Source of the DNA: a virus
Lineage: Duplodnaviria; Caudoviricetes
Length of the DNA: 61,467 nucleotides
Virus record (IMG/VR): IMGVR_UViG_3300007609_000021
Span: 1-61,467 of that record
Reading direction: 5' to 3' (one strand)
Program-made: the position numbers and the translations under genes
Notes under the pieces: model-generated
Told to the model about the DNA's origin: nothing
The model's input: only the letters and a program-made list of their open reading frames with translations
Databases searched by the model: none
Shown here: piece after piece, positions 1-61,467 of the stretch
How the letters are laid out: every line of letters starts with the position of its first letter
Numbering within the stretch: position 1 is the stretch's first letter

Positions 1-314
1 ACTTGATGGAAGAAGAATGTATCAAGAATTACAAAGCAGAAACCTTCAACACCAAAGAGAGATGACGTACAACTTACAATTAAAAATATTAAGAAATCTA
101 ACTCTAAGAATAAAGAAGTAATGAAAACACCAATACAAGAAGTTTACGAGACGAATTAATAAATAAATTATAATTATGCAAACACTAAAAGAACTCACAA
201 ACGAATCTGCTATACATAATATCTTGTATAACCACCTCATCGAAACTAAAGGTGAGTGCGATCATGATGAACATGGACAACTATTAGTAGATGTAATATG
301 GGAACTAAAAAAAG

Positions 315-351
315 AGTTAACACGAAGATAAATTGATAATATAAATGTAAC
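315..351 (+). promoter_or_regulatory. Early promoter-like repeat copy 1 (consensus RGTTRACACG-N8-TTGATAATATATATGTAAC)
   Basis: agttaacacg-aagataaa-ttgataatataaatgtaac, just upstream of the ATG at 366; spacing identical in 7 copies. Confidence 0.75.
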
Positions 352-640
352 TAAAAAATATAATTATGACTTACAATGGAATTGCAAACGACGAATTTGG
401 TATGGACTACAATCAACTAGGCCCTAATGAAAAAGAATGGGTACAAGAAGTATATGAAGAATTTAACAACTAAAAAATATAACTATGACTACTAACGAAG
501 CTACACTTGACCTCATCACTTCAATAATGGATTGCTACATAAACAAAAAAACAATCTCAGAAAAAATGTGCTTAGCTAAAATACAAAGCGCCATTGAAGA
601 GTCTTATATCCATGGATCCTTAGACAATGAATATAAATAA

Positions 641-677
641 GGTTGACACGAGACTGAATTGATAATATATATGAACA
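641..677 (+). promoter_or_regulatory. Early promoter-like repeat copy 2
   Basis: ggttgacacg-agactgaa-ttgataatatatatgaaca; intergenic, upstream of ORF 693. Confidence 0.75.
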
Positions 678-692
678 TTAAATAATATAACT

Positions 693-935
693 ATGACTAA
701 ATTTGACTTACAAAAATACTATACACACGAAGCAAAAATTGGGCCTCAAGGAGGTGGCTGGGCAGAGCCAAGTATGACTGTACAACAAATAGCTCATGCA
801 ATCTATACTGACTGGCAAAATAAAAGCGATCTTAAGAATTGGAAGCACGATCCAAGATATGTGCACAACACTAGAACTAATCAAGATGCTATACATAACA
901 TCATAAATAACTTTATCCGCCAAGACTACTTTTAA
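693..935 (+). CDS. Hypothetical early protein (80 aa)
   Basis: ORF after repeat copy 2 with A-rich leader. Confidence 0.7.
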   Translation: MTKFDLQKYYTHEAKIGPQGGGWAEPSMTVQQIAHAIYTDWQNKSDLKNWKHDPRYVHNTRTNQDAIHNIINNFIRQDYF

Positions 936-1108
936 CATAACTATGGACACACAACTAAATATACTAGAACTAGATATAATTTACAACTGTCTTGAAGATT
1001 GTTTAAATTCAGACGACTGGAAATTTAATGCAGATCCAATATCAAAAGCTATGACTAAGATTGATAAAATACGACGAAACACACGTGGCTGGGGTTATGG
1101 CGGATAAA

Positions 1109-1145
1109 GGTTGACACGAAACACATTTGATAATATATACGTAAC
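1109..1145 (+). promoter_or_regulatory. Early promoter-like repeat copy 3
   Basis: ggttgacacg-aaacacat-ttgataatatatacgtaac, upstream of ORF 1160. Confidence 0.75.
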
Positions 1146-1159
1146 TAAAAAACACAATT

Positions 1160-1381
1160 ATGCAAACACTAAAACAAAGACTTCGCCCTGAGTACAAAAA
1201 ACGACTAAAACTATATCAAAGCCATTACCCAACACTTGGCGAACGTATAAACAACAACCTCAAAGAACTTGAATGGATCGGCGATCTAAGGCTAACTGTT
1301 CTAATCGATATGAAACTAGCATTCAAATTAAAAGATGTAGCCGAAGTCTACGATATATTCTACGAGCAACATATTGACTAA
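1160..1381 (+). CDS. Hypothetical early protein (73 aa)
   Basis: ORF after repeat copy 3. Confidence 0.7.
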   Translation: MQTLKQRLRPEYKKRLKLYQSHYPTLGERINNNLKELEWIGDLRLTVLIDMKLAFKLKDVAEVYDIFYEQHID

Positions 1382-1386
1382 AAAAG

Positions 1387-1433
1387 TGCGACAATAGCCC
1401 CCTATATAACCTTATTAATAGGCTAATGTCACA
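1387..1433 (+). repeat. Bipartite inverted-repeat site A (13-bp arms, 21-bp spacer)
   Basis: tgcgacaatagcc-N21-ggctaatgtcaca; related copies at 6627 and 61125. Confidence 0.75.
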
Positions 1434-1542
1434 GTTTTGCAACAAGGTCACACTGTGAGACTCGATGTTATATCAGCACTATATATTTTCACTATAAATA
1501 AAACACATACTTTACTACTTAACTATAAATAAATTTAATACT

Positions 1543-1725
1543 ATGAATGACAACAACTTAGGACAATATAGAATTGAGCTACAGGCTGCGAAAGACACAA
1601 GACAATTAATTGAGTATAGTTTTTATGCTGAGGATATACATGCGGCATATTATGAGGCTGCGGCGTTTGCTGCAAGACAAGACGAAGAATATACATTAAA
1701 ATATTTAATTAGGGTTTGGTCATGA
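1543..1725 (+). CDS. Hypothetical protein (60 aa)
   Basis: ORF with A-rich leader in the early region. Confidence 0.6.
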   Translation: MNDNNLGQYRIELQAAKDTRQLIEYSFYAEDIHAAYYEAAAFAARQDEEYTLKYLIRVWS

Positions 1726-2026
1726 AACTATATAAAGATACAATAGAAGCAATTGCTATACACGCTGCAATTAAAAACACAGCTTTAATAGTTAGTTTTA
1801 CACAATTGAAAATTGAGTACAAACATGTGCTAAAGGAATTAATTATTGAGATGCAAAAAGAGATTGACAAAATAGATAACGATTTACAATTATGAAATAT
1901 ACAAAAGAGCAATTAGATCAATTGGTAGAATTATTTGATGCAGATGGCGTTTGGGCGCAGATGCAAGATGAGGGTCTTGAAGACGAGAGTTTTTATATTG
2001 AGCAAAAGTATTTTAATCTTTAACAA

Positions 2027-2063
2027 GGTTAACACGGTAGAACATTGATAATATATATGTAAC
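2027..2063 (+). promoter_or_regulatory. Early promoter-like repeat copy 4
   Basis: ggttaacacg-gtagaaca-ttgataatatatatgtaac, upstream of ORF 2081. Confidence 0.75.
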
Positions 2064-2080
2064 AACTAAAACAAACTAAA

Positions 2081-2686
2081 ATGAATTTACTTACACAAAA
2101 CACAAAACTAAAAAAAACCAGTAAAGAACTTGGCAAAAGGGTATTTAACTTTGGTATCCCAGCATACAAATCTGCAAGTGGTAAATTAACTTGTCCAATG
2201 GCTCTTGAATGTGTCAAGTTTTGTTACGCTAAAAAAGGTGCCTACATATGGTCTAACGTTAAACCCGCGTTTGAAAAGCGTTATGAGCTAACTAAAACAA
2301 CGGAATTTGAGGGTGCAATGATAAGTGAAATAAACAAAAAGAAAGCGGACTTTGTACGTATTCACGACTCAGGCGACTTCTATAGTAAAAAGTATTTAGA
2401 CAAGTGGTTGTATATCGCAGCAGTGATGCCTCATGTAAAATTCTATGCCTATACCAACATGGTTGCAATGTTCAAGAACATAATACTACCCGACAACTTC
2501 GACGTTATCTATAGTAACTCAGGCAAACAAAAACATTTGATTGATCGCACAATTGATCGTCACACGGAGATCTTTAAAAGTAAAGATGAACTAATAGCAG
2601 CGGGTTATGCAAACGCCTCTGAGAATGATTTGAATGCAACTAAATGGTTTAACACAACAAACAAAGTCGGGTTAATATACCACTAA
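2081..2686 (+). CDS. GP88-like (radical-SAM-related) phage protein
   Basis: TCPMALECVKFCYAKKG Cys cluster plus RIHDSGDFY and FYAYT motifs. Confidence 0.75.
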   Translation: MNLLTQNTKLKKTSKELGKRVFNFGIPAYKSASGKLTCPMALECVKFCYAKKGAYIWSNVKPAFEKRYELTKTTEFEGAMISEINKKKADFVRIHDSGDFYSKKYLDKWLYIAAVMPHVKFYAYTNMVAMFKNIILPDNFDVIYSNSGKQKHLIDRTIDRHTEIFKSKDELIAAGYANASENDLNATKWFNTTNKVGLIYH

Positions 2687-2689
2687 CAA

Positions 2690-2726
2690 GGTTAACACGA
2701 ACAACAATTGATAATATATATGTAAC
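2690..2726 (+). promoter_or_regulatory. Early promoter-like repeat copy 5
   Basis: ggttaacacg-aacaacaa-ttgataatatatatgtaac. Confidence 0.75.
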
Positions 2727-2886
2727 AACTAAAAACTATAACTATGACACAATTTCAAGAAAACCTACAAGCTATGATAATAGATAATGTAAAAGAAGAA
2801 GTTAAAAAACACAACAACCTACAAACAACTGATAGCGCTTTGCTTTACAATTTACAACAATATTTAAAATATAACAACATATAACT

Positions 2887-3186
2887 ATGACACACTTTGA
2901 AAGACTTTACACTGAACGAGTTTTACTTGACTTAAAAGATTATCATATTCAAGATCAAGACGACTACCACGATGCTATACACGAGATCATTGACAACATG
3001 TGTACTTATACTAGCGACAACAAACAAGCAGTTGACGATTTAAACTATGATGTATTTGCAGAAGATCAATTATTTGGCAAAGCTGAAAACTGGGCTCAAG
3101 CAGCTTATGCAGCAATCTACGATAACTTTTATAACAACGGGCCATCATTTGAAGAATTTGCAGCTAACGAATTAATCCCACAATAA
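2887..3186 (+). CDS. Acidic hypothetical protein (99 aa)
   Basis: ORF with taactATG leader; Asp/Glu-rich. Confidence 0.7.
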   Translation: MTHFERLYTERVLLDLKDYHIQDQDDYHDAIHEIIDNMCTYTSDNKQAVDDLNYDVFAEDQLFGKAENWAQAAYAAIYDNFYNNGPSFEEFAANELIPQ

Positions 3187-3461
3187 TGTATACAGAAAAC
3201 AATTTTGAAATTCACTGGAAAGACGGTACAAGAACTTACAAAAAAAACAACAAAATTATGACTACACAAATATTAAGAAAACCAGAATACCAAGAACTAT
3301 CTAGTGATCTATACGAACTTACTTGCGACTTTGTAAGCGAGCAACTACTTGAAATGCTTTATGACAAAGATATAATCAAGGAGACAGACGACGAAGCAAT
3401 GGAAATATTTAATAAAACATTAAAACAATATTATAACACACACTTAACTAAAACTTGGTAA
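3186..3461 (+). CDS. Hypothetical protein
   Basis: Coupled ORF (TAATG overlap). Confidence 0.6.
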   Translation: MYTENNFEIHWKDGTRTYKKNNKIMTTQILRKPEYQELSSDLYELTCDFVSEQLLEMLYDKDIIKETDDEAMEIFNKTLKQYYNTHLTKTW

Positions 3462-3805
3462 TTATGTCACACTATAAAAAATTAGTAATTGAAAAGTCAG
3501 GCGCAATACTTGACACCGAACACAGAGGATCAGATTATGATGTTACTTTTGAATCTATATTAACAGCTGATGGTCACGATATTTATGCGGCTATGGATCA
3601 AGGCGATTGGAAAAATGTAATGACTGATAGAGATTTATATATAGATGCTTCAATGCTGCAAGATGAAATTGAATCCGCGATTAACTTAGGATCTAATATA
3701 TATGTTGATCAGTATATACTTGACGCATGCGAATTAGACGACGACAGCGACCGCTGGGAACACTTATGGAATGATTGGTATATAAATAACCTTGGATTTT
3801 TATAA
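3455..3805 (+). CDS. Acidic hypothetical protein
   Basis: Tightly packed ORF; real start probably the ATG at 3464. Confidence 0.65.
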   Translation: MVIMSHYKKLVIEKSGAILDTEHRGSDYDVTFESILTADGHDIYAAMDQGDWKNVMTDRDLYIDASMLQDEIESAINLGSNIYVDQYILDACELDDDSDRWEHLWNDWYINNLGFL

Positions 3806-3816
3806 TATTATACACA

Positions 3817-4005
3817 ATGACTAAAGAAGAATTTTTACAATACAAAGAAGAGCAGCGCAAGCAATCAGCTTATGCACGTATCAAAAAATTAGCAGGCCTT
3901 GGCGAATGCAAAGGATTAACCGACGAAGAGTGGGACACTATTGAAACACCCGGCAAGTCAAGATTTAAAAATAGCTTAATTAAACAAAGTTCATTTAAAA
4001 AATAA
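3817..4005 (+). CDS. Hypothetical protein (62 aa)
   Basis: ORF in operon. Confidence 0.6.
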   Translation: MTKEEFLQYKEEQRKQSAYARIKKLAGLGECKGLTDEEWDTIETPGKSRFKNSLIKQSSFKK

Positions 4006-4042
4006 ACTTAACACGAAAAGCAATTGATAATTTAGATGTATG
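4006..4042 (+). promoter_or_regulatory. Early promoter-like repeat copy 6 (diverged)
   Basis: acttaacacg-aaaagcaa-ttgataatttagatgtatg. Confidence 0.65.
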
Positions 4043-4293
4043 ATAGATAAAAATCTAATAACACCCGGCAACAAACGTGCTACAATAGTTTCAAAATTAT
4101 TTAAAGCATTAGCTTTACTCACTTGGGCGGCAACAAATTATATTATATATATTAAATTTAAATAGTGTTACACAAAAAAAATTAAACTTATGGAAGAAAT
4201 ATTAAAATTAAATGCAAGTAATGAACAATTAATTCGTATCTTAGCATCAATGCACGATCGTATAACTGATTTAGAAACTCAAATAGATAGAGA

Positions 4294-4542
4294 ATGGATA
4301 TAAGAGAGAAAGCACACAATAAGATTAATTCTAAGCTACAAAATGCTATACACAAATGGCAACAAGCTGAAGCTGACGACTGGCAATGGATGGGTATTGA
4401 TGAAAGCCCCGCTGTAAAACGCAATCAGATCAAACAACATAAACAAGAAGTAGAAATATATAAACACATTTTAAAATTAATTACAGATGACAGAGTCCGA
4501 CATGCAGCGATTAGCAACCTTGATAGCGGAAAAAATATTTGA
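4294..4542 (+). CDS. Hypothetical protein (82 aa)
   Basis: ORF in operon. Confidence 0.6.
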   Translation: MDIREKAHNKINSKLQNAIHKWQQAEADDWQWMGIDESPAVKRNQIKQHKQEVEIYKHILKLITDDRVRHAAISNLDSGKNI

Positions 4543-4759
4543 GGTAAGCGAACGACGTGCAGCCGAAGAACCTGAAAAGTTTTACGCCGTTGATGATCAA
4601 GGCGATAGGTATGAAATAACTGAATATGAATTCATAAGTTTTCAAATTGAAGAGCTACAAGATATTGAACGCGAGCACGTTAACAAAGAAGAATACCAAG
4701 AAGCATTAAACATTCAAAAAAAAATACAAATATTAAAAGATAAAAGAAACAAATTATGA
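4487..4759 (+). CDS. Hypothetical protein with possible C-terminal UVR-like helix pair
   Basis: EHVNKEEYQEALNIQKKIQIL resembles the UvrB/C motif. Confidence 0.55.
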   Translation: MTESDMQRLATLIAEKIFEVSERRAAEEPEKFYAVDDQGDRYEITEYEFISFQIEELQDIEREHVNKEEYQEALNIQKKIQILKDKRNKL

Positions 4760-4989
4760 AAGTAACTAAAGAAAACCTAGAAGTAAACTCAAGTGCAATT
4801 TTAAAAATGTCTTATAGCTTTGAAGACAAGCTGCTGACCGTTAAGTTTGCAAGCAACCGAACTTATGAGTTTAAAAATGTAACCGCTGAAATATTCTATG
4901 CAATGAAACATTCAGATTCAATTGGTAAGTTCTTTAATAAGAACATTAGATGGAATTATAAATTCAACCCTTTAACTAAAAGTTTATAA
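4756..4989 (+). CDS. KTSC domain protein
   Basis: VNSSAI..SY....LTVKF....YEFKNV....F.....S.SIGKFFNKNIR matches the KTSC pattern. Confidence 0.85.
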   Translation: MKVTKENLEVNSSAILKMSYSFEDKLLTVKFASNRTYEFKNVTAEIFYAMKHSDSIGKFFNKNIRWNYKFNPLTKSL

Positions 4990-5143
4990 TGGGTAAGCTT
5001 ATAATAATTGATAGCAGGGGTCGTCATGAGTATCTGATCAATACAAGAATGGCGTCTCATGTTATCGATGATACAACAAACAGAATATTGCAAGATTTTC
5101 CTCAAGATGCAATAGTAGATTTTGAACAATTATATTAAATATT

Positions 5144-5653
5144 ATGACAGTACAACTAGAAACTATACGAGATTACATTGAAGCTAACATTAAAGTTAGT
5201 TTAAAAAAGAAAACAAGAACCAGAGATATGGCTTATGCAAGAGCTGTATACTATAAGCTTGCTAAAAGATATACGGTGCAGCCATTGTCGTCTATTGGTA
5301 AGTTAGTTGATAGAGATCACGCAACAGTGTTACACGGTTTAAAACTTTTTGATGAAGCTGTTATGTATTCAGAGCCACTTAAAGTTGTGTATGAATCATT
5401 CTCTGTTAATGTAGAAAACAAAAACATTGAAGATGCAGAATCTAATATGCTAGATATTAAAAAGTTAGTTGAACAAAACAAAAGACTAAGAAGAAAAGTA
5501 TTTAAACAAAACCTTGAAATAGATGTTCTAAAGAAACAAAAAATAGAACCTAAAAATAAAACAGAAGAGTTTATAGATTTAATTAATTCAGTGGACGAGG
5601 ACAAGCTTGATATGCTATACACACGTCTTGACGCAATTGTAAAAATGATATGA
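5144..5653 (+). CDS. DnaA C-terminal-like HTH DNA-binding protein with coiled coil
   Basis: RTRDMAYARAVYYKLAK...LSSIGKLVDRDHATVLHGLK matches the DnaA domain IV signature. Confidence 0.75.
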   Translation: MTVQLETIRDYIEANIKVSLKKKTRTRDMAYARAVYYKLAKRYTVQPLSSIGKLVDRDHATVLHGLKLFDEAVMYSEPLKVVYESFSVNVENKNIEDAESNMLDIKKLVEQNKRLRRKVFKQNLEIDVLKKQKIEPKNKTEEFIDLINSVDEDKLDMLYTRLDAIVKMI

Positions 5654-6012
5654 AAACATACAAAGTTACAGTAGAAGAATGGGGTACCATAAGATGGTAC
5701 AATGAAAACAATGAGCTTCACAGAGAAGATGGACCAGCTATTGAATGGTTTAATGGATCTAAATCTTGGTATTTAAATGGCAATCTACACAGAGAAGATG
5801 GCCCAGCTGCTGAATATTCTGATGGTTATAAAGCTTGGTTCCTAAATGGAAAACGTCACAGAGAAGATGGACCAGCTATTGAATGTTCTAATGGCGATAA
5901 AGCTTGGTATATTAAAGACAAACAACTAACCGAAGAAGAATTTAACAATAGAAAAAAACCTTGCATCGGTAAGAAAGTAGTAATAGATGGAATCGAATAT
6001 ACTTTAAAATAA
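5650..6012 (+). CDS. LHREDGPA-repeat (MORN-like) protein
   Basis: Three tandem ~22-aa HREDGPA(I/A)E repeats. Confidence 0.8.
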   Translation: MKTYKVTVEEWGTIRWYNENNELHREDGPAIEWFNGSKSWYLNGNLHREDGPAAEYSDGYKAWFLNGKRHREDGPAIECSNGDKAWYIKDKQLTEEEFNNRKKPCIGKKVVIDGIEYTLK

Positions 6013-6182
6013 AAACAAATGAACAAACAACCTTACAGAATAACAATAGAACAGTACGAGTATAAATACTCTGTAGAAGTAGACCATTCAGATATAGACT
6101 TTACAGAGTATATAGACCTTTTAAGAAAAATAACATTAGCAGCATCTTGGGGCACAGAAGCAGTTAATGAATTTTTTGATGA

Positions 6183-6245
6183 GTAAACTAATATGTTCAC
6201 ATTGTGTTTACATTTATGTATAAAAGTAAACCAATATGTTTACAT
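6183..6245. repeat. Two GTAAAC-N6-GTT(T/C)AC palindromes 43 bp apart
   Basis: gtaaactaatatgttcac (6183) and gtaaaccaatatgtttac (6226); extra gtttac at 6206. Confidence 0.55.
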
Positions 6246-6284
6246 ATAAATCAAACAATTTAGTTTAATTGAAAAGAATAAATT

Positions 6285-6626
6285 ATGAAAACATTAATAG
6301 TAAGTATAGTAGCATGCGTAACAGCAACTGTTTACAATGCAGTACCCGAACAAACCAATGAGGATCCATTACATACGGCATCAATGTATGAAATAGATTT
6401 AGAAGATCCATATAAACATCGTATATTAGCTGTATCGCGAGATTTATACAAATTAGGGTATAAGTTCGGCACTAAAGTAAAAGTGTCCTGTGGGTGTCCA
6501 TATGAAGGCGTATGGGTAGTTAGAGACCTAATGAATAAACGATATAAAAAAAGAATTGATTTTTTAATCAATGAGGATATGCCAATCGGCAAATGGAACA
6601 ACGTTCAAATTAATATAACCCAATAA
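6285..6626 (+). CDS. 3D-domain-like cell-wall-associated protein
   Basis: TATVY, ILAVSRD, FGTKV, VVRD and RIDFL motifs; hydrophobic N-terminus. Confidence 0.7.
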   Translation: MKTLIVSIVACVTATVYNAVPEQTNEDPLHTASMYEIDLEDPYKHRILAVSRDLYKLGYKFGTKVKVSCGCPYEGVWVVRDLMNKRYKKRIDFLINEDMPIGKWNNVQINITQ

Positions 6627-6675
6627 TGCGACGTTAGGCCATTAAGTAAATATATAGTAGGGGGCTAATGTCACA
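6627..6675 (-). repeat. Bipartite inverted-repeat site B (opposite orientation; overlaps the ATG of gene 6668)
   Basis: Reverse complement reads tgtgacattagccccctactatata...ggcctaacgtcgca. Confidence 0.75.
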
Positions 6676-7315
6676 CAATAGAAATTTGAAATATTTAATC
6701 CAAAACCGCATCGTATACAGAAGCGATCCTAAAAATGATCAGCCTACTGAGGTTTATCCTTGGGGTTATTATTTTGAAGACGGAACATATGAGTGTTACT
6801 CACTGTTCAATTCTAAAGCAAAGATAACATCGTATAAATCTTTAAAGTGGCATCTATTAGTATTATGGTATTTAAACCCTCAATTAGATTATGATAAGTT
6901 TGTAAATATTAGTAACTTTATAGCGGATAAGTCAAATGGTTTTACTACATTTACTCCATCAGCGGATGTTATAAGCAACATAACCAGCGACATAAACAAA
7001 ACTGATTTAGAAAAACCGCCTAAGAATAGAAAGCGTAAAGTTATATTTAAAGACAACACAGGGCTTACTACAAGTGAGAAACTTAAAATTGTAGGTTCTA
7101 TTATAGGTAAACATAGAAAAGCTGAACCAGAAGATATATATGATGCTATGATATGTATTCATGAGTTAGACCAAAAAATAACAATATCCAAAATAGCAAA
7201 ATTTTTAAACGTAACAACTAGAACTATATATAGAAGCATAACTGATGAACTGAATGAAATAAAAGCAAAATTAAATAATGAAAAAATTCAACGTTCCAAA
7301 TTACGTAAAGTATAA
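6668..7315 (+). CDS. HTH DNA-binding protein, possible replication initiator or regulator
   Basis: C-terminal ITISKIAKFLNVTTRTIYRSI helix-turn-helix. Confidence 0.6.
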   Translation: MSHNRNLKYLIQNRIVYRSDPKNDQPTEVYPWGYYFEDGTYECYSLFNSKAKITSYKSLKWHLLVLWYLNPQLDYDKFVNISNFIADKSNGFTTFTPSADVISNITSDINKTDLEKPPKNRKRKVIFKDNTGLTTSEKLKIVGSIIGKHRKAEPEDIYDAMICIHELDQKITISKIAKFLNVTTRTIYRSITDELNEIKAKLNNEKIQRSKLRKV

Positions 7316-8051
7316 AGATGACGTGCAACAGAGCATAGACCGTGTGATAGAGAATCACCAAGATGAAGAACCTAATCAAGAATGGTCTCGCGACGAATTA
7401 ATTATTTACTTTCTGCCTTTAGTTGAAGAGATTGCAAGAAGATTTTCAACATCAGATCAAGCGTCTGGGGTAATGGACATTTCAGATTTAATACAAGATG
7501 GTTCTATAGGTTTAGTACATGCTGTTGACAGAATAGATTGGGAGACAGTTAATATAAGTGCAGATAAGCTTAATACTTTAAGATCTTTTTTATCTAAAAG
7601 AATTAAAGGGGCTATACGAAGAGCTATTGATATTAATAGAGGTGATATAAGAATACCAGAGCATAAGCTCAATGAGATAAGACGTACTGAAGATGAGAAC
7701 GACAAAATAGTGCAAATGTTTTTTAATAGCATATTCTTAAGTATAGATTCATATGCTACTGAAGATGAAAACATAATGCACGAAGTTGAAGATAAATCTG
7801 AAACATATAATATAGATTTAATGAATGCTTACTTGCTTACGCTAATGGATAAACATCTTAATGAAAAAGAATACGAAGTATTAAGAATGAGCTATGGATT
7901 AGATTGCGAAAAGTATTCTGCGAAAGATATAGCAGACAAATTAAATATAGAAGGTACAGCTAGCTATGTTAGAGTATCACAAATAAAAAGAGAAGCAATA
8001 GATAAACTTATAGCAAGCGTGCACCCAGACCAAGTAATAGATTTTTTATAA
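7278..8051 (+). CDS. Phage sigma-70-family RNA polymerase sigma factor
   Basis: Region 2 (LPLVEEIARRF..DLIQDGSIGLVHAVD..RIKGAIRRAI..IRIP) and region 4 (LNEKEYEVLRMSYGL..SAKDIADKL..RVSQIKREAIDKL). Confidence 0.85.
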   Translation: MKKFNVPNYVKYKDDVQQSIDRVIENHQDEEPNQEWSRDELIIYFLPLVEEIARRFSTSDQASGVMDISDLIQDGSIGLVHAVDRIDWETVNISADKLNTLRSFLSKRIKGAIRRAIDINRGDIRIPEHKLNEIRRTEDENDKIVQMFFNSIFLSIDSYATEDENIMHEVEDKSETYNIDLMNAYLLTLMDKHLNEKEYEVLRMSYGLDCEKYSAKDIADKLNIEGTASYVRVSQIKREAIDKLIASVHPDQVIDFL

Positions 8052-8072
8052 ACCATAAAACCCACACACACA

Positions 8073-8597
8073 ATGAAACTACACGAAAAACTAAGTAAGA
8101 TTCAAATTGAATTTAAATCAAAGAAAAGTAGATTTAATTCTTTTGGTAAGTATAACTTTAGATCCGCTGAAGATATACTTGAAGGACTGAAGCCTTTTAA
8201 TGATAAGTACAATGTATACTTTAAAGTAGACGAAGAACTTATTGCCACTGATCCAGTCCCAATGTTTAAATCAATAGCTACAATATCTGACGGAACAGAT
8301 ACAATATCTGCGACAGCTTTAGTAGGAGTTGACTTAAATCAAAAAGGAATGCAAGTACCTCAACAGTACGGTAGTGGTTCTTCATATGGGAAAAAATATG
8401 CGTTAGGAAACTTATTATTAATAGATGATACAGCTGATTCAGATGCAACAAACCAACACGGTAGAGCAGTCTCTAAGCCTAAATTAGAAGGCACTGCCCT
8501 GGAAAAAGCAAAGGAATTTATTAAATCAGGTAAAGGAACTATAGAGGATATTAAAAAGAAATACGAAGTAGATCCTAAACTTTTAAAAACACTATAA
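8073..8597 (+). CDS. Erf-like ssDNA annealing protein
   Basis: FGKYNFRSAEDIL and GSGSSYGKKYALGNLLLIDD motifs. Confidence 0.8.
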   Translation: MKLHEKLSKIQIEFKSKKSRFNSFGKYNFRSAEDILEGLKPFNDKYNVYFKVDEELIATDPVPMFKSIATISDGTDTISATALVGVDLNQKGMQVPQQYGSGSSYGKKYALGNLLLIDDTADSDATNQHGRAVSKPKLEGTALEKAKEFIKSGKGTIEDIKKKYEVDPKLLKTL

Positions 8598-9337
8598 TGA
8601 AAAAGGCTCAGTTAAATGACATACTAAAAAAGCTAGAAGAAGATGAACTGTACTACGGTGATTTCGGAAAACAGTTTTTATCAAACTCTAACATAGGAAC
8701 TCTTTTAACTGATCCTCTTATGTTACACCAGCCACAACCCGCTAATCCGAACTTGGTAAAAGGAGCTTACTTCCATACATTAGTATTGGAACCGGAAAAA
8801 CTGAATAGGTATAAGATTATTGATGCAAAGACCCGTAACAATAATGAATATAAAGCCTTAACTAATCCAGAGATATGTTTGCTTCAACATGAAGCAGATA
8901 TGCTGCAAGCTTTGAATGAAACTTTGTTGGCTAATGAAACTGCAAAAGGCTTGATACAAGACATAGATGTTGAGTACGAAGTTCCAGGCCTCATACAATT
9001 AGCGGGTGAATGGTGGAAATGTAAAACAGATATTAAGAACAACACTCAAGGAGTTATTGTTGATCTTAAGACAAGTGGAGACATAACGCGTTTTGAACAA
9101 AGCGCAAGAAATTATAATTACGATAGCCAAGCATTTATATATTCAAGTTATTTTAATATGGATTTTATTTTCTTGGTTATAGATAAAAAAACAAAAAAAA
9201 TTGGTATCTTTGATTGTTCACCACAATTTTTAGAGCGTGGTAAATTTAAAGTTGAAGAGGCCGCCGAGCAGTACAGATTGTACTACAAGGATCAAAGTTT
9301 CGATCCTAAGAATTATTTTATAAGTAAAACCCTTTAA
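8597..9337 (+). CDS. RecE/exonuclease VIII-like PD-(D/E)XK nuclease
   Basis: LSNS, GAYFHTLVLEP, KCKTD, IVDLKT and YNYDSQAFIY motifs. Confidence 0.8.
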   Translation: MKKAQLNDILKKLEEDELYYGDFGKQFLSNSNIGTLLTDPLMLHQPQPANPNLVKGAYFHTLVLEPEKLNRYKIIDAKTRNNNEYKALTNPEICLLQHEADMLQALNETLLANETAKGLIQDIDVEYEVPGLIQLAGEWWKCKTDIKNNTQGVIVDLKTSGDITRFEQSARNYNYDSQAFIYSSYFNMDFIFLVIDKKTKKIGIFDCSPQFLERGKFKVEEAAEQYRLYYKDQSFDPKNYFISKTL

Positions 9338-9347
9338 ACCAAAAATT

Positions 9348-9509
9348 ATGGCACAAATTAAAAAATGTAGTGTAACAGGCATTGAAACCGATGCAAGCAA
9401 TTTTTATCCTGGACAAACCAGAGTAAAAGCAGTAGATAACCTTAGAAGAATTTCTGGGTTAAATACAAAACAATTAAGAAGAACATTTGAACAATTAAAA
9501 ACTTATTAA
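9348..9509 (+). CDS. Small hypothetical protein (53 aa, below ORF-track cutoff)
   Basis: MAQIKKCSVTG...; fills the gap between operon genes. Confidence 0.55.
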   Translation: MAQIKKCSVTGIETDASNFYPGQTRVKAVDNLRRISGLNTKQLRRTFEQLKTY

Positions 9510-9510
9510 A

Positions 9511-9822
9511 ATGGCAGGAATTATCAATGGTAGTATCAACCTTAGTATGATACCAAAAGACAAAATTATTGACGGCAAAAAAGGAAAGTATTTGCCAATT
9601 ACAATTACAATTAATGATGAACCAGATCAGTTTGGTCAGCAAGGACCAATTACTGTATCTCAGTCAAAAGAAGAAAGAGAAGCCAAAGGCGATAGAGTAT
9701 TCTTAGGCAACATTAATGTAGCGTGGACAAATGGAACATTTCCAGATAGAGTTCCTCGCGATGGACAACAGGCCGCAGCTCCTGCTCAACAAGCTGCACC
9801 AGCGGATGATCTTCCGTTTTAG
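9511..9822 (+). CDS. Probable ssDNA-binding protein
   Basis: Small beta-rich protein ending DDLPF, located in the replication module. Confidence 0.7.
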   Translation: MAGIINGSINLSMIPKDKIIDGKKGKYLPITITINDEPDQFGQQGPITVSQSKEEREAKGDRVFLGNINVAWTNGTFPDRVPRDGQQAAAPAQQAAPADDLPF

Positions 9823-9843
9823 TAAATTGTCATAATGTGTGTT

Positions 9844-9878
9844 AATAAGGGGAGTATGAAGAGCTTCCCTTATTTTAA
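9844..9878 (+). terminator. Rho-independent terminator
   Basis: aataaggggag...cttcccttatt hairpin followed by T-rich sequence. Confidence 0.6.
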
Positions 9879-9899
9879 TTAACTTTAATTTTTTACCCG

Positions 9900-11621
9900 A
9901 TGCAAACAACGGAGATAAACGGATTTCAAATAGAACATTTTAACCAGTATGATTTACAAGTAGGTAAACCAGAAGGTATCTGTCCTATATGTTCCGAACA
10001 TAGAAAACCCGAGAATAAGAAAGCTAAATGTGCATCTTATGATTGGGAAAGAGGGCTAGGCACTTGCCATCATTGCTCAAACACATTTCAACTTCACACA
10101 TACCAGCGCAAAGGAAACGCTGAAAAGATCTACGTTAAACCAGAACCAATACAACCTAAAGAAGTAAGTACTAAAGTTAAACAATGGTTTCAAAGTAGAG
10201 GAATTTCAAACGATACATTAAAAGCTCTTAAAGTTACTGAAGGCTTAGAGTATATGCCACAAACTGGCAAAGAAGAGAATACTATTCATTTCAACTATTT
10301 TATGGGTGATGAACTTATAAATGTAAAGTATAGAGATGGAAGAAAAAACTTTAAGCTTTATAAAGGTGCTGAAAAAGTTTTCTATAACATAAATGCAATA
10401 GTTGGCTATGAGTATTGCGTAATTGTAGAAGGCGAGATGGATGCCCTTAGTCTGCATGAAGCTGGAATATCTAATGTTGTTTCTGTTCCTAATGGGGCAA
10501 CACTGGGTACAAATAATTTAGATTATTTAGACAACTGTATAGATTACTTTACTGATAAAGAAAAAGTAATACTAGCTTTAGACGGAGACGAGGCTGGTCA
10601 AGCCTTGCAACAAGAGTTTATTAGAAGACTCGGAGCTGAGGTTTGCTTTATAGCAACTTTTGATGACTGCAAAGATTCAAACGAATATTTATTAAAACAT
10701 GGAAAAGAAAGTCTGGCGCAGCGTATTACCGGTGCAAAGCCAGTACCCCTCGAAGGAGTTACAACCTTCAAAGACATCGAAGATGAGATCACGGACTTCG
10801 TTAGAAACGGATTCAAACCAGGTTACCAAGTCGGATTATCTAATTTTGATTCTATATTTAGTACTTATACCGGTCAGTTCATTACTGTTACTGGGATCCC
10901 TAGTAGTGGCAAGTCTGATTTCGTTGATCAGATGGTTGTGGGGTATAATATGAAATATGGTTGGAAAACAGCATTTGCTTCACCTGAAAACGCACCAACA
11001 TATTTGCACGCTCATAAGCTAATGAGAAAAGTATGGGGAGATATGCCATCTAAACAAGATATTGGTAATGGCAAATGGAACCAAGTAGCAGAACACTGCA
11101 ACGCTAACTTCTACCATATTGATATGGATCGATATAGTTTAGAAGGAGTACTTAGAAAAGGCGCTGAGCTAGTTAAGCGTAAAGGAATTAAATGTTTAGT
11201 TATTGATCCTTTTAATAAGGTTAGAGACTATGACGGCAATTCTGGTGACGTTAATGCTTACACCCTTGAGTACTTAACTAAGATTGAAATATTTGCAAAG
11301 AAATATGATGTTTTAGTTATAATAGTTGCACACCCTACAAAAATGTATAAGGATGCTAATGGCAAAATTGAAGAGCCTACTATGTACAACATTAAAGGTG
11401 GTGGAGAATGGTATGATGCTTCTTACCACGGATTATTAGTGCACAGGGATTATGAAAATAAAACCGTTAAAGCTAAAGTACTTAAAGTTAAGTTCCAAAA
11501 CTTAGGGGAGAATGGAGCTGAAGCTCATTTTAAATGGGAGCATAAGTCAGGATGCTTCTTACCAATACGAGATCCTAACCAGTCTATTGCTGACAAAGAC
11601 GCAATGCCTTGGGAAATGTAA
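9900..11621 (+). CDS. T7 gp4/Twinkle-like primase-helicase
   Basis: N-terminal Zn finger (CPIC..CHHC), TOPRIM (VEGEMD, LDGD), Walker A GIPSSGKS, LVIDP and VAHP motifs. Confidence 0.93.
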   Translation: MQTTEINGFQIEHFNQYDLQVGKPEGICPICSEHRKPENKKAKCASYDWERGLGTCHHCSNTFQLHTYQRKGNAEKIYVKPEPIQPKEVSTKVKQWFQSRGISNDTLKALKVTEGLEYMPQTGKEENTIHFNYFMGDELINVKYRDGRKNFKLYKGAEKVFYNINAIVGYEYCVIVEGEMDALSLHEAGISNVVSVPNGATLGTNNLDYLDNCIDYFTDKEKVILALDGDEAGQALQQEFIRRLGAEVCFIATFDDCKDSNEYLLKHGKESLAQRITGAKPVPLEGVTTFKDIEDEITDFVRNGFKPGYQVGLSNFDSIFSTYTGQFITVTGIPSSGKSDFVDQMVVGYNMKYGWKTAFASPENAPTYLHAHKLMRKVWGDMPSKQDIGNGKWNQVAEHCNANFYHIDMDRYSLEGVLRKGAELVKRKGIKCLVIDPFNKVRDYDGNSGDVNAYTLEYLTKIEIFAKKYDVLVIIVAHPTKMYKDANGKIEEPTMYNIKGGGEWYDASYHGLLVHRDYENKTVKAKVLKVKFQNLGENGAEAHFKWEHKSGCFLPIRDPNQSIADKDAMPWEM

Positions 11622-11902
11622 TGGGTAGCGGATTAAAAAATAAAAAGAAAAACAATTTGCCAGATAACTATATTGCAAATGAAGAGGAAGCTAAAGCTTA
11701 TAAGTGGTGTTTGCATAACAACATAAGAGTTGGCCTTCAAGCAATAGAGTACGTACAGAACCCAGATAAGTGGAAGATAGCTATAAGTATAGGAGAGAAC
11801 TATAAAGCTTTTCATTTGTCACCTAGCGTATACACAAAAGACAATGTGTGGCAGGAATATTACAAAGCATGCTTATATTATTACAACAAACACAATAAAT
11901 AA
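11609..11902 (+). CDS. Hypothetical protein
   Basis: Coupled ORF. Confidence 0.6.
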   Translation: MGNVMGSGLKNKKKNNLPDNYIANEEEAKAYKWCLHNNIRVGLQAIEYVQNPDKWKIAISIGENYKAFHLSPSVYTKDNVWQEYYKACLYYYNKHNK

Positions 11903-12717
11903 TGAATATTCAAGAAGAGTACAACAAACTAATGTCAGAAGCCTTATATCAAGGCAAAAAGAAATCCGATCGCACGGGTACTGGAACCTTAAGCTTGTTT
12001 GGCAGAACAATTAGACACGATATGAGCGAAGGCTTTCCTTTGCTTACTACAAAGAAAGTTTGGTTCAATGCTGCTTTAACGGAAATCCTATGGATTTTAC
12101 AAGGCAGAACTGATATAACTTATTTGCAACAGCATAAAGTTCACTACTGGGATGCTGATTATGAAAGATCAGGTAGAACAGATAATACTTTAGGCCCTGT
12201 ATACGGCAAACAATGGCGCGATTTCGGTGGCGTAGATCAGCTTAAAAACCTTTTGGCAGATATTAAGACTAATCCTGATTCAAGACGTCTTATAGTTAGC
12301 GCATGGAACCCAATTGAAATGAATGATATGGCATTGCCTCCTTGTCATTACGGTTTTCAAGTTTATATTAATGATGGAGTTATTGATTTAATGTGGCAGC
12401 AACGCTCTGTAGATATATTTTTAGGTTTACCTTATGATATTGCAATGTATGGATTGCTATTAGAATTTTTAGCTAAGGGCAATGGATTAAAAGCTGGTTC
12501 ATTAATTGGACAGTTAGGTGATTGTCATCTTTATAGCAATCATTTAAAACAAGCTTCTGAACAATTAGAAAGATATACGTACGAGTTACCAACAATTAGC
12601 GTTGAACACGGTTTATATCTTGACAACGATGCTATTTTTATGCCAGTACATAATTCAGTATCTTTAAATAATTACAAATCTCACCCTGCAATCAAGGCTC
12701 CTTTGTCTGTAGGATAA
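11902..12717 (+). CDS. thyA: Thymidylate synthase
   Basis: DRTGTGT, FPLLTTKK, MALPPCH, QRSVD and GLPYD motifs. Confidence 0.96.
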   Translation: MNIQEEYNKLMSEALYQGKKKSDRTGTGTLSLFGRTIRHDMSEGFPLLTTKKVWFNAALTEILWILQGRTDITYLQQHKVHYWDADYERSGRTDNTLGPVYGKQWRDFGGVDQLKNLLADIKTNPDSRRLIVSAWNPIEMNDMALPPCHYGFQVYINDGVIDLMWQQRSVDIFLGLPYDIAMYGLLLEFLAKGNGLKAGSLIGQLGDCHLYSNHLKQASEQLERYTYELPTISVEHGLYLDNDAIFMPVHNSVSLNNYKSHPAIKAPLSVG

Positions 12718-12728
12718 AACCAACCAAT

Positions 12729-13526
12729 ATGTTTTACATCTACCATATCCCAGGTAAGAAAATAGGCGTAACACGTAATTTAAATAAACGCGTTACTGAA
12801 CAGCAAGGCTATAAAAAAGGTGAATACGAAATCTTAGAAAAGTCTGAAGATATAAGTTATGTATCTAAAAAAGAATTAGCCTTACAAAAAGCTTATGGCT
12901 ATAAAGTTGATAGACAATTATATTCTGAATTAAATAAAATTAAATCCAATAAAATGAAACTAAACGTAACGGAACAAACAACTACTTTCCCCGTGCCTTT
13001 AAATAAACTTAAAGGACATTTAATGGACAATAAAGGTCTTAAATGGGAAACATCATTAGGTGAGTTTAAAATTTCTAAGAAAACAGTTGAATGGTTAGTG
13101 CACAATGCAAAACCAAGTATGTATAACAACGATAGATGTTTTATTTATAATAAAGCATATCACGAGGCGTTTATAGCTGAGCCAGCTTTAGAGCCTACTA
13201 ATACAAAGTTTGAATTAATAAGACAATGGGCTCAAGAACGAGGAATATATGACAAAGGAGATACAAAAACGCAGTATATTAAATTACTTGAAGAAACTGG
13301 TGAATTGGCTAAGGCAATCCTTAACAATGACAGACCAGAAATTATTGACGCTATTGGGGATTGTGTTGTGGTTCTTACTAATCTGGCCAAGCTCGCTGAT
13401 CTTAATATTGAAGATTGTATCGATAGTGCTTATAACGAGATCTCTGCTAGAAAAGGAAAAATGATTAACGGTACTTTTGTTAAAGAAGAGACTCTTAAGC
13501 ATAAGGAAATAAACTTTCACTTGTAA
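12729..13526 (+). CDS. MazG-like NTP pyrophosphatase with N-terminal GIY-YIG-like extension
   Basis: C-terminal KLLEETGELAKA...IDAIGD; N-terminal FYIYH..KIGVT..LNKR. Confidence 0.7.
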   Translation: MFYIYHIPGKKIGVTRNLNKRVTEQQGYKKGEYEILEKSEDISYVSKKELALQKAYGYKVDRQLYSELNKIKSNKMKLNVTEQTTTFPVPLNKLKGHLMDNKGLKWETSLGEFKISKKTVEWLVHNAKPSMYNNDRCFIYNKAYHEAFIAEPALEPTNTKFELIRQWAQERGIYDKGDTKTQYIKLLEETGELAKAILNNDRPEIIDAIGDCVVVLTNLAKLADLNIEDCIDSAYNEISARKGKMINGTFVKEETLKHKEINFHL

Positions 13527-13816
13527 TGGCTACTAAAAAAGAAATTACATTTCGCGATCCAGTTATAGAAAGCGTTGTAGATAAGTTTGTTGAAAGATCT
13601 AACGTAGGTTTTAAAAAGTATGGTGTTACTCTTGATCAAGATCCTGGAGATCTTAATGTTTGGATGACACACCTGCAAGAAGAACTTATGGATGCTGTTA
13701 ACTATATTGAAAAGCTTAAACGCGTTACCACTGAAGTTTTACAAGATAAGCTTGTAGAAAAGTATGAAGCGTCTCATGACGGTCATATGCTAGACAATGA
13801 TGACTTATGGCAATAA
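13526..13816 (+). CDS. Small all-alpha nucleotide pyrophosphohydrolase-like protein
   Basis: GFKKYG...HLQEELMDAVNY motif. Confidence 0.55.
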   Translation: MATKKEITFRDPVIESVVDKFVERSNVGFKKYGVTLDQDPGDLNVWMTHLQEELMDAVNYIEKLKRVTTEVLQDKLVEKYEASHDGHMLDNDDLWQ

Positions 13817-14265
13817 AAAGAAGGAGTAAAAAAAGAGGGCCAGTAAAAGCAAAGAAGGTATCATTTGATGGTATCGACTTTGCTTCGGGGCTTGAAAAGT
13901 ATATGTATATGGCTTTGAAAAAAGCTAAGATACGATCTAAGTATGAAGGAGAAACATTTGTTTTGTTAAATGGTTTTCATTTTGAAAACGAGGTTTATGA
14001 GAAACAATCAAATGGTAAAGGTGATTATATAAATAGAGGTAATAAAAGAATATTACCAATCAAGTATACACCGGATTTTATAGGTGATGATTTTATAATA
14101 GAAACAAAAGGTAGAGCCAATGAGTCTTTCCCTATGAGGTGGAAGTTGTTTAAAAAACTTGTTTCAGAGCAATTTCCTAACATTACTTTATATAAACCTC
14201 AAAACCAAAAAGACTGTGATAGGACTGTAGAATTAATATTAGAAAAAAGAAATGCAAAAAAATAA
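13807..14265 (+). CDS. T7 endonuclease I-like Holliday junction resolvase
   Basis: FASGLE, YTPDF and IIETKG motifs. Confidence 0.8.
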   Translation: MAIKRRSKKRGPVKAKKVSFDGIDFASGLEKYMYMALKKAKIRSKYEGETFVLLNGFHFENEVYEKQSNGKGDYINRGNKRILPIKYTPDFIGDDFIIETKGRANESFPMRWKLFKKLVSEQFPNITLYKPQNQKDCDRTVELILEKRNAKK

Positions 14266-14718
14266 ACTAGCTAATATTAAGCAACAAAAAGCCATATCTA
14301 AATCAATGTACCAAAAACGAAAGGTAGATCAATTTGTTAAATGGAGTTTTGAAATAAAAAATAAAGTCTACTGGCGTGAATTAGTTGACTTACAAAATCA
14401 ATTAGGAATTAAAGTAGAATAATTATGAAAGACTTTGAATTAACAATAGGACTTTATCCTGGTATTTTGTTAGGAATTAGGACTTATCCTCAGCCAAACT
14501 CAACGCTGCATGTGCTATATTTACCATTCGTAGATGTATGTTTAGAGCTATTTGACAATGAATAACGACAAAGCTGCCACTATAGAATGGTGGGTGGACG
14601 ATATGCTTACAGAAATGCAAGCACTAAAAAATAAGGGGGTCACTAAAAAAGACCTCCTTTTATACCTAGACTCATGGGAGTCAACATTAAGAACAATTAA
14701 AACAATAACAAAAGACTA

Positions 14719-15687
14719 ATGGGATTATTTACACCGAGAATTGAGTACAAACCTTTTGAATATCCAATCTACTTTACTGAAGGTTGGTTAAAACAAGCGC
14801 AGGCATTTTGGTTACACACTGAGATTAGTATGTCAGGAGATGTTAAAGACTGGAATGAAAAGCTAACAGCTGAAGAAAAAAGTTTAGTAGGTAACATATT
14901 ATTAGGTTTTGCACAAACAGAATGTGCTGTATCTGACTACTGGACACAAAAAGTGGTTGGTTGGTTTCCTAAGCATGAAATACAGCAAATGGCTATGATG
15001 TTTGGTTCTCAAGAAACAATCCACGCAGTCGCATATTCTTATTTAAATGAAACACTTGGACTTGAAGACTTTAAAGCATTTTTGCAAGATGAAGCTACCA
15101 TGGATAGGTTTAATAACCTGGTTGCGTATGAAGGAACGGATACGAAAGGTATTGGTACATCTTTGGCAATCTTTTCCGCCTTTGCGGAGGGAGTAAGTTT
15201 ATATTCTGCTTTTGCGGTATTATATAGCTTTCAATTAAGAAACCTATTAAAAGGGATTGGACAGCAAATGAAATGGTCTGTACGAGATGAATCTTTGCAT
15301 TCTAAAATGGGTTGTCAGCTATTTAGACACATGTGCGAAGAAGATAAAGAATTATTAAATAATTGTAGAGAAGATGTTTTAGCAGCTGCTACATCAATGT
15401 TACAGGCAGAAGAAAACTATATTGACAAAATGTTCGAAGCAGGAGACGTTGAAGGAATTAAAGCTTACGATCTCAAACAATTTATTAGAAAGAGACTTAA
15501 CGAAAAACTCGTTGAACTTGGATACGTCGACCTTGGGTCCTACTTTTCATTTGACACAAAAGGATCAAAAAACCTCGACTGGTTCTATCACCTTACAGGT
15601 GGCGTTACTCATACTGATTTTTTTGCTACTCGTCCAACAGACTACAGCAAAGCAGGTGAAGGAGAAGATTTTGAAGATATATGGTAA
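14719..15687 (+). CDS. nrdB: Class I ribonucleotide reductase beta subunit
   Basis: QAFW, ETIHAVAY, EGVSLYSAF and RDESLH dimetal-carboxylate motifs. Confidence 0.93.
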   Translation: MGLFTPRIEYKPFEYPIYFTEGWLKQAQAFWLHTEISMSGDVKDWNEKLTAEEKSLVGNILLGFAQTECAVSDYWTQKVVGWFPKHEIQQMAMMFGSQETIHAVAYSYLNETLGLEDFKAFLQDEATMDRFNNLVAYEGTDTKGIGTSLAIFSAFAEGVSLYSAFAVLYSFQLRNLLKGIGQQMKWSVRDESLHSKMGCQLFRHMCEEDKELLNNCREDVLAAATSMLQAEENYIDKMFEAGDVEGIKAYDLKQFIRKRLNEKLVELGYVDLGSYFSFDTKGSKNLDWFYHLTGGVTHTDFFATRPTDYSKAGEGEDFEDIW

Positions 15688-15702
15688 ATTAAATTAAATA
15701 AA

Positions 15703-15891
15703 ATGAAAGAGCAGACTTTATTAGAAATGAAAAACAAAATTGAAATGCTTGGTGGTTTAGTCCAACAAGTAATTCAAGAAATGAGTAACCTAAAAGATTT
15801 GTCTATTGGTAGTTTAGAAACAATCAAAAGAATGCCAGGTTACAAAGATGCAATAGATGAATTAATAGAAGAATCAAAAAAAGATAAATAA
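15703..15891 (+). CDS. Hypothetical protein (62 aa)
   Basis: Lies between the RNR subunit genes; translationally coupled. Confidence 0.6.
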   Translation: MKEQTLLEMKNKIEMLGGLVQQVIQEMSNLKDLSIGSLETIKRMPGYKDAIDELIEESKKDK

Positions 15892-17663
15892 TGAGCTGGA
15901 ACAACGACTGGGTTAAAGGAGTAGACTATCCCTCTTGGGGAAACACTGAGGTGTATAAAAAAACTATTGTTGGTGGATACCTATTGTCAGGTGAAACACC
16001 AAAAGACGCTTATATGCGTGTAGCAAATACTGTTGCAAGGCGTTTATACAAGCCAGAATTGGCAGATAAGTTTTTTCAGTACATATGGAAAGGCTGGTTG
16101 AATTTAGCTTCTCCAGTGCTCTCTAATACAGGCACAGATAGGGGTTTACCTATATCATGCTTTGGTATTGATGTTGGAGATAGCATACAAGAGATTGGTG
16201 CTAAAAACTTAGAAATGATGTTACTGGCTAAACACGGCGGGGGAGTTGGTATCGGAATTAATATGATTCGTCCTGCTGGAGCTAAAATAACAGGAAATGG
16301 CACATCAGATGGGGTCGTACCCTTTTGTAAAATATATGACTCCACAATTCTTGCAACTAATCAAGGATCAGTTAGACGTGGAGCAGCTAGTGTTAATATT
16401 AACATTGATCACGACGACTTCGAGGAATGGCTTGAAATTAGAGAACCAAAAGGTGATGTTAATAGACAATCCCTTAATTTACACCAGTGCGCGGTTATTG
16501 GTGATAAATTTATGCGAAAGCTTGAAGAAGGAGATTCAACGGCTAGAAGAAAGTGGAGTAAGCTCTTGCAAAAAAGAAAAGCAACTGGAGAACCTTACGT
16601 CTTGTTTAAAGGAAATACAAACAAGAGCAACCCTGAAGCGTACAAGAAAAACGGTTTAAAAGTACATATGACTAATATATGTAGTGAAATAGCATTACAT
16701 ACCGATGAAAATCATAGTTTTGTGTGCTGTTTATCATCATTAAATCTTACGAAATATGAAGAATGGAAAGATACTAATCTTATTTACGACGCAATTTGGT
16801 TCCTTGATGGAGTCCTTGAAGAGTTTTTACAAAAGGCTAAAGGCCTTAAAGGATTTGAAAACTCAGTTCGTTCTGCAGAAAAAGGAAGAGCGCTTGGTCT
16901 TGGAGTCCTTGGGTGGCACACTTACCTCCAACAAAACGGAATACCTTTCGAAGGGCTTCAAGCTCAATTTGAGACTAGGAGAATATTTAGCCAGATTAAA
17001 ATTGAAAGTGAAAGGGCATCACGTGCACTCGCCGAGGTATACGGAGAACCTCTTTGGTGTCGTGACACTGGATTTAGGAATACTCACCTTAGGGCTATTG
17101 CACCTACTGTATCAAATAGTAAGTTATCTGGGAATGTTAGTCCAGGTATCGAGCCTTGGGCTGCGAATGTATTTACAGAACAATCTGCAAAAGGTACGTT
17201 TATTCGCAAAAATAAAGAGCTTATTAAAGTTTTAAAGAAAGTTGGGATTGATACAGAAGAAACCTGGAGCAAGATACTTGAAGATGGCGGAAGTATTCAA
17301 GATATAAATATTTTAGATGATTGGGGATATATAAATAAAAAATTAGTATATTTACCTGATGCATCTGAGCAAGATATGATGAATGGATACGATGCTGTTA
17401 AAGATGTATTTAAAACGTTCAAAGAAATAAATCAGTTGGAACTAGTTAATCAAGCTGGTATACGCCAACAATATATAGATCAGTCTGTAAGTTTGAATTT
17501 AGCATTCCCAAGCACAGCTACACCAAAGTGGATTAATCAAGTACATTTTGAAGCGTGGAAAAAAGGAGTGAAGACTTTATACTACACAAGAACTGAATCA
17601 GTATTAAGAGGAGACATTGCTGCAAAAGCTATGGATCCAGATTGCTTGTCTTGTGATGGGTAA
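15891..17663 (+). CDS. nrdA: Class I ribonucleotide reductase alpha subunit (no ATP cone evident)
   Basis: ISCF, GGGVG, TNICSE, APT, KTLYY and C-terminal CLSC motifs. Confidence 0.94.
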   Translation: MSWNNDWVKGVDYPSWGNTEVYKKTIVGGYLLSGETPKDAYMRVANTVARRLYKPELADKFFQYIWKGWLNLASPVLSNTGTDRGLPISCFGIDVGDSIQEIGAKNLEMMLLAKHGGGVGIGINMIRPAGAKITGNGTSDGVVPFCKIYDSTILATNQGSVRRGAASVNINIDHDDFEEWLEIREPKGDVNRQSLNLHQCAVIGDKFMRKLEEGDSTARRKWSKLLQKRKATGEPYVLFKGNTNKSNPEAYKKNGLKVHMTNICSEIALHTDENHSFVCCLSSLNLTKYEEWKDTNLIYDAIWFLDGVLEEFLQKAKGLKGFENSVRSAEKGRALGLGVLGWHTYLQQNGIPFEGLQAQFETRRIFSQIKIESERASRALAEVYGEPLWCRDTGFRNTHLRAIAPTVSNSKLSGNVSPGIEPWAANVFTEQSAKGTFIRKNKELIKVLKKVGIDTEETWSKILEDGGSIQDINILDDWGYINKKLVYLPDASEQDMMNGYDAVKDVFKTFKEINQLELVNQAGIRQQYIDQSVSLNLAFPSTATPKWINQVHFEAWKKGVKTLYYTRTESVLRGDIAAKAMDPDCLSCDG

Positions 17664-17670
17664 AAAAAAA

Positions 17671-17750
17671 TCACGGAGTAGTTACCCGTGACTTTAGTTA
17701 GTTAGTTGTTCATATTAAACGCCGTTGATTAATTTCTTCGGCGTTTTTTA
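17671..17750. terminator. Terminator hairpins between the convergent genome halves
   Basis: tcacgg...ccgtga (17671-17691) and aaacgccg...cggcgttt plus T-run (17717-17749). Confidence 0.7.
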
Positions 17751-18206
17751 TATTATGCTATACACTGTTTTATTTTTATTTCTTGAAGCCCTTAAATTAC
17801 GCTTTCTATTTTTTTCTGGTCCTACGTAGCTTACATGCACCCAATCAGGGTTTTCATCTGTTCCAAATTCCCATATAAGCTGATCGTATTCTAGGTTGTC
17901 TTTTATGTAGTTAAACATCTCTGCGTTCGTTTTAAAGCCGTGTGTGTCATCTAAATCCATTGCCTGACCATAACAGTGCTGAGATTTTTTAGATCCGCCT
18001 ATGGCTTTATTTAGCTCAGGAGAACGAAAGAAACTATTGATTCTTATTGGTCCACCAACCCACTTGCGTAATGGTTCAAATACATGATAAGCTAAATCCC
18101 TAGCGTTTTTAACCTCATAAGCTCCGGGCTTGTTTTCTATACCTAATCTTTGCGCTGTATTTGATTTAATAAATTCTTTAAAAGATATATGATCGCTAAT
18201 TACCAT
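17748..18206 (-). CDS. Endolysin, peptidase M15A family
   Basis: INSFFRSPELNKAIGGSKKSQHCYGQAMD and WVHVSY motifs. Confidence 0.88.
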   Translation of the reverse strand: MVISDHISFKEFIKSNTAQRLGIENKPGAYEVKNARDLAYHVFEPLRKWVGGPIRINSFFRSPELNKAIGGSKKSQHCYGQAMDLDDTHGFKTNAEMFNYIKDNLEYDQLIWEFGTDENPDWVHVSYVGPEKNRKRNLRASRNKNKTVYSII

Positions 18207-18499
18207 TATTTATTATTTCTTAGTTCTTGTATCAATTCTTCTTGTCTTTCAAAGCTTTTTCTAAAACTTACTCTATCTAGTTTAAAGTCGAGCACTTCGT
18301 TTTCTAATATTCTAATATCAGGAAAAACATAAGTGTTTTGATTAAACCTTAAACTTTTAGCTTCGTCTTCAACTTTTTTTATTCTGTTCTCAAGACCTAA
18401 ATACATATACACGGCTGTACCAACTAATAAAACAATTTGTATCAACCATTTTATGTTTATAGATAACGAGCTATCATCGCTTAGCTTTGGTACAGTCAT
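18206..18499 (-). CDS. Membrane-anchored coiled-coil protein (lysis accessory or spanin-like)
   Basis: One TM helix plus coiled coil, next to the endolysin. Confidence 0.5.
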   Translation of the reverse strand: MTVPKLSDDSSLSINIKWLIQIVLLVGTAVYMYLGLENRIKKVEDEAKSLRFNQNTYVFPDIRILENEVLDFKLDRVSFRKSFERQEELIQELRNNK

Positions 18500-18502
18500 C
18501 TT

Positions 18503-18667
18503 TTATTTTTTACGTCTTTTGTATATTTCAATCCACTTGCTAATAGTATATCCAATGGAAGCTATAAGCAATACAATCTTCAGCCCCATTTCCACGTTAG
18601 AAAATGACACGAGTAATGACACGGCGTTTATCATATATATTTTCAAATCTTCCATTAGTAGTTTCAT
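18503..18667 (-). CDS. Small holin-like membrane protein (54 aa, not in ORF track)
   Basis: MKLLMEDLKIYMINAVSLLVSFSNVEMGLKIVLLIASIGYTISKWIEIYKRRKK: hydrophobic with a basic tail, in the lysis cluster. Confidence 0.55.
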   Translation of the reverse strand: MKLLMEDLKIYMINAVSLLVSFSNVEMGLKIVLLIASIGYTISKWIEIYKRRKK

Positions 18668-18710
18668 TGGTGCATATTATAGTTTTACACTTAATTAGTT
18701 TATTTTACTG

Positions 18711-21700
18711 TTATCTTGATGATTTTCTTCCGGAGCTTCTTGAGCTTCTTGGTGTTTTCCTTGATGATGACTTTGGCTTTATTATTTTTGATTTAAATTT
18801 AGATTTTGCTTTTTCTAATTCTATTTCTTTATCTTTTAAACCTAAGTCCCAAGTATTGTAACCCATAAATAGCGCGGTTCTTTGCCATGCTTCCGCATCA
18901 TTCTGCGTCATTGCTTTAATATTTGATGCTTTAGTAATAATTCTATCTAAAGGAACGTTGAACGCGGCTGATACTAAATTGCCTGCAATGCCATAATAAG
19001 GGTGGTTAGGATTGTCATAACCTATCTTATCAATTATTTTTTTATTAAACTTATAATTCTCCATTGCACCATAAATCTTTCTTGCTTTAATACCAACAGC
19101 TGGAGATATATTTAAAAGCTCTAAAATAACTTTGCCATTTTGACCTGTAAATCCTTTATCGTTTTCACGCATCCAAGCAATAAGAGCATTTTTAAGAGTA
19201 GACACCGCAGCTCCTGCGATACCAGAACCTCTTAATGCACTATCTAAAACAGTATTGATAGCCCTAAATGTTTTTTGATCAATTTTTAGTTCATCTTTTT
19301 CTTCTTCGTCATCTGTAAAGAACGCCGCAAACAAAGCACTTTGTAAAAATGAAAATATAGTGTTTTGTATTGCCCCATAGTATACTAACTTAGAAACATT
19401 AGCTTTAACACTACCCCTTCTATTTATTAGATCTAATGCAGCTTTTTTCTGTATACGAGTCATCTGCATTGTAGTATTTTGGAATGCTAAAAATATTCTT
19501 CCTATAACACTAACTTGTTGATTAGACAATAAATCCTGCCTTGATGACTGCTGAGTGCGTTCGGCTAATTCTTGAAAGTCTAAGAAAGCTTTTTCTTTAG
19601 CTTTAGCTTCCGTCATACCCTCTTTAATATACTTTTGTTCTCTATTGTATAAAAACGGTGCTCCACCTGTTGCAACAGCTATATTATCGCCGTACTTTGT
19701 AAGAGAAAAACCTTTTTCAAGCATATAAGCTAACAATGCTTTGTTTTTATTTTTGCTAGCTTCCAATGTAGCTACAAGCTCAGACTCGTTTATATCTGTT
19801 TTTAAACCCTGTCTACGCTCTTTCATCCAATCAGAGTTAAATATTTTAACCCAGTATGCAGCATATTCTTTAGGTTGTGTAGCTATAAATTTGCCTTGAG
19901 CAAATATATTATTATCTTCCCAGTTCGTAAAGTTAACAATGGACAATTGTTGTAGCAAAGCGGAGCGCATGTTAAAAAACATAGTTGTTGCAACAGAACC
20001 TCTAACCCAGTTTAAATAAGTGTTAGCTAATTTATTACTTCCAATTTCTCTTGCTCTACCTTTTTCAATACGATAAAGCATATCTTCCAAAGCATTTCTT
20101 AAGTCAGGTCCATAAGCCGCTTCAATTTTATTTATATTATCTTTAGAAAATATAATATCAGCATTTGTAATATACTCTTCAAATATCCTAGCTCTACCAA
20201 TTTTACTTAAAATCTCTTGCAGATCCATTTCAATAGTACTAGCCGTCCATGCATCTTCCGGTTTTAACCAGCTTTCTTTTTTGCTTGGAACAGATATAAG
20301 CTCCTCTGCAAATTTTAATAAATCTTTATCTTTTAAAACAGCGTTTATTAATGCTTTTTTATCTGCTGCATTTATTCCAGGTATATCATACCCAAGCCTA
20401 GTCCACATAAATACTCTTACCGCTGCATCATTAGTGTAGTATTTATAATCACTTTCTTTTCTAAGCTTTTTTGTAATTCCCTTGTTAGCTTTTATTAAAT
20501 TATGATAACCTTGTTTTACAAATTGTCTTTCTGCATTAAGCTGAAAGTTTGCTCTTGCTAAAGGATCTAAAAGTTTTTCCTCAAAGAATTGCATATCTGC
20601 ATCTCCTTGCTTTCCTGTGCCTAAAAAGTTATAAAGTAATCCAGCGAAGTCATCAGCAGATGGCGGTATAAATATTTTACCTTTGCCTTTTTTAGCTCCT
20701 TGTAACTTTGCAGTAGCTTCTGATATAGTTTCTGAAGCAAGAATACCTTTTTTACGTTCTATCATTTTATTGATAGTAGTATTCATAGACTTAGAAGCTT
20801 TTATTTGCTCCTCTGGTTGGAAATTTTCGTGAGTTATAATTTTTGAACTAGTCAAATCTTGAATTACTAAATTTGGAGCCGCTTTTTTTGTATAAGAATT
20901 TAAATAGCGTAAAAGCACATCTGAAGAGCCAAAAACGTAATTACTAGGCATTGAAGATTGCAAATTAACCCCAAACTCTTTTTTTGATAGTATATCATCA
21001 AAAGACTTTTGTGTTAATGAAACAAAAGCATTTTCTCTAATATTTTTAATTAATTCATTACTAAATCCTGGAATACCAACAGCATTTCCTGCAATAGCTC
21101 TAGCTAATATTATAGAAGGTAATATATGTTCATATACAAATTTTGATGTACTATTATCGCCTTTAATATATGTAAAATATTTTAATTCATATGACATTTT
21201 TAAAGGAGTAGCCATATGTTTAGTTTGAGAGTTCATTATAACAGCTACATCAAAACTATTTAAAGATCCCTTTTCAATTCCATTTTTAATATATTTTATT
21301 ATTTTGTCTAAACGAGTGTTAGCTCTATTAAATTGGTCATTGCGTTTTGACATTTCAAGTTTAGAAATATCAATTTGATTTGAATCGATACTTATATCTG
21401 ATGCTGACTGCCATGGCCCATATAAAGAATCCGTTATAAAAACTTTTTCGCCATCTTTAAAAATATAATTATCCTTATATTCAATGTTAAAATCCGCTGC
21501 TTTTATAGATTTATTTTCTAAATAATTTTCTAAAATGTCATACAAATTTTTTGTTCTTTTTAAATAGCTGCTATTCCCATTGGCATAACCCTTACCTAAA
21601 AGTGTAATTGACTCTAAAATTCCATCTACATAATCGCTTTTTGTTGCCTCGCCTTTTTCTTTAACTATGCCTTCAACGTATTCATTTGCAAATTCCATTA

Positions 21701-24700
21701 AAGACACGTAAGCAGAATCAACAGCCGCTTGGCTAGATGGGTTTAAAGAGTTTTCGGATAAACCAAACATTGAAGTAAAGGCTAATTCATTGATTAACCC
21801 TGAAAACTTCTGATTTAAAAAAGATTGTATATCTTTAATAGTCGGCTTGTATTTTTTTGTAATATCATTATTTACAAGTTTTACAAATTCTTCGGCTACC
21901 GCTATAGTAGAATTTTTAAATTCATCATCAACTATTGTGTTTTTAAAAGCATTATCCCAAATAGATTTTGTTCTTGGTTGCCTTGTAAAAATTGCATTTG
22001 CTAAATACTTACTTACTTGCTCGCTGTGCGTTGATATTTTTGCAGAATTGTTTTTAATATAATTTTTAGTTGCTATAGATTTTTTTATTTCACCTCTCCC
22101 AAAATCTGTTTTTAAGTTGCTTACTTTTTCGGATATTTTTTCTGCACTCAAAGCCAACATAAGATCCGCTCTTTCAACTATTGTTTCGGTCAATTTTCCG
22201 TTTTGATCAATATCCTTTTCAATCATTTCAAATCCCATTTCAGAAGCTAATTGCCTTCCTAAAGAATTTACAGGGTTTTGCTTAGGTTTATTTCTTAAAG
22301 CACCGTCCTGAAAATGATAATCAACAAATTCATTTTCTTTTATTACATCAACAATTCTTGGGTTTCTTTTCATTATTTCTGGACCGGAAGTCATTCCTCG
22401 GCCAGCAGCGTTATCTCTATCTATTTTAAGCTTATTCCCTTTTTCGTCAACCCAATCGTATTTGTATGCGCTTATTTTTGTTGGAGCAACCCACTCTCCG
22501 TTTACCTGCTTAAGTATGCCTTTTCTAAAAAATGGATGCTTAGATAAAAATGTAGTTGTATAGTTATTAAGTATAAGCTCTCTGTTTTTAATTAAAAAAC
22601 TTTCAAGCCCTTGTCTTTTTATAAATTTAACTATATCTTTTTCGGCAAAATCAGCAATATCTTTTTTAAGATCAGCAACAAAAGGAGTTACGGTTCTATT
22701 TTTACCAGTTTCAATATCAAACTTTTTAATATTTAAAGAAATAGCTTTAATTAAGGTTTTATCAAATTCTGGAGAAAGCTCTTCATCAAACTTTATTTCA
22801 TCAGAAAATACTGTTTTCTTTTTAACCGGTTTTTCTTTTGCAATTTCTTCCGATGCTAATATTGCATCTTCTGCTGTTTCTGTAGCGGTGACATCTTTAA
22901 CTTCAGCAACGTCAGATTTAAAAGTACTTGCTTCGTCTTTGCCTAAAAGCTGGTTTGCAATTGTTATACTTCTTGCTGCTAAATACTTATTTATATATGC
23001 AGCTAATGGTACACCTTCGTTTTCTTGTGGATTATATTTTAAAGCTAATCCCATAACCCCATATGTGGGGTCATCTAATATACTTGTAACTAAATCTTCT
23101 TTATAAGTTGTAAAACCAGGTCTATCTCTGTATTTTTCAGCAATTTTTTTAGCCATTGGTTTATACTCGTCCATTATTTCATATATACCCGCGATACCTT
23201 GCTCATCGTATATTTTTTGAACTTTGTCAGAAGCTAATTCTCTAGACGAAGATTTTACAACCTCTTCAATTTCGGCTTTTTTATTTGAAATTAATTCGCC
23301 CTCTACTTGTCCTTGAACTACATTTTTTAATGTTTTAATTCCTCTACCGGACTTATATATTTTATTGTAGTCTTTTATAAAATTAAATACATCTTCACCT
23401 GTATTGAATTTTACGTTTTTAATATTTGATGTATTAAATATTCTATTAAAGAAATCTTTAAGCTTTTCAAATATTGTAGCCTTAGAGTCTATATCGCCTC
23501 TTGTAAGGGACTCAGATAATAAAGGCATGGTTTCCTCCCACATGTTCTCCAAAGCAGACTTAGCTTTGGTTGAAAAATCATCTTCAGATATTTCGTTTTT
23601 TTCTAGTTGCGAATTTAATTGGTTTATTTTATCTTCATATTGAAGCTCATAGCTTTCAAATCTTTTTGAAAACTCAGTGCCCATAAATCCGTCTCCAGCA
23701 ATCTCTTCTACAAAATCTTTTAAGTTTTGCCCAAGAGCGATATTTCCTGGTATAAGGTTTTTCAATACAGAATGAAGCACCTCGTGTTGCGCCGTGGTGG
23801 CTACTCCTGAATCAAAAGATATTTCTTTGTTTATATATATTTCTTGTGTGCCATCTTTTTTTTGCACTATAAACCCAAAGTCATCAGAAAGTTTTTTTGC
23901 TTCAGCTTCTGATTTACCTTGATTTTTTAATTCTTCTTCAAGTTCTGCTGTTGTATTAAAATCTTTTACAACCGTTTTTAGCTCGGGTAGTTGCTCTGTT
24001 ATTTTTTTAGCTTGAGCAATATCTTCCTCCCCTAATTCTGTTATTTTTGATTTTACAGCAACGTCTTGTATTTTTTTATTTATTTCTTCTATTCTAGCTT
24101 TTTCTTCAACAACTAAATTTGGATCCGCTTCAGAAATAATTTTTTCTAAAGATCTTTTTTCTATTATAAGATCTAAGGCTTCTTTTTTTGCGTCTCCCTT
24201 AATAAAAGAAGGAATTTTAACATTCGCGTTTCTAATTTCGCTTATAGCGTTTATCCTTTGTTCTTTTTCTGGCGCAGAGAGTTCGCTTGATTTTTTAATT
24301 TGTTCTTCTGCTAGATTTAAATAATTTAAAGTAGCTTCGGGATTAAATTTTGCAGCAACAGCTTTAGCGGCATTAACTGTTTCCCTGGCTGTCGCTTTTA
24401 TTGTTTTACCACCAAACGGAAGTATAGTACCTACAATACCTCCGGCTTTTGCAGATTCTGTAATCTCTTTAGTATCTATGTAGCCAAATACATCATCCAC
24501 AGAAGAGCCCTTACCTAACTGACTACTAGCTGTTTGAAATGCTTCTGTTAAAAATTCTACAAAGCCGCCTTTTGCAATTTGAGTAGCACCTTGTTGTGCT
24601 GCCTGAGAGGTTATATACTTTTTAAAACCATCATTAATTAAACTTTTTACAGCAACTTTTCCGGTTTCTCCGAATATTCCTTTAGCAATATTATCCGCTC

Positions 24701-26105
24701 CAACTTTTTCTAAAGCACTATTAACTAAGCCTACAGTAGTCGCAATAGCAACGTCGCCTTCACCTGCTTCAACAGCTGCTAGCATGTTTTCCGGCGTTCT
24801 TTGCAGGTTATTTTTATCTAAATAAGCATCAATATTATCAAAATATGAATTACCAAATTCTTGAGCAAAAACACCTACTCCATTAGTAAAGTACGCTAAT
24901 GGCAATTGTAAAGCTTGTTCTCCAACTAACAAAGAAACGTCAGAAAAAGAAATACCGTCTTCTAAGTTAGCAGATTTAAAAGCTCTTTGTAATTCTTCTT
25001 CAGAAACATTTTCTTTAATGTTGTTTAAAAGGTTCGCTTTTTTTTCTGTAATTTTTTTATCGTAAAAATCTAAAGCCTCTTGCTTTGTTCCGCTTTTTAA
25101 ATCAGTCCAGCCAACATTTGGCGTAAATCTACCTCCATATGTTACTTGCTCGTTATTTTCTAAATTTTGTATTCTGTTACGTTCGCTTATATCTTGTTGA
25201 AGCGTTTCTCCTTCTGTAGCGTCAAATGATTTTTTTATACTAAGGCCTATTTGCTTGAATCCTTTGTATAGCCCTTCAACGAAAGCTGGCGTATCTGCAG
25301 ACAACCCCAACGCTTCCCTGTCAAATTCAATTTTTCTTTCTTCTAAGACGTCTCCTAAGGCTTTTTGATATGAGCTTAATCTTGACTGATAAGTTTTATT
25401 ACTTTTTAAACCTGCTTTTATTAAATCATTTTGAAACTTAGAAAACTCAACATTAGCAGCCGCTACTTGATCAGCTGACGATAAATCATATTTTTGTTCA
25501 ATTAAACTTTTTTTATTTTCAATTTCAGTTGAATATGTTTTAAGTATATCAAAAGGCAAATCTTTGCTAAGGTACTTATCACTTTCAAAAACATTCCTGA
25601 ATATATCTTTATATTCTTGATCAGGTAAAGATCTTGACGCAATTTTCTTATCCCCTAATGATTGATTTATTTTTGTTTTTAAAATATTTTCATTAATAGC
25701 GGGGGCGGCAATATCTATACCATTATTTTTTAGTGCAATCTTTCTTAATTCAGAATCCCTGTTTTCTTGAAACGTAGCATATGATTTTTCATATTCTATA
25801 ACATCTTCAGGCCTATAAGTTTTACCGTCTTCTAATAAACTTGTTGGAGATTTAGTTTGAGTAGGGGCCTGAAAATCCAAAGAACCATCTACCAATGGCG
25901 ATGCCGTATCTGTTAGCTGAATTTTGGGTGCTGCAGTTTCCGCCACAGGCGCACCCGGTCCCTGGCTTGTTGGCTTTCCCGCAGTATCTTCTGCTTTTTT
26001 TATATTAGGATTTTTTTGTAAAAGCTCATCTAACGTATACCCTTTAACTTCGGCAATGGAGGTTAACTCTTCGGTAGAAAATATTTCGTTATCTAATTCG
26101 TACAT
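18711..26105 (-). CDS. Giant internal virion (ejection) polyvalent protein, 2464 aa
   Basis: Follows the pilot proteins; zincin HEVLH, sigma2-like segment, EHILP domain and helical C-terminus. Confidence 0.7.
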   Translation of the reverse strand: MYELDNEIFSTEELTSIAEVKGYTLDELLQKNPNIKKAEDTAGKPTSQGPGAPVAETAAPKIQLTDTASPLVDGSLDFQAPTQTKSPTSLLEDGKTYRPEDVIEYEKSYATFQENRDSELRKIALKNNGIDIAAPAINENILKTKINQSLGDKKIASRSLPDQEYKDIFRNVFESDKYLSKDLPFDILKTYSTEIENKKSLIEQKYDLSSADQVAAANVEFSKFQNDLIKAGLKSNKTYQSRLSSYQKALGDVLEERKIEFDREALGLSADTPAFVEGLYKGFKQIGLSIKKSFDATEGETLQQDISERNRIQNLENNEQVTYGGRFTPNVGWTDLKSGTKQEALDFYDKKITEKKANLLNNIKENVSEEELQRAFKSANLEDGISFSDVSLLVGEQALQLPLAYFTNGVGVFAQEFGNSYFDNIDAYLDKNNLQRTPENMLAAVEAGEGDVAIATTVGLVNSALEKVGADNIAKGIFGETGKVAVKSLINDGFKKYITSQAAQQGATQIAKGGFVEFLTEAFQTASSQLGKGSSVDDVFGYIDTKEITESAKAGGIVGTILPFGGKTIKATARETVNAAKAVAAKFNPEATLNYLNLAEEQIKKSSELSAPEKEQRINAISEIRNANVKIPSFIKGDAKKEALDLIIEKRSLEKIISEADPNLVVEEKARIEEINKKIQDVAVKSKITELGEEDIAQAKKITEQLPELKTVVKDFNTTAELEEELKNQGKSEAEAKKLSDDFGFIVQKKDGTQEIYINKEISFDSGVATTAQHEVLHSVLKNLIPGNIALGQNLKDFVEEIAGDGFMGTEFSKRFESYELQYEDKINQLNSQLEKNEISEDDFSTKAKSALENMWEETMPLLSESLTRGDIDSKATIFEKLKDFFNRIFNTSNIKNVKFNTGEDVFNFIKDYNKIYKSGRGIKTLKNVVQGQVEGELISNKKAEIEEVVKSSSRELASDKVQKIYDEQGIAGIYEIMDEYKPMAKKIAEKYRDRPGFTTYKEDLVTSILDDPTYGVMGLALKYNPQENEGVPLAAYINKYLAARSITIANQLLGKDEASTFKSDVAEVKDVTATETAEDAILASEEIAKEKPVKKKTVFSDEIKFDEELSPEFDKTLIKAISLNIKKFDIETGKNRTVTPFVADLKKDIADFAEKDIVKFIKRQGLESFLIKNRELILNNYTTTFLSKHPFFRKGILKQVNGEWVAPTKISAYKYDWVDEKGNKLKIDRDNAAGRGMTSGPEIMKRNPRIVDVIKENEFVDYHFQDGALRNKPKQNPVNSLGRQLASEMGFEMIEKDIDQNGKLTETIVERADLMLALSAEKISEKVSNLKTDFGRGEIKKSIATKNYIKNNSAKISTHSEQVSKYLANAIFTRQPRTKSIWDNAFKNTIVDDEFKNSTIAVAEEFVKLVNNDITKKYKPTIKDIQSFLNQKFSGLINELAFTSMFGLSENSLNPSSQAAVDSAYVSLMEFANEYVEGIVKEKGEATKSDYVDGILESITLLGKGYANGNSSYLKRTKNLYDILENYLENKSIKAADFNIEYKDNYIFKDGEKVFITDSLYGPWQSASDISIDSNQIDISKLEMSKRNDQFNRANTRLDKIIKYIKNGIEKGSLNSFDVAVIMNSQTKHMATPLKMSYELKYFTYIKGDNSTSKFVYEHILPSIILARAIAGNAVGIPGFSNELIKNIRENAFVSLTQKSFDDILSKKEFGVNLQSSMPSNYVFGSSDVLLRYLNSYTKKAAPNLVIQDLTSSKIITHENFQPEEQIKASKSMNTTINKMIERKKGILASETISEATAKLQGAKKGKGKIFIPPSADDFAGLLYNFLGTGKQGDADMQFFEEKLLDPLARANFQLNAERQFVKQGYHNLIKANKGITKKLRKESDYKYYTNDAAVRVFMWTRLGYDIPGINAADKKALINAVLKDKDLLKFAEELISVPSKKESWLKPEDAWTASTIEMDLQEILSKIGRARIFEEYITNADIIFSKDNINKIEAAYGPDLRNALEDMLYRIEKGRAREIGSNKLANTYLNWVRGSVATTMFFNMRSALLQQLSIVNFTNWEDNNIFAQGKFIATQPKEYAAYWVKIFNSDWMKERRQGLKTDINESELVATLEASKNKNKALLAYMLEKGFSLTKYGDNIAVATGGAPFLYNREQKYIKEGMTEAKAKEKAFLDFQELAERTQQSSRQDLLSNQQVSVIGRIFLAFQNTTMQMTRIQKKAALDLINRRGSVKANVSKLVYYGAIQNTIFSFLQSALFAAFFTDDEEEKDELKIDQKTFRAINTVLDSALRGSGIAGAAVSTLKNALIAWMRENDKGFTGQNGKVILELLNISPAVGIKARKIYGAMENYKFNKKIIDKIGYDNPNHPYYGIAGNLVSAAFNVPLDRIITKASNIKAMTQNDAEAWQRTALFMGYNTWDLGLKDKEIELEKAKSKFKSKIIKPKSSSRKTPRSSRSSGRKSSR

Positions 26106-26117
26106 AATATTAAATTA

Positions 26118-27575
26118 TTAATTAAATTTTGCTGCTTTTTTGCGTAATTTGTAATCCTTAATTTCTTTAGCATTAAATCCGTAAGCAGTTAAAGCAAACC
26201 CTTCTAAATCATCAGGGCTAATTGCATTGCCCGCATTAAATGGAACTTGTTTCCCAGTTCTGTCATTTGCTACAATATATTCGTTTGGATTTATTTGAAC
26301 TTGAGTTTCAACACCATCTTCGTCTTGTTCAGTTTTGAATACAGGAGGCGCTTTTACTATAACAGTATTTGGTATGTTAACACTTCTTCCGTAGGCTTCT
26401 ATTTGATCTGGTCTTAAATTACCGTCATCAGTCATAAATCTTTTTAGCTCTCCTTTGTCTCCTCCCGCACTAAGTCTTCCAGCGTTTTCAATTAAAGCGT
26501 CGCCAAATGCTTTTTTATCTTCTTTATCTAAGCCTCTTTTTATAGCTCCTTCAGTTGGTTCTTTAACAGTGGCAGCTACTTGTATTTTAGAATCTTTATT
26601 GTTTTCTTTAAATCCATTAACATAAGCTTCCTCAACCATTTCATTCAATCTATTCTTTATAAGATTAGCTTTCTTTAATGGATCAGTATCTTTTGTTATT
26701 TTGCCAGCAGCACCTAATTCTAATTCTATAAATGTATCTATTTGTTTTTTAGTTAAACCATCTAAAGGAGGATTTTTAATGTAATCACTTCCTTGGCTTA
26801 AAGCATGGTATCTAAGATCGTTACCATATGCCGGATCATTCAATTGTTGAATAACAGTTGTTCTAACCTCTTGCTCAGCGTTACCAAAAAACTGAGCTAT
26901 TTTAGACGGGTCATTTTTATCTATAGTAGTATATTTTTTAGATAAAGCATTGAATGAAGATCCAATCTTTGCTTCTGCAACGGAGGGTACTTCAATAACG
27001 TCTTCTGGATACGCGGCAAGATCTTGCGCTGATTTTAATTCGCCAGCTACGTCATATTTATATTCGCCTGTTTTAGGGTCTTTAACAAGCTTTGCGTTTT
27101 TAATAGCGTTAAGCTTTTCAATAGCCTCTGTGTCATTTGCTCCGCTTAATTCTGATTTAGCGGATTGTAAATCGGCAACAACTTGCTTGTGCACATTAGC
27201 TAGGCCAGCAACTTCTTGAACTTTCATTTTAGCTTTGCCTATTGAGTCAGCTTTACTAGGGCTAAAAGGATCGCCGCTGTTAATGTCGTTTAAAACATCT
27301 TCTCTAATTTGTTTTGCAATAGCAAGCTGCGACTCTGACATTGGTATTGTATTACCGTTTTCGTCAAATTTTATAAAGTCAAGACTATTTATTAGCTCAC
27401 TTCTTTTTGTATTTGCTTCATTTGTTGCTTTTGTAATTTCACCTAAAGTGCTTTCAAAGTTTTTATTAAAAGCTCCTGCTACGTCTACAAACTTAGGAGC
27501 AGCCATTGCTGCCCCTTGTATTAATGCTCTATCTGCTGCCATATTATTTTTTATTAAATCCTCCAGCTCCTGCAA
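26118..27575 (-). CDS. Putative internal virion protein (485 aa)
   Basis: Helical protein between the pilot protein and the giant protein. Confidence 0.55.
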   Translation of the reverse strand: MQELEDLIKNNMAADRALIQGAAMAAPKFVDVAGAFNKNFESTLGEITKATNEANTKRSELINSLDFIKFDENGNTIPMSESQLAIAKQIREDVLNDINSGDPFSPSKADSIGKAKMKVQEVAGLANVHKQVVADLQSAKSELSGANDTEAIEKLNAIKNAKLVKDPKTGEYKYDVAGELKSAQDLAAYPEDVIEVPSVAEAKIGSSFNALSKKYTTIDKNDPSKIAQFFGNAEQEVRTTVIQQLNDPAYGNDLRYHALSQGSDYIKNPPLDGLTKKQIDTFIELELGAAGKITKDTDPLKKANLIKNRLNEMVEEAYVNGFKENNKDSKIQVAATVKEPTEGAIKRGLDKEDKKAFGDALIENAGRLSAGGDKGELKRFMTDDGNLRPDQIEAYGRSVNIPNTVIVKAPPVFKTEQDEDGVETQVQINPNEYIVANDRTGKQVPFNAGNAISPDDLEGFALTAYGFNAKEIKDYKLRKKAAKFN

Positions 27576-28194
27576 ATCCTACTGCTGCCCCAGCTAAACT
27601 TCCAATGCCTCCAACTAATGATTGTGTTGCTTGCGCTCTTGCTGCGTCCGCTGCTGCTAGTCTTTGTTGTGACATACCTAGTAATGTTGATTCTCTATCA
27701 AATTCTTGGCCTTGTACTGCCATAGCTCCTCTTGCTTCTGCCATTTGCATTTGAGCGTCTCCTTGAGCAGACATCCTTGCGTTTGCAGCTTCTTGCGCAC
27801 CTATTGAAGCAGATATTTGCTGTAAGCCTTGTCTTTGTTGTCCAACTAATGCTTGAGCTAATGCCGCAGCACCCATTCCTCCACCACTTTGTCTTAAAGC
27901 GTCTAAAGTATTTGCTAAGCCTTGTTGCTGTTGTTGTGCTTGAAATTCTGCTTGTTGAGTGTTTACTGTTAAATCCTCAAATGGATTTTCCATATTAGCA
28001 AAAGCGTTTTCAAATTGAAAACTCTTATACGCTGCTGTTTGAGATGCTAATTCTTGTTTTGCCGCCCTTTGTTCTTGCCTTCTTTTTCTGCCGCCTATTA
28101 TACCGCCTAAGATACCAGCAACGCCACTTACAGCGCCCCCTATAACTCCTGCGGTTTGGTCTGCGGTAAAGCCTTTAAATCCGTTTATTGCCAT
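27544..28194 (-). CDS. Putative ejection/pilot protein
   Basis: Gly/Ala hydrophobic ends and a Gln-rich coiled coil. Confidence 0.65.
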   Translation of the reverse strand: MAINGFKGFTADQTAGVIGGAVSGVAGILGGIIGGRKRRQEQRAAKQELASQTAAYKSFQFENAFANMENPFEDLTVNTQQAEFQAQQQQQGLANTLDALRQSGGGMGAAALAQALVGQQRQGLQQISASIGAQEAANARMSAQGDAQMQMAEARGAMAVQGQEFDRESTLLGMSQQRLAAADAARAQATQSLVGGIGSLAGAAVGFAGAGGFNKK

Positions 28195-28200
28195 ATTATT

Positions 28201-28521
28201 TTAATTACTACTTACGAATATTTCTGAGTTTACTGCAAATAGCTCAGCATAATCTGTTCTTGAGTTCTTCATTGTTACTTCCGCGTAATAACCAAGTAGC
28301 CCGGAAGTGTTTATTTCGTTGTCTTTTCCAAAGAATATAAAGCTATTATCAGTTAATTCACTAACATCACCTGTTGTATTACATGTTATGGTATAGTCAG
28401 ATATAGCTGTGCAGGGCCCAATTTCTTTAATTTCTTCTGAGCTATTTAAATAATAAACTATATCTCCAACTTGTAAAGATACATTTAGCTTAAAATTAAA
28501 TGTTAAAGTTGTATTTGCCAT
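28201..28521 (-). CDS. Small tail structural protein
   Basis: GLLGYYAEVTMKN..AELFAVNSE resembles the C-terminal strands of tail nozzle/stabilisation proteins. Confidence 0.5.
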   Translation of the reverse strand: MANTTLTFNFKLNVSLQVGDIVYYLNSSEEIKEIGPCTAISDYTITCNTTGDVSELTDNSFIFFGKDNEINTSGLLGYYAEVTMKNSRTDYAELFAVNSEIFVSSN

Positions 28522-28555
28522 AGTATTGTTATTACGATTTTTAAAGCATTGTTAA

Positions 28556-30016
28556 TTAAGAATACTTATAGTGTATAAATAGCGCTTTATAAGATTCTCC
28601 TTCAAAAGGTATGGGTCTTCCGTGAGCGCAAACAGCCGATTCATAAAATAATATTTGCCCAGGCGTTAATTCAATTTCATTCCAATGCCCGTTGTGCTCT
28701 TGAATATGCAAAGGCCAATTGTGGTCTTTATAAAGAGGTATTATAACCCCTATATGATGTGTATCTTGCCTATCATAATGATTTTTTAGAAAAGAACCTT
28801 TTGTGTATTCTCTGATCCCATATACAGCGGACTGCTGTAATTTTTTGCCGCACCATAATTCAGCTGATTTTAACAAACTTTGTGCAATATAATTTTTTGC
28901 TTCTTCGCTTAAATTATATAAGTATGTTTTAAATGGTATATAAGTGTCTTTGCCGTCAAAATTTTCTTCTACCTTAGGACTCGTGTTGTTTAACGCCATA
29001 TTAAGTAACTCATTAGGCAATTTCTTAAATACAAAGCCATTATCTGTTACTTTTGGCAACAAATTATTTTTATCTCTAGTTTCAATAACATTTTTATTCG
29101 AAAGCGGGCTGAAATTTCCTACTTCGTGCAAAAATTGTATATATTGATATTGAGCAAGATCTTTTGAAACAGGTATATCCTCACCGTATGGTATTTTATT
29201 AATCCATTCGTATTTACAAAATAAGTCTTTATTTATTTTAGCCGCTAGATCTCTTGTGTTTCCAGCGTCGTGGTATATGGAATTTTGATAAAAATTTTCT
29301 TTTGAAAAATTTGGCCAAGAAAAATTTAAAGAGGAAGGTATTTCAGTTTTAATATTATATTTCCAAAAAGCCCATAATGTTGTCCACATTTCTGCGGTCC
29401 AAGGATTTACCCCCTCTGCATCTGTTTTATTATCTTTATTGTTTTCAGATTTTAAAAGATGATATAACTGGGCGGCTTTGCTATACGCATCACGCCACAC
29501 ATGCAATGGTATGTTGTCAAATATATATTGCGCCCCACCTGCTTGGTCTTCAATTATTTTACTGTTATCAATATCAAACGACTGTAGCATTAGAGGCAAA
29601 TACTTTTCTCCTTTGCTTCTAATTCTTGAAGCATCAAGATAATCTGTTTTGGACATATAAACTTTACCTTTAGGAAAATATCCAATAGGTTTAGTTATCA
29701 TTACGTCTTGGTCGCAAAAAAAATATTGATGTTGTATTTCTTCGGGATATATTTCAAAAAATTTAAATATGCCGTATATTTTAGTTAATGCTAGATATTC
29801 TTTCTCTCCATGGAATGGCAGGTATAAGAATCTTGCTTTAGAGTATTTAGAATGCAATAAACTCCATTCTTTTGACACTCCATTATGGACCATTGTAACA
29901 ATAACATTAATATCCTCCTCCTTAAAGCCGTTTTTTAAACAGCTTTCTATCATCACTTCTGTTTGCCAAGCAAATATTAATTGACTGGACGCACTAGTTA
30001 TTAGTTTCATGGGCAC
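28556..30016 (-). CDS. Fusion: GT95/GT96-like glycosyltransferase plus 2OG-Fe(II) oxygenase
   Basis: N-terminal AWQTEVM, FCDQD (DxD) and WTAEMW; C-terminal YGIREY, HYD, GQILFY and HGR. Confidence 0.75.
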   Translation of the reverse strand: MPMKLITSASSQLIFAWQTEVMIESCLKNGFKEEDINVIVTMVHNGVSKEWSLLHSKYSKARFLYLPFHGEKEYLALTKIYGIFKFFEIYPEEIQHQYFFCDQDVMITKPIGYFPKGKVYMSKTDYLDASRIRSKGEKYLPLMLQSFDIDNSKIIEDQAGGAQYIFDNIPLHVWRDAYSKAAQLYHLLKSENNKDNKTDAEGVNPWTAEMWTTLWAFWKYNIKTEIPSSLNFSWPNFSKENFYQNSIYHDAGNTRDLAAKINKDLFCKYEWINKIPYGEDIPVSKDLAQYQYIQFLHEVGNFSPLSNKNVIETRDKNNLLPKVTDNGFVFKKLPNELLNMALNNTSPKVEENFDGKDTYIPFKTYLYNLSEEAKNYIAQSLLKSAELWCGKKLQQSAVYGIREYTKGSFLKNHYDRQDTHHIGVIIPLYKDHNWPLHIQEHNGHWNEIELTPGQILFYESAVCAHGRPIPFEGESYKALFIHYKYS

Positions 30017-33000
30017 ATGCTTGTAATTGTGTAAGAAATATTTCCAGAGTTAACCTCAGCACCTAAAGTCCAACATATGCCGGACCCATCGTTAACTAAA
30101 ACACTATCTCCTGGGCTATAACCTTTTGCTTTTGCAATATCAGCAAGTTCGCCGCCATCGTTTCTTTCCGCAACATACGCATTAGTAATCCCTGAAGTAG
30201 GCGCTGCTGTTGGAGCGGCGGTAGGAGCCTGCGTTGGAGCCGCAGTCGGGGCAGCAGTTGGAGCCGCAGTCGGGGCAGCAGTTGGTGCAGCAGTTGGTGC
30301 AGCAGTTGGAGGTGGGGTAGGAGCCGCAGTAGGCGCAGCAGTAGGAGCCGCAGTAGGCGCTTGGGTTGGTGCTACACAAGTTCCTGTAATATTATATTGC
30401 CCATTTGCTGTTGTTTGATCTCCAAGGGTCCAACATTGACCGGATCCATCATTTAAAGTTACTAAATCATTTATTTGATACCCCTGTTGTAACCACACAT
30501 AGGCATACACAGCCCCGTCAAATCTTTCGGCTATCCATGAGCTATATGATGGAGCGGTAGGTGCTGCAGTTGGCGCTTGGGTTGGCGCAGCAGTAGGCGC
30601 TGGGGTTGGTGCTGCAGTAGGTGCTGCTGTGGGTTCAGGAGCGCAAGAGCAGGTTGACAAAGCATCTAAATCAATTGTACCTTGCTGACTAGGATCTACG
30701 TCATAGTATTTATAACAATTACTAAAATAACTAAATGTGTCGCTTGTTGTATATGAAGATACCGTACTATATCCATATTGCAATTGAGAAGAATTAGCGC
30801 AGTTTTCAATTATATAGTAATAAACCTGAGGAGCAGTTGGCGCGGCGGTAGGAGCCGCAGTAGGCGCAGCAGTTGGTTCTGGAACACAAGAGGCAACATC
30901 AATAACCGTGCCCGTGTTGTCAATTCTTACTGAAAATGGCGCAGGGCCATTTGAACCAGCGTCATCAATAGCGTACCATTGATTATTGCCTTGCCAATAA
31001 AGGTTTATGCCTGTGCTATTAGATGTAAATCTTGTTCCTACACCAACTTGCGCTAATGTTGAAGCATTAGTTGAATAAATAGGAGATCCTAATATAGACT
31101 CACAAGCTTCTTGAGAGCCGCTGCTGCCAGATCCTTGAGTTGCGTGGGTAGCAAATTCGGCGTTTGGTGTTTCCGTTGGAGCCTCTGTGGGCGCTTCTGT
31201 AGGAGCTTCAGTGGGAGCTTCCGTTGGGGACTCTGTAGGCGCTTCTGTTGGCGGTGGAATATCAGTAGGTGCCGCAGTTGGTGCCACGGTTGGCGGAGGC
31301 GTAGGCTCAATCGGTGTTGGCGCCTGAGTTGGTGCAATTGTAGGGGCAACTGTTGGTGCAACTGTAGGAGCGACTGTAGGGGCTTGGGTTGGCGCTGCGG
31401 TCGGTGCTTCAGTTGGAGCTTGAGTTGGTGCTTCTGTTGGAGCTTGAGTAGGTGCCGCAGTTGGAGCTTCTGTTGGGGCTTCTGTTGGAGCAGGCGTGGG
31501 GGGTATCGTGATATTAGAAACGCTGCCAATTCCTTGAACTGAAAATTCTTTGCTATCAATATTAGAAAGAGTATTTGACACTCCTTCTATATTATTAAAC
31601 CACTTGCCTTCTTTACCTTTAAAGTAAGTTACTTTGCCGGATTGCAAATCAGTTTCTATTGATGTTGCTTGCCATCCGTCAGTAGTTAAGTTTTTACCTT
31701 GCGTTCCCTCGTAAGCTAATGTTTTAAAGTTTTTAACAACTGATGGCTCATTATTAAATATAAACTTTACAGAAGAATCATATTGAGACCCATAAAAATT
31801 ATTAACTCCAGAAGCATGATGTTTCCAAAGCTCAGCATTATTAAATGTAAAATAGTCTCCATTTAAATATAAACCGCTTTCAGGAATAAAACTAAGTCTT
31901 GTAGTCCATCCATCTACGGTTTCAGAAAAAGCTAAACTTTCATCTCCTTCAAAAGATAATATATATTGCCTTGTATGAATATCATAAGAACCAATTATAA
32001 GGCTATTATGGTCTTTTAATTTGTCTCTAAAATATGAATTCATATTCTTACTAGACAACAGTGTTAAACCGTCTCTAGAAAGCCTTAAAACAGCGCCTCT
32101 TGCCTTGTCGGTAAAATATGCTTGATAGCCATAATAAGCAAACGATTCTGGATTTTTTGAAATACCAAATTCACCGCCGTAAGGTACAGCTTGACCAAGT
32201 ACATTATTAGAAGAAACTACATTAGTAGATCCATCCGCATTATATAATGAATCTTTATCTGCTTGTATTCTAAGGATTTTATCTTCGCACAGAGCTATAA
32301 CATCAGTATCTCTAGTATGCAATAGTTGGATTGATCCGTATTCTGGATCTAAGTCTTTTGTGATTGGTTCTGCCGCAGAAAATTGATTTAATCTGTTAAC
32401 TGAATTTCTTGAATTATATAATCCAGACCATATTAAGCCTTGGCTATTTCTAGATCTTTTATATTGTTCAGCCAATACCGTAGAAACTCTAACTTGCTTA
32501 TCCATTTGAACAGCATTGTAATCGTCTCTAATTCTATTGGATTCTACGCCGTTTTGGAAATTGTAGCAATTAAAATACCTTAAGAGATGTGTATCACCAT
32601 ATTCTGAAATATCAAAAGTTTCTTCTGTTTCATAATAAATATCTAAAAAACCTTCGGCTGGTTCTGTTTCAAAAACAGCAGGATCAATGTTATCAACTTC
32701 TTCTCCCTCAACAGGTAAAATTGCAACTGTATTTAATTGGTCGTAATCAACTCCTTGCGATTGAGCAGGTGTCCATTTAGTATATATTGTTCTTGTAAAC
32801 CCATCTGAATAAGTATAAGTTCCTGCGTTATACCATTTATAATTAGTATTAGTTCCATCTACGGTAACAGACCCAGAAGTTATATCTTCTGTAACCAATG
32901 TTCCTTGCGGGTTACTAAAAGCTGTTCCAGAACCATAACCATTTTGCGTAAATACAGCAACATTCCCTGCTCCGGAAACTTCTGAAAAATAAAAATCTTT

Positions 33001-34791
33001 TTCAATATATCCTCCGCCTGAGTCATATATTCTATATTCACCTAAATAGCTGCCGGATGGATAAGAAGCTGTTCCGAAGCTGCTCTCTGGTATTTCTTCG
33101 GCTACGGCATTGTTTGCTACATTAGCTTGATATAAATCATATAATATGCCGTCAATGTCTTCCAGCTTAACAAAAAATCTTCCTGAAGTGTCGTAATTTT
33201 CGTAATCAAAATTTGTTACTGCTGCTACTGCTGTAGGATCAGATGGAGCAACCCCTATAAAATCAGGAGCGCTGGATTCTACTGCTAATGTTTTAAACTT
33301 AGCTAAAGGATTTGCAATGGGTATTGAAGAATTTTGACCTTTTTTAAGCAGTAAAAAATCTCCTTCATTAAATTTATTTATTTCAGTAGATGGTAATGCC
33401 ATCCAAACTTCGCTGCTTTGTAATTTTTCCGGGTTTGGGAATATAGACTCTGCAATTACATTATAATATTCACCTGCAGTATCTTTTATAAAATATTTAA
33501 ATTTATCAAAAGAGTTTGCAGCGCTACTTGGCAGAGTATCGTTCATAGACACAGAAAATTGCTGCGGAGCATTCATTTGCTCAAGATTACCAAAAGGAAC
33601 ATTTATTGAACCAGATCTATTTGATATAACAGGAGTTTGCCTACCATATTTATCTTCAAAGACAATGCCAAATTGATAGGTTCTATCTGATTTTATATGT
33701 TTTCTGTTGCCGCCCCTTGCCTGTAAAGTAATATCAAATTGAGGTTTTATTTCTGCTGTATTTTCTCCAATTTCATAATTACCAAAAATTAATCTATTAG
33801 AGCTTATCTCAACAGCTTTAGCTTTCAAAGGCACGGCATCCCATAGTCTTAACAATTGATCACTTGCAACTATAGAGTATATTTGTTCGCTGGTTAGCTC
33901 GTATGTTTCAGGAAAATCTTCAAGCGACAAAGTTTCAACTACATATATAGATTGATCATCTGATTTTTTCATTAAGACATCAATAGACTCTATATTATTT
34001 ACAGTAGTATCAATGCCTGTTAAAGAAATGGATTTTACAGTATTTTCCATTCCTGTATTATACCCTTTTTTTGCGTTAAATTCAAAAATTCCAGGTAAAA
34101 AAGCAACTTCAGAAAAAGGAGAAAAAACAGAATATTGACCGTTTTTAAATTTCCATCTATAAGCAAATCTTACAAATTTTAATTCAAATAATGGATCTGC
34201 ATTTTCTACTCCACCAGAAGAAGTTAAAGATAAGATTGGAGCGGAAGCTGGTTTTTTCTTGATTAAAACAACATCTTCAGTTGTTAAATCTTGCCAGTTT
34301 TCTTTGTAAAATATCTGGGTATGACTAGTAGTTGGGTTTGGTCTTACTTGATCGCTTTCAAAATATTCTAAATCAATAACGTAAGGTTCGTTTACGTTAT
34401 CTGTTATAGCTAATTGTTTTTCAAAAATAGCTATTCCAGTAATTAAATTGTTTGAAAAATTAAACACAACGTTATTTACGTCTTGTATAATTATAGAAAC
34501 ACTAGAGCCATCATAGGATAACAAGTAGCTTACGGAAGTATCCTTAACTATCCAATATATCTTTTCAGTAGAAGTATCTACTGTACTAGCAATTAATATA
34601 GGGCTTGTAAAATTTATGTTTGAAGCTATTTGAGAGTTTCCAATAATATTTTGTATAGCTCCAGCATCATTACCATCGGTACTTGCTAATTGTATATTAA
34701 GAGCGTCTCTATATTCACCATTTGGTATTAAACGTTCATCTAGGTCTTTATTCATTCGACCCGCGTTGAATAGGTGCTTAATTTCTGGCAT
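30007..34791 (-). CDS. Tail stabilisation/nozzle protein with C-terminal xAPT repeat extension
   Basis: N-terminus GRMNKDLDERLIPNGEYRDALNI; beta-rich body; lies downstream of the ring proteins. Confidence 0.75.
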   Translation of the reverse strand: MPEIKHLFNAGRMNKDLDERLIPNGEYRDALNIQLASTDGNDAGAIQNIIGNSQIASNINFTSPILIASTVDTSTEKIYWIVKDTSVSYLLSYDGSSVSIIIQDVNNVVFNFSNNLITGIAIFEKQLAITDNVNEPYVIDLEYFESDQVRPNPTTSHTQIFYKENWQDLTTEDVVLIKKKPASAPILSLTSSGGVENADPLFELKFVRFAYRWKFKNGQYSVFSPFSEVAFLPGIFEFNAKKGYNTGMENTVKSISLTGIDTTVNNIESIDVLMKKSDDQSIYVVETLSLEDFPETYELTSEQIYSIVASDQLLRLWDAVPLKAKAVEISSNRLIFGNYEIGENTAEIKPQFDITLQARGGNRKHIKSDRTYQFGIVFEDKYGRQTPVISNRSGSINVPFGNLEQMNAPQQFSVSMNDTLPSSAANSFDKFKYFIKDTAGEYYNVIAESIFPNPEKLQSSEVWMALPSTEINKFNEGDFLLLKKGQNSSIPIANPLAKFKTLAVESSAPDFIGVAPSDPTAVAAVTNFDYENYDTSGRFFVKLEDIDGILYDLYQANVANNAVAEEIPESSFGTASYPSGSYLGEYRIYDSGGGYIEKDFYFSEVSGAGNVAVFTQNGYGSGTAFSNPQGTLVTEDITSGSVTVDGTNTNYKWYNAGTYTYSDGFTRTIYTKWTPAQSQGVDYDQLNTVAILPVEGEEVDNIDPAVFETEPAEGFLDIYYETEETFDISEYGDTHLLRYFNCYNFQNGVESNRIRDDYNAVQMDKQVRVSTVLAEQYKRSRNSQGLIWSGLYNSRNSVNRLNQFSAAEPITKDLDPEYGSIQLLHTRDTDVIALCEDKILRIQADKDSLYNADGSTNVVSSNNVLGQAVPYGGEFGISKNPESFAYYGYQAYFTDKARGAVLRLSRDGLTLLSSKNMNSYFRDKLKDHNSLIIGSYDIHTRQYILSFEGDESLAFSETVDGWTTRLSFIPESGLYLNGDYFTFNNAELWKHHASGVNNFYGSQYDSSVKFIFNNEPSVVKNFKTLAYEGTQGKNLTTDGWQATSIETDLQSGKVTYFKGKEGKWFNNIEGVSNTLSNIDSKEFSVQGIGSVSNITIPPTPAPTEAPTEAPTAAPTQAPTEAPTQAPTEAPTAAPTQAPTVAPTVAPTVAPTIAPTQAPTPIEPTPPPTVAPTAAPTDIPPPTEAPTESPTEAPTEAPTEAPTEAPTETPNAEFATHATQGSGSSGSQEACESILGSPIYSTNASTLAQVGVGTRFTSNSTGINLYWQGNNQWYAIDDAGSNGPAPFSVRIDNTGTVIDVASCVPEPTAAPTAAPTAAPTAPQVYYYIIENCANSSQLQYGYSTVSSYTTSDTFSYFSNCYKYYDVDPSQQGTIDLDALSTCSCAPEPTAAPTAAPTPAPTAAPTQAPTAAPTAPSYSSWIAERFDGAVYAYVWLQQGYQINDLVTLNDGSGQCWTLGDQTTANGQYNITGTCVAPTQAPTAAPTAAPTAAPTPPPTAAPTAAPTAAPTAAPTAAPTAAPTQAPTAAPTAAPTSGITNAYVAERNDGGELADIAKAKGYSPGDSVLVNDGSGICWTLGAEVNSGNISYTITSMCP
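30198..31503 (-). repeat. Four blocks of 12-bp (A/E/Q/V)APT tetrapeptide repeats
   Basis: Blocks at about 31166-31503, 30832-30880, 30550-30640 and 30198-30372; synonymous codon variation between units. Confidence 0.92.
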
Positions 34792-34795
34792 TTAA

Positions 34796-35893
34796 TTAGT
34801 GTTTAATTTGTTTGCTCTTACCTCTCATTACCTGAGTAAGCTCTCTTAATTTTAAATTTGAAAGACGAAGTTTAGCGTTACGCATAGTAGCCCTTCTTTC
34901 TTTTTTAAATCTATTTACAATGTATTCTGGCATATTTGCTTTAGAAGCAATAATTGCGTGAGCTATATACTTATAAATAGCTTCTTCTGCTAATTTGTGT
35001 ACCTTCATTTCTTTGTCAGTACCTAATCCGTCAGAAATATATTTTATTGTAATTACTTTACCAGCTAAATTACTGCTAAATCCAAATTGACCATTTAGTT
35101 CATCAACAACAAAAACGCCGTTAACTTGAGTAGTTTCAGGATTAGAACCATATCTTCTACCTAATCCTATAACACTATTGTTATGGTCAGCATTTGAAAA
35201 GAAATAGTCATCATTATTAGATAAACCTATTGTATCGTTTGTTTCAACGCCTTTAAAGTATTCAGTAGCAATAGAAGTACCAGTTAGTAAGCTATCGTCA
35301 TCATCATACAAGTAATTTGTTTCGTCGTCTTGTAAAACCGGTTGTGATGGTCTTGAAGTGTCGTTAGAAGGATATATAATTCTTTCTAAACCATTACCAT
35401 CTATCCAAGCAAGCTGAACATATCCGACATAGTCTTGTGGCATTGGTATTGTTAAAGTAGATCCAACTTCAACTTCTTGTATTTTTTCTATTCTTGAAAT
35501 GTCGTAACTAAATTCTTGTATCGCTCTTTTAGCATGAAACATGACATCTAGCTGCCTTGCTGTAGTTATTATTTTGTCGTCTCCAACATAAGAAACCATA
35601 AAGTTAGCTATAATATCTTCTAATGAAATATATCTATAGCTTCCGTGCTTTTGATTGTCTAATACTATTTTAACTTCTGTACCATCAACAGGTGCTATAG
35701 AAAAAGTAATTACGCCCGTATTGTAAGTGTAATTGCTATCATCTATTTCTTCACCGTCAATAAATACAACAAAATCTGTAATAAGGCTTGGTAATGGATC
35801 AAACGTTACTGTAAATGCAGTTGTAGAGCCATCTGCTATAAATATTTCTGATAGGCTATAATACTGCCTTGCTGTTTGATTTATAAGTCCCAT
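34796..35893 (-). CDS. Tail ring/adaptor protein
   Basis: Position between capsid and nozzle genes; PQDYVGYV motif; N-terminal ADGSTTAFT domain. Confidence 0.65.
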   Translation of the reverse strand: MGLINQTARQYYSLSEIFIADGSTTAFTVTFDPLPSLITDFVVFIDGEEIDDSNYTYNTGVITFSIAPVDGTEVKIVLDNQKHGSYRYISLEDIIANFMVSYVGDDKIITTARQLDVMFHAKRAIQEFSYDISRIEKIQEVEVGSTLTIPMPQDYVGYVQLAWIDGNGLERIIYPSNDTSRPSQPVLQDDETNYLYDDDDSLLTGTSIATEYFKGVETNDTIGLSNNDDYFFSNADHNNSVIGLGRRYGSNPETTQVNGVFVVDELNGQFGFSSNLAGKVITIKYISDGLGTDKEMKVHKLAEEAIYKYIAHAIIASKANMPEYIVNRFKKERRATMRNAKLRLSNLKLRELTQVMRGKSKQIKH

Positions 35894-35896
35894 TTA

Positions 35897-36586
35897 TTAA
35901 GATTTTTCTTGAGTTATTTTTTTAGTTTCTTTTGCATCTGCAACCTGCGATACGCTAGGATCTTTTATTGTTAATCCAGCATACATTAATACTTTAAGAA
36001 CTAAAGTTGTTTCTTCAGACTCATGTAATTCAAAGTCTTGAGAATTGTTTGCATTGTAAAGAGCGTTGTTGTTTACATTAGTATACGCCCATTCTACTTT
36101 TATAGGTTTTTTTACATACGTACAGCTTACGCCAGATGTAATTGTAGAGGGATATAATGTAACACTCCAAGACCCATTAGCATTTTGAATGTAAACAGGC
36201 GATGTAGTAGATGGTTGAGTTAGTTTAGAACTTTGATAATCAAGCAATTGCTTAATGTCTACTTTTTCAACCTCAGTTCCGTTGTATATAACAGTACCTA
36301 TTTTATGTAAGTCAGAAGGAAATGTAAATGCTCCAGCAGAGTATGAAAGGTTTCCAAATGTTTTAAACTTACTAATTTTTTCATCAACAAGATTGTACAG
36401 CTGAGCGTATTCTGTGTTATTATCTTTTAATCTCATATATTGATTAAGATCAAAAAAATATTGCTCAAATATTTCTAATTGAGCTTGATTCGCAAAAAGA
36501 TTAAACTCTTGCGGTGTTAAATAACCTCTTTGCTCTTTATTTAGAATAGCAAGTACTCTTTGGTATACTGTATCTATACTTATCAT
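35897..36586 (-). CDS. Tail ring/adaptor protein
   Basis: NKEQRGYLTPQEFNLFANQAQ and YVKKP motifs; gene order. Confidence 0.65.
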   Translation of the reverse strand: MISIDTVYQRVLAILNKEQRGYLTPQEFNLFANQAQLEIFEQYFFDLNQYMRLKDNNTEYAQLYNLVDEKISKFKTFGNLSYSAGAFTFPSDLHKIGTVIYNGTEVEKVDIKQLLDYQSSKLTQPSTTSPVYIQNANGSWSVTLYPSTITSGVSCTYVKKPIKVEWAYTNVNNNALYNANNSQDFELHESEETTLVLKVLMYAGLTIKDPSVSQVADAKETKKITQEKS

Positions 36587-36609
36587 GTTGTTTATTGTTA
36601 TTTATATTA

Positions 36610-36635
36610 GTTAGGCCACGTTTAAGCGGCCTAAC
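36610..36635 (-). terminator. Hairpin, probable terminator
   Basis: gttaggcc...ggcctaac inverted repeat in an intergenic gap. Confidence 0.5.
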
Positions 36636-36654
36636 CTCTATAAAATATTACGTG

Positions 36655-37500
36655 TTATTTAAGCCTTTTTTCAACAGATTGAAAAACTTCTACGCCTTCA
36701 TCTGTTTTAAAGTAAGCTGCTAACGCCGAGTATGGATTTTCATCAAATGGTACAGTAATTAACTTTCTTCCTGTTGATGCCCAACTAAAGGTTCTGTTGT
36801 CATCTGATAAATTAATAATCCTTTGTTCTACGGACTTAATAGCTAAGTTTCTAATATTTATGTTTTCGTCATTAACCAATTCTAAGAACAAAATAGGATC
36901 TTTCTTAGCAAATAGCAATAAATCCCTTTTAAGCTCCTTAGAACTCATATCTGATACCCTAGATCCGATCTCAGTACGCAATATTGCTTCTGCTTGATCA
37001 ATATCTATAGAACGAGCTGCCATTAAAGCATCTAATTCTAATTCTAAAAAGTCTAATTCGTCTTCAGCATCTTCTTCAGCATCAAACTCTTCAAACAATT
37101 TACCTTTTTGAGGGTGATATAATGATAATAGTTTTTGTAACGTTTGTTTCTCTTTTGGTACTACCAATGTTCCATCAGTAAATACAATGTGCCCTAATCT
37201 CGCAGGACCCTGAAATTCATCAACAAATGGTGTTTTTTGATTTAAAGTATACTTGATTTCTCTTTCGTATCCTTTTTCTTCATCAAACCAGTAAATTCCT
37301 TTACTTCTTATTGTGTATGTTAATGCGTTTCTACCGCCTTTTAAATAATATGTACGGTCTTTAACTTCCCAAGAGTTTTTCTTAGGTTTGGGTTCTTCCT
37401 TCACAACAACTTTTTCAATTGGTGCTTCTAAAACTTCTGCTATAACTTCAGTATCTCTTGGTACAGAAGTAGATTTTTTTGGTGTGACTTGTTTTGCCAT
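36655..37500 (-). CDS. Conserved head-module protein of unknown function
   Basis: 281 aa ORF directly downstream of the capsid gene. Confidence 0.6.
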   Translation of the reverse strand: MAKQVTPKKSTSVPRDTEVIAEVLEAPIEKVVVKEEPKPKKNSWEVKDRTYYLKGGRNALTYTIRSKGIYWFDEEKGYEREIKYTLNQKTPFVDEFQGPARLGHIVFTDGTLVVPKEKQTLQKLLSLYHPQKGKLFEEFDAEEDAEDELDFLELELDALMAARSIDIDQAEAILRTEIGSRVSDMSSKELKRDLLLFAKKDPILFLELVNDENINIRNLAIKSVEQRIINLSDDNRTFSWASTGRKLITVPFDENPYSALAAYFKTDEGVEVFQSVEKRLK

Positions 37501-37537
37501 GATATAATATAATTAAAAAGTGTATAAAAGTAAGAAA

Positions 37538-37562
37538 TACCCCCGTCAGTACAACGAGGGTA
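37538..37562 (-). terminator. Terminator downstream of the capsid gene
   Basis: tacccccgt...acgagggta hairpin with T-rich sequence after it on the - strand. Confidence 0.55.
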
Positions 37563-37579
37563 AATCCTACAGGGTTATG

Positions 37580-38962
37580 TTAGTTTAAGATCATGAAGTT
37601 ATTCGCTCCTTGAACTACTAAACATCTTTCAGATAAGTAGTGTACTTCCATTGCATCAAGATCAGATGTGAAAGCTCCTCCAACTGAACCAGTTGTCCAA
37701 GATTTCATTTTTCTGTCATCAGCCTCAGAAGCTCTGTAACGTACGTGTAAGAATGGTCTCTTGATGTTCTTACCTAATACTTTGTCATAAACAGTAGAAG
37801 TTCCAGCAGGTACTAAAACCCCTCTGATGTCTGTAACAAGTCCTCTAGTAGTAGCATCGTTTAAGTATTTCCAGTCAGTTTTGTAGAAGTCGTAAGAACC
37901 TCTTCTGAATCCAGAGAAACCTAAGTTAAGTGCCATATCTTCGCTGTTAGAGAATACTCCGTAAGAAGTACCACCTGCACCGTAAGAATTTTGAGCAGCA
38001 AGCATATCGTCAATGTTTAAAGAAACTTCTCTGTTTAAGAAAAGCATGTTCTCTTCAATTGCTCCTTGCTTGTCTAATTTCTTAAGGATTTCGTCAAAGT
38101 CAGATAAATCTTCAGCAGCGTCGTTTCCGTCAACTCCTGCAGTTACGTGGCCTCTATCTTGGATAGCAGCAAATAAACCTTCAGTTCCTGTTGCTCCTGC
38201 TCCTGCGGCACCAGATCCGCTTTCAGCGTTTTCTCCTTCTACAACAGCCATTTCTAAGTAATCTTCGAAACGAGTTCTTGTATCGCCTTCAGCTTTTAAG
38301 TACCATAAGTATCCAGACTGTCCAGACTCTCCAGTAATTTCAACCCATCCAATTTGTGATGCATCAGATCCAGATACCTCGTATTTGTCTTTGATGATGA
38401 TTGGTTGGTTAGTGAAAGATTGGAAAGATGGAGTAACAGCTCCTGACATTCCAGTAGTTCCTTTTGAGAACTCAGCACCGAATACGAATAAGTTTACAGA
38501 ACCGTCAGCAAAATCTGAATCAGTTGAGAAAGCAGCTTTGTCATATCTTTTAGCTGTAATAGTAGTTGCAGTAACTCCAGATACAAATGCTTTAACAGTT
38601 GTAGTTCCATCAGAAACAACGATTGTTTGGTTAGCACGTACAGCGTGTCCTGCAGATACAGTGATAACACCAGTTGAAGCAACTAATGCAGCTCCTTCGT
38701 AAGAAAGGTGTAATCTTCCTTGCTCTGACCACACTACTTGATCAGAAGTCATTGGCATTTCAGCACCTACCATACGTAAGAAAGAAGAAACAGTACGGTC
38801 ACCGTATCTTTCAACTTCTGCTTCGTATAATTCTGGTAAGTATTGCTGAGACCAGTCATTTTGCCCTCCTGTAAAAGAAAGGTAGTTAGTTGATAATGTT
38901 TGTTTAACTGGAGCTGGAACCGCGTTTAAGTTTGGTCCTCCAGTTGGAGTAATTGTAGCCAT
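37580..38962 (-). CDS. Major capsid protein
   Basis: 460 aa, follows portal and scaffold, strong codon bias, own terminator. Confidence 0.8.
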   Translation of the reverse strand: MATITPTGGPNLNAVPAPVKQTLSTNYLSFTGGQNDWSQQYLPELYEAEVERYGDRTVSSFLRMVGAEMPMTSDQVVWSEQGRLHLSYEGAALVASTGVITVSAGHAVRANQTIVVSDGTTTVKAFVSGVTATTITAKRYDKAAFSTDSDFADGSVNLFVFGAEFSKGTTGMSGAVTPSFQSFTNQPIIIKDKYEVSGSDASQIGWVEITGESGQSGYLWYLKAEGDTRTRFEDYLEMAVVEGENAESGSGAAGAGATGTEGLFAAIQDRGHVTAGVDGNDAAEDLSDFDEILKKLDKQGAIEENMLFLNREVSLNIDDMLAAQNSYGAGGTSYGVFSNSEDMALNLGFSGFRRGSYDFYKTDWKYLNDATTRGLVTDIRGVLVPAGTSTVYDKVLGKNIKRPFLHVRYRASEADDRKMKSWTTGSVGGAFTSDLDAMEVHYLSERCLVVQGANNFMILN

Positions 38963-38980
38963 TTTAAATTTTTTAAATGT

Positions 38981-40171
38981 TTATTTTCTAAGTTTAATTT
39001 TTAACTTAGAGCTGTCGTCACCAGTTATGGCTCTTACTTTCATTCCTCCGGTTTCTATAACGCCAGTTCCAGTTTTTCTAGGATCCATATTTACATTCTT
39101 AGAATCATTAGAAATTTCTTTAATGGCATCAGCTTTACCTTGTTCGTAAAAGTGAGTTGCTAAACTGTCAGCGTTGTTTGCAGCAAAAATAGCCTTGTGG
39201 TACCCAGTAGCGTCAGAGATCATATTATTTTCGTCTAAGAACTTACTTATGACATTATTAAGATCGCTTTGTACTTCTTTCGTTTTAGCCACATCATTAA
39301 CTTTAAACCTGTATTTGTTGCTTCCAACTTTGAAATCAAAACCTTTGAATTCTTCGTTAAAAACTTTTTCGGTTTGCTGTTTAAAATGATTAAACTGTTT
39401 TTCCTGAATCTGCTGTACTTCAGATTGCTCCTTGTTATATCGATTAAAAAAGTCTATTGCTTTTTGTTGCTCCGGAGCCAACTTTGAACCCAACTTGACT
39501 TCATCGTAGTATTTGCTCTTTTGAGTTTCTAAAAAGCTTTTAGCTTTTGCAACCTCTTCTTTATATGCGAGTTTTTTTCTTCGGATGTCTCGCTCCTCAT
39601 CTAAATCTTCGTCAAATTCAAAATTGTCTTCAATTAAGAAATCAATTTCTTCTTGATCTAAATGTGATTTAGTTTGTTTGTAATATTCTTTTAGTAACGC
39701 ATCAGAATCAACATTTGAAAAATCTTTGTTTAAATTAACATAGTCTTCTAATGTACCGCCTGTTTCATTCATAAAGTCTACAACTTTTTGAATATTTTCA
39801 GGAAGTTCAATTCCAGTGTCTTTTACTTCTTGAAGTACCTCTTTTTCTGTTACTTGTTCTTCTTCAATAGGTTTAGGCTCTTCTGTGTCTTCAATTAATT
39901 CTAAAGCAGATTCTTTTTCTTCTACTTCTTCATTAACTTCTTGCAATTTTTCTTCGGCTTGATCATCGATTTGCTCATTGGCTTCGATTTGCTCATTCCC
40001 TTGCTCTTCTTGTTGTACGGCATCTTCTTGCGTTTTAGGTTTACTTAAATCTACTTTGTAGACTCCGTCATCAGCTTTTGTATCTACTCCAGCTGCTTCG
40101 AGAACTTGTGTTTCTTTTTCTGCTGCTGTTGGTGTTTCATCAACAACAACTTTTGCGGTTTCTTCTGACAT
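38981..40171 (-). CDS. Putative scaffolding protein
   Basis: Very acidic coiled-coil protein between portal and capsid. Confidence 0.65.
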   Translation of the reverse strand: MSEETAKVVVDETPTAAEKETQVLEAAGVDTKADDGVYKVDLSKPKTQEDAVQQEEQGNEQIEANEQIDDQAEEKLQEVNEEVEEKESALELIEDTEEPKPIEEEQVTEKEVLQEVKDTGIELPENIQKVVDFMNETGGTLEDYVNLNKDFSNVDSDALLKEYYKQTKSHLDQEEIDFLIEDNFEFDEDLDEERDIRRKKLAYKEEVAKAKSFLETQKSKYYDEVKLGSKLAPEQQKAIDFFNRYNKEQSEVQQIQEKQFNHFKQQTEKVFNEEFKGFDFKVGSNKYRFKVNDVAKTKEVQSDLNNVISKFLDENNMISDATGYHKAIFAANNADSLATHFYEQGKADAIKEISNDSKNVNMDPRKTGTGVIETGGMKVRAITGDDSSKLKIKLRK

Positions 40172-40204
40172 GATATGATATTATATAAGTTATGCAGTAT
40201 GATT

Positions 40205-42622
40205 TTATCTTGGCTCAAACTGCCCTAAGCCAAATCCTCCTAGCGTATCAAATCCTGCGGATTCAAAATCTTTTGGAGCTTTATTATTTTTTCTTTGATC
40301 TATTAATTCTGATTGTTGAGAAGCTTGTAGTTTTGTTCTTTTATCTTTACGATCTTCTTTATACTTCTCTTTATCATTAATCACTTGTAAATCTAGCTGC
40401 TTAAGATCCTTATTAAGCTCATACTCATATTGCATAAGCTGTTTCTTAATTTCAGCCTCTTTTTCTAACATCTGTGCTTTTAATTCGTATTCCGCAGATG
40501 TGAGTTGAATTTTAGATTCCGTAATAGCTTGATTTTTTTGAACGTCTGCTTGTGCAGCGGCTTGCGCAGCTTGTGCGTTTGACTGCGATTGCATTTGGAT
40601 GTTCTCTTGTTGTAATTGCCTGTCTTGATCAAATTTCTTTTTACGTCTTACTTTTAATAATTGATTAGCTAACTTTAAGTTTTTAACTTCTCTAATATCA
40701 ATAGCATCTTCTAAGTATATTTGTTCTTTAGACAATGCCATTTGAATATTGTTTTCAAGTAACTGCTTCTCCTCGTCATCTGGCGATAATTCTAAGAATA
40801 TACCAAAATCGTGTAAGTGAAGTTTTGAAATTTCCTCAAGCGTACCAACATTAAATCTACCAATGCTCTGAATAAAGTTATTTCTTGTGTTTGAATTTTC
40901 AAGAACATCAGATATTCTAAGTGATATAGCTTCTGCGGTTTTTAATGTTAAATATAAACCTGCTTGTAATATGTGTCTTGTAGCAGTGTTTGAATTTGCT
41001 GCTGCAAGTTTTTGTAATCCAACTAAAGCGTTTGAATCAGGCGTAGAACCATCTCTTGCTTCGTTTAATCCTGTTACATCTCTTATCATTTGTAGATAGT
41101 AGTTGTAAGAATTAATTAAGCTTGATATTTTACTACCAGCAGAAGACGTTTGTAATTCTTGAATAGGTACTTTACCGTTATTAAAGTCTCCATCCTGCGT
41201 CATAGATCTACCAATAACCGAACCAGTTTGGAAATACATATTTAATGCTTCCTGCGGGCTGTAGTTTGTTCCGTTACCTAAATCTATTTCGGATAGTCCA
41301 TCGGCATCTAAATAAACACCGTCTGGTACCATTCTTGAAAGTACTTGTTGCAGTTTCAAATGCGTAATTTGAATCATATCTGCAAACGTAGTCATTCTAC
41401 TTACTAATGACTCGATTTGACCTTTATACATTCTAGGAGCTACAATATTGTAACTCATTTGAACTTTAGTAGTATCAGTCTTTGGCCTTGTCATATTTTC
41501 AGCAAGCTTCCATTCAAGTAATTTATTAGAACCAATAACTTTAGCTCCATTATATAGTACTTCAATAGATCTATTTACTTTTTCAAATCTTGCTCTATCA
41601 TCTTTAGGTGGATTAAAAGAATCATCTTTTTTAATAGCTTTTAAAGCCCCTGATGCTGTTTCTTTAACTTTGTATACTTGGTTCTTAAAAGTTTTCCATT
41701 CAAAGTATAATACGTATACATATGATTTATCCTGAACGTCAGCTGCAGCATAAGACTTATTATACATTAAAGACCCTGAGCCAGTGCCTTCAATTTCTTC
41801 TAAATCTTTTTGAGTTAACTCAGGATATTCTTTTTTAAGATCAGTTAAACTAACTCTTCTAACTTCGCCAACATAATATATATCGTCAAAATAAGGTGAC
41901 TCAGTGTACGAATAAACAATATCTGCAGGGTCTACATATTTAATTGTAATTCCTTCAGCAGTATTAAAGCTATTTTTAGAACATGCCATACCTATAACAG
42001 CAATGTCATAGTCTAACCTTTTCTTTAATAACTCGTATTTATTATGATCAAAAACATTGTTCAAAGCTTCTTCTGAAGCAATCTCAATTGCTTGCTTATA
42101 AGTAAGCTGCATATGAAGATTAAGTTCTTCTTCAGTTTCAGGAATGTCTTTCTTATCATTCTCCCTTACGTTAAGCCCAAGCTGTGCTTCTATTTGATCA
42201 GATATTTCACGAGATTGCATATCCCTAACTAAAGACTCTACATACTCAGTTCTTTTCTGAATAGAATTAGGATCTTGAGAGTATGCTTTAATATCATATG
42301 CTCTTTCGCCAATACCGTTAACAACGATGTCTACAAACTTAGGGATAATAGGTACAGGCTTCCAATCTAAGTTAAGATAAGACAAATCACCATTAATAGA
42401 TAATTCATCTTTATACTTTTGTATTGATTGCTCTCCTCTAGCATATAAGCGTAGTCTGTGAAAGTTGTCTCTGTTTGCATAGTAGCGTGCAGTTCCTGAA
42501 TCTCTTTTAAACCATTCCGACTCAATAGCCCTAGCAATTTCTAAACCGTATAGCTTAGAAGCTTTTTCTGAATCTGAAACCGCTTGGCTCGGGAATACAC
42601 CTCTTGGTAATACTTTTGACAT
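40205..42622 (-). CDS. Portal protein
   Basis: 805 aa directly after the terminase; PIIPKFVDIVV and IRDVTGLNEARDG motifs; C-terminal Gln-rich barrel helix. Confidence 0.85.
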   Translation of the reverse strand: MSKVLPRGVFPSQAVSDSEKASKLYGLEIARAIESEWFKRDSGTARYYANRDNFHRLRLYARGEQSIQKYKDELSINGDLSYLNLDWKPVPIIPKFVDIVVNGIGERAYDIKAYSQDPNSIQKRTEYVESLVRDMQSREISDQIEAQLGLNVRENDKKDIPETEEELNLHMQLTYKQAIEIASEEALNNVFDHNKYELLKKRLDYDIAVIGMACSKNSFNTAEGITIKYVDPADIVYSYTESPYFDDIYYVGEVRRVSLTDLKKEYPELTQKDLEEIEGTGSGSLMYNKSYAAADVQDKSYVYVLYFEWKTFKNQVYKVKETASGALKAIKKDDSFNPPKDDRARFEKVNRSIEVLYNGAKVIGSNKLLEWKLAENMTRPKTDTTKVQMSYNIVAPRMYKGQIESLVSRMTTFADMIQITHLKLQQVLSRMVPDGVYLDADGLSEIDLGNGTNYSPQEALNMYFQTGSVIGRSMTQDGDFNNGKVPIQELQTSSAGSKISSLINSYNYYLQMIRDVTGLNEARDGSTPDSNALVGLQKLAAANSNTATRHILQAGLYLTLKTAEAISLRISDVLENSNTRNNFIQSIGRFNVGTLEEISKLHLHDFGIFLELSPDDEEKQLLENNIQMALSKEQIYLEDAIDIREVKNLKLANQLLKVRRKKKFDQDRQLQQENIQMQSQSNAQAAQAAAQADVQKNQAITESKIQLTSAEYELKAQMLEKEAEIKKQLMQYEYELNKDLKQLDLQVINDKEKYKEDRKDKRTKLQASQQSELIDQRKNNKAPKDFESAGFDTLGGFGLGQFEPR

Positions 42623-44833
42623 CTATTTTATTATTTTTGAAAATGCTCCTTTGTTATCATACCTCGTAAAACCAAAGTTTAACTTTGTTGTTGTTTTAAC
42701 TGACTGAGGCATATATTTGTGTCTGTTACAAGCCATTATAGCTAATCCAGAACTTATAGCGGCATCAAACGCCGTTCTCTTATTTATATCAAATTTAGCC
42801 CAATCATTTAGGGTTCTATTAAAATATAATGTTCCGTAGTCACCGTTTTCAAAAGCTCCTACATAATCTTGTATATATGTTTCAATTGCAGCTGCGTGAG
42901 CTTGTTTTATATCTTCTGAAGAGTTTGGTATACCACCAATTTCTTTTTCAGCGGGTGATAGCTTTGCAGCTAACTTATCAGGCCTATTCATTGAAAACCC
43001 TCTATACCCTCTTCTTTTTATATAATACAGCAATCTTGGTTTGTTATTCTCTGCTAGTATTGGCATACCGTAAAATATTAATGCCATCAATACATCTTCA
43101 AAAAATATCTCCGCGGTTTGAGGTCTTGCAATATATTCTAAAAAGAAATGATGAGGTGGAACCCCTTCTGTCATAGAAAAAGTTGTTAACCCATGCAAAG
43201 CTCCCTTAGAACCTCTTCCGTCTGTTGTGCCGGATATGTCGTAACTATCACAACCAAAGGCTCCTAGGTCACTATTCCCTGGCGCTTTTGTACCATTTTT
43301 TATTATTACACGGTTTTGAAGGTTTAAAGGCGGAATCCAGGATATATTAAATCTACCGTTTTTGTCTGGATAGAATATAACCTTAGTGTCTTTTATACCA
43401 TTCTCCCAAGCAAAGTTTCCTTTTGTAACTACATTAGAAATACCAATGCCTTCGTTGTAATCTACTTGATCGTATATTTTTGTTAAATTAAAGATAGAGT
43501 TTTTAGCTTCATCTCTAAACGCGTGCTCTGTTGTTCTAGGGAACTGTCTGTAAAATTCATTTAAACCATCTTGATCAGATTTTAAACCTTCTACTTCGTT
43601 TTCCCAATGCTCTATAACACCTACATCTATGGTGTCACCGTAAGGCCCTTCAACTGCTTCTCCAGGCGTGTCGAAGACAGGTAGTCCATAAGTATCAATG
43701 AATCCTTCGTAGTTCCACTCCATAGGAATGAACAAAGAATATAATCCTGAGCTAGTCTGTCCATTGCGGTTTCTTTTAGTAACGTCTGATGATTCATAAA
43801 GCTTCTTAAAATTACTTCCTCCTTTATCTAATGCGTTTGATGTTGAACCCATCATACACTTGCCTATAATCCTACTACCAAGTCTTAAAGTTGTTTTTGT
43901 GACTCTCCAGTTGTTTAGTATATTATCAGGTCTTTCCCATTTTCCACTTTCATCATGCACAAGCATCTTAAGCTTTTCACCATCATAACTGTTGTCCCCT
44001 GTGTTTTTCCAGTCAATTGTCGTATCTAATCCCTCTAATGATTGTCTTTGTTCTTTTGACGTGATGGACTTTCTTGTAAGCTTACTAGCGGGGACACGGT
44101 AGGCGAGTTCCGTTTTAGGCCTGTCCATACCGTCTTGGATTGGTTTAAAAAAGAATGGGTAGTTGATGGATATAGGGACCACCTTGTCTGTAAACATCTT
44201 TTTTGCATCTCCTCCACTTTTAGATAATATTCCGAAGCGTGCATCACTTGAGATTGTAGCCTGATGTACTGTCTCTGCTGAGGACATAAAACTAAATCCT
44301 GACCTCCTATTTTTAAGGTAGCACATTCCGTAGCAGCGTTGATCTGCCTTGCAAGCTTCCCAGAATATAAAGAATAATCTATTGGCTTCACGAAAGTCTG
44401 GCTGCCCAACGTCAATCTTGGTCCACTGCAAGTACATATAGTGAGACCCAGTAACATAAACGTCAAATCCTTTATTCTTAAACCAAAAACCCTCATCCCT
44501 TCTTTTAAATTCTTCCTCTATATAATCAACCCATTTGCTTTTAAATTCATCCGGATATGTTTCCCAGTCAAATATAGTCTTAATACTTTTAAGCTCCTTA
44601 GGATACTCCTGTGGAGTCCAGCGATCGTGTTTGCTATACACGTTGCGAGCTTTTGGTAATGCAATGGTTAAATTTTGTATTTCGTATATATCACCAATCT
44701 CCCCGGTCTTGCTTATAACGATAATATCGTGCTCCGCATTGTACCCATACTTCCATGATTTAGATTTATTCAATCTTGATATCGTAGTATGCTTAATTGG
44801 TTCTACAACTTTAAATAATGTTTGCTCGTACAT
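42623..44833 (-). CDS. terL: Terminase large subunit
   Basis: KNRRSGFS Walker A, VHDESGKW Walker B, GSTSN, GCDSYD, AENNK and FDAAIS motifs. Confidence 0.9.
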   Translation of the reverse strand: MYEQTLFKVVEPIKHTTISRLNKSKSWKYGYNAEHDIIVISKTGEIGDIYEIQNLTIALPKARNVYSKHDRWTPQEYPKELKSIKTIFDWETYPDEFKSKWVDYIEEEFKRRDEGFWFKNKGFDVYVTGSHYMYLQWTKIDVGQPDFREANRLFFIFWEACKADQRCYGMCYLKNRRSGFSFMSSAETVHQATISSDARFGILSKSGGDAKKMFTDKVVPISINYPFFFKPIQDGMDRPKTELAYRVPASKLTRKSITSKEQRQSLEGLDTTIDWKNTGDNSYDGEKLKMLVHDESGKWERPDNILNNWRVTKTTLRLGSRIIGKCMMGSTSNALDKGGSNFKKLYESSDVTKRNRNGQTSSGLYSLFIPMEWNYEGFIDTYGLPVFDTPGEAVEGPYGDTIDVGVIEHWENEVEGLKSDQDGLNEFYRQFPRTTEHAFRDEAKNSIFNLTKIYDQVDYNEGIGISNVVTKGNFAWENGIKDTKVIFYPDKNGRFNISWIPPLNLQNRVIIKNGTKAPGNSDLGAFGCDSYDISGTTDGRGSKGALHGLTTFSMTEGVPPHHFFLEYIARPQTAEIFFEDVLMALIFYGMPILAENNKPRLLYYIKRRGYRGFSMNRPDKLAAKLSPAEKEIGGIPNSSEDIKQAHAAAIETYIQDYVGAFENGDYGTLYFNRTLNDWAKFDINKRTAFDAAISSGLAIMACNRHKYMPQSVKTTTKLNFGFTRYDNKGAFSKIIK

Positions 44834-45108
44834 TACTTACTTCTTTTTTCAGCAAAACCTTTAAAAGAAATCTGCTCCTCTTTAGGCTTGTCATCTAATA
44901 TATTCTTTTCGTCTTCAATTCTATTAAGTATTTCAAACGCGTCAAATATTGCTAATTTTTTTGTTGCCGCAGCCGACTTTAATCTATCAGCAGATAAATC
45001 ATCTTCAGTGTTTGTTATAATTTTTTCTTCGGCAACCTTTATTAATTCAGAAACAGCTTTATGGCCAGCTATTATAATATCTTCTTTTATTTCTTTTACG
45101 GTTTTCAT
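44833..45108 (-). CDS. Probable terminase small subunit
   Basis: Small helical protein coupled to terL. Confidence 0.5.
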   Translation of the reverse strand: MKTVKEIKEDIIIAGHKAVSELIKVAEEKIITNTEDDLSADRLKSAAATKKLAIFDAFEILNRIEDEKNILDDKPKEEQISFKGFAEKRSK

Positions 45109-45114
45109 ATTTAA

Positions 45115-45723
45115 TTAAATTAAAAATTTAAAAGGAGAATCATTTTTTCTTGATCCATTCAACCAAGATGTTAAAGTAGAATACTTAATACTATGCTTAT
45201 TACAAACATCTTTGGCGCAATTAAAAATTTCACCATTATCAGTATTAATAACTTTTTTTGCTTTTGGATGATTCGCTCCTCTTCTGTTTTCAGACCAATA
45301 TTTTTTTAATTTATCTGAATGAGTTTTGCCATACATTCCGTTATTTATGCCAGATACAGACTTCGCTCTTTGCTTTCTTGTTTTTTCTGAATGAAGTTGC
45401 CCTAAAGCACCATCTCCTCCGTCTGTCATATTGCATAAACAGCCTGTTTTTTTATCTATCCTTCCGTATAATGCAATAAATTCCTTTTCTTTTTCTTTAG
45501 CAAAATCCCAAGAAACATTATTAAATAATATTTCAACTCTATATTCTGTTTTACATGCTATGCTTTGCCAAAATTTACTTCTTCTTTTATTTCCCTTTTG
45601 ATAGGCTCTTTTTTCGTTCCTACCAATACCTATATAAAACGGTTCATTTTTATCAAGCCTTATATGCCTATATACTACGCAGCCAGCTGTTATGATATTC
45701 TGTTTCATTTCCTTTGCGGTCAT
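45115..45723 (-). mobile_element. Free-standing GIY-YIG/NUMOD homing endonuclease gene
   Basis: VYRH..FYIGIG, NMTDGGDG, NUMOD3-like HSEKT and GKTHSDK motifs, C-terminal HTH. Confidence 0.8.
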
Positions 45724-46270
45724 AGTGTATTGAAATTGATTTAAGTGGTACTCTATATAGTCTATTTCCGTCTATTATAAACTCATATTCAGAATGCGGT
45801 GTAAATCCAACTAATTGTTCTTTAGTAACAAATCCTGAATTATCGGTATACTTTACGATGCCTTTTAATGGTTCTTCTACGTCGGTAGATATTAAACCTT
45901 CATCTTCTTTTTTTATTGGAGCCACAAAACAGAATCCCGGTGTTGCAAACCATTCTTTGTTTTGTTTATGTAAAAATATTTGATCTATTGCACAGAAGTA
46001 AGTATCTTCTTTAAAATAGCTTTTACTATTTTTTTCATTTCCATGTACATCATAAAATCTTCTGAATATATTATGGTGCACTATAAGCCCGTCCCCTGGT
46101 TTTATATTTGTTTCAAACGCTAATGGAGTTGCTTTTACTATTGCTTCTCTGCTAACAAATTTATGGTCTTCAACAGATGTATTTAATACTAACTCTGTTC
46201 CGTCAATTTGTTTTGTGTTGTTATATCTTTTTTCTTTTGGCTGTACAATAAAATCTATTGGACTATTCAT
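45668..46270 (-). CDS. Tandem GroES-like fold protein
   Basis: FIVQP...AIVKATP...IKPGD and FVAPI...KGIVKY halves resemble the cpn10 fold. Confidence 0.55.
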   Translation of the reverse strand: MNSPIDFIVQPKEKRYNNTKQIDGTELVLNTSVEDHKFVSREAIVKATPLAFETNIKPGDGLIVHHNIFRRFYDVHGNEKNSKSYFKEDTYFCAIDQIFLHKQNKEWFATPGFCFVAPIKKEDEGLISTDVEEPLKGIVKYTDNSGFVTKEQLVGFTPHSEYEFIIDGNRLYRVPLKSISIHYDRKGNETEYHNSWLRSI

Positions 46271-46484
46271 AATCTAAATTAAATTCAACGCTTATACCCA
46301 TGTTCTTATTAAAAGATTTCCATGGTAATATATCATCACCTTTTTTGATATATATACAATACGCGTCGTTCTCTTCTATTATATCACAAATAATGTGTCC
46401 TCCGTAAACTTGTTGATTTAATTGATAGTGCATAGCGTCAACTTTATAGTCTCTACCTACACTTAATTTTCTAATTGTATTCAT
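46263..46484 (-). CDS. Hypothetical protein (73 aa)
   Basis: Coupled ORF. Confidence 0.65.
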   Translation of the reverse strand: MNTIRKLSVGRDYKVDAMHYQLNQQVYGGHIICDIIEENDAYCIYIKKGDDILPWKSFNKNMGISVEFNLDYE

Positions 46485-46495
46485 TTTATTTGATT

Positions 46496-46540
46496 TTAAG
46501 CAGTATATGTACCGCTTGATGTATAAGTTAGTATTGTGAT
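46496..46540 (-). pseudogene. Orphan 3-prime remnant of a Gly-rich tail gene (ITILTYTSSGTYTA-stop)
   Basis: Near copy of the end of gene 51006-52256 (DTILTYTGSGTYTA-stop); no start codon. Confidence 0.7.
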
Positions 46541-46543
46541 TTA

Positions 46544-46900
46544 CTATGGCTTTACTGGTCGTTCTACGTTTGGAAAATCTTGTTGAGATGGATAATCCCT
46601 GAGCTCTTGCCTGTATGTCATATAAGCAGCGTGCTGCGGATGGTCAGTTATAGGTACTAAATAATCAGTTGCTTTTAACTCAATGTCTCTCCAAGCTCTT
46701 TCTATAGTTGTAATTTCATCTAAAGATAATTTAGGAGGTGAAAATACTCCGTCAGAATAAGTGAATCCTATTGCCACCTCATTACTGCCTACCTTTGCTG
46801 TTTGTTGAGGTAATTTTTCTGCAAAATCATCTGATGCTATTATCAAATTTTCTACTTTACCCTCTTTTATTATAGCTATTAAATTTTCCATTTTATTCAT
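46544..46900 (-). CDS. Tail fibre assembly chaperone-like protein
   Basis: RAWRDIELKATD...YRQELRDYP motif. Confidence 0.7.
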   Translation of the reverse strand: MNKMENLIAIIKEGKVENLIIASDDFAEKLPQQTAKVGSNEVAIGFTYSDGVFSPPKLSLDEITTIERAWRDIELKATDYLVPITDHPQHAAYMTYRQELRDYPSQQDFPNVERPVKP

Positions 46901-47594
46901 ACCATTTGATTAGACAATATCCTGATGCTGCATTTACATTAACAGCTGAACCACTACCTGAATTAGCTTTAGGAGTATAAACTCCTGATCCTCCTGCACT
47001 ACCTCCTGCTCCAAAACCTTTATACCCTGATCCTGCCGCTGAGCTTACTGCTGATGCGTATTGAGAAGCGTTGGAGTAGGCGTATGCGTATTGAGAAGCG
47101 TAATACCCCCCTGTGTTATTCCAATATAAAGCACCTTCTCCCTGAGAAAGAGGACTTACTGTAGTGCTTGCGTTTACAGCCCTAGAGCTTACACTGCTAG
47201 ATGAAAATCCTCCTGCTCCTGATGTAAGTCTACCTATTGGATTATTTAATCCTGATCCTCCTAGAGCTGTAATATCTAAGCCTCCTGCCGATGATCCTGT
47301 AAAAATAGAATTACCACCATCAGCTCCATTAGATACACCTCCTGCGCCTATAGTCACCGTGCAATCTGTTAGTGAGTTAAGGTATGTCATTGTAGAAATA
47401 ACTTCTCCACCACATCCACCTTGTCCTGCACTTGCACCTCTTTCGCCGCCTCCTACTATGAATACCTCCACATAGCCTCCTGCATCAATTAAAGATTGAC
47501 TAGGAGTAAAAATTCCTGATGAGTTATACTCTTGGAATTTAGGGGTTAAACCTCCACCACTTCCTGATGGAAAAAAATCTGTTAAATTACTCAT
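46893..47594 (-). CDS. Gly-rich tail-associated protein
   Basis: VGGG..GGCGG and VTIGAGG motifs. Confidence 0.65.
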   Translation of the reverse strand: MSNLTDFFPSGSGGGLTPKFQEYNSSGIFTPSQSLIDAGGYVEVFIVGGGERGASAGQGGCGGEVISTMTYLNSLTDCTVTIGAGGVSNGADGGNSIFTGSSAGGLDITALGGSGLNNPIGRLTSGAGGFSSSSVSSRAVNASTTVSPLSQGEGALYWNNTGGYYASQYAYAYSNASQYASAVSSAAGSGYKGFGAGGSAGGSGVYTPKANSGSGSAVNVNAASGYCLIKWYE

Positions 47595-47598
47595 ATCT

Positions 47599-48048
47599 TT
47601 ATATTATTACCCAGCCTTTTGCTGCATTAGTGAAAATTAGTTCAAAGTTTCTTGCGGGATCATCTAAAGTTAAATCACTCGCTATCCCCATAATGTTACT
47701 CCCGTTTCTAGCTACAATGCAAGTCGCTACTGCGGATTGATTGCTTATCTTAACAGAGTCTCCTGCAACAGGTGATGCCGGTAAAGTTAGTGTTAAATCA
47801 GCAGTTAAAACATAAACAGTATCTTTTACCGCATTTGTGCTTGCTGATATTACCTGAGCATCATAGTTTAAAGATTCTAATCTATCAATCCATGAAAATG
47901 ATCCATCTCCATCAGAAAGCAAAACTTGCCCAGATGTTCCGTTTCCAGATACATTTAATTTTGCCGCGTCAACAGCATTGTCTGCTATTTTGCTGTTATG
48001 AACCGCTAGGTCTTTTAATACACTGTTTGATACTTTCGTTATTCCCAT
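47599..48048 (-). CDS. Small tail fibre-like protein
   Basis: GTSGQVLLSDGDGSFSW and TLTLPASPVAGD motifs. Confidence 0.65.
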   Translation of the reverse strand: MGITKVSNSVLKDLAVHNSKIADNAVDAAKLNVSGNGTSGQVLLSDGDGSFSWIDRLESLNYDAQVISASTNAVKDTVYVLTADLTLTLPASPVAGDSVKISNQSAVATCIVARNGSNIMGIASDLTLDDPARNFELIFTNAAKGWVII

Positions 48049-48058
48049 TGTTTATGTT

Positions 48059-50767
48059 TTAATTACAAGCTGTTTCGTTATATAATGTTGTTACCTCTCC
48101 TGCGGATAGTGCTTTGTTAAAAAATCTTGCTTGGTCAATATTTACTTGATAAAATAAAGATGAAATAGTTGGGTGTGCCGCAAAAGTAAAATCACTAACA
48201 GATAATGCTTGCGTACCACTTGTGTTTATAGTTGTTTTAAGAACATTATTAACATATATAGTAGCAGTTGTTGTTGAGGCATTATGAGAAACAACAATGT
48301 GGTTCCAATTAGATGCAGTTACCCCTGTTATAATAGTATTATTTCCTCCTGCTGCTTGATAAAATGCTATTTCAACTGTATTACCTCCGTTAAAAGAAAC
48401 ATTATGGTTATTGCTTTGTCTTGCAAAATAAATTTGTTCAGAACCTGTTGAATCTGTTTTTGCCCATACAGAAGAAGTCCAATTTTTACTTATATCTCCT
48501 ATTCCAAAATCTTGTGACACAGCTATCTTACTGCTACTCCCATTAAAAGAACCTCCTAAGTCAAACTTTCCTACAGGATAAGTAACATCTGTTTGTACTC
48601 CGTTATAGTTACCACTTAAATCAAGAGGCGAACCATCTAAAGGATAAGCAGCTACACAACTACTATCTCCTAATATATCTAATGTGTTTGTAGTACCTGA
48701 ACAAGCTAATACATCACAAGCAGTTTCATTGTATAATGTAGTAACCTCTGCTGCGGATAAGGCTTTGTTGAATATACGAACTTGGTCTATGGAGCCGTCA
48801 AAGTAATGCTCTGCCTCACCCGCTGCTCTGCCTATAGAGAAAGGATGAGTTGTGAAATAATCGAAACCAACAATGCTTCCAGAATTATCTAAAGAACCAT
48901 TAATATATATAGAGACAGAACTTTGAGTCGCTACAACAGCAACGTGATTCCAAGTATTTCTTTGTATTTGAGAAGAACTAAATAAACTTGAATTAACGTT
49001 TGATTTGTACGTTTGAAATAATATTAAATTATTGTCTTGAAGTCTTATATTAAATCCTCTACTTTGTCCTTGATAATCATAACAAGAATAAATGTTTTGA
49101 AGGTTTTGAGTACTTGCAGAATTAAACCAAGCACTAACCGCTATTGTTGAAAGTTTAAAAGAATTATCAGACAAATCTATCCAACTACTACTACCATTAA
49201 ACACACCCGCTAAATCAAACTCTCCTACTCCATAAGAAACATCAGTAGGTGTTCCGCTATAATTACCGCTTAAATCATTAGCATTGCCATCTAAAGGATA
49301 TAAAGCTATACAGCTGTTGTCTCCTAATATGTCAACTGTTTCTGCTTGACCACCGCAAAGAACTGTTCTTTCTTGGTATAAAGACTGTACTTCTAAAGGG
49401 GTTAATGCTTTGTTGAATATTCTAACTTGGTCTATTGAGCCGTTGAAGTATGCAAATCCCACATCAGACCTGTAACTTCCTAAAACTAAGTTTGTATTTA
49501 TAGTACTGGTAGCGCTTAAATTTAAAACTTTACTATTTATGAAACTATCATTTATATAAATGTTTGCCGTATTATTAGAAAAACTATATGTAACTACTAA
49601 ATTATACCAAGTACTTGGGGAAAGCGGAGTTGATGACCAAGAAGAGGTATAATAAAGAACACCCTCTCTACCTCGTGCAACCTCTATATTGTAATTTCCA
49701 GATGAGACGTATCTTATTGTTATCCTAAAAGAGTCCGAACCATTTCCTCCTAAAATAGATTTGTAGTCGCTGTTAAAAGATGAAGCCATATTAAACCAAC
49801 AAGAAAAAGAACAATCTGTGTTGGTTGAAGGAATTACTTCACCAATACTAACATAACTACTACTACCATTAAAATTAGCAGCTTGACCAAATACACCTGC
49901 CGAATAAGCAGCAGTTCCACTCCAAGTTCCATTGTATACACCGCCTTCATCGTTAGCGTTGTTTTCAAGTCTATACAAAGCTAACCCACTAGAATCTCCA
50001 AATGGATCAACTTCACTAACTGTATTTGTAACCTGTAAGTACACAACTATATTAAACGCTCTTTCCGTAGACTGATTTTCATCATCGCTTGCTGTAACGC
50101 TGAAGTTGTATGTAGTCTCTCCAGCTGGCGTAGGAACGCTTCCATCTATATCAGCACCTGTAAGTGTTAGACCTGTAGGTAAAGCACCCGTAGTAACGCT
50201 ATAGCTTATTGTTCCGCTATCTGGCTCTGTAGCCACTAAAGTAATTGTTGGGATTGTTGAACCAGCAGGGAATGTACCTAAGTTTCCAGCGGCTGTTGTC
50301 CATGAAGGAACACCGTTGTAAGACATGCCATCTACAGATGTAGCATTACCTCCGTCTACATTTGTTACAACTACATCGTAGTCACCAGCAGTCTTAGCAG
50401 GTGCCTCAAAAGTAATCTCAGTAGCAGAAACAAAAGTAATCACAGAAGGTGTTGTGCCTCCAATTGTAACCGTAGCTCCGGTCTTAAAATCAGAACCGTT
50501 TATTGTTATTGTTTGACCTCCAACAGGATCAGCAGCTAAGTCATCACCTGGGTAAGATAAAGACGTAATTATAGGTGCTACAACCCCTGGGAGTTGCTGC
50601 CATATAGTACCATTCCAAAACTCTAGCTTCTTATCAGTAGTGTTATACCTAGAATAGCCTTGCTCTGGACTTGATGGCCTCTGTGCAGTTGTTCCACTGG
50701 GTAACTGTATAAAGTCATCCCTGTCTGGGAAGTTTAATAATCCGTCTTTTACTTTAGTTTGAGCCAT
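48059..50767 (-). CDS. Receptor-binding protein: IPT/Ig domains plus three LamG/ConA-like lectin modules
   Basis: Three ~200-aa modules with FNGSSS, W(Y/N)(N/H)xxV and IDQVRIFNKAL motifs. Confidence 0.82.
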   Translation of the reverse strand: MAQTKVKDGLLNFPDRDDFIQLPSGTTAQRPSSPEQGYSRYNTTDKKLEFWNGTIWQQLPGVVAPIITSLSYPGDDLAADPVGGQTITINGSDFKTGATVTIGGTTPSVITFVSATEITFEAPAKTAGDYDVVVTNVDGGNATSVDGMSYNGVPSWTTAAGNLGTFPAGSTIPTITLVATEPDSGTISYSVTTGALPTGLTLTGADIDGSVPTPAGETTYNFSVTASDDENQSTERAFNIVVYLQVTNTVSEVDPFGDSSGLALYRLENNANDEGGVYNGTWSGTAAYSAGVFGQAANFNGSSSYVSIGEVIPSTNTDCSFSCWFNMASSFNSDYKSILGGNGSDSFRITIRYVSSGNYNIEVARGREGVLYYTSSWSSTPLSPSTWYNLVVTYSFSNNTANIYINDSFINSKVLNLSATSTINTNLVLGSYRSDVGFAYFNGSIDQVRIFNKALTPLEVQSLYQERTVLCGGQAETVDILGDNSCIALYPLDGNANDLSGNYSGTPTDVSYGVGEFDLAGVFNGSSSWIDLSDNSFKLSTIAVSAWFNSASTQNLQNIYSCYDYQGQSRGFNIRLQDNNLILFQTYKSNVNSSLFSSSQIQRNTWNHVAVVATQSSVSIYINGSLDNSGSIVGFDYFTTHPFSIGRAAGEAEHYFDGSIDQVRIFNKALSAAEVTTLYNETACDVLACSGTTNTLDILGDSSCVAAYPLDGSPLDLSGNYNGVQTDVTYPVGKFDLGGSFNGSSSKIAVSQDFGIGDISKNWTSSVWAKTDSTGSEQIYFARQSNNHNVSFNGGNTVEIAFYQAAGGNNTIITGVTASNWNHIVVSHNASTTTATIYVNNVLKTTINTSGTQALSVSDFTFAAHPTISSLFYQVNIDQARFFNKALSAGEVTTLYNETACN

Positions 50768-51002
50768 GTGCTATGAATTCGTCTTTAGATGTATCGTAAA
50801 AATCTCCAACAGCTGCAAACTTGCCTCTGAAGGTTCCGTTGTAAGATGTCTGTTTCCAGTTGTCCCAGTTAGATAGGTATCTGCATAAGTCTAAACCTAG
50901 CTTCTCTTTCTCAACACCGTTCTCATCTAGCAAGACATCATTAGCAACAACAATTACTTGCTCTACTATATTTTCGTTATTTAATTTTGCAAAGTGCGCC
51001 AT
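50754..51002 (-). CDS. Small tail-associated protein
   Basis: MAHFAKL..WKQTSYN; next to a Gly-rich gene. Confidence 0.6.
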   Translation of the reverse strand: MAHFAKLNNENIVEQVIVVANDVLLDENGVEKEKLGLDLCRYLSNWDNWKQTSYNGTFRGKFAAVGDFYDTSKDEFIAHGSN

Positions 51003-51005
51003 GTC

Positions 51006-52256
51006 TTAAGCTGTATATGTTCCACTTCCAGTGTATGTTAATATTGTGTCTGTACCATCAGTAGTTACGGTTGGGCTTCCTGTTGTAATTCCTGAATAGT
51101 TAGCTGTAGGAAACCTAAGTATTACTACTCCAGAGCCGCCATTCGCTGCATTATCATTGTATACATATGTTGAATAACTTCCCTGACCAGAACCACCAGC
51201 GCCTCCGCCAGTGTTAGCGCCACCATCACCTCCAGTAGCATCACCTCCATTTGAAGCCTGATTACCATTTCCTCCATTATTCAAACCACCAGTGCCTCCT
51301 AATCCAGCTGCTGGTGGAGATGTTGAGGCGTCTGCAGCACCACCGCCGCCGCCTCCGCCAATGCCGCCATTTCCTGCTGAAGAATCTTCCGCTCTATCCC
51401 ATTGAGCCCCGCCTCCGCCACCAGCAAAATAAACATTTGATCCGGTGATAGTAGATAAATACCCAGCGCCACCATGCGGAGTAGACGAAGGATTGAATCC
51501 AGATTGTGTAGCTCCACCGCCACCGCCGCCTGCAATCTTAGAATAAGGCTCACCATCATCTCCTCCTGAATTACCTTGCCCAGAAGTCCCTGATCCTTGA
51601 GATCCATTATAAGGCGCTCCACCTCCGGATCCTCCTGAAGATGATGTTCCAGATGTTCCATTATTAAAGTAAGTTGCTCCAGCGCCGCCGCCAATAGCTG
51701 TTATTGTAAATGAAGATGTAGATATTGTTGTGTTTCCTCCGTTTTGTCCTGGAGCTTCGTTTTCATTAGATCCAACACCACCAGCGCCTCCGCTTCCTAC
51801 AGAAATAGAAAAAGAGGTTCCAGACGCAGTATTTTGAAAAATAGATTCTATATATCCTCCTGCTCCTCCACCCCCAGAGTGCCTTGTTCCAGTGCCACCG
51901 CCGCCTGCAACCGCTAAATAAGAAATGTCATATTCTGCTGAAACATTTAAGCTAAAATCTCTTTCATTAGATTCTCCTTCAGAATCAGTAGCTGTTATTG
52001 AAAAATCAACCGTCACAAAAGTATTGTATCCAGTCAAAGTTCCGGATATAACGCCTGTAGAACTATCTAAAGACAAGCCAGTTGGCAATGAACCAGATGT
52101 AACGGAGTATGTTATAACATCATTAAAAAACTCAGCCGCAGAAAGGTTTATATTAGATATAGGATTCCCCGATTGATTAATAGTACCAAGAGACCCAGCT
52201 TCGGTTATCCAAGTTGGTGCCTCTGAAACGTATAATAATTTTTTATTGTATGCCAT
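51006..52256 (-). CDS. Gly-rich tail-associated protein with Ig-like domain
   Basis: LPTGLSLDSSTGVISGT Ig motif; GGGG runs; GGSGVVILR. Confidence 0.72.
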   Translation of the reverse strand: MAYNKKLLYVSEAPTWITEAGSLGTINQSGNPISNINLSAAEFFNDVITYSVTSGSLPTGLSLDSSTGVISGTLTGYNTFVTVDFSITATDSEGESNERDFSLNVSAEYDISYLAVAGGGGTGTRHSGGGGAGGYIESIFQNTASGTSFSISVGSGGAGGVGSNENEAPGQNGGNTTISTSSFTITAIGGGAGATYFNNGTSGTSSSGGSGGGAPYNGSQGSGTSGQGNSGGDDGEPYSKIAGGGGGGATQSGFNPSSTPHGGAGYLSTITGSNVYFAGGGGGAQWDRAEDSSAGNGGIGGGGGGGAADASTSPPAAGLGGTGGLNNGGNGNQASNGGDATGGDGGANTGGGAGGSGQGSYSTYVYNDNAANGGSGVVILRFPTANYSGITTGSPTVTTDGTDTILTYTGSGTYTA

Positions 52257-52675
52257 TATACTAGTGGTTGATTTATACTAACCCAGAACTGAGCTGGTGA
52301 TGAAGATGTGCACAAAACTTGAACTAAGTTTGTTTTAGTTCCATCATACTGCCCAAAAACAATATTAGCAGCAACAGGGAGTGTTAAAGTGTAATCCCCT
52401 GTAATTACAAGGTCCTTAACCTCTCCAATATTAAAGTTAGTAAATGTTAAAGTCGTATTAGCCCCAAGTGTTTTAGTAAATACTTGACCCGCAGAAAAAT
52501 CAACCGTGTCAGCTGGGATTTCCAAAGATACCGCATTTAACAAATCTTGAGCGTCTCCAAGCTGCTGTAGAGCCTTAGACTGAAGTACTATATCTTCCGA
52601 TGTAGCTGTAGCCGCCGTTATCTTGGCGTCTAAGTAATTAATTACTGATGTGGTTAATGATGCTAATGTTGCCAT
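52256..52675 (-). CDS. Tail-associated hypothetical protein
   Basis: Coupled ORF in the tail cluster. Confidence 0.55.
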   Translation of the reverse strand: MATLASLTTSVINYLDAKITAATATSEDIVLQSKALQQLGDAQDLLNAVSLEIPADTVDFSAGQVFTKTLGANTTLTFTNFNIGEVKDLVITGDYTLTLPVAANIVFGQYDGTKTNLVQVLCTSSSPAQFWVSINQPLV

Positions 52676-52685
52676 TTGTTGTTGT

Positions 52686-54083
52686 TTATGATAATATTGT
52701 TGAGTAATATGTTTCTGTTAATCCTACTAATCCGTATACGGCTAATTTTCTATCTGATCCGCCTCCGCTACCAGCTGTTATACTTGCAAAAGTAATAACT
52801 TCTACCGTGTATCCATTCTGAGGAGCTGTGCTAAAACTTATTGTTGTTCCGTCTAAAGTGTATGTAGACTTCTCCTGATAAACACCTTGTAAGAATACAA
52901 ATGTTTTATCCTTGCTATCTACAGCTTGAGGCAATGTAAAGTCCGTTGTTACACCATCCCCAGTAATCAAGCTACTGTTTAAAGATGTTAAATCTACAGC
53001 CTTTAAATGCACAACCTCTATCTCAACTCCGCTAGGTACGTTCTCACTAAATGTTATAACATTGTCTAAGACTGAATAAGTGCTCTTAGATTGATAAACA
53101 CCGTCAAAGTATACTTGAGTATTGTTTTCGCTTGAAAGCGCCTGAGAAAGCGTGTATTCGCTTGTAGAGCCGTTACCGGTAAATGCGTCTGTCTTTACAA
53201 CAGCAGATACAGAAAGCAAATGTATCACTTCAATATCTGTTCCTGAATCAGGTGCTTCGCTAAATGTAATAACACTACCAGAAGTAGTGTAGTTTGCTTT
53301 AGACTGATAAACACCGTCTATGTATACCTGTGTCTGACTTTCGCTTTGTACGGGAGAAGATAAAGTAAAAGCAACAGTTGTTCCATCGCCAGTGTACTCA
53401 TTTTTTTCTACAGTTAGCGTACTTGCTGCACTACCCCCTGTAGCTAAATCACCGTTCTTCCAATACCCTTGAGCCGCATCCCATATAAGGCCTTGACCAT
53501 TCGATACGTCTTCAATATGTACATCATGTAGTTCGTGTATCCCTTCATTGCCTTGAACCCTTACAGCTAACTTTCCGTTTGTAGAAGAGTTCAAAACAAA
53601 TGCAGTAGCAAGCTTTACAGCTGGTGCTTCAGGCTCTGTAACCGTTAATCCCCCAGGGACCGTTGGGTCACACCAAAGGACATCTCCATCGTTAAATGCA
53701 CTAGTGTTGATTTGATCAACAACTCCAAAGTGTACCGCTTTTCCAAACTCACCGTTAGCAATAGTTTCTTCTAGTATACCTATGTAGTACTTTGGTTCTA
53801 CAGCACCACTAGCGTCCATAGGAGCAACTAGTATATTGCCTGAGTTCCCATCAGTACCAACTGCCATAAGACCAGTCCCTCTATTTATAGTAGAGCCTGT
53901 CTCATTCTTTACTTCAAAGTATACAAAATTAGACTGCGCACCCGTTACACCAGATAAGTCAGACCAATCAAGAGTACCCGCGGCAGCATCAGTTATAGAT
54001 AAGTATTGACCGTCTGCACCAACCGTTGTAGGAAAAGTGTACTGGTCATTAATATTAATTGAACTTTTAAACTTAACTGCCAT
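52686..54083 (-). CDS. Tail-associated protein with four tandem TGDG..F/DGVYQ repeat domains
   Basis: TG(D/N)G.T..(F/Y)TL...GVYQ...ITFS..P..G..IEV repeated roughly every 70 aa. Confidence 0.7.
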   Translation of the reverse strand: MAVKFKSSININDQYTFPTTVGADGQYLSITDAAAGTLDWSDLSGVTGAQSNFVYFEVKNETGSTINRGTGLMAVGTDGNSGNILVAPMDASGAVEPKYYIGILEETIANGEFGKAVHFGVVDQINTSAFNDGDVLWCDPTVPGGLTVTEPEAPAVKLATAFVLNSSTNGKLAVRVQGNEGIHELHDVHIEDVSNGQGLIWDAAQGYWKNGDLATGGSAASTLTVEKNEYTGDGTTVAFTLSSPVQSESQTQVYIDGVYQSKANYTTSGSVITFSEAPDSGTDIEVIHLLSVSAVVKTDAFTGNGSTSEYTLSQALSSENNTQVYFDGVYQSKSTYSVLDNVITFSENVPSGVEIEVVHLKAVDLTSLNSSLITGDGVTTDFTLPQAVDSKDKTFVFLQGVYQEKSTYTLDGTTISFSTAPQNGYTVEVITFASITAGSGGGSDRKLAVYGLVGLTETYYSTILS

Positions 54084-54096
54084 GTAATTTTATTTA

Positions 54097-55191
54097 TTAC
54101 CCAATCTTAGTAACCAACACTCTAATAGAGTTAGTAGGCGTAGAAGAGAATGTTATTGTTGCCGTTGTTGTAGAAGCTCTTTGAACATCTGCAAATACAG
54201 TCTCATCAGTTACGGTGTCATATAATTGAATAATTACGTCTTTTGTATTTAATCCGTGTGTTATTGTAGCCGTATCATTAATGGTAGTAGCATATGAATT
54301 AGCTGATACGCTTGAAGACACAAAGTTTTCAGTAGCAATATTTTCGCTAGTACCAGAATAGATTTCTATTTGCCACTTATCAGTAGTTTCATTCCATAAA
54401 AGAGATACGTTAGAGTCGTCACCCCTTTCAACTTCAATACCAGCACTTTCTGTAGCACCACCAGTAGCGTTACTATTTAAAGTAATAATATTGTCAGCTA
54501 AAAGAATCGTTTCGGTATTAACAGTAGTCGTAGTACCTGATACTGTTAAATCGCCGCTAACAGTAACATTGTCACTAAAAGTTTTATTGCCACCTATAGT
54601 TTGATCACCAGAAGTTCTAACAACCGTGCTATCAACATCAATGGTTACATTATCGTCACTTACGGTTGTAGTTGTACCATCACCGCCTGTAAAATTTAAT
54701 GTACCAGATATTAATGATACAGAATCCGTTCCAGTATCCCCTGATATAGATAAAGAAGAACTTACCGATTGTGTTCCGGCACCAGTTAAACGACCATCTT
54801 CATCAACGGTAAATGTTGCAATTTCAGTAGCAGAGCCATAAGAGCCAGCATTTACACCTGTAGTATTAAGTTCATTTGATGTAATACCAGAAGCTTTTAC
54901 TCTTAATGTATCGGCATTTACTTCTAACGTACTATTGTCGGTGTTTACATCTATGGTTACAGATCCAGAATTACCTCCACCTGTTAAACCGTCTCCAGCA
55001 ATTACCTCAGTTAAATCACCTGAGATATTTACCCAAGCAGATCCATCATATACAAAAACGAAGTTTGTTACCGAGTTATAATAAATTTGCCCCTCTACCG
55101 GATTGGAGGGAGCTGAAGCCAACGGGTGTAAAACCGCATTTTGAATCTCGTTTTGATTTAAATCGAGACTAGTTAAAAATTTTTGTGCCAT
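54097..55191 (-). CDS. Tail fibre protein
   Basis: AGDGLTGGG, GDQTIGGNKTF and GIEVERG fibre motifs. Confidence 0.7.
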   Translation of the reverse strand: MAQKFLTSLDLNQNEIQNAVLHPLASAPSNPVEGQIYYNSVTNFVFVYDGSAWVNISGDLTEVIAGDGLTGGGNSGSVTIDVNTDNSTLEVNADTLRVKASGITSNELNTTGVNAGSYGSATEIATFTVDEDGRLTGAGTQSVSSSLSISGDTGTDSVSLISGTLNFTGGDGTTTTVSDDNVTIDVDSTVVRTSGDQTIGGNKTFSDNVTVSGDLTVSGTTTTVNTETILLADNIITLNSNATGGATESAGIEVERGDDSNVSLLWNETTDKWQIEIYSGTSENIATENFVSSSVSANSYATTINDTATITHGLNTKDVIIQLYDTVTDETVFADVQRASTTTATITFSSTPTNSIRVLVTKIG

Positions 55192-55201
55192 ATCTTTTTA
55201 G

Positions 55202-55903
55202 TTAGTTTAGGTATGCTTTACCTGAAAATGATCCGTTAAATGTTACAGTTAATTGATTAGTCGTATTATATGTTATATCTCCGACTACCACTGTATTTGC
55301 TGAATCAACAATAGTAACAGAAGGAAACTTTTCTAAGTTATGATTTATCACCCAAGTATTTGAAGCTGTTCCTTGAGTATGCACGTATTTTTTGTCCGCA
55401 GCGGCTTGAGCTTCAATTACGCCGTAATAAGTATTTCTTGAAAACAAACCATTACCTTCAACAAAAATAACTGTTGCGTCATAAAAAGTAGGTTGGGAAG
55501 GCCTTTGAATTAAAGAAGTTAAATTATATTTAGCGAATGAATTAACATCAGATAAGTCATATATAAATATTGCACTATCTTCTAGGTAATTTAAATAATC
55601 TACCGCATAAATACCTCCAGATGTTTCTTGGCTAAATACAAAGTTTGTTATTGCTGAAAACTCTGTTTGGTCGCCAAAACCGTCGGGAAATGATATAGTG
55701 CCATCAAGCCTTGAGTTTGGTGCAGCCGTATACGATTTAAATGGTATCTGACCACCAATTCCAATTTTGCCCGTTTGGTTAAAGTTATTAGCTATTCCTT
55801 GTGCCGTAAAATTTCTAGTTTTACCAGTAGAAGAATCAGTACCAATCCATTTATCTAAATCCTGTACATCAAGATCCGTTTTGTAGGTATTAATTCTAGC
55901 CAT
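55202..55903 (-). CDS. Tail-associated protein
   Basis: C-terminal WVINHNLEKFPSVT..FSGKAYLN domain. Confidence 0.6.
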   Translation of the reverse strand: MARINTYKTDLDVQDLDKWIGTDSSTGKTRNFTAQGIANNFNQTGKIGIGGQIPFKSYTAAPNSRLDGTISFPDGFGDQTEFSAITNFVFSQETSGGIYAVDYLNYLEDSAIFIYDLSDVNSFAKYNLTSLIQRPSQPTFYDATVIFVEGNGLFSRNTYYGVIEAQAAADKKYVHTQGTASNTWVINHNLEKFPSVTIVDSANTVVVGDITYNTTNQLTVTFNGSFSGKAYLN

Positions 55904-56363
55904 TCTTATCGTCTTTCTTTACTGCTGATCCAAAGTAATATCCAAAGATGCTCAGTGCAACTCCTTCAACAATACCAATCATGTGTATAAATATTTCTTT
56001 ATTGCTTTCAGGAACATTTGTAGTTACTACTGTATATACTAAAAAAGCAAATGCTGCCAATCCAACAACTCCAGTTAAAGACATCATCCAGTCTTTACCA
56101 CCAGATGAAACTATAGCAGCTTCTCTTTTCCTAGCAGAATCTCTATCTTCAACTTCAAGTCTGTATAATTCAACTAACTGATCATGAGCCTGAGCTTTCT
56201 CCTCTTCTGACATATCAGGATCTGTGTCAATTAAATTTTTAATTACACCTAAAACCCCACTATCCGGAAGGGCCTTACTAGCCCCTTTAATAAATCCCGG
56301 TATAACACCCAATAGTATTTTACCTAATCCTGTTTCTTTAAAAGGTTTTTTATCGGCGCTCAT
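55896..56363 (-). CDS. Holin-like membrane protein
   Basis: EDRDSARKRE, TM helices and FGYYFGS motif. Confidence 0.65.
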   Translation of the reverse strand: MSADKKPFKETGLGKILLGVIPGFIKGASKALPDSGVLGVIKNLIDTDPDMSEEEKAQAHDQLVELYRLEVEDRDSARKREAAIVSSGGKDWMMSLTGVVGLAAFAFLVYTVVTTNVPESNKEIFIHMIGIVEGVALSIFGYYFGSAVKKDDKNG

Positions 56364-56365
56364 AT

Positions 56366-56680
56366 TTACTTTTGTTTTTTTCTACCAGCTCTTTTTTTAC
56401 CTGCAGCAGCTTTTGGTAAATCACCAATTTGATTTCCAACTTCTTTAACTGCTTTAGCAACATCTTTACTTTCTTCAACTACAGCAGCTATCCTAACTTC
56501 TGCTTCGTCTAAAATCTCGTTGATTTTATCTGATGTGTCTTTTCCAAACTTATCCGCAAAATCAGGGATATGGTTGTTATCTTCATCGTTGAATAAGCCT
56601 TTCTTTTTAAGGTATACCCCAAGCATTATTAATCCTGCTATAATTAATACAATTGCGAATACTATAAATGTTATTTTCAT
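56366..56680 (-). CDS. Membrane-anchored protein
   Basis: N-terminal TM helix and basic tail. Confidence 0.55.
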   Translation of the reverse strand: MKITFIVFAIVLIIAGLIMLGVYLKKKGLFNDEDNNHIPDFADKFGKDTSDKINEILDEAEVRIAAVVEESKDVAKAVKEVGNQIGDLPKAAAGKKRAGRKKQK

Positions 56681-56682
56681 GT

Positions 56683-56841
56683 TTATTTATTTTTATATGG
56701 AAAAATTTTATTTAAAGCGTCTTGCCTTCCTTCACATCCACAAGGTATGTTTAACCCTTTAGACATCTTGTCTACCATAGTTTGTATGCCGGAAGCTTTT
56801 GTTATTTTAGCAATACTATCGCCAAGACCTTTTGATTTCAT
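56683..56841 (-). CDS. Small protein (52 aa, not in ORF track)
   Basis: MKSKGLGDSIAKITKASGI...CGCEGRQDALN; ATG overlaps the stop of the upstream gene. Confidence 0.6.
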   Translation of the reverse strand: MKSKGLGDSIAKITKASGIQTMVDKMSKGLNIPCGCEGRQDALNKIFPYKNK

Positions 56842-57113
56842 TTTTTTCTTTTTAAAGATTTTACTCGCCGCGGTTTACCTGCCGGTTGTCCTAGGCTTTT
56901 CTTTTCTCTTATCTTCTTTGCTTTCTCAGCTGAAGACATTTCAGAAGCGGTTTTAGGCGTTTTAGAAGATATACGTTTCTTAGGTCTGCAATAAGGTACT
57001 CCTCTGCCATCACCTTTGGATCTACCGCAAGGTTTACCTGTACGTACATCTATCCACTCTTCTTTAAACCATCTTTTTAAGCTGGCGCCTTTTTTACTTT
57101 TTCTTACTGCCAC
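56838..57113 (-). CDS. Small basic protein
   Basis: LKRWFKEEW..CGR..PYCRP; Lys/Arg-rich. Confidence 0.65.
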   Translation of the reverse strand: MAVRKSKKGASLKRWFKEEWIDVRTGKPCGRSKGDGRGVPYCRPKKRISSKTPKTASEMSSAEKAKKIREKKSLGQPAGKPRRVKSLKRKK

Positions 57114-57228
57114 TGCCCCACTTTTTAGCGCCGACTTTACGGCATTTAGCTATTGCCCCAGAAGCATAAGCCGAGGGGAATACCTTATATCTTTTTTTTA
57201 CTTTGTGGTAGCATGCATCTTTAGCCAT
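57094..57228 (-). CDS. Small basic protein (44 aa, not in ORF track)
   Basis: MAKDACYHKVKKRYKVFPSAYASGAIAKCRK; coupled to its neighbours. Confidence 0.6.
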   Translation of the reverse strand: MAKDACYHKVKKRYKVFPSAYASGAIAKCRKVGAKKWGSGSKKK

Positions 57229-57332
57229 TACTTTTTCTTTTTCTTAAGCTTTTTAAAATCAGCTCCAGTTATTTTGTTGTAAGGCTTTGCTTTCCCAGCA
57301 ATCTTTTTTTGTTTTGGTGATAATTTTTTCAT
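57228..57332 (-). CDS. Very small basic protein (34 aa, not in ORF track)
   Basis: MKKLSPKQKKIAGKAKPYNKITGADFKKLKKKKK. Confidence 0.5.
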   Translation of the reverse strand: MKKLSPKQKKIAGKAKPYNKITGADFKKLKKKKK

Positions 57333-57336
57333 AATA

Positions 57337-57624
57337 TTAACAGTTCCATTTACGTCTTGCAGCTTTTCCGCGCTCTGAGGCCCAGCTTTTAGATCTTGCA
57401 CAAAATGATTTTCTTCTTTTCCAGGCCTTGCTACCTCTTTTTAATTTTGACGGAGGAGTAGTTACTGCGGTTTTGAGCTTGCTTCCAGGATTATCTTTTC
57501 TGTATTTAGCAACCCCTTTAGCGGTCATACCACCGCCAGCTTTAGAACCAGTGCCACCTTTTTTATTCACCTTAGCGTAATAGCCAAGGGATTTCTTTTT
57601 TGATGGGGCTTTCTTATTTGCCAT
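57337..57624 (-). CDS. Small basic protein
   Basis: GGMTAKG..RRKSFCARS..RKWNC. Confidence 0.65.
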   Translation of the reverse strand: MANKKAPSKKKSLGYYAKVNKKGGTGSKAGGGMTAKGVAKYRKDNPGSKLKTAVTTPPSKLKRGSKAWKRRKSFCARSKSWASERGKAARRKWNC

Positions 57625-57626
57625 GA

Positions 57627-57950
57627 TTACTTTTTAAAAGATACGTTCTGTATGCTATAAGTTTTCTTTTTGGCATACTTAGCTCCTTTCTTACCTTCTT
57701 TTTCTTTTTTAGAAAGAGCAACGTCGTCAAACTTTCTTTCTTTTTTCATTTCCTTAACTTTTCTACCAGTTTTAGAATCACCCGCAGGAGCAGCTTGGCC
57801 TCTACTAATAGTTTTCTTTTTAGCGGTAATAGTTACTTCCATATCAGAAGCAGGAAATTGAGTAGAAGCAGACATTCTTTTAGCGTCTTTTTCTTTGAAG
57901 TTTGATGGAGTATTTTTTTCTTTACTCCCTGGTTTCATTGAGTATCCCAT
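57627..57950 (-). CDS. Lys-rich protein
   Basis: Low-complexity basic ORF in operon. Confidence 0.55.
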   Translation of the reverse strand: MGYSMKPGSKEKNTPSNFKEKDAKRMSASTQFPASDMEVTITAKKKTISRGQAAPAGDSKTGRKVKEMKKERKFDDVALSKKEKEGKKGAKYAKKKTYSIQNVSFKK

Positions 57951-57962
57951 AATAGTTGTTTG

Positions 57963-58406
57963 TTATCGTTCTTTATCTTTTCTCATATCATCTATAGCTT
58001 TATTAAAAACTTTATCTGTATATGATTTATTATTATAAAATATACTCCTCGATGATATAGGTAAATCTTCTTCACCTAATAAAACTTTGTATATTCTAGT
58101 AATTAGTTGCTTGCATTTAAAAGAGGTTGTGTATATTGTAAACTTCTGAGTTGTATGGTTTCGTTGCCTCCACACTTCTATCCAGCCGGTTTTTCGTAGT
58201 TTTTCCCAGCGGTTTTTATCCCATGAATAAGTATAAACACCCTCTATGAAATCATTACGTGTAAATCTGTTTTTGCAATCCAAGTAAATGAGTAGCTCAA
58301 GATCCGCATCGTTCAGGTCATAAGTTTTACAGGCCCATTTGCGAACGAGCCTGTAATACTTTAATAAATTTAATTCTCTTAAATCAGATGCTTCTAGTCT
58401 TTTCAT
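57963..58406 (-). CDS. Winged-helix (MarR-like) DNA-binding protein
   Basis: LNDADLELLIYL...KLRKTGWIE pattern. Confidence 0.55.
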   Translation of the reverse strand: MKRLEASDLRELNLLKYYRLVRKWACKTYDLNDADLELLIYLDCKNRFTRNDFIEGVYTYSWDKNRWEKLRKTGWIEVWRQRNHTTQKFTIYTTSFKCKQLITRIYKVLLGEEDLPISSRSIFYNNKSYTDKVFNKAIDDMRKDKER

Positions 58407-58660
58407 TCCACTATAACTACATCTGGTTGTCTTATAACTTTATAAAGCTTTCCTTTATATTCAATACCGTGCCCGGCATGCCTGTCATAGTATATTGTAT
58501 TGCCTTCCGCGACACCCACTGTGTTTTCGCCTATACTTATAACTTTACCTTTTAAATAACGTATATCGCTAGTATGCTGGTCCATTATAAGTAAACCGCT
58601 TTCTGACTTCGGCTCTTCTTTGATCTCCGTAATTACAATGTAATTATTTACTGCTTTCAT
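58403..58660 (-). CDS. groES: Co-chaperonin GroES
   Basis: SESGLL and GKVISIG motifs; adjacent to groEL. Confidence 0.85.
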   Translation of the reverse strand: MKAVNNYIVITEIKEEPKSESGLLIMDQHTSDIRYLKGKVISIGENTVGVAEGNTIYYDRHAGHGIEYKGKLYKVIRQPDVVIVE

Positions 58661-60209
58661 TGATTCTTACATTTGAGATTACACAATCGGTTGACATGAT
58701 CGTAGCGGCAACTGACGATGCATTAATTAAAGCTGTTTTAGTGACCAGTACGGGGTCGATTACGCCTGCCTTAATCATATTTACTTCTTTACCGGAAATA
58801 ACGTCTATACCGCGTCCTTTTGTCTCCACGTTAGTTTGTGGTAATCCAGCGTTTTCTAATATGGTATAATAAGGTGCAGTGATCGCTTTCATAAACGTAT
58901 TCTCCACGTCTCCTTTAGCATTGATCTTATTACTTGCATCAAGGAGAGCAACACCCCCACCTGAAACAATACCCTCTTTAAGCGCAGCCTTAACCGCATA
59001 TATAGCGTCTTCAACTCTGTCTTTCTTTTCTTTAAGTTCAACCGGACTATTACCACCCACTTTAATAACACCTACAGCACCGGCGAGCATCGCGAGCCGT
59101 TGTTCCAATTTTTTCTTAATAAAAGGATTTTGTTCAGACGAAATTTTATTCTGCACGCTTTCAACTCTTTCGCTGGCAGCTTCAGGCATTTCATCAATGG
59201 TAATTATTGTAGTGTTGTTATCTGTGACAGCTTTTACTGCTTTGCCTAGAATATCGGGTTGTATCATATCCAAATCATCCCCGAGTTCTTCGTTCATTAC
59301 GGTTGCACCAGTTATCGCTGCTATATCTTCTATAGTATCTCTTTTAGTCGCACCGAAACCCGGAACATCTACGATGTTAACTTTTAAGTTACCTTTAACT
59401 TTGTTTGTTAAAAGTGCAGCCATTGGCTGTTGTTCAACAGTTGCAACAATCAGTAAAGATCCTTTCTCCTTTATAACGTGTTCTAAAACGTTTTGAATCT
59501 TTCTAATGTTTGGTATAGGCGAAGCAACAATAAGTACGTAAGGATTGTCTAAAACAGCCTTGCCGGTATCTGTGTCAGTAATTAGGTGCGGGGATTTCAA
59601 GCCTGAATCAAATTGTACTCCATCTACGATTTCAACGTACGTTTGTTCAGATTCTGACTCTTCCATCAGGACCACACCATCTCTACCTACTTTTTTATAA
59701 GCCTCTGCAATAATACCACCTAACGCTTTATCATTGTTAGCCGATATACTTGCTACAGCATCTAACATATCGTCTTTTACTTCAACTGCCGTCTTATCCA
59801 AGTAATCAAGTACTTTTGCAACACCTGAATCTATACCGTCTTTTATTTGCCTTACAGTAACGCCTAAGTCAGCATCTTTAAATGTATTTATGATTGCATG
59901 AGCTAACACTGTCGATGTTGTAGTCCCATCACCTGCTTCTTTCACCGTTTTTTGCGCAGCCTGCTTAATTAAGGTTGCACCAATGTTTTCTACAGGATCA
60001 AAAAGCACTACGCTGTTAGCAACAGTAACACCGTCCTTAGTAACTACAGGTTTACCAGAGGCATCCTCGTATATTACACATTTTCCCGACGCTCCTAGTG
60101 TAGACTTTACCGCATTGGTTAATTTGTCTATACCTACCATTACTTTATTTCTAGCTTCATCGCCAAAGTTAATATCCTTGACAATTTCGCTTACATGATT
60201 GTATTCCAT
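58644..60209 (-). CDS. groEL: Chaperonin GroEL
   Basis: TKDGVTVA, AGDGTTTSTVLA, EGIVSGGG and GVIDP motifs. Confidence 0.95.
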   Translation of the reverse strand: MEYNHVSEIVKDINFGDEARNKVMVGIDKLTNAVKSTLGASGKCVIYEDASGKPVVTKDGVTVANSVVLFDPVENIGATLIKQAAQKTVKEAGDGTTTSTVLAHAIINTFKDADLGVTVRQIKDGIDSGVAKVLDYLDKTAVEVKDDMLDAVASISANNDKALGGIIAEAYKKVGRDGVVLMEESESEQTYVEIVDGVQFDSGLKSPHLITDTDTGKAVLDNPYVLIVASPIPNIRKIQNVLEHVIKEKGSLLIVATVEQQPMAALLTNKVKGNLKVNIVDVPGFGATKRDTIEDIAAITGATVMNEELGDDLDMIQPDILGKAVKAVTDNNTTIITIDEMPEAASERVESVQNKISSEQNPFIKKKLEQRLAMLAGAVGVIKVGGNSPVELKEKKDRVEDAIYAVKAALKEGIVSGGGVALLDASNKINAKGDVENTFMKAITAPYYTILENAGLPQTNVETKGRGIDVISGKEVNMIKAGVIDPVLVTKTALINASSVAATIMSTDCVISNVRINESSK

Positions 60210-60228
60210 TTGATTTAATTTAATTTAT

Positions 60229-60531
60229 TTAACTGAATGTTTTAACTACTTTCGGTCCATCTAAGAACTCTAACTTCTTTTTGTAGTGTTCGATCGTTGC
60301 ATCAATTGCTTTCTCGCAACCTTCCAAGGTTTCTCTCCTTGTAATATCAATCCAAACATTCTCGTCAATAGTACCCTTCTTTTGGTACTCGGCTTGATAA
60401 AAGCCATTCGCTAATTGCGTAATTCTCCAATGCTTCTTCTGAGTTACATACTCTAAGAATTCTTTGGTGTCTTCTGTGTTGGTTTCAGTTCTACCCTTCT
60501 GGTAGCCTCCTGAGGTGTAAAAATAAGTCAT
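60229..60531 (-). CDS. Hypothetical protein (100 aa)
   Basis: ORF in the late operon. Confidence 0.65.
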   Translation of the reverse strand: MTYFYTSGGYQKGRTETNTEDTKEFLEYVTQKKHWRITQLANGFYQAEYQKKGTIDENVWIDITRRETLEGCEKAIDATIEHYKKKLEFLDGPKVVKTFS

Positions 60532-60561
60532 ATGGTTTTAATTAATGGTTTACTTGTTGGT

Positions 60562-60825
60562 TTACCACTTTGCAAGAGGACACTTACTCTGTGGCGACAG
60601 CGTCTTAGCTGCTATGTTGCATCCGCAACCTTTTTCAATTTTTCCAGTCTTTAGGTTCATACCGCCCTTCTTAGGATCGCACGTATTACCGGTTCTTAAG
60701 TAACACATGTTACACAACTGCATTCTATCTGCAGCCATATCCTTTGTTTCTGGATCAAGGATATTAAACTTGTCTTTAACTACATTAGCCCATCCGGTTA
60801 TAATGTGTTCTATATTTAATTTCAT
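60562..60825 (-). CDS. Cys-rich small protein
   Basis: CNMC..C..CGC..KCPLAKW. Confidence 0.65.
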   Translation of the reverse strand: MKLNIEHIITGWANVVKDKFNILDPETKDMAADRMQLCNMCYLRTGNTCDPKKGGMNLKTGKIEKGCGCNIAAKTLSPQSKCPLAKW

Positions 60826-61064
60826 TTTTTCTTTTTCAATGTGTTATTAGTGGTCTTGGTCTTACTTCTATTAACCTTAATTGAAACAAACTTTTTTCTA
60901 TTATGGTCATAGTCCTTACCATTAATATCTTTCCCAGCCTTAATAGCAGCCCTACGCTTACGCTGGTTCTCCGCCTTCATCTTTCTTCGACGAGGTGTCA
61001 TAGCCGCTGCTAAATCACGTTTGCGCTTAGCGATCAATGCTTTCTTAGATAATTTCTGTGCCAT
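60822..61064 (-). CDS. Basic protein with degenerate HNH-like motif
   Basis: GKDYDH...VNR; start probably MAQK at 61064 rather than 61109. Confidence 0.5.
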   Translation of the reverse strand: MAQKLSKKALIAKRKRDLAAAMTPRRRKMKAENQRKRRAAIKAGKDINGKDYDHNRKKFVSIKVNRSKTKTTNNTLKKKK

Positions 61065-61124
61065 ACCTATAATATCACATGTATATCCAGCATCTTTAAA
61101 ACTGTGCAACCCAGTTATAAAAAC

Positions 61125-61171
61125 TGTGACGATAGCCCCCTACTATATACATATAAGAGGCTAATGTCGCA
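61125..61171 (+). repeat. Bipartite inverted-repeat site C
   Basis: tgtgacgatagcc-ccctactatatacatataaga-ggctaatgtcgca. Confidence 0.75.
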
Positions 61172-61420
61172 CTTTACAACATATAAGCAATGCTATTGCA
61201 CTGGAAAAATTTGTTCAGATATAGGGAACGATTGTATTACATATATATTTTACACGAACCGTCTTCACAACGGAATCGATATTTTTTACCCCACGGGGCC
61301 CCTTTTGAAACGAATTTCGTAGAAAGTTTCAGCTTTTGCTGTAGCGCAGCGTAACTATCGTTAACGACTACGTTCGGACCTCACATCAATTTGCGACGTT
61401 TTTGTTTCACAATAAAAAAG

Positions 61421-61457
61421 AGTTGATACGAGTCTATATTGATAATATATATGTAAG
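61421..61457 (+). promoter_or_regulatory. Early promoter-like repeat copy 7, pointing off the window end
   Basis: agttgatacg-agtctata-ttgataatatatatgtaag. Confidence 0.72.
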
Positions 61458-61467
61458 TAAAAAATAA

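What the first reader, a model, noticed from the sequence alone, without database searches (positions are those of the whole stretch)
28556..31503. Candidate phage hydroxyproline O-glycosylation system: enzyme fusion coupled to its Pro/Thr/Ala-repeat virion substrate
Seen: the tail nozzle gene ends in about 500 aa with dozens of xAPT repeats, and its stop overlaps the start (30007-30016) of a gene fusing a DxD glycosyltransferase to a 2OG-Fe(II) oxygenase. Known: plants and green algae hydroxylate Pro in AP/SP/TP-rich proteins with 2OG prolyl 4-hydroxylases, then glycosylate Hyp (GT95 HPAT) or neighbouring Ser (GT96 SERGT). Chlorovirus PBCV-1 has a P4H acting on Pro-rich repeats. Inference: one polypeptide does both steps on the tail extension, giving a stiff extensin- or mucin-like glycan stalk. 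This could provide protease shielding, longer reach, or a mimic of algal glycoprotein that engages glycan-binding receptors of flavobacteria. No nucleotide-sugar synthesis genes are visible, so the donor must come from the host. I know of no description of this in bacteriophages.
Basis: partly seen in the sequence, partly recalled or inferred. Interest (0 to 1): 0.93.

Follow-up and report, generated by a model that had tools for sequence, protein, structure and literature searches.

The report
Phage tail linker hydroxylation-glycosylation cassette
A marine flavobacterial phage has inserted into its tail-tip gene a cassette of Pro/Thr/Ala-rich linkers plus a two-domain enzyme (sugar transferase fused to an oxygenase) that most likely decorates those linkers, a kind of virion modification not yet described for bacteriophages.

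Summary
The crAss-type muzzle gene (30007-34791, minus strand) ends in 500 aa. These hold four (xAPT)n linkers (223 aa, 45 APT) between four small Cys modules. Its TGA overlaps the ATG of a 484/486-aa protein, a DxD glycosyltransferase-like domain (phrog_4417) fused to an HxD...H oxygenase-like domain.

Three cultured relatives lack both the linkers and the enzyme. The cassette splits the ancestral muzzle gene, whose last domain is now ORF 28201-28521.

- In 80 viral loci with this GT family, the ORF directly upstream carries a poly-Thr/Ser/Pro tract in 54 of 79, against 2 of 79 downstream. Prophages repeat this: 29 of 78 against 0 of 78.
- Only 3 of those 80 loci hold a 2OG oxygenase, and they have the most Pro-rich tracts.
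- The oxygenase-like domain fused to a true P4H domain lies beside Pro-rich tracts in 30 of 35 loci. P4H alone does so in 4 of 44.
- The GT family is remotely related to plant Hyp-arabinosyltransferases (HPAT).

Coupling of enzyme and repeat is therefore strongly supported. The chemistry is not shown: Thr may be the sugar acceptor rather than Hyp.

The parts
31510..34791 (-). Muzzle (distal tail) protein core, residues 1-1094
   Evidence: Pfam crAss_MUZ 33.4 bits (residues 13-348) and crAss_MUZ_C 46.3 bits (997-1069), both above the cut-off of 27. phrog_14478 E 4.2e-130. tblastn finds homologues in 87 phage records of Flavobacterium, Cellulophaga, Tenacibaculum and Maribacter.
31168..31509 (-). 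Linker 1, (xAPT)n, residues 1095-1208
   Evidence: Residue map. 12/24/48-nt arrays lie in 31171-31491. Part of the Pfam PT repeat match.
30886..31167 (-). Module A, residues 1209-1302, bounded by Cys1230 and Cys1302
   Evidence: Non-repetitive stretch between linkers. No family was found for it.
30829..30885 (-). Linker 2, residues 1303-1321
   Evidence: 12-nt array at 30832-30873.
30643..30828 (-). Module B, residues 1322-1383, four Cys
30553..30642 (-). Linker 3, residues 1384-1413
   Evidence: Arrays at 30557-30627.
30376..30552 (-). Module C, residues 1414-1472 (ERxDG...C...ITGTC type)
   Evidence: Homologous to module D. jackhmmer seeded with module D finds this ~60-aa module in 22 proteins, all of them the ORF directly upstream of a GT homologue in viral loci.
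30196..30375 (-). Linker 4, residues 1473-1532
   Evidence: 12-nt array at 30196-30357, 13.5 copies.
30010..30195 (-). Module D, residues 1533-1594; the stop codon follows at 30007-30009
30007..30010 (-). ATGA overlap of the muzzle stop and the enzyme start
   Evidence: Read directly from the sequence.
29117..30016 (-). Enzyme N-domain, residues 1-300: DxD glycosyltransferase-like; DQD at 29705-29713
   Evidence: phrog_4417 E 3.9e-41. D102, D104 and H249 are invariant in 37 sequences. Relatives are fused to GT2 and GT6 domains. Relative P0015 hits Pfam HPAT at E 1.3e-4, 21.9 bits, cut-off 23.9. hhalign of the family profile against the HPAT-positive N-terminus of P0097 gives probability 79.9%, E 1.4e-5.
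28559..29095 (-). Enzyme C-domain, residues ~308-486: Fe(II)/2OG-oxygenase-like; HYD at 28772-28780, distal His465 at 28622-28624
   Evidence: R402, Y404, H413, D415, W434, E459, H465, R467 and H482 are invariant in 38 sequences. phrog_2954 E 8.4e-15. PF13640 weakly matches this same domain in relatives P0022 (E 0.0035) and P0095 (E 6e-4).
28201..28521 (-). 106-aa ORF: the split-off last domain of the ancestral muzzle protein
   Evidence: It matches positions 144-238 of phrog_18548, whose positions 4-121 match muzzle residues 952-1061. By eye, it resembles the last ~110 aa of the single muzzle proteins of phi38:1, elemoA_7-9A and Panino; no pairwise score was computed.

Best explanation
A cassette of about 3 kb sits inside the muzzle (tail-tip) gene of a flavobacterial crAss-type podophage. 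It adds to the muzzle protein four small Cys modules strung on (xAPT)n linkers. Directly behind, translationally coupled, it encodes a bifunctional enzyme that modifies those linkers in the host cytoplasm before assembly.

The C-terminal Fe(II)/2OG-oxygenase-like domain hydroxylates linker prolines. The N-terminal GT-A-type DxD glycosyltransferase adds sugar from a host nucleotide-sugar to linker hydroxyls. The acceptor is most probably the Thr of each xAPT unit, which is this GT family's usual target. Hydroxyproline is a possible additional or alternative acceptor.

The result would be a stiff, extended, protease-resistant glycosylated stalk that holds the terminal modules away from the tail tip.

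Shown here: the anatomy, the conserved catalytic motifs, the insertion, and the gene-neighbourhood statistics. Inferred: both catalytic activities, the acceptor, the sugar, and the benefit to the phage.
For: 1. Coupling. There is an ATGA stop/start overlap. Only the muzzle protein in the window has a tract.

2. Presence and absence together. Cultured relatives phi38:1, elemoA_7-9A and Panino keep the gene order but have no tract (at most 9 T/S/P residues in any 15-aa window of the muzzle homologue) and no hit to the GT, C-domain or P4H profiles. Their muzzle ends in the domain that here is the separate 106-aa ORF.

3. GT family and tract.
- In the best 80 of 593 confirmed IMG/VR loci, the ORF at -1 has at least 12 of 15 T/S/P residues in 54 of 79. 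The figures elsewhere are 2 of 79 at +1, 2 of 73 at +2, 12 of 60 at -2 and 7 of 43 at -3.
- At 60% identity this is 17 of 25 clusters at -1, against 3 of 25 at +1 to +3.
- Replication in 80 prokaryote-genome loci: 29 of 78 at -1, 0 of 78 at +1, 0 of 76 at -2.
- Three cultured phages checked by hand show the same: phiFL1A major tail protein, Lactobacillus phage Iacchus, Chryseobacterium phage MA9V-3.

4. Oxygenase and proline.
- Of those 80 viral loci only L053, L054 and L075 hold a 2OG oxygenase. They have the three highest Pro fractions in the tract (0.36, 0.51, 0.41). The other 77 have none, at Pro <= 0.22. None of the 80 genome loci has one.
- Of 79 loci with a P4H-type gene, the P4H+C-domain form has a tract within three ORFs either side in 30 of 35, and P4H alone in 4 of 44. 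A GT lies in 19 of the 35: the N-domain family in 5 and a GT32-like family in 14.

5. Domain fusions (Rosetta stone). P0097 combines HPAT (37.1 bits, cut-off 23.9), the PF11397 GlcNAc transferase (E 3.9e-50), PF13640 and the C-domain in one chain. Its P4H part matches solved prolyl 4-hydroxylases (5iax, E 3.5e-23).

6. Shared substrate module. The same ~60-aa module as window modules C and D occurs in 22 of the ORFs directly upstream of a GT.
Against: - No chemistry was measured and no structure could be predicted.
- The enzyme has no Pfam or NCBIfam hit.
- Profile searches of PDB sequences gave nothing significant for either domain.
- hhalign of the C-domain against P4H domains is not significant (probability 2.1%). 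Its oxygenase fold therefore rests on motifs and two weak PF13640 matches.
- The link between C-domain and tract is not universal. It is 0 of 16 in the loci, which are giant-virus P4H+C-domain genes and a phage lineage with a stand-alone 186-aa C-domain.
- The window phage has no canonical P4H at all.
- The GT family also occurs as 500-770-aa chromosomal proteins of Chitinophaga, Sphingobacterium and Pedobacter with no tract nearby.
- 20 of 80 viral loci show no tract within three upstream ORFs.
- Many loci are related to one another, so the raw counts overstate independence. At 70% identity the contrast is 4 of 6 didomain clusters against 1 of 16 single-P4H clusters.
Confidence: 0.55

Rival explanations
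1. Strict two-step pathway. The oxygenase domain makes hydroxyproline, and the GT domain uses that Hyp as its obligatory acceptor. This would parallel plant P4H + HPAT, Skp1 PhyA + Gnt1, or Lys to Hyl to glycosyl-Hyl in LH3/L230.
For: - Hydroxylase and GT are fused in one chain in the order GT then oxygenase. L230 and the human LHs combine the same two kinds of domain, with the L230 LH domain at the C terminus (passages of PMC5802723).
- The GT family is related to HPAT.
- P0097 joins two GT families to P4H and the C-domain. By recall, both GT families are Hyp-directed.
- The fusion clade sits on a very long stem branch (2.15 changes per column) in the GT tree. This is compatible with a change of acceptor after fusion.
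Against: - The GT's relatives act next to poly-Thr tracts without Pro or oxygenase.
- Oxygenase-linked GTs arose at least 3 times inside that Thr-linked family: 4 changes on the tree, of which 3 are forced by well-supported branches. This is easier to explain if the acceptor stayed Thr.
- Thr is kept in every xAPT unit.
Confidence: 0.25
2. The C-domain is not a hydroxylase of the linker. It might be a non-catalytic polyproline-binding domain that recruits the GT to Pro-rich linkers, or it might act on the sugar or on another substrate. Only Thr O-glycosylation would then occur.
For: - It has no significant similarity to any solved or curated oxygenase.
- It very often accompanies a complete P4H domain: 31 of 110 C-domain proteins. 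This could mean an accessory role.
- The window phage lacks a P4H.
Against: - H413, D415, H465, R467 and R402 are invariant over 38 diverse sequences, which is hard to explain for a mere binding domain.
- PF13640 aligns over its whole length with this domain in P0095 and P0022.
- 73 of 110 such proteins carry it without a P4H.
Confidence: 0.12
3. The enzyme modifies phage DNA (base hydroxylation plus glycosylation) or host envelope glycans, and its position next to the repeat is incidental.
For: - Phages do glycosylate DNA, and thymidylate-synthase homologues can supply hydroxylated bases (abstract and section 25 of PMC13326640).
- The window carries a ThyA-type gene next to a MazG-like gene.
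Against: - The gene lies inside the structural module, overlapping the muzzle stop.
- The neighbourhood statistics tie the family to tract-bearing structural genes.
- The ThyA homologue passes the thymidylate synthase equivalog TIGR03284 at 292.9 bits, cut-off 108.
- The DNA arabinosyltransferases of that paper resemble GT4-type enzymes, not this family.
- No TET/JBP-type Pfam hit.
Confidence: 0.04

Closest known systems
Collagen lysyl hydroxylase/glycosyltransferases: human LH3 (PLOD3) and mimivirus L230
   Same: One polypeptide combines a glycosyltransferase domain with a C-terminal Fe(II)/2OG hydroxylase domain and acts on a repetitive structural protein. In L230 this is a viral protein, and an HxD...H triad with Arg and Tyr binds 2OG (passages of PMC5802723; abstract start of PMC6082870).
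   Different: - The residue there is Lys in Gly-X-Y collagen. Here the linkers have almost no Lys (0.8%) and are Pro/Thr/Ala.
- No sequence similarity is detectable: PDB profile searches were empty.
- The host here is a bacterium, not an amoeba.
Plant and algal hydroxyproline-rich glycoprotein pathway: P4H plus HPAT (GT95)
   Same: Pro-rich repeats are hydroxylated by a 2OG enzyme and then O-glycosylated (abstract start of PMC8012813). The GT family here is a remote relative of Pfam HPAT.
   Different: - The window's own GT domain does not reach any Pfam threshold.
- Most family members sit beside poly-Thr rather than Pro tracts.
- The process would be cytoplasmic and soluble, not carried out by Golgi type II membrane enzymes (the latter point is recalled).
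Skp1 prolyl hydroxylation and glycosylation in protists (PhyA + Gnt1 and later GTs)
   Same: A cytoplasmic, O2-dependent prolyl hydroxylase makes the attachment site for a glycan (abstract start of 10.1101/764241). The Pfam family PF11397 is fused to P4H and to the C-domain in P0097. That PF11397 is the Gnt1 family is my recollection.
   Different: That system modifies a single Pro in one regulatory protein, not hundreds of residues in a virion linker. The window's GT belongs to another family.
Mycobacteriophage virion glycosylation (Freeman et al. 2023)
   Same: Phage-encoded GTs put glycans on C-terminal extensions of capsid and tail tube subunits. I saw this only as a passage and citation in PMC12619734; the paper itself is not held.
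   Different: Whether the GT families are the same could not be checked. No hydroxylase is mentioned in the passage I saw. The target here is a tail-tip protein of a podophage of Bacteroidota.
Chlorovirus PBCV-1 prolyl 4-hydroxylase
   Same: A virus-encoded P4H. The P4H domain that accompanies the C-domain in P0097 matches the solved chain 5c5t at E 4.5e-10. That 5c5t is the PBCV-1 enzyme is recalled.
   Different: The window's oxygenase-like domain is not of this family: there is no PF13640 match anywhere in the 61-kb genome.

Membership tests
crAss-type muzzle protein (Pfam PF25731 / PF25729) | Matches to the crAss_MUZ and crAss_MUZ_C models above the gathering score | tested here: met
   33.4 and 46.3 bits, cut-off 27.
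PT repeat (Pfam PF04886) | Match above the gathering score | tested here: met
   65.4 bits, cut-off 26.2, 6 stretches.
GT-A metal-dependent glycosyltransferase | Conserved DxD motif | tested here: met
   D102-Q-D104 in the window. Both Asp are invariant in 37 family members, and H249 is also invariant.
GT-A metal-dependent glycosyltransferase | Rossmann-like GT-A fold | not testable with these tools
The Atlas holds no model.
HPAT / GT95 (Pfam PF23452) | Match above the gathering score of 23.9 bits | tested here: not met
   The window's domain has no hit at E <= 0.1. Relative P0015 scores 21.9 bits (E 1.3e-4) and P0017 12.7 bits; that is 2 of 37 members. P0097 scores 37.1 bits, and its N-terminus aligns to the family profile at hhalign probability 79.9%. 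This amounts to remote kinship, not membership.
HPAT / GT95 (Pfam PF23452) | Transfer of arabinofuranose to hydroxyproline | not testable with these tools
   Needs an enzyme assay.
Fe(II)/2-oxoglutarate oxygenase | HxD/E...H iron triad | tested here: met
   H413, D415 and H465 are invariant in 38 sequences.
Fe(II)/2-oxoglutarate oxygenase | Basic residue that binds the 2OG C5 carboxylate | tested here: inconclusive
   R467 and R402 are invariant, but neither is at the usual +10 position after the distal His. K477 is not conserved.
Fe(II)/2-oxoglutarate oxygenase | Double-stranded beta-helix fold | not testable with these tools
   No structure prediction was possible. PDB profile searches returned nothing below E 0.3.
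Prolyl 4-hydroxylase type (Pfam PF13640) | Match above the gathering score of 27 bits | tested here: not met
   No hit for the window protein and none in the whole 61-kb genome. The same domain in P0022 (18.7 bits) and P0095 (21.1 bits) stays below the cut-off. hhalign against P4H domains gives probability 2.1%.
TET/JBP-type DNA base dioxygenase | Match to the Pfam model | tested here: not met
   The Pfam-A scan of the enzyme at E <= 0.1 returned nothing. That the copy of Pfam-A used holds a TET/JBP model is my recollection.

The most novel reading that the evidence does not exclude
Bacteriophages run a cytoplasmic hydroxyproline O-glycosylation pathway. Its glycosyltransferase shares ancestry with the plant Hyp-arabinosyltransferases (GT95). 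Its hydroxylase is a so far unrecognised peptidyl-prolyl hydroxylase family, the C-domain, which is also widespread in giant viruses next to canonical P4H. In this phage the two are fused, and Hyp in (xAPT)n is the sugar acceptor. This would give the first extensin- or mucin-like glycoprotein stalk on a bacterial virus.
Probability: 0.3. Interest if true: 0.92.

Novelty: new variant of a known kind. Interest (0 to 1): 0.82.

Why it matters
- It would give a function to phrog_4417, a large phage family of unknown function. The exhaustive search found 2309 representatives at E <= 1e-3 for the fusion's two domains together. The proposed function is O-glycosylation of poly-Thr or Pro/Thr linkers on tail and other virion proteins, in phages of Firmicutes, Bacteroidota and marine hosts.
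- It would add prolyl hydroxylation to the known modifications of bacteriophage virions, and would tie that modification to oxygen availability.
- It would define a new oxygenase-like domain that marks Pro-rich viral structural proteins.
- It links phage enzymes to the plant HPAT family.
- Glycan coats on tail tips bear on host recognition, on phage stability in sea water, and on immune recognition of therapeutic phages.
- The prediction can be tested directly in cultured phages: Enterococcus phiFL1A gp50/gp51, Lactobacillus phage Iacchus gp072/gp073, and Chryseobacterium phage MA9V-3.

Tried and rejected
Structure and fold
- The ESM Atlas gave only weak leads for the C-domain. The nearest named clusters were PF13640 at 0.86, below the 0.9 mark, and there was no structure.
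- PDB sequence and profile searches found nothing for the whole enzyme (best E 0.38) or for the N-domain profile (no hits). The C-domain profiles gave only chance-level hits. The best of these was a 31-residue match of the distal 'HGR' region to gamma-butyrobetaine dioxygenase at E 0.8. I treat it as a lead only.
- hhalign of the C-domain against the phage P4H domains aligned only the HxD region (probability 2.1%).

Searches for further loci
- Alignment queries A3 and A4 had no stretch conserved enough to scan with.
- P0003 and P0097 found no viral loci.
- The single metagenome scan gave one locus, from the lineage of L084-L088.

Readings I corrected or dropped
- I first read P0012 and P0018 as P4H + GT + C-domain. 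Local profile searches showed they are (P4H + C-domain) twice over.
- I expected the ~1600-aa ORFs upstream of the GT in L004-L011 to be muzzle homologues. BLASTP shows they are not. They share only the ~60-aa module.
- The DNA-modification reading was considered and set aside.

Literature
- Searches listed no paper on prolyl hydroxylation or Hyp glycosylation of bacteriophage virion proteins, and none on poly-Thr tracts paired with this GT family.
- Freeman et al. 2023 could not be read.

Full report
**What is there**

The window is a whole virus record of 61,467 bases, 96% complete by CheckV. The minus-strand structural module includes a 1594-aa ORF (30007..34791). It is followed by a 486-aa ORF (28556..30016), a 106-aa ORF (28201..28521), and ORFs of 216, 485 and 2464 aa.

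The 1594-aa protein is a crAss-type muzzle protein. It matches Pfam crAss_MUZ (33.4 bits) and crAss_MUZ_C (46.3 bits) and phrog_14478 at E 4.2e-130. tblastn of its first 1090 aa finds homologues in 87 phage records, all from Flavobacterium, Cellulophaga, Tenacibaculum or Maribacter hosts except one uncultured record. A flavobacterial host is therefore likely.

**The repeat**

After residue 1094 the composition changes to A 17.7%, T 15.5% and P 14.4%. There are 45 APT here, against none in the first 1080 aa. The stretch has four linkers (114, 19, 30 and 60 aa) between four globular modules of 59-94 aa, each with two to four Cys.

At DNA level the linkers are 12-nt arrays with only 69-88% matches. 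G+C rises to 0.451, against about 0.33 on either side. The peptide is thus better conserved than the DNA. Modules C and D are homologous to each other.

**The enzyme**

The muzzle TGA overlaps an ATG as ATGA.

*N-domain, residues 1-300.* It matches phrog_4417, a family of unknown function, at E 3.9e-41. Longer relatives carry extra GT2 and GT6 domains above Pfam's cut-offs, or radical-SAM/SPASM domains. Weaker hits are to a methyltransferase (24.3 bits, cut-off 26.3) and to GT25.

The window's own domain has no Pfam hit. Its relative P0015 (36% identical) matches the hydroxyproline O-arabinosyltransferase model HPAT co-linearly over residues 9-242, at E 1.3e-4 and 21.9 bits (cut-off 23.9). P0017 matches weakly. 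That is 2 of 37 members. The family profile aligns to the HPAT-positive N-terminus of P0097 with hhalign probability 79.9% and E 1.4e-5, with the DxD in register. I read this as remote kinship with GT95, not membership.

It has no Pfam hit either. PF13640 matches the same domain weakly in P0022 and P0095.

PDB profile searches and hhalign against phage P4H domains are not significant. The oxygenase assignment therefore rests on motifs and context.

**An inserted cassette**

Three cultured relatives (Cellulophaga phi38:1, Flavobacterium elemoA_7-9A, Maribacter Panino) keep the gene order: adaptor-like gene, a 283-290-aa gene, muzzle, small structural protein, ~200 aa, ~450-550 aa, giant protein. 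They have no tract (at most 9 T/S/P residues in any 15-aa window of the muzzle homologue) and no hit to my GT, C-domain or P4H profiles.

Their muzzle proteins run straight from the MUZ_C region into a final ~110-aa domain. In the window this final domain is the separate 106-aa ORF. phrog_18548 positions 4-121 match muzzle residues 952-1061, and positions 144-238 match the small ORF. By eye the sequences resemble each other. So about 3 kb (roughly 28522-31509), carrying linkers, modules and the enzyme gene, sits inside the ancestral gene and splits it.

**The GT family travels with Thr-rich tracts**

tblastn of the enzyme finds N-domain homologues in 81 cultured-phage records, and none of them covers the fusion. 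In the three I opened, the gene directly upstream ends in or contains a poly-Thr run. These are the phiFL1A major tail protein, a 129-aa Iacchus protein, and a 429-aa Chryseobacterium phage protein.

In IMG/VR, 593 of 600 pattern matches encode a relative, and the best 80 loci were kept. I made crude ORF calls and defined a tract as at least 12 of 15 T/S/P residues. Counts by ORF position relative to the GT gene:

| Position | With tract |
|---|---|
| -3 | 7 of 43 |
| -2 | 12 of 60 |
| -1 | 54 of 79 |
| +1 | 2 of 79 |
| +2 | 2 of 73 |
| +3 to +8 | 2 of 233 |

At 60% identity, 17 of 25 clusters have the tract at -1 and 21 of 25 within -1 to -3, against 3 of 25 downstream. The median gap between the two genes is 11.5 nt. 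The threshold is conservative: the window's own Ala-rich tract scores only 11.

The pattern repeats in 80 loci of prokaryote genomes, mostly prophages of Bacillaceae and lactobacilli and some Bacteroidota. It is 29 of 78 at -1, 0 of 78 at +1 and 0 of 76 at -2.

Results that go against a simple rule:
- 20 of 80 viral loci have no tract in three upstream ORFs.
- The 500-770-aa chromosomal forms in Chitinophaga, Sphingobacterium and Pedobacter have none.

The ~60-aa module of the window (C and D) recurs in 22 of the upstream proteins. Those proteins are otherwise unrelated to the muzzle. Module, linker and GT therefore seem to move together.

**Oxygenases come with proline**

Among the 80 viral GT loci, local profiles find a 2OG oxygenase in three only.
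- L053 and L054 have a 185-aa PF13640 protein at +1 (Pfam E 4.3e-17).
- L075 has a 405-aa PF13640 + C-domain protein at +2.

These loci have the three highest Pro fractions in the tract (0.36, 0.51, 0.41). The other 77 have none, at Pro <= 0.22. By my arithmetic, picking exactly those three by chance has odds of 1 in 82,160. L053 and L054 are one lineage, however. None of the 80 genome loci has an oxygenase.

A second crAss-type lineage (L084-L088, L108) has this gene order:
1. a ~2000-aa protein with (PT)n;
2. a 418-aa PF13640 + C-domain protein;
3. a 206-aa Gly_transf_sug (DXD) glycosyltransferase;
4. a 523-aa protein with a PT-rich tract and crAss_MUZ_C.

Starting instead from P4H-type genes (79 loci):
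- The didomain P4H + C-domain has a tract within three ORFs either side in 30 of 35. P4H alone does so in 4 of 44.
- 19 of the 35 also hold a GT, from the N-domain family in 5 and a GT32-like family in 14.
- At 70% identity this is 4 of 6 clusters against 1 of 16.

Against the link: the 16 C-domain loci (giant-virus didomain genes and a phage lineage with a lone 186-aa C-domain) show no tract nearby.

Among 157 retrieved relatives the architectures are as follows:

| Architecture | Proteins |
|---|---|
| C-domain without P4H or GT | 73 |
| GT alone | 47 |
| P4H + C-domain | 28 |
| GT + C-domain (the window's own cluster, P0002, P0003) | 3 |
| C-domain twice | 3 |
| (P4H + C-domain) twice | 2 |
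| P0097 | 1 |

P0097 unites HPAT (37.1 bits), the PF11397 GlcNAc transferase (E 3.9e-50), PF13640 and the C-domain. Its P4H part matches solved prolyl 4-hydroxylases, for example 5iax at E 3.5e-23. P0131 joins a borderline VHL beta domain (21.7 bits, cut-off 21) to a C-domain. By recall, VHL binds hydroxyproline.

**Which hydroxyl takes the sugar?**

A tree of 61 GT domains (IQ-TREE quick search; 30 near-identical rows removed beforehand at 90% identity) needs 4 changes of the label 'oxygenase in the locus', and 3 are forced by well-supported branches. The fusion clade is sister to poly-Thr-linked GTs that share the ~60-aa module. It sits on a very long stem branch of 2.15 changes per column.

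Repeated recruitment of oxygenases into a Thr-linked family, together with the Thr kept in every xAPT unit, favours Thr as the acceptor, with Pro hydroxylation as a parallel modification. The long stem, the HPAT kinship and the fusion itself keep the strict Hyp-acceptor pathway open. I put 0.55 on the general dual-modification reading with Thr as the likelier acceptor, and 0.25 on the strict sequential reading.

**Rivals**

A DNA-modifying role is unlikely.
- The gene is embedded in the structural module.
- The window's ThyA homologue passes the thymidylate synthase equivalog (292.9 bits, cut-off 108).
- The known DNA arabinosyltransferases resemble GT4-type enzymes (section 25 of PMC13326640).

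A non-catalytic C-domain is hard to square with its invariant triad.

**Comparison with what is known**

The closest working analogues are the bifunctional lysyl hydroxylase/glycosyltransferases LH3 and mimivirus L230. They combine the same two kinds of domain (the L230 hydroxylase domain is likewise C-terminal) but act on a different residue, with no detectable similarity. Other analogues are the plant P4H/HPAT pathway and Skp1 hydroxylation and glycosylation.

Virion O-glycosylation by phage GTs is known from mycobacteriophages, seen here only through a citing passage. My eight literature searches that bear on this listed no paper on prolyl hydroxylation or Hyp glycosylation of a bacteriophage virion, or on this GT family. 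The library is incomplete, and supplements were closed.

**Verdict**

The enzyme-substrate coupling is strongly supported by comparative genomics. The chemistry is inferred. This is a new variant of a known kind of system, hydroxylation-linked O-glycosylation of repetitive structural proteins, in a new host range and with new enzyme families.

Noticed in passing
window 28201-28521 (-): The 106-aa ORF is the detached last domain of the muzzle protein. In phi38:1, elemoA_7-9A and Panino it is still part of the single muzzle gene. How it rejoins the tail tip here is unknown.
   Followed up: partly
window 11902-13526 (+): A thymidylate synthase gene (TIGR03284, 292.9 bits) lies directly before a 265-aa protein with a MazG-type pyrophosphohydrolase region. 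Ribonucleotide reductase subunits are nearby. Some phage ThyA homologues make hydroxylated cytosine (PMC13326640), but this one scores as an ordinary ThyA.
   Followed up: partly
window, one of the 44 ORFs (not resolved which): The Pfam inventory shows a Cpn60/TCP-1 chaperonin family hit (E 7.5e-57), which suggests a phage-encoded GroEL-like protein. It also shows Laminin_G_3, Sialidase N-terminal, He_PIG and TIG domains, probably in tail fibre proteins.
   Followed up: no
L109-L188 (prokaryote genome loci), ORF at position -6 from the GT: In 12 of 39 loci the ORF six genes upstream of the GT also carries a poly-Thr tract. This may be a second glycosylated virion protein, such as the capsid protein, in Bacillaceae prophages.
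   Followed up: no
L141-L188, Chitinophaga, Sphingobacterium and Pedobacter chromosomes: The GT family occurs there as 500-770-aa fusion proteins with no Thr/Pro tract nearby. These probably act on a different, unknown acceptor.
   Followed up: no
P0097 (1190 aa) and P0131 (587 aa), metagenomic proteins: P0097 unites HPAT-like, PF11397 GlcNAc-transferase, P4H and C-domain parts in one chain. P0131 joins a borderline VHL beta domain to a C-domain. Their organisms are unknown.
   Followed up: partly
L075:6479-9046 and L054:2964-6289: The oxygenase-containing GT clusters carry further glycan-tailoring genes. L075 has an O-fucosyltransferase fused to a carbamoyltransferase. L054 has a GT1/GT4 fused to a methyltransferase, plus a GT9-like protein. 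This suggests complex, decorated glycans.
   Followed up: no
L099-L103 (viral loci): A phage lineage carries the C-domain alone as a 186-aa protein, with no Thr/Pro tract within 6 kb. Its substrate is unexplained.
   Followed up: no
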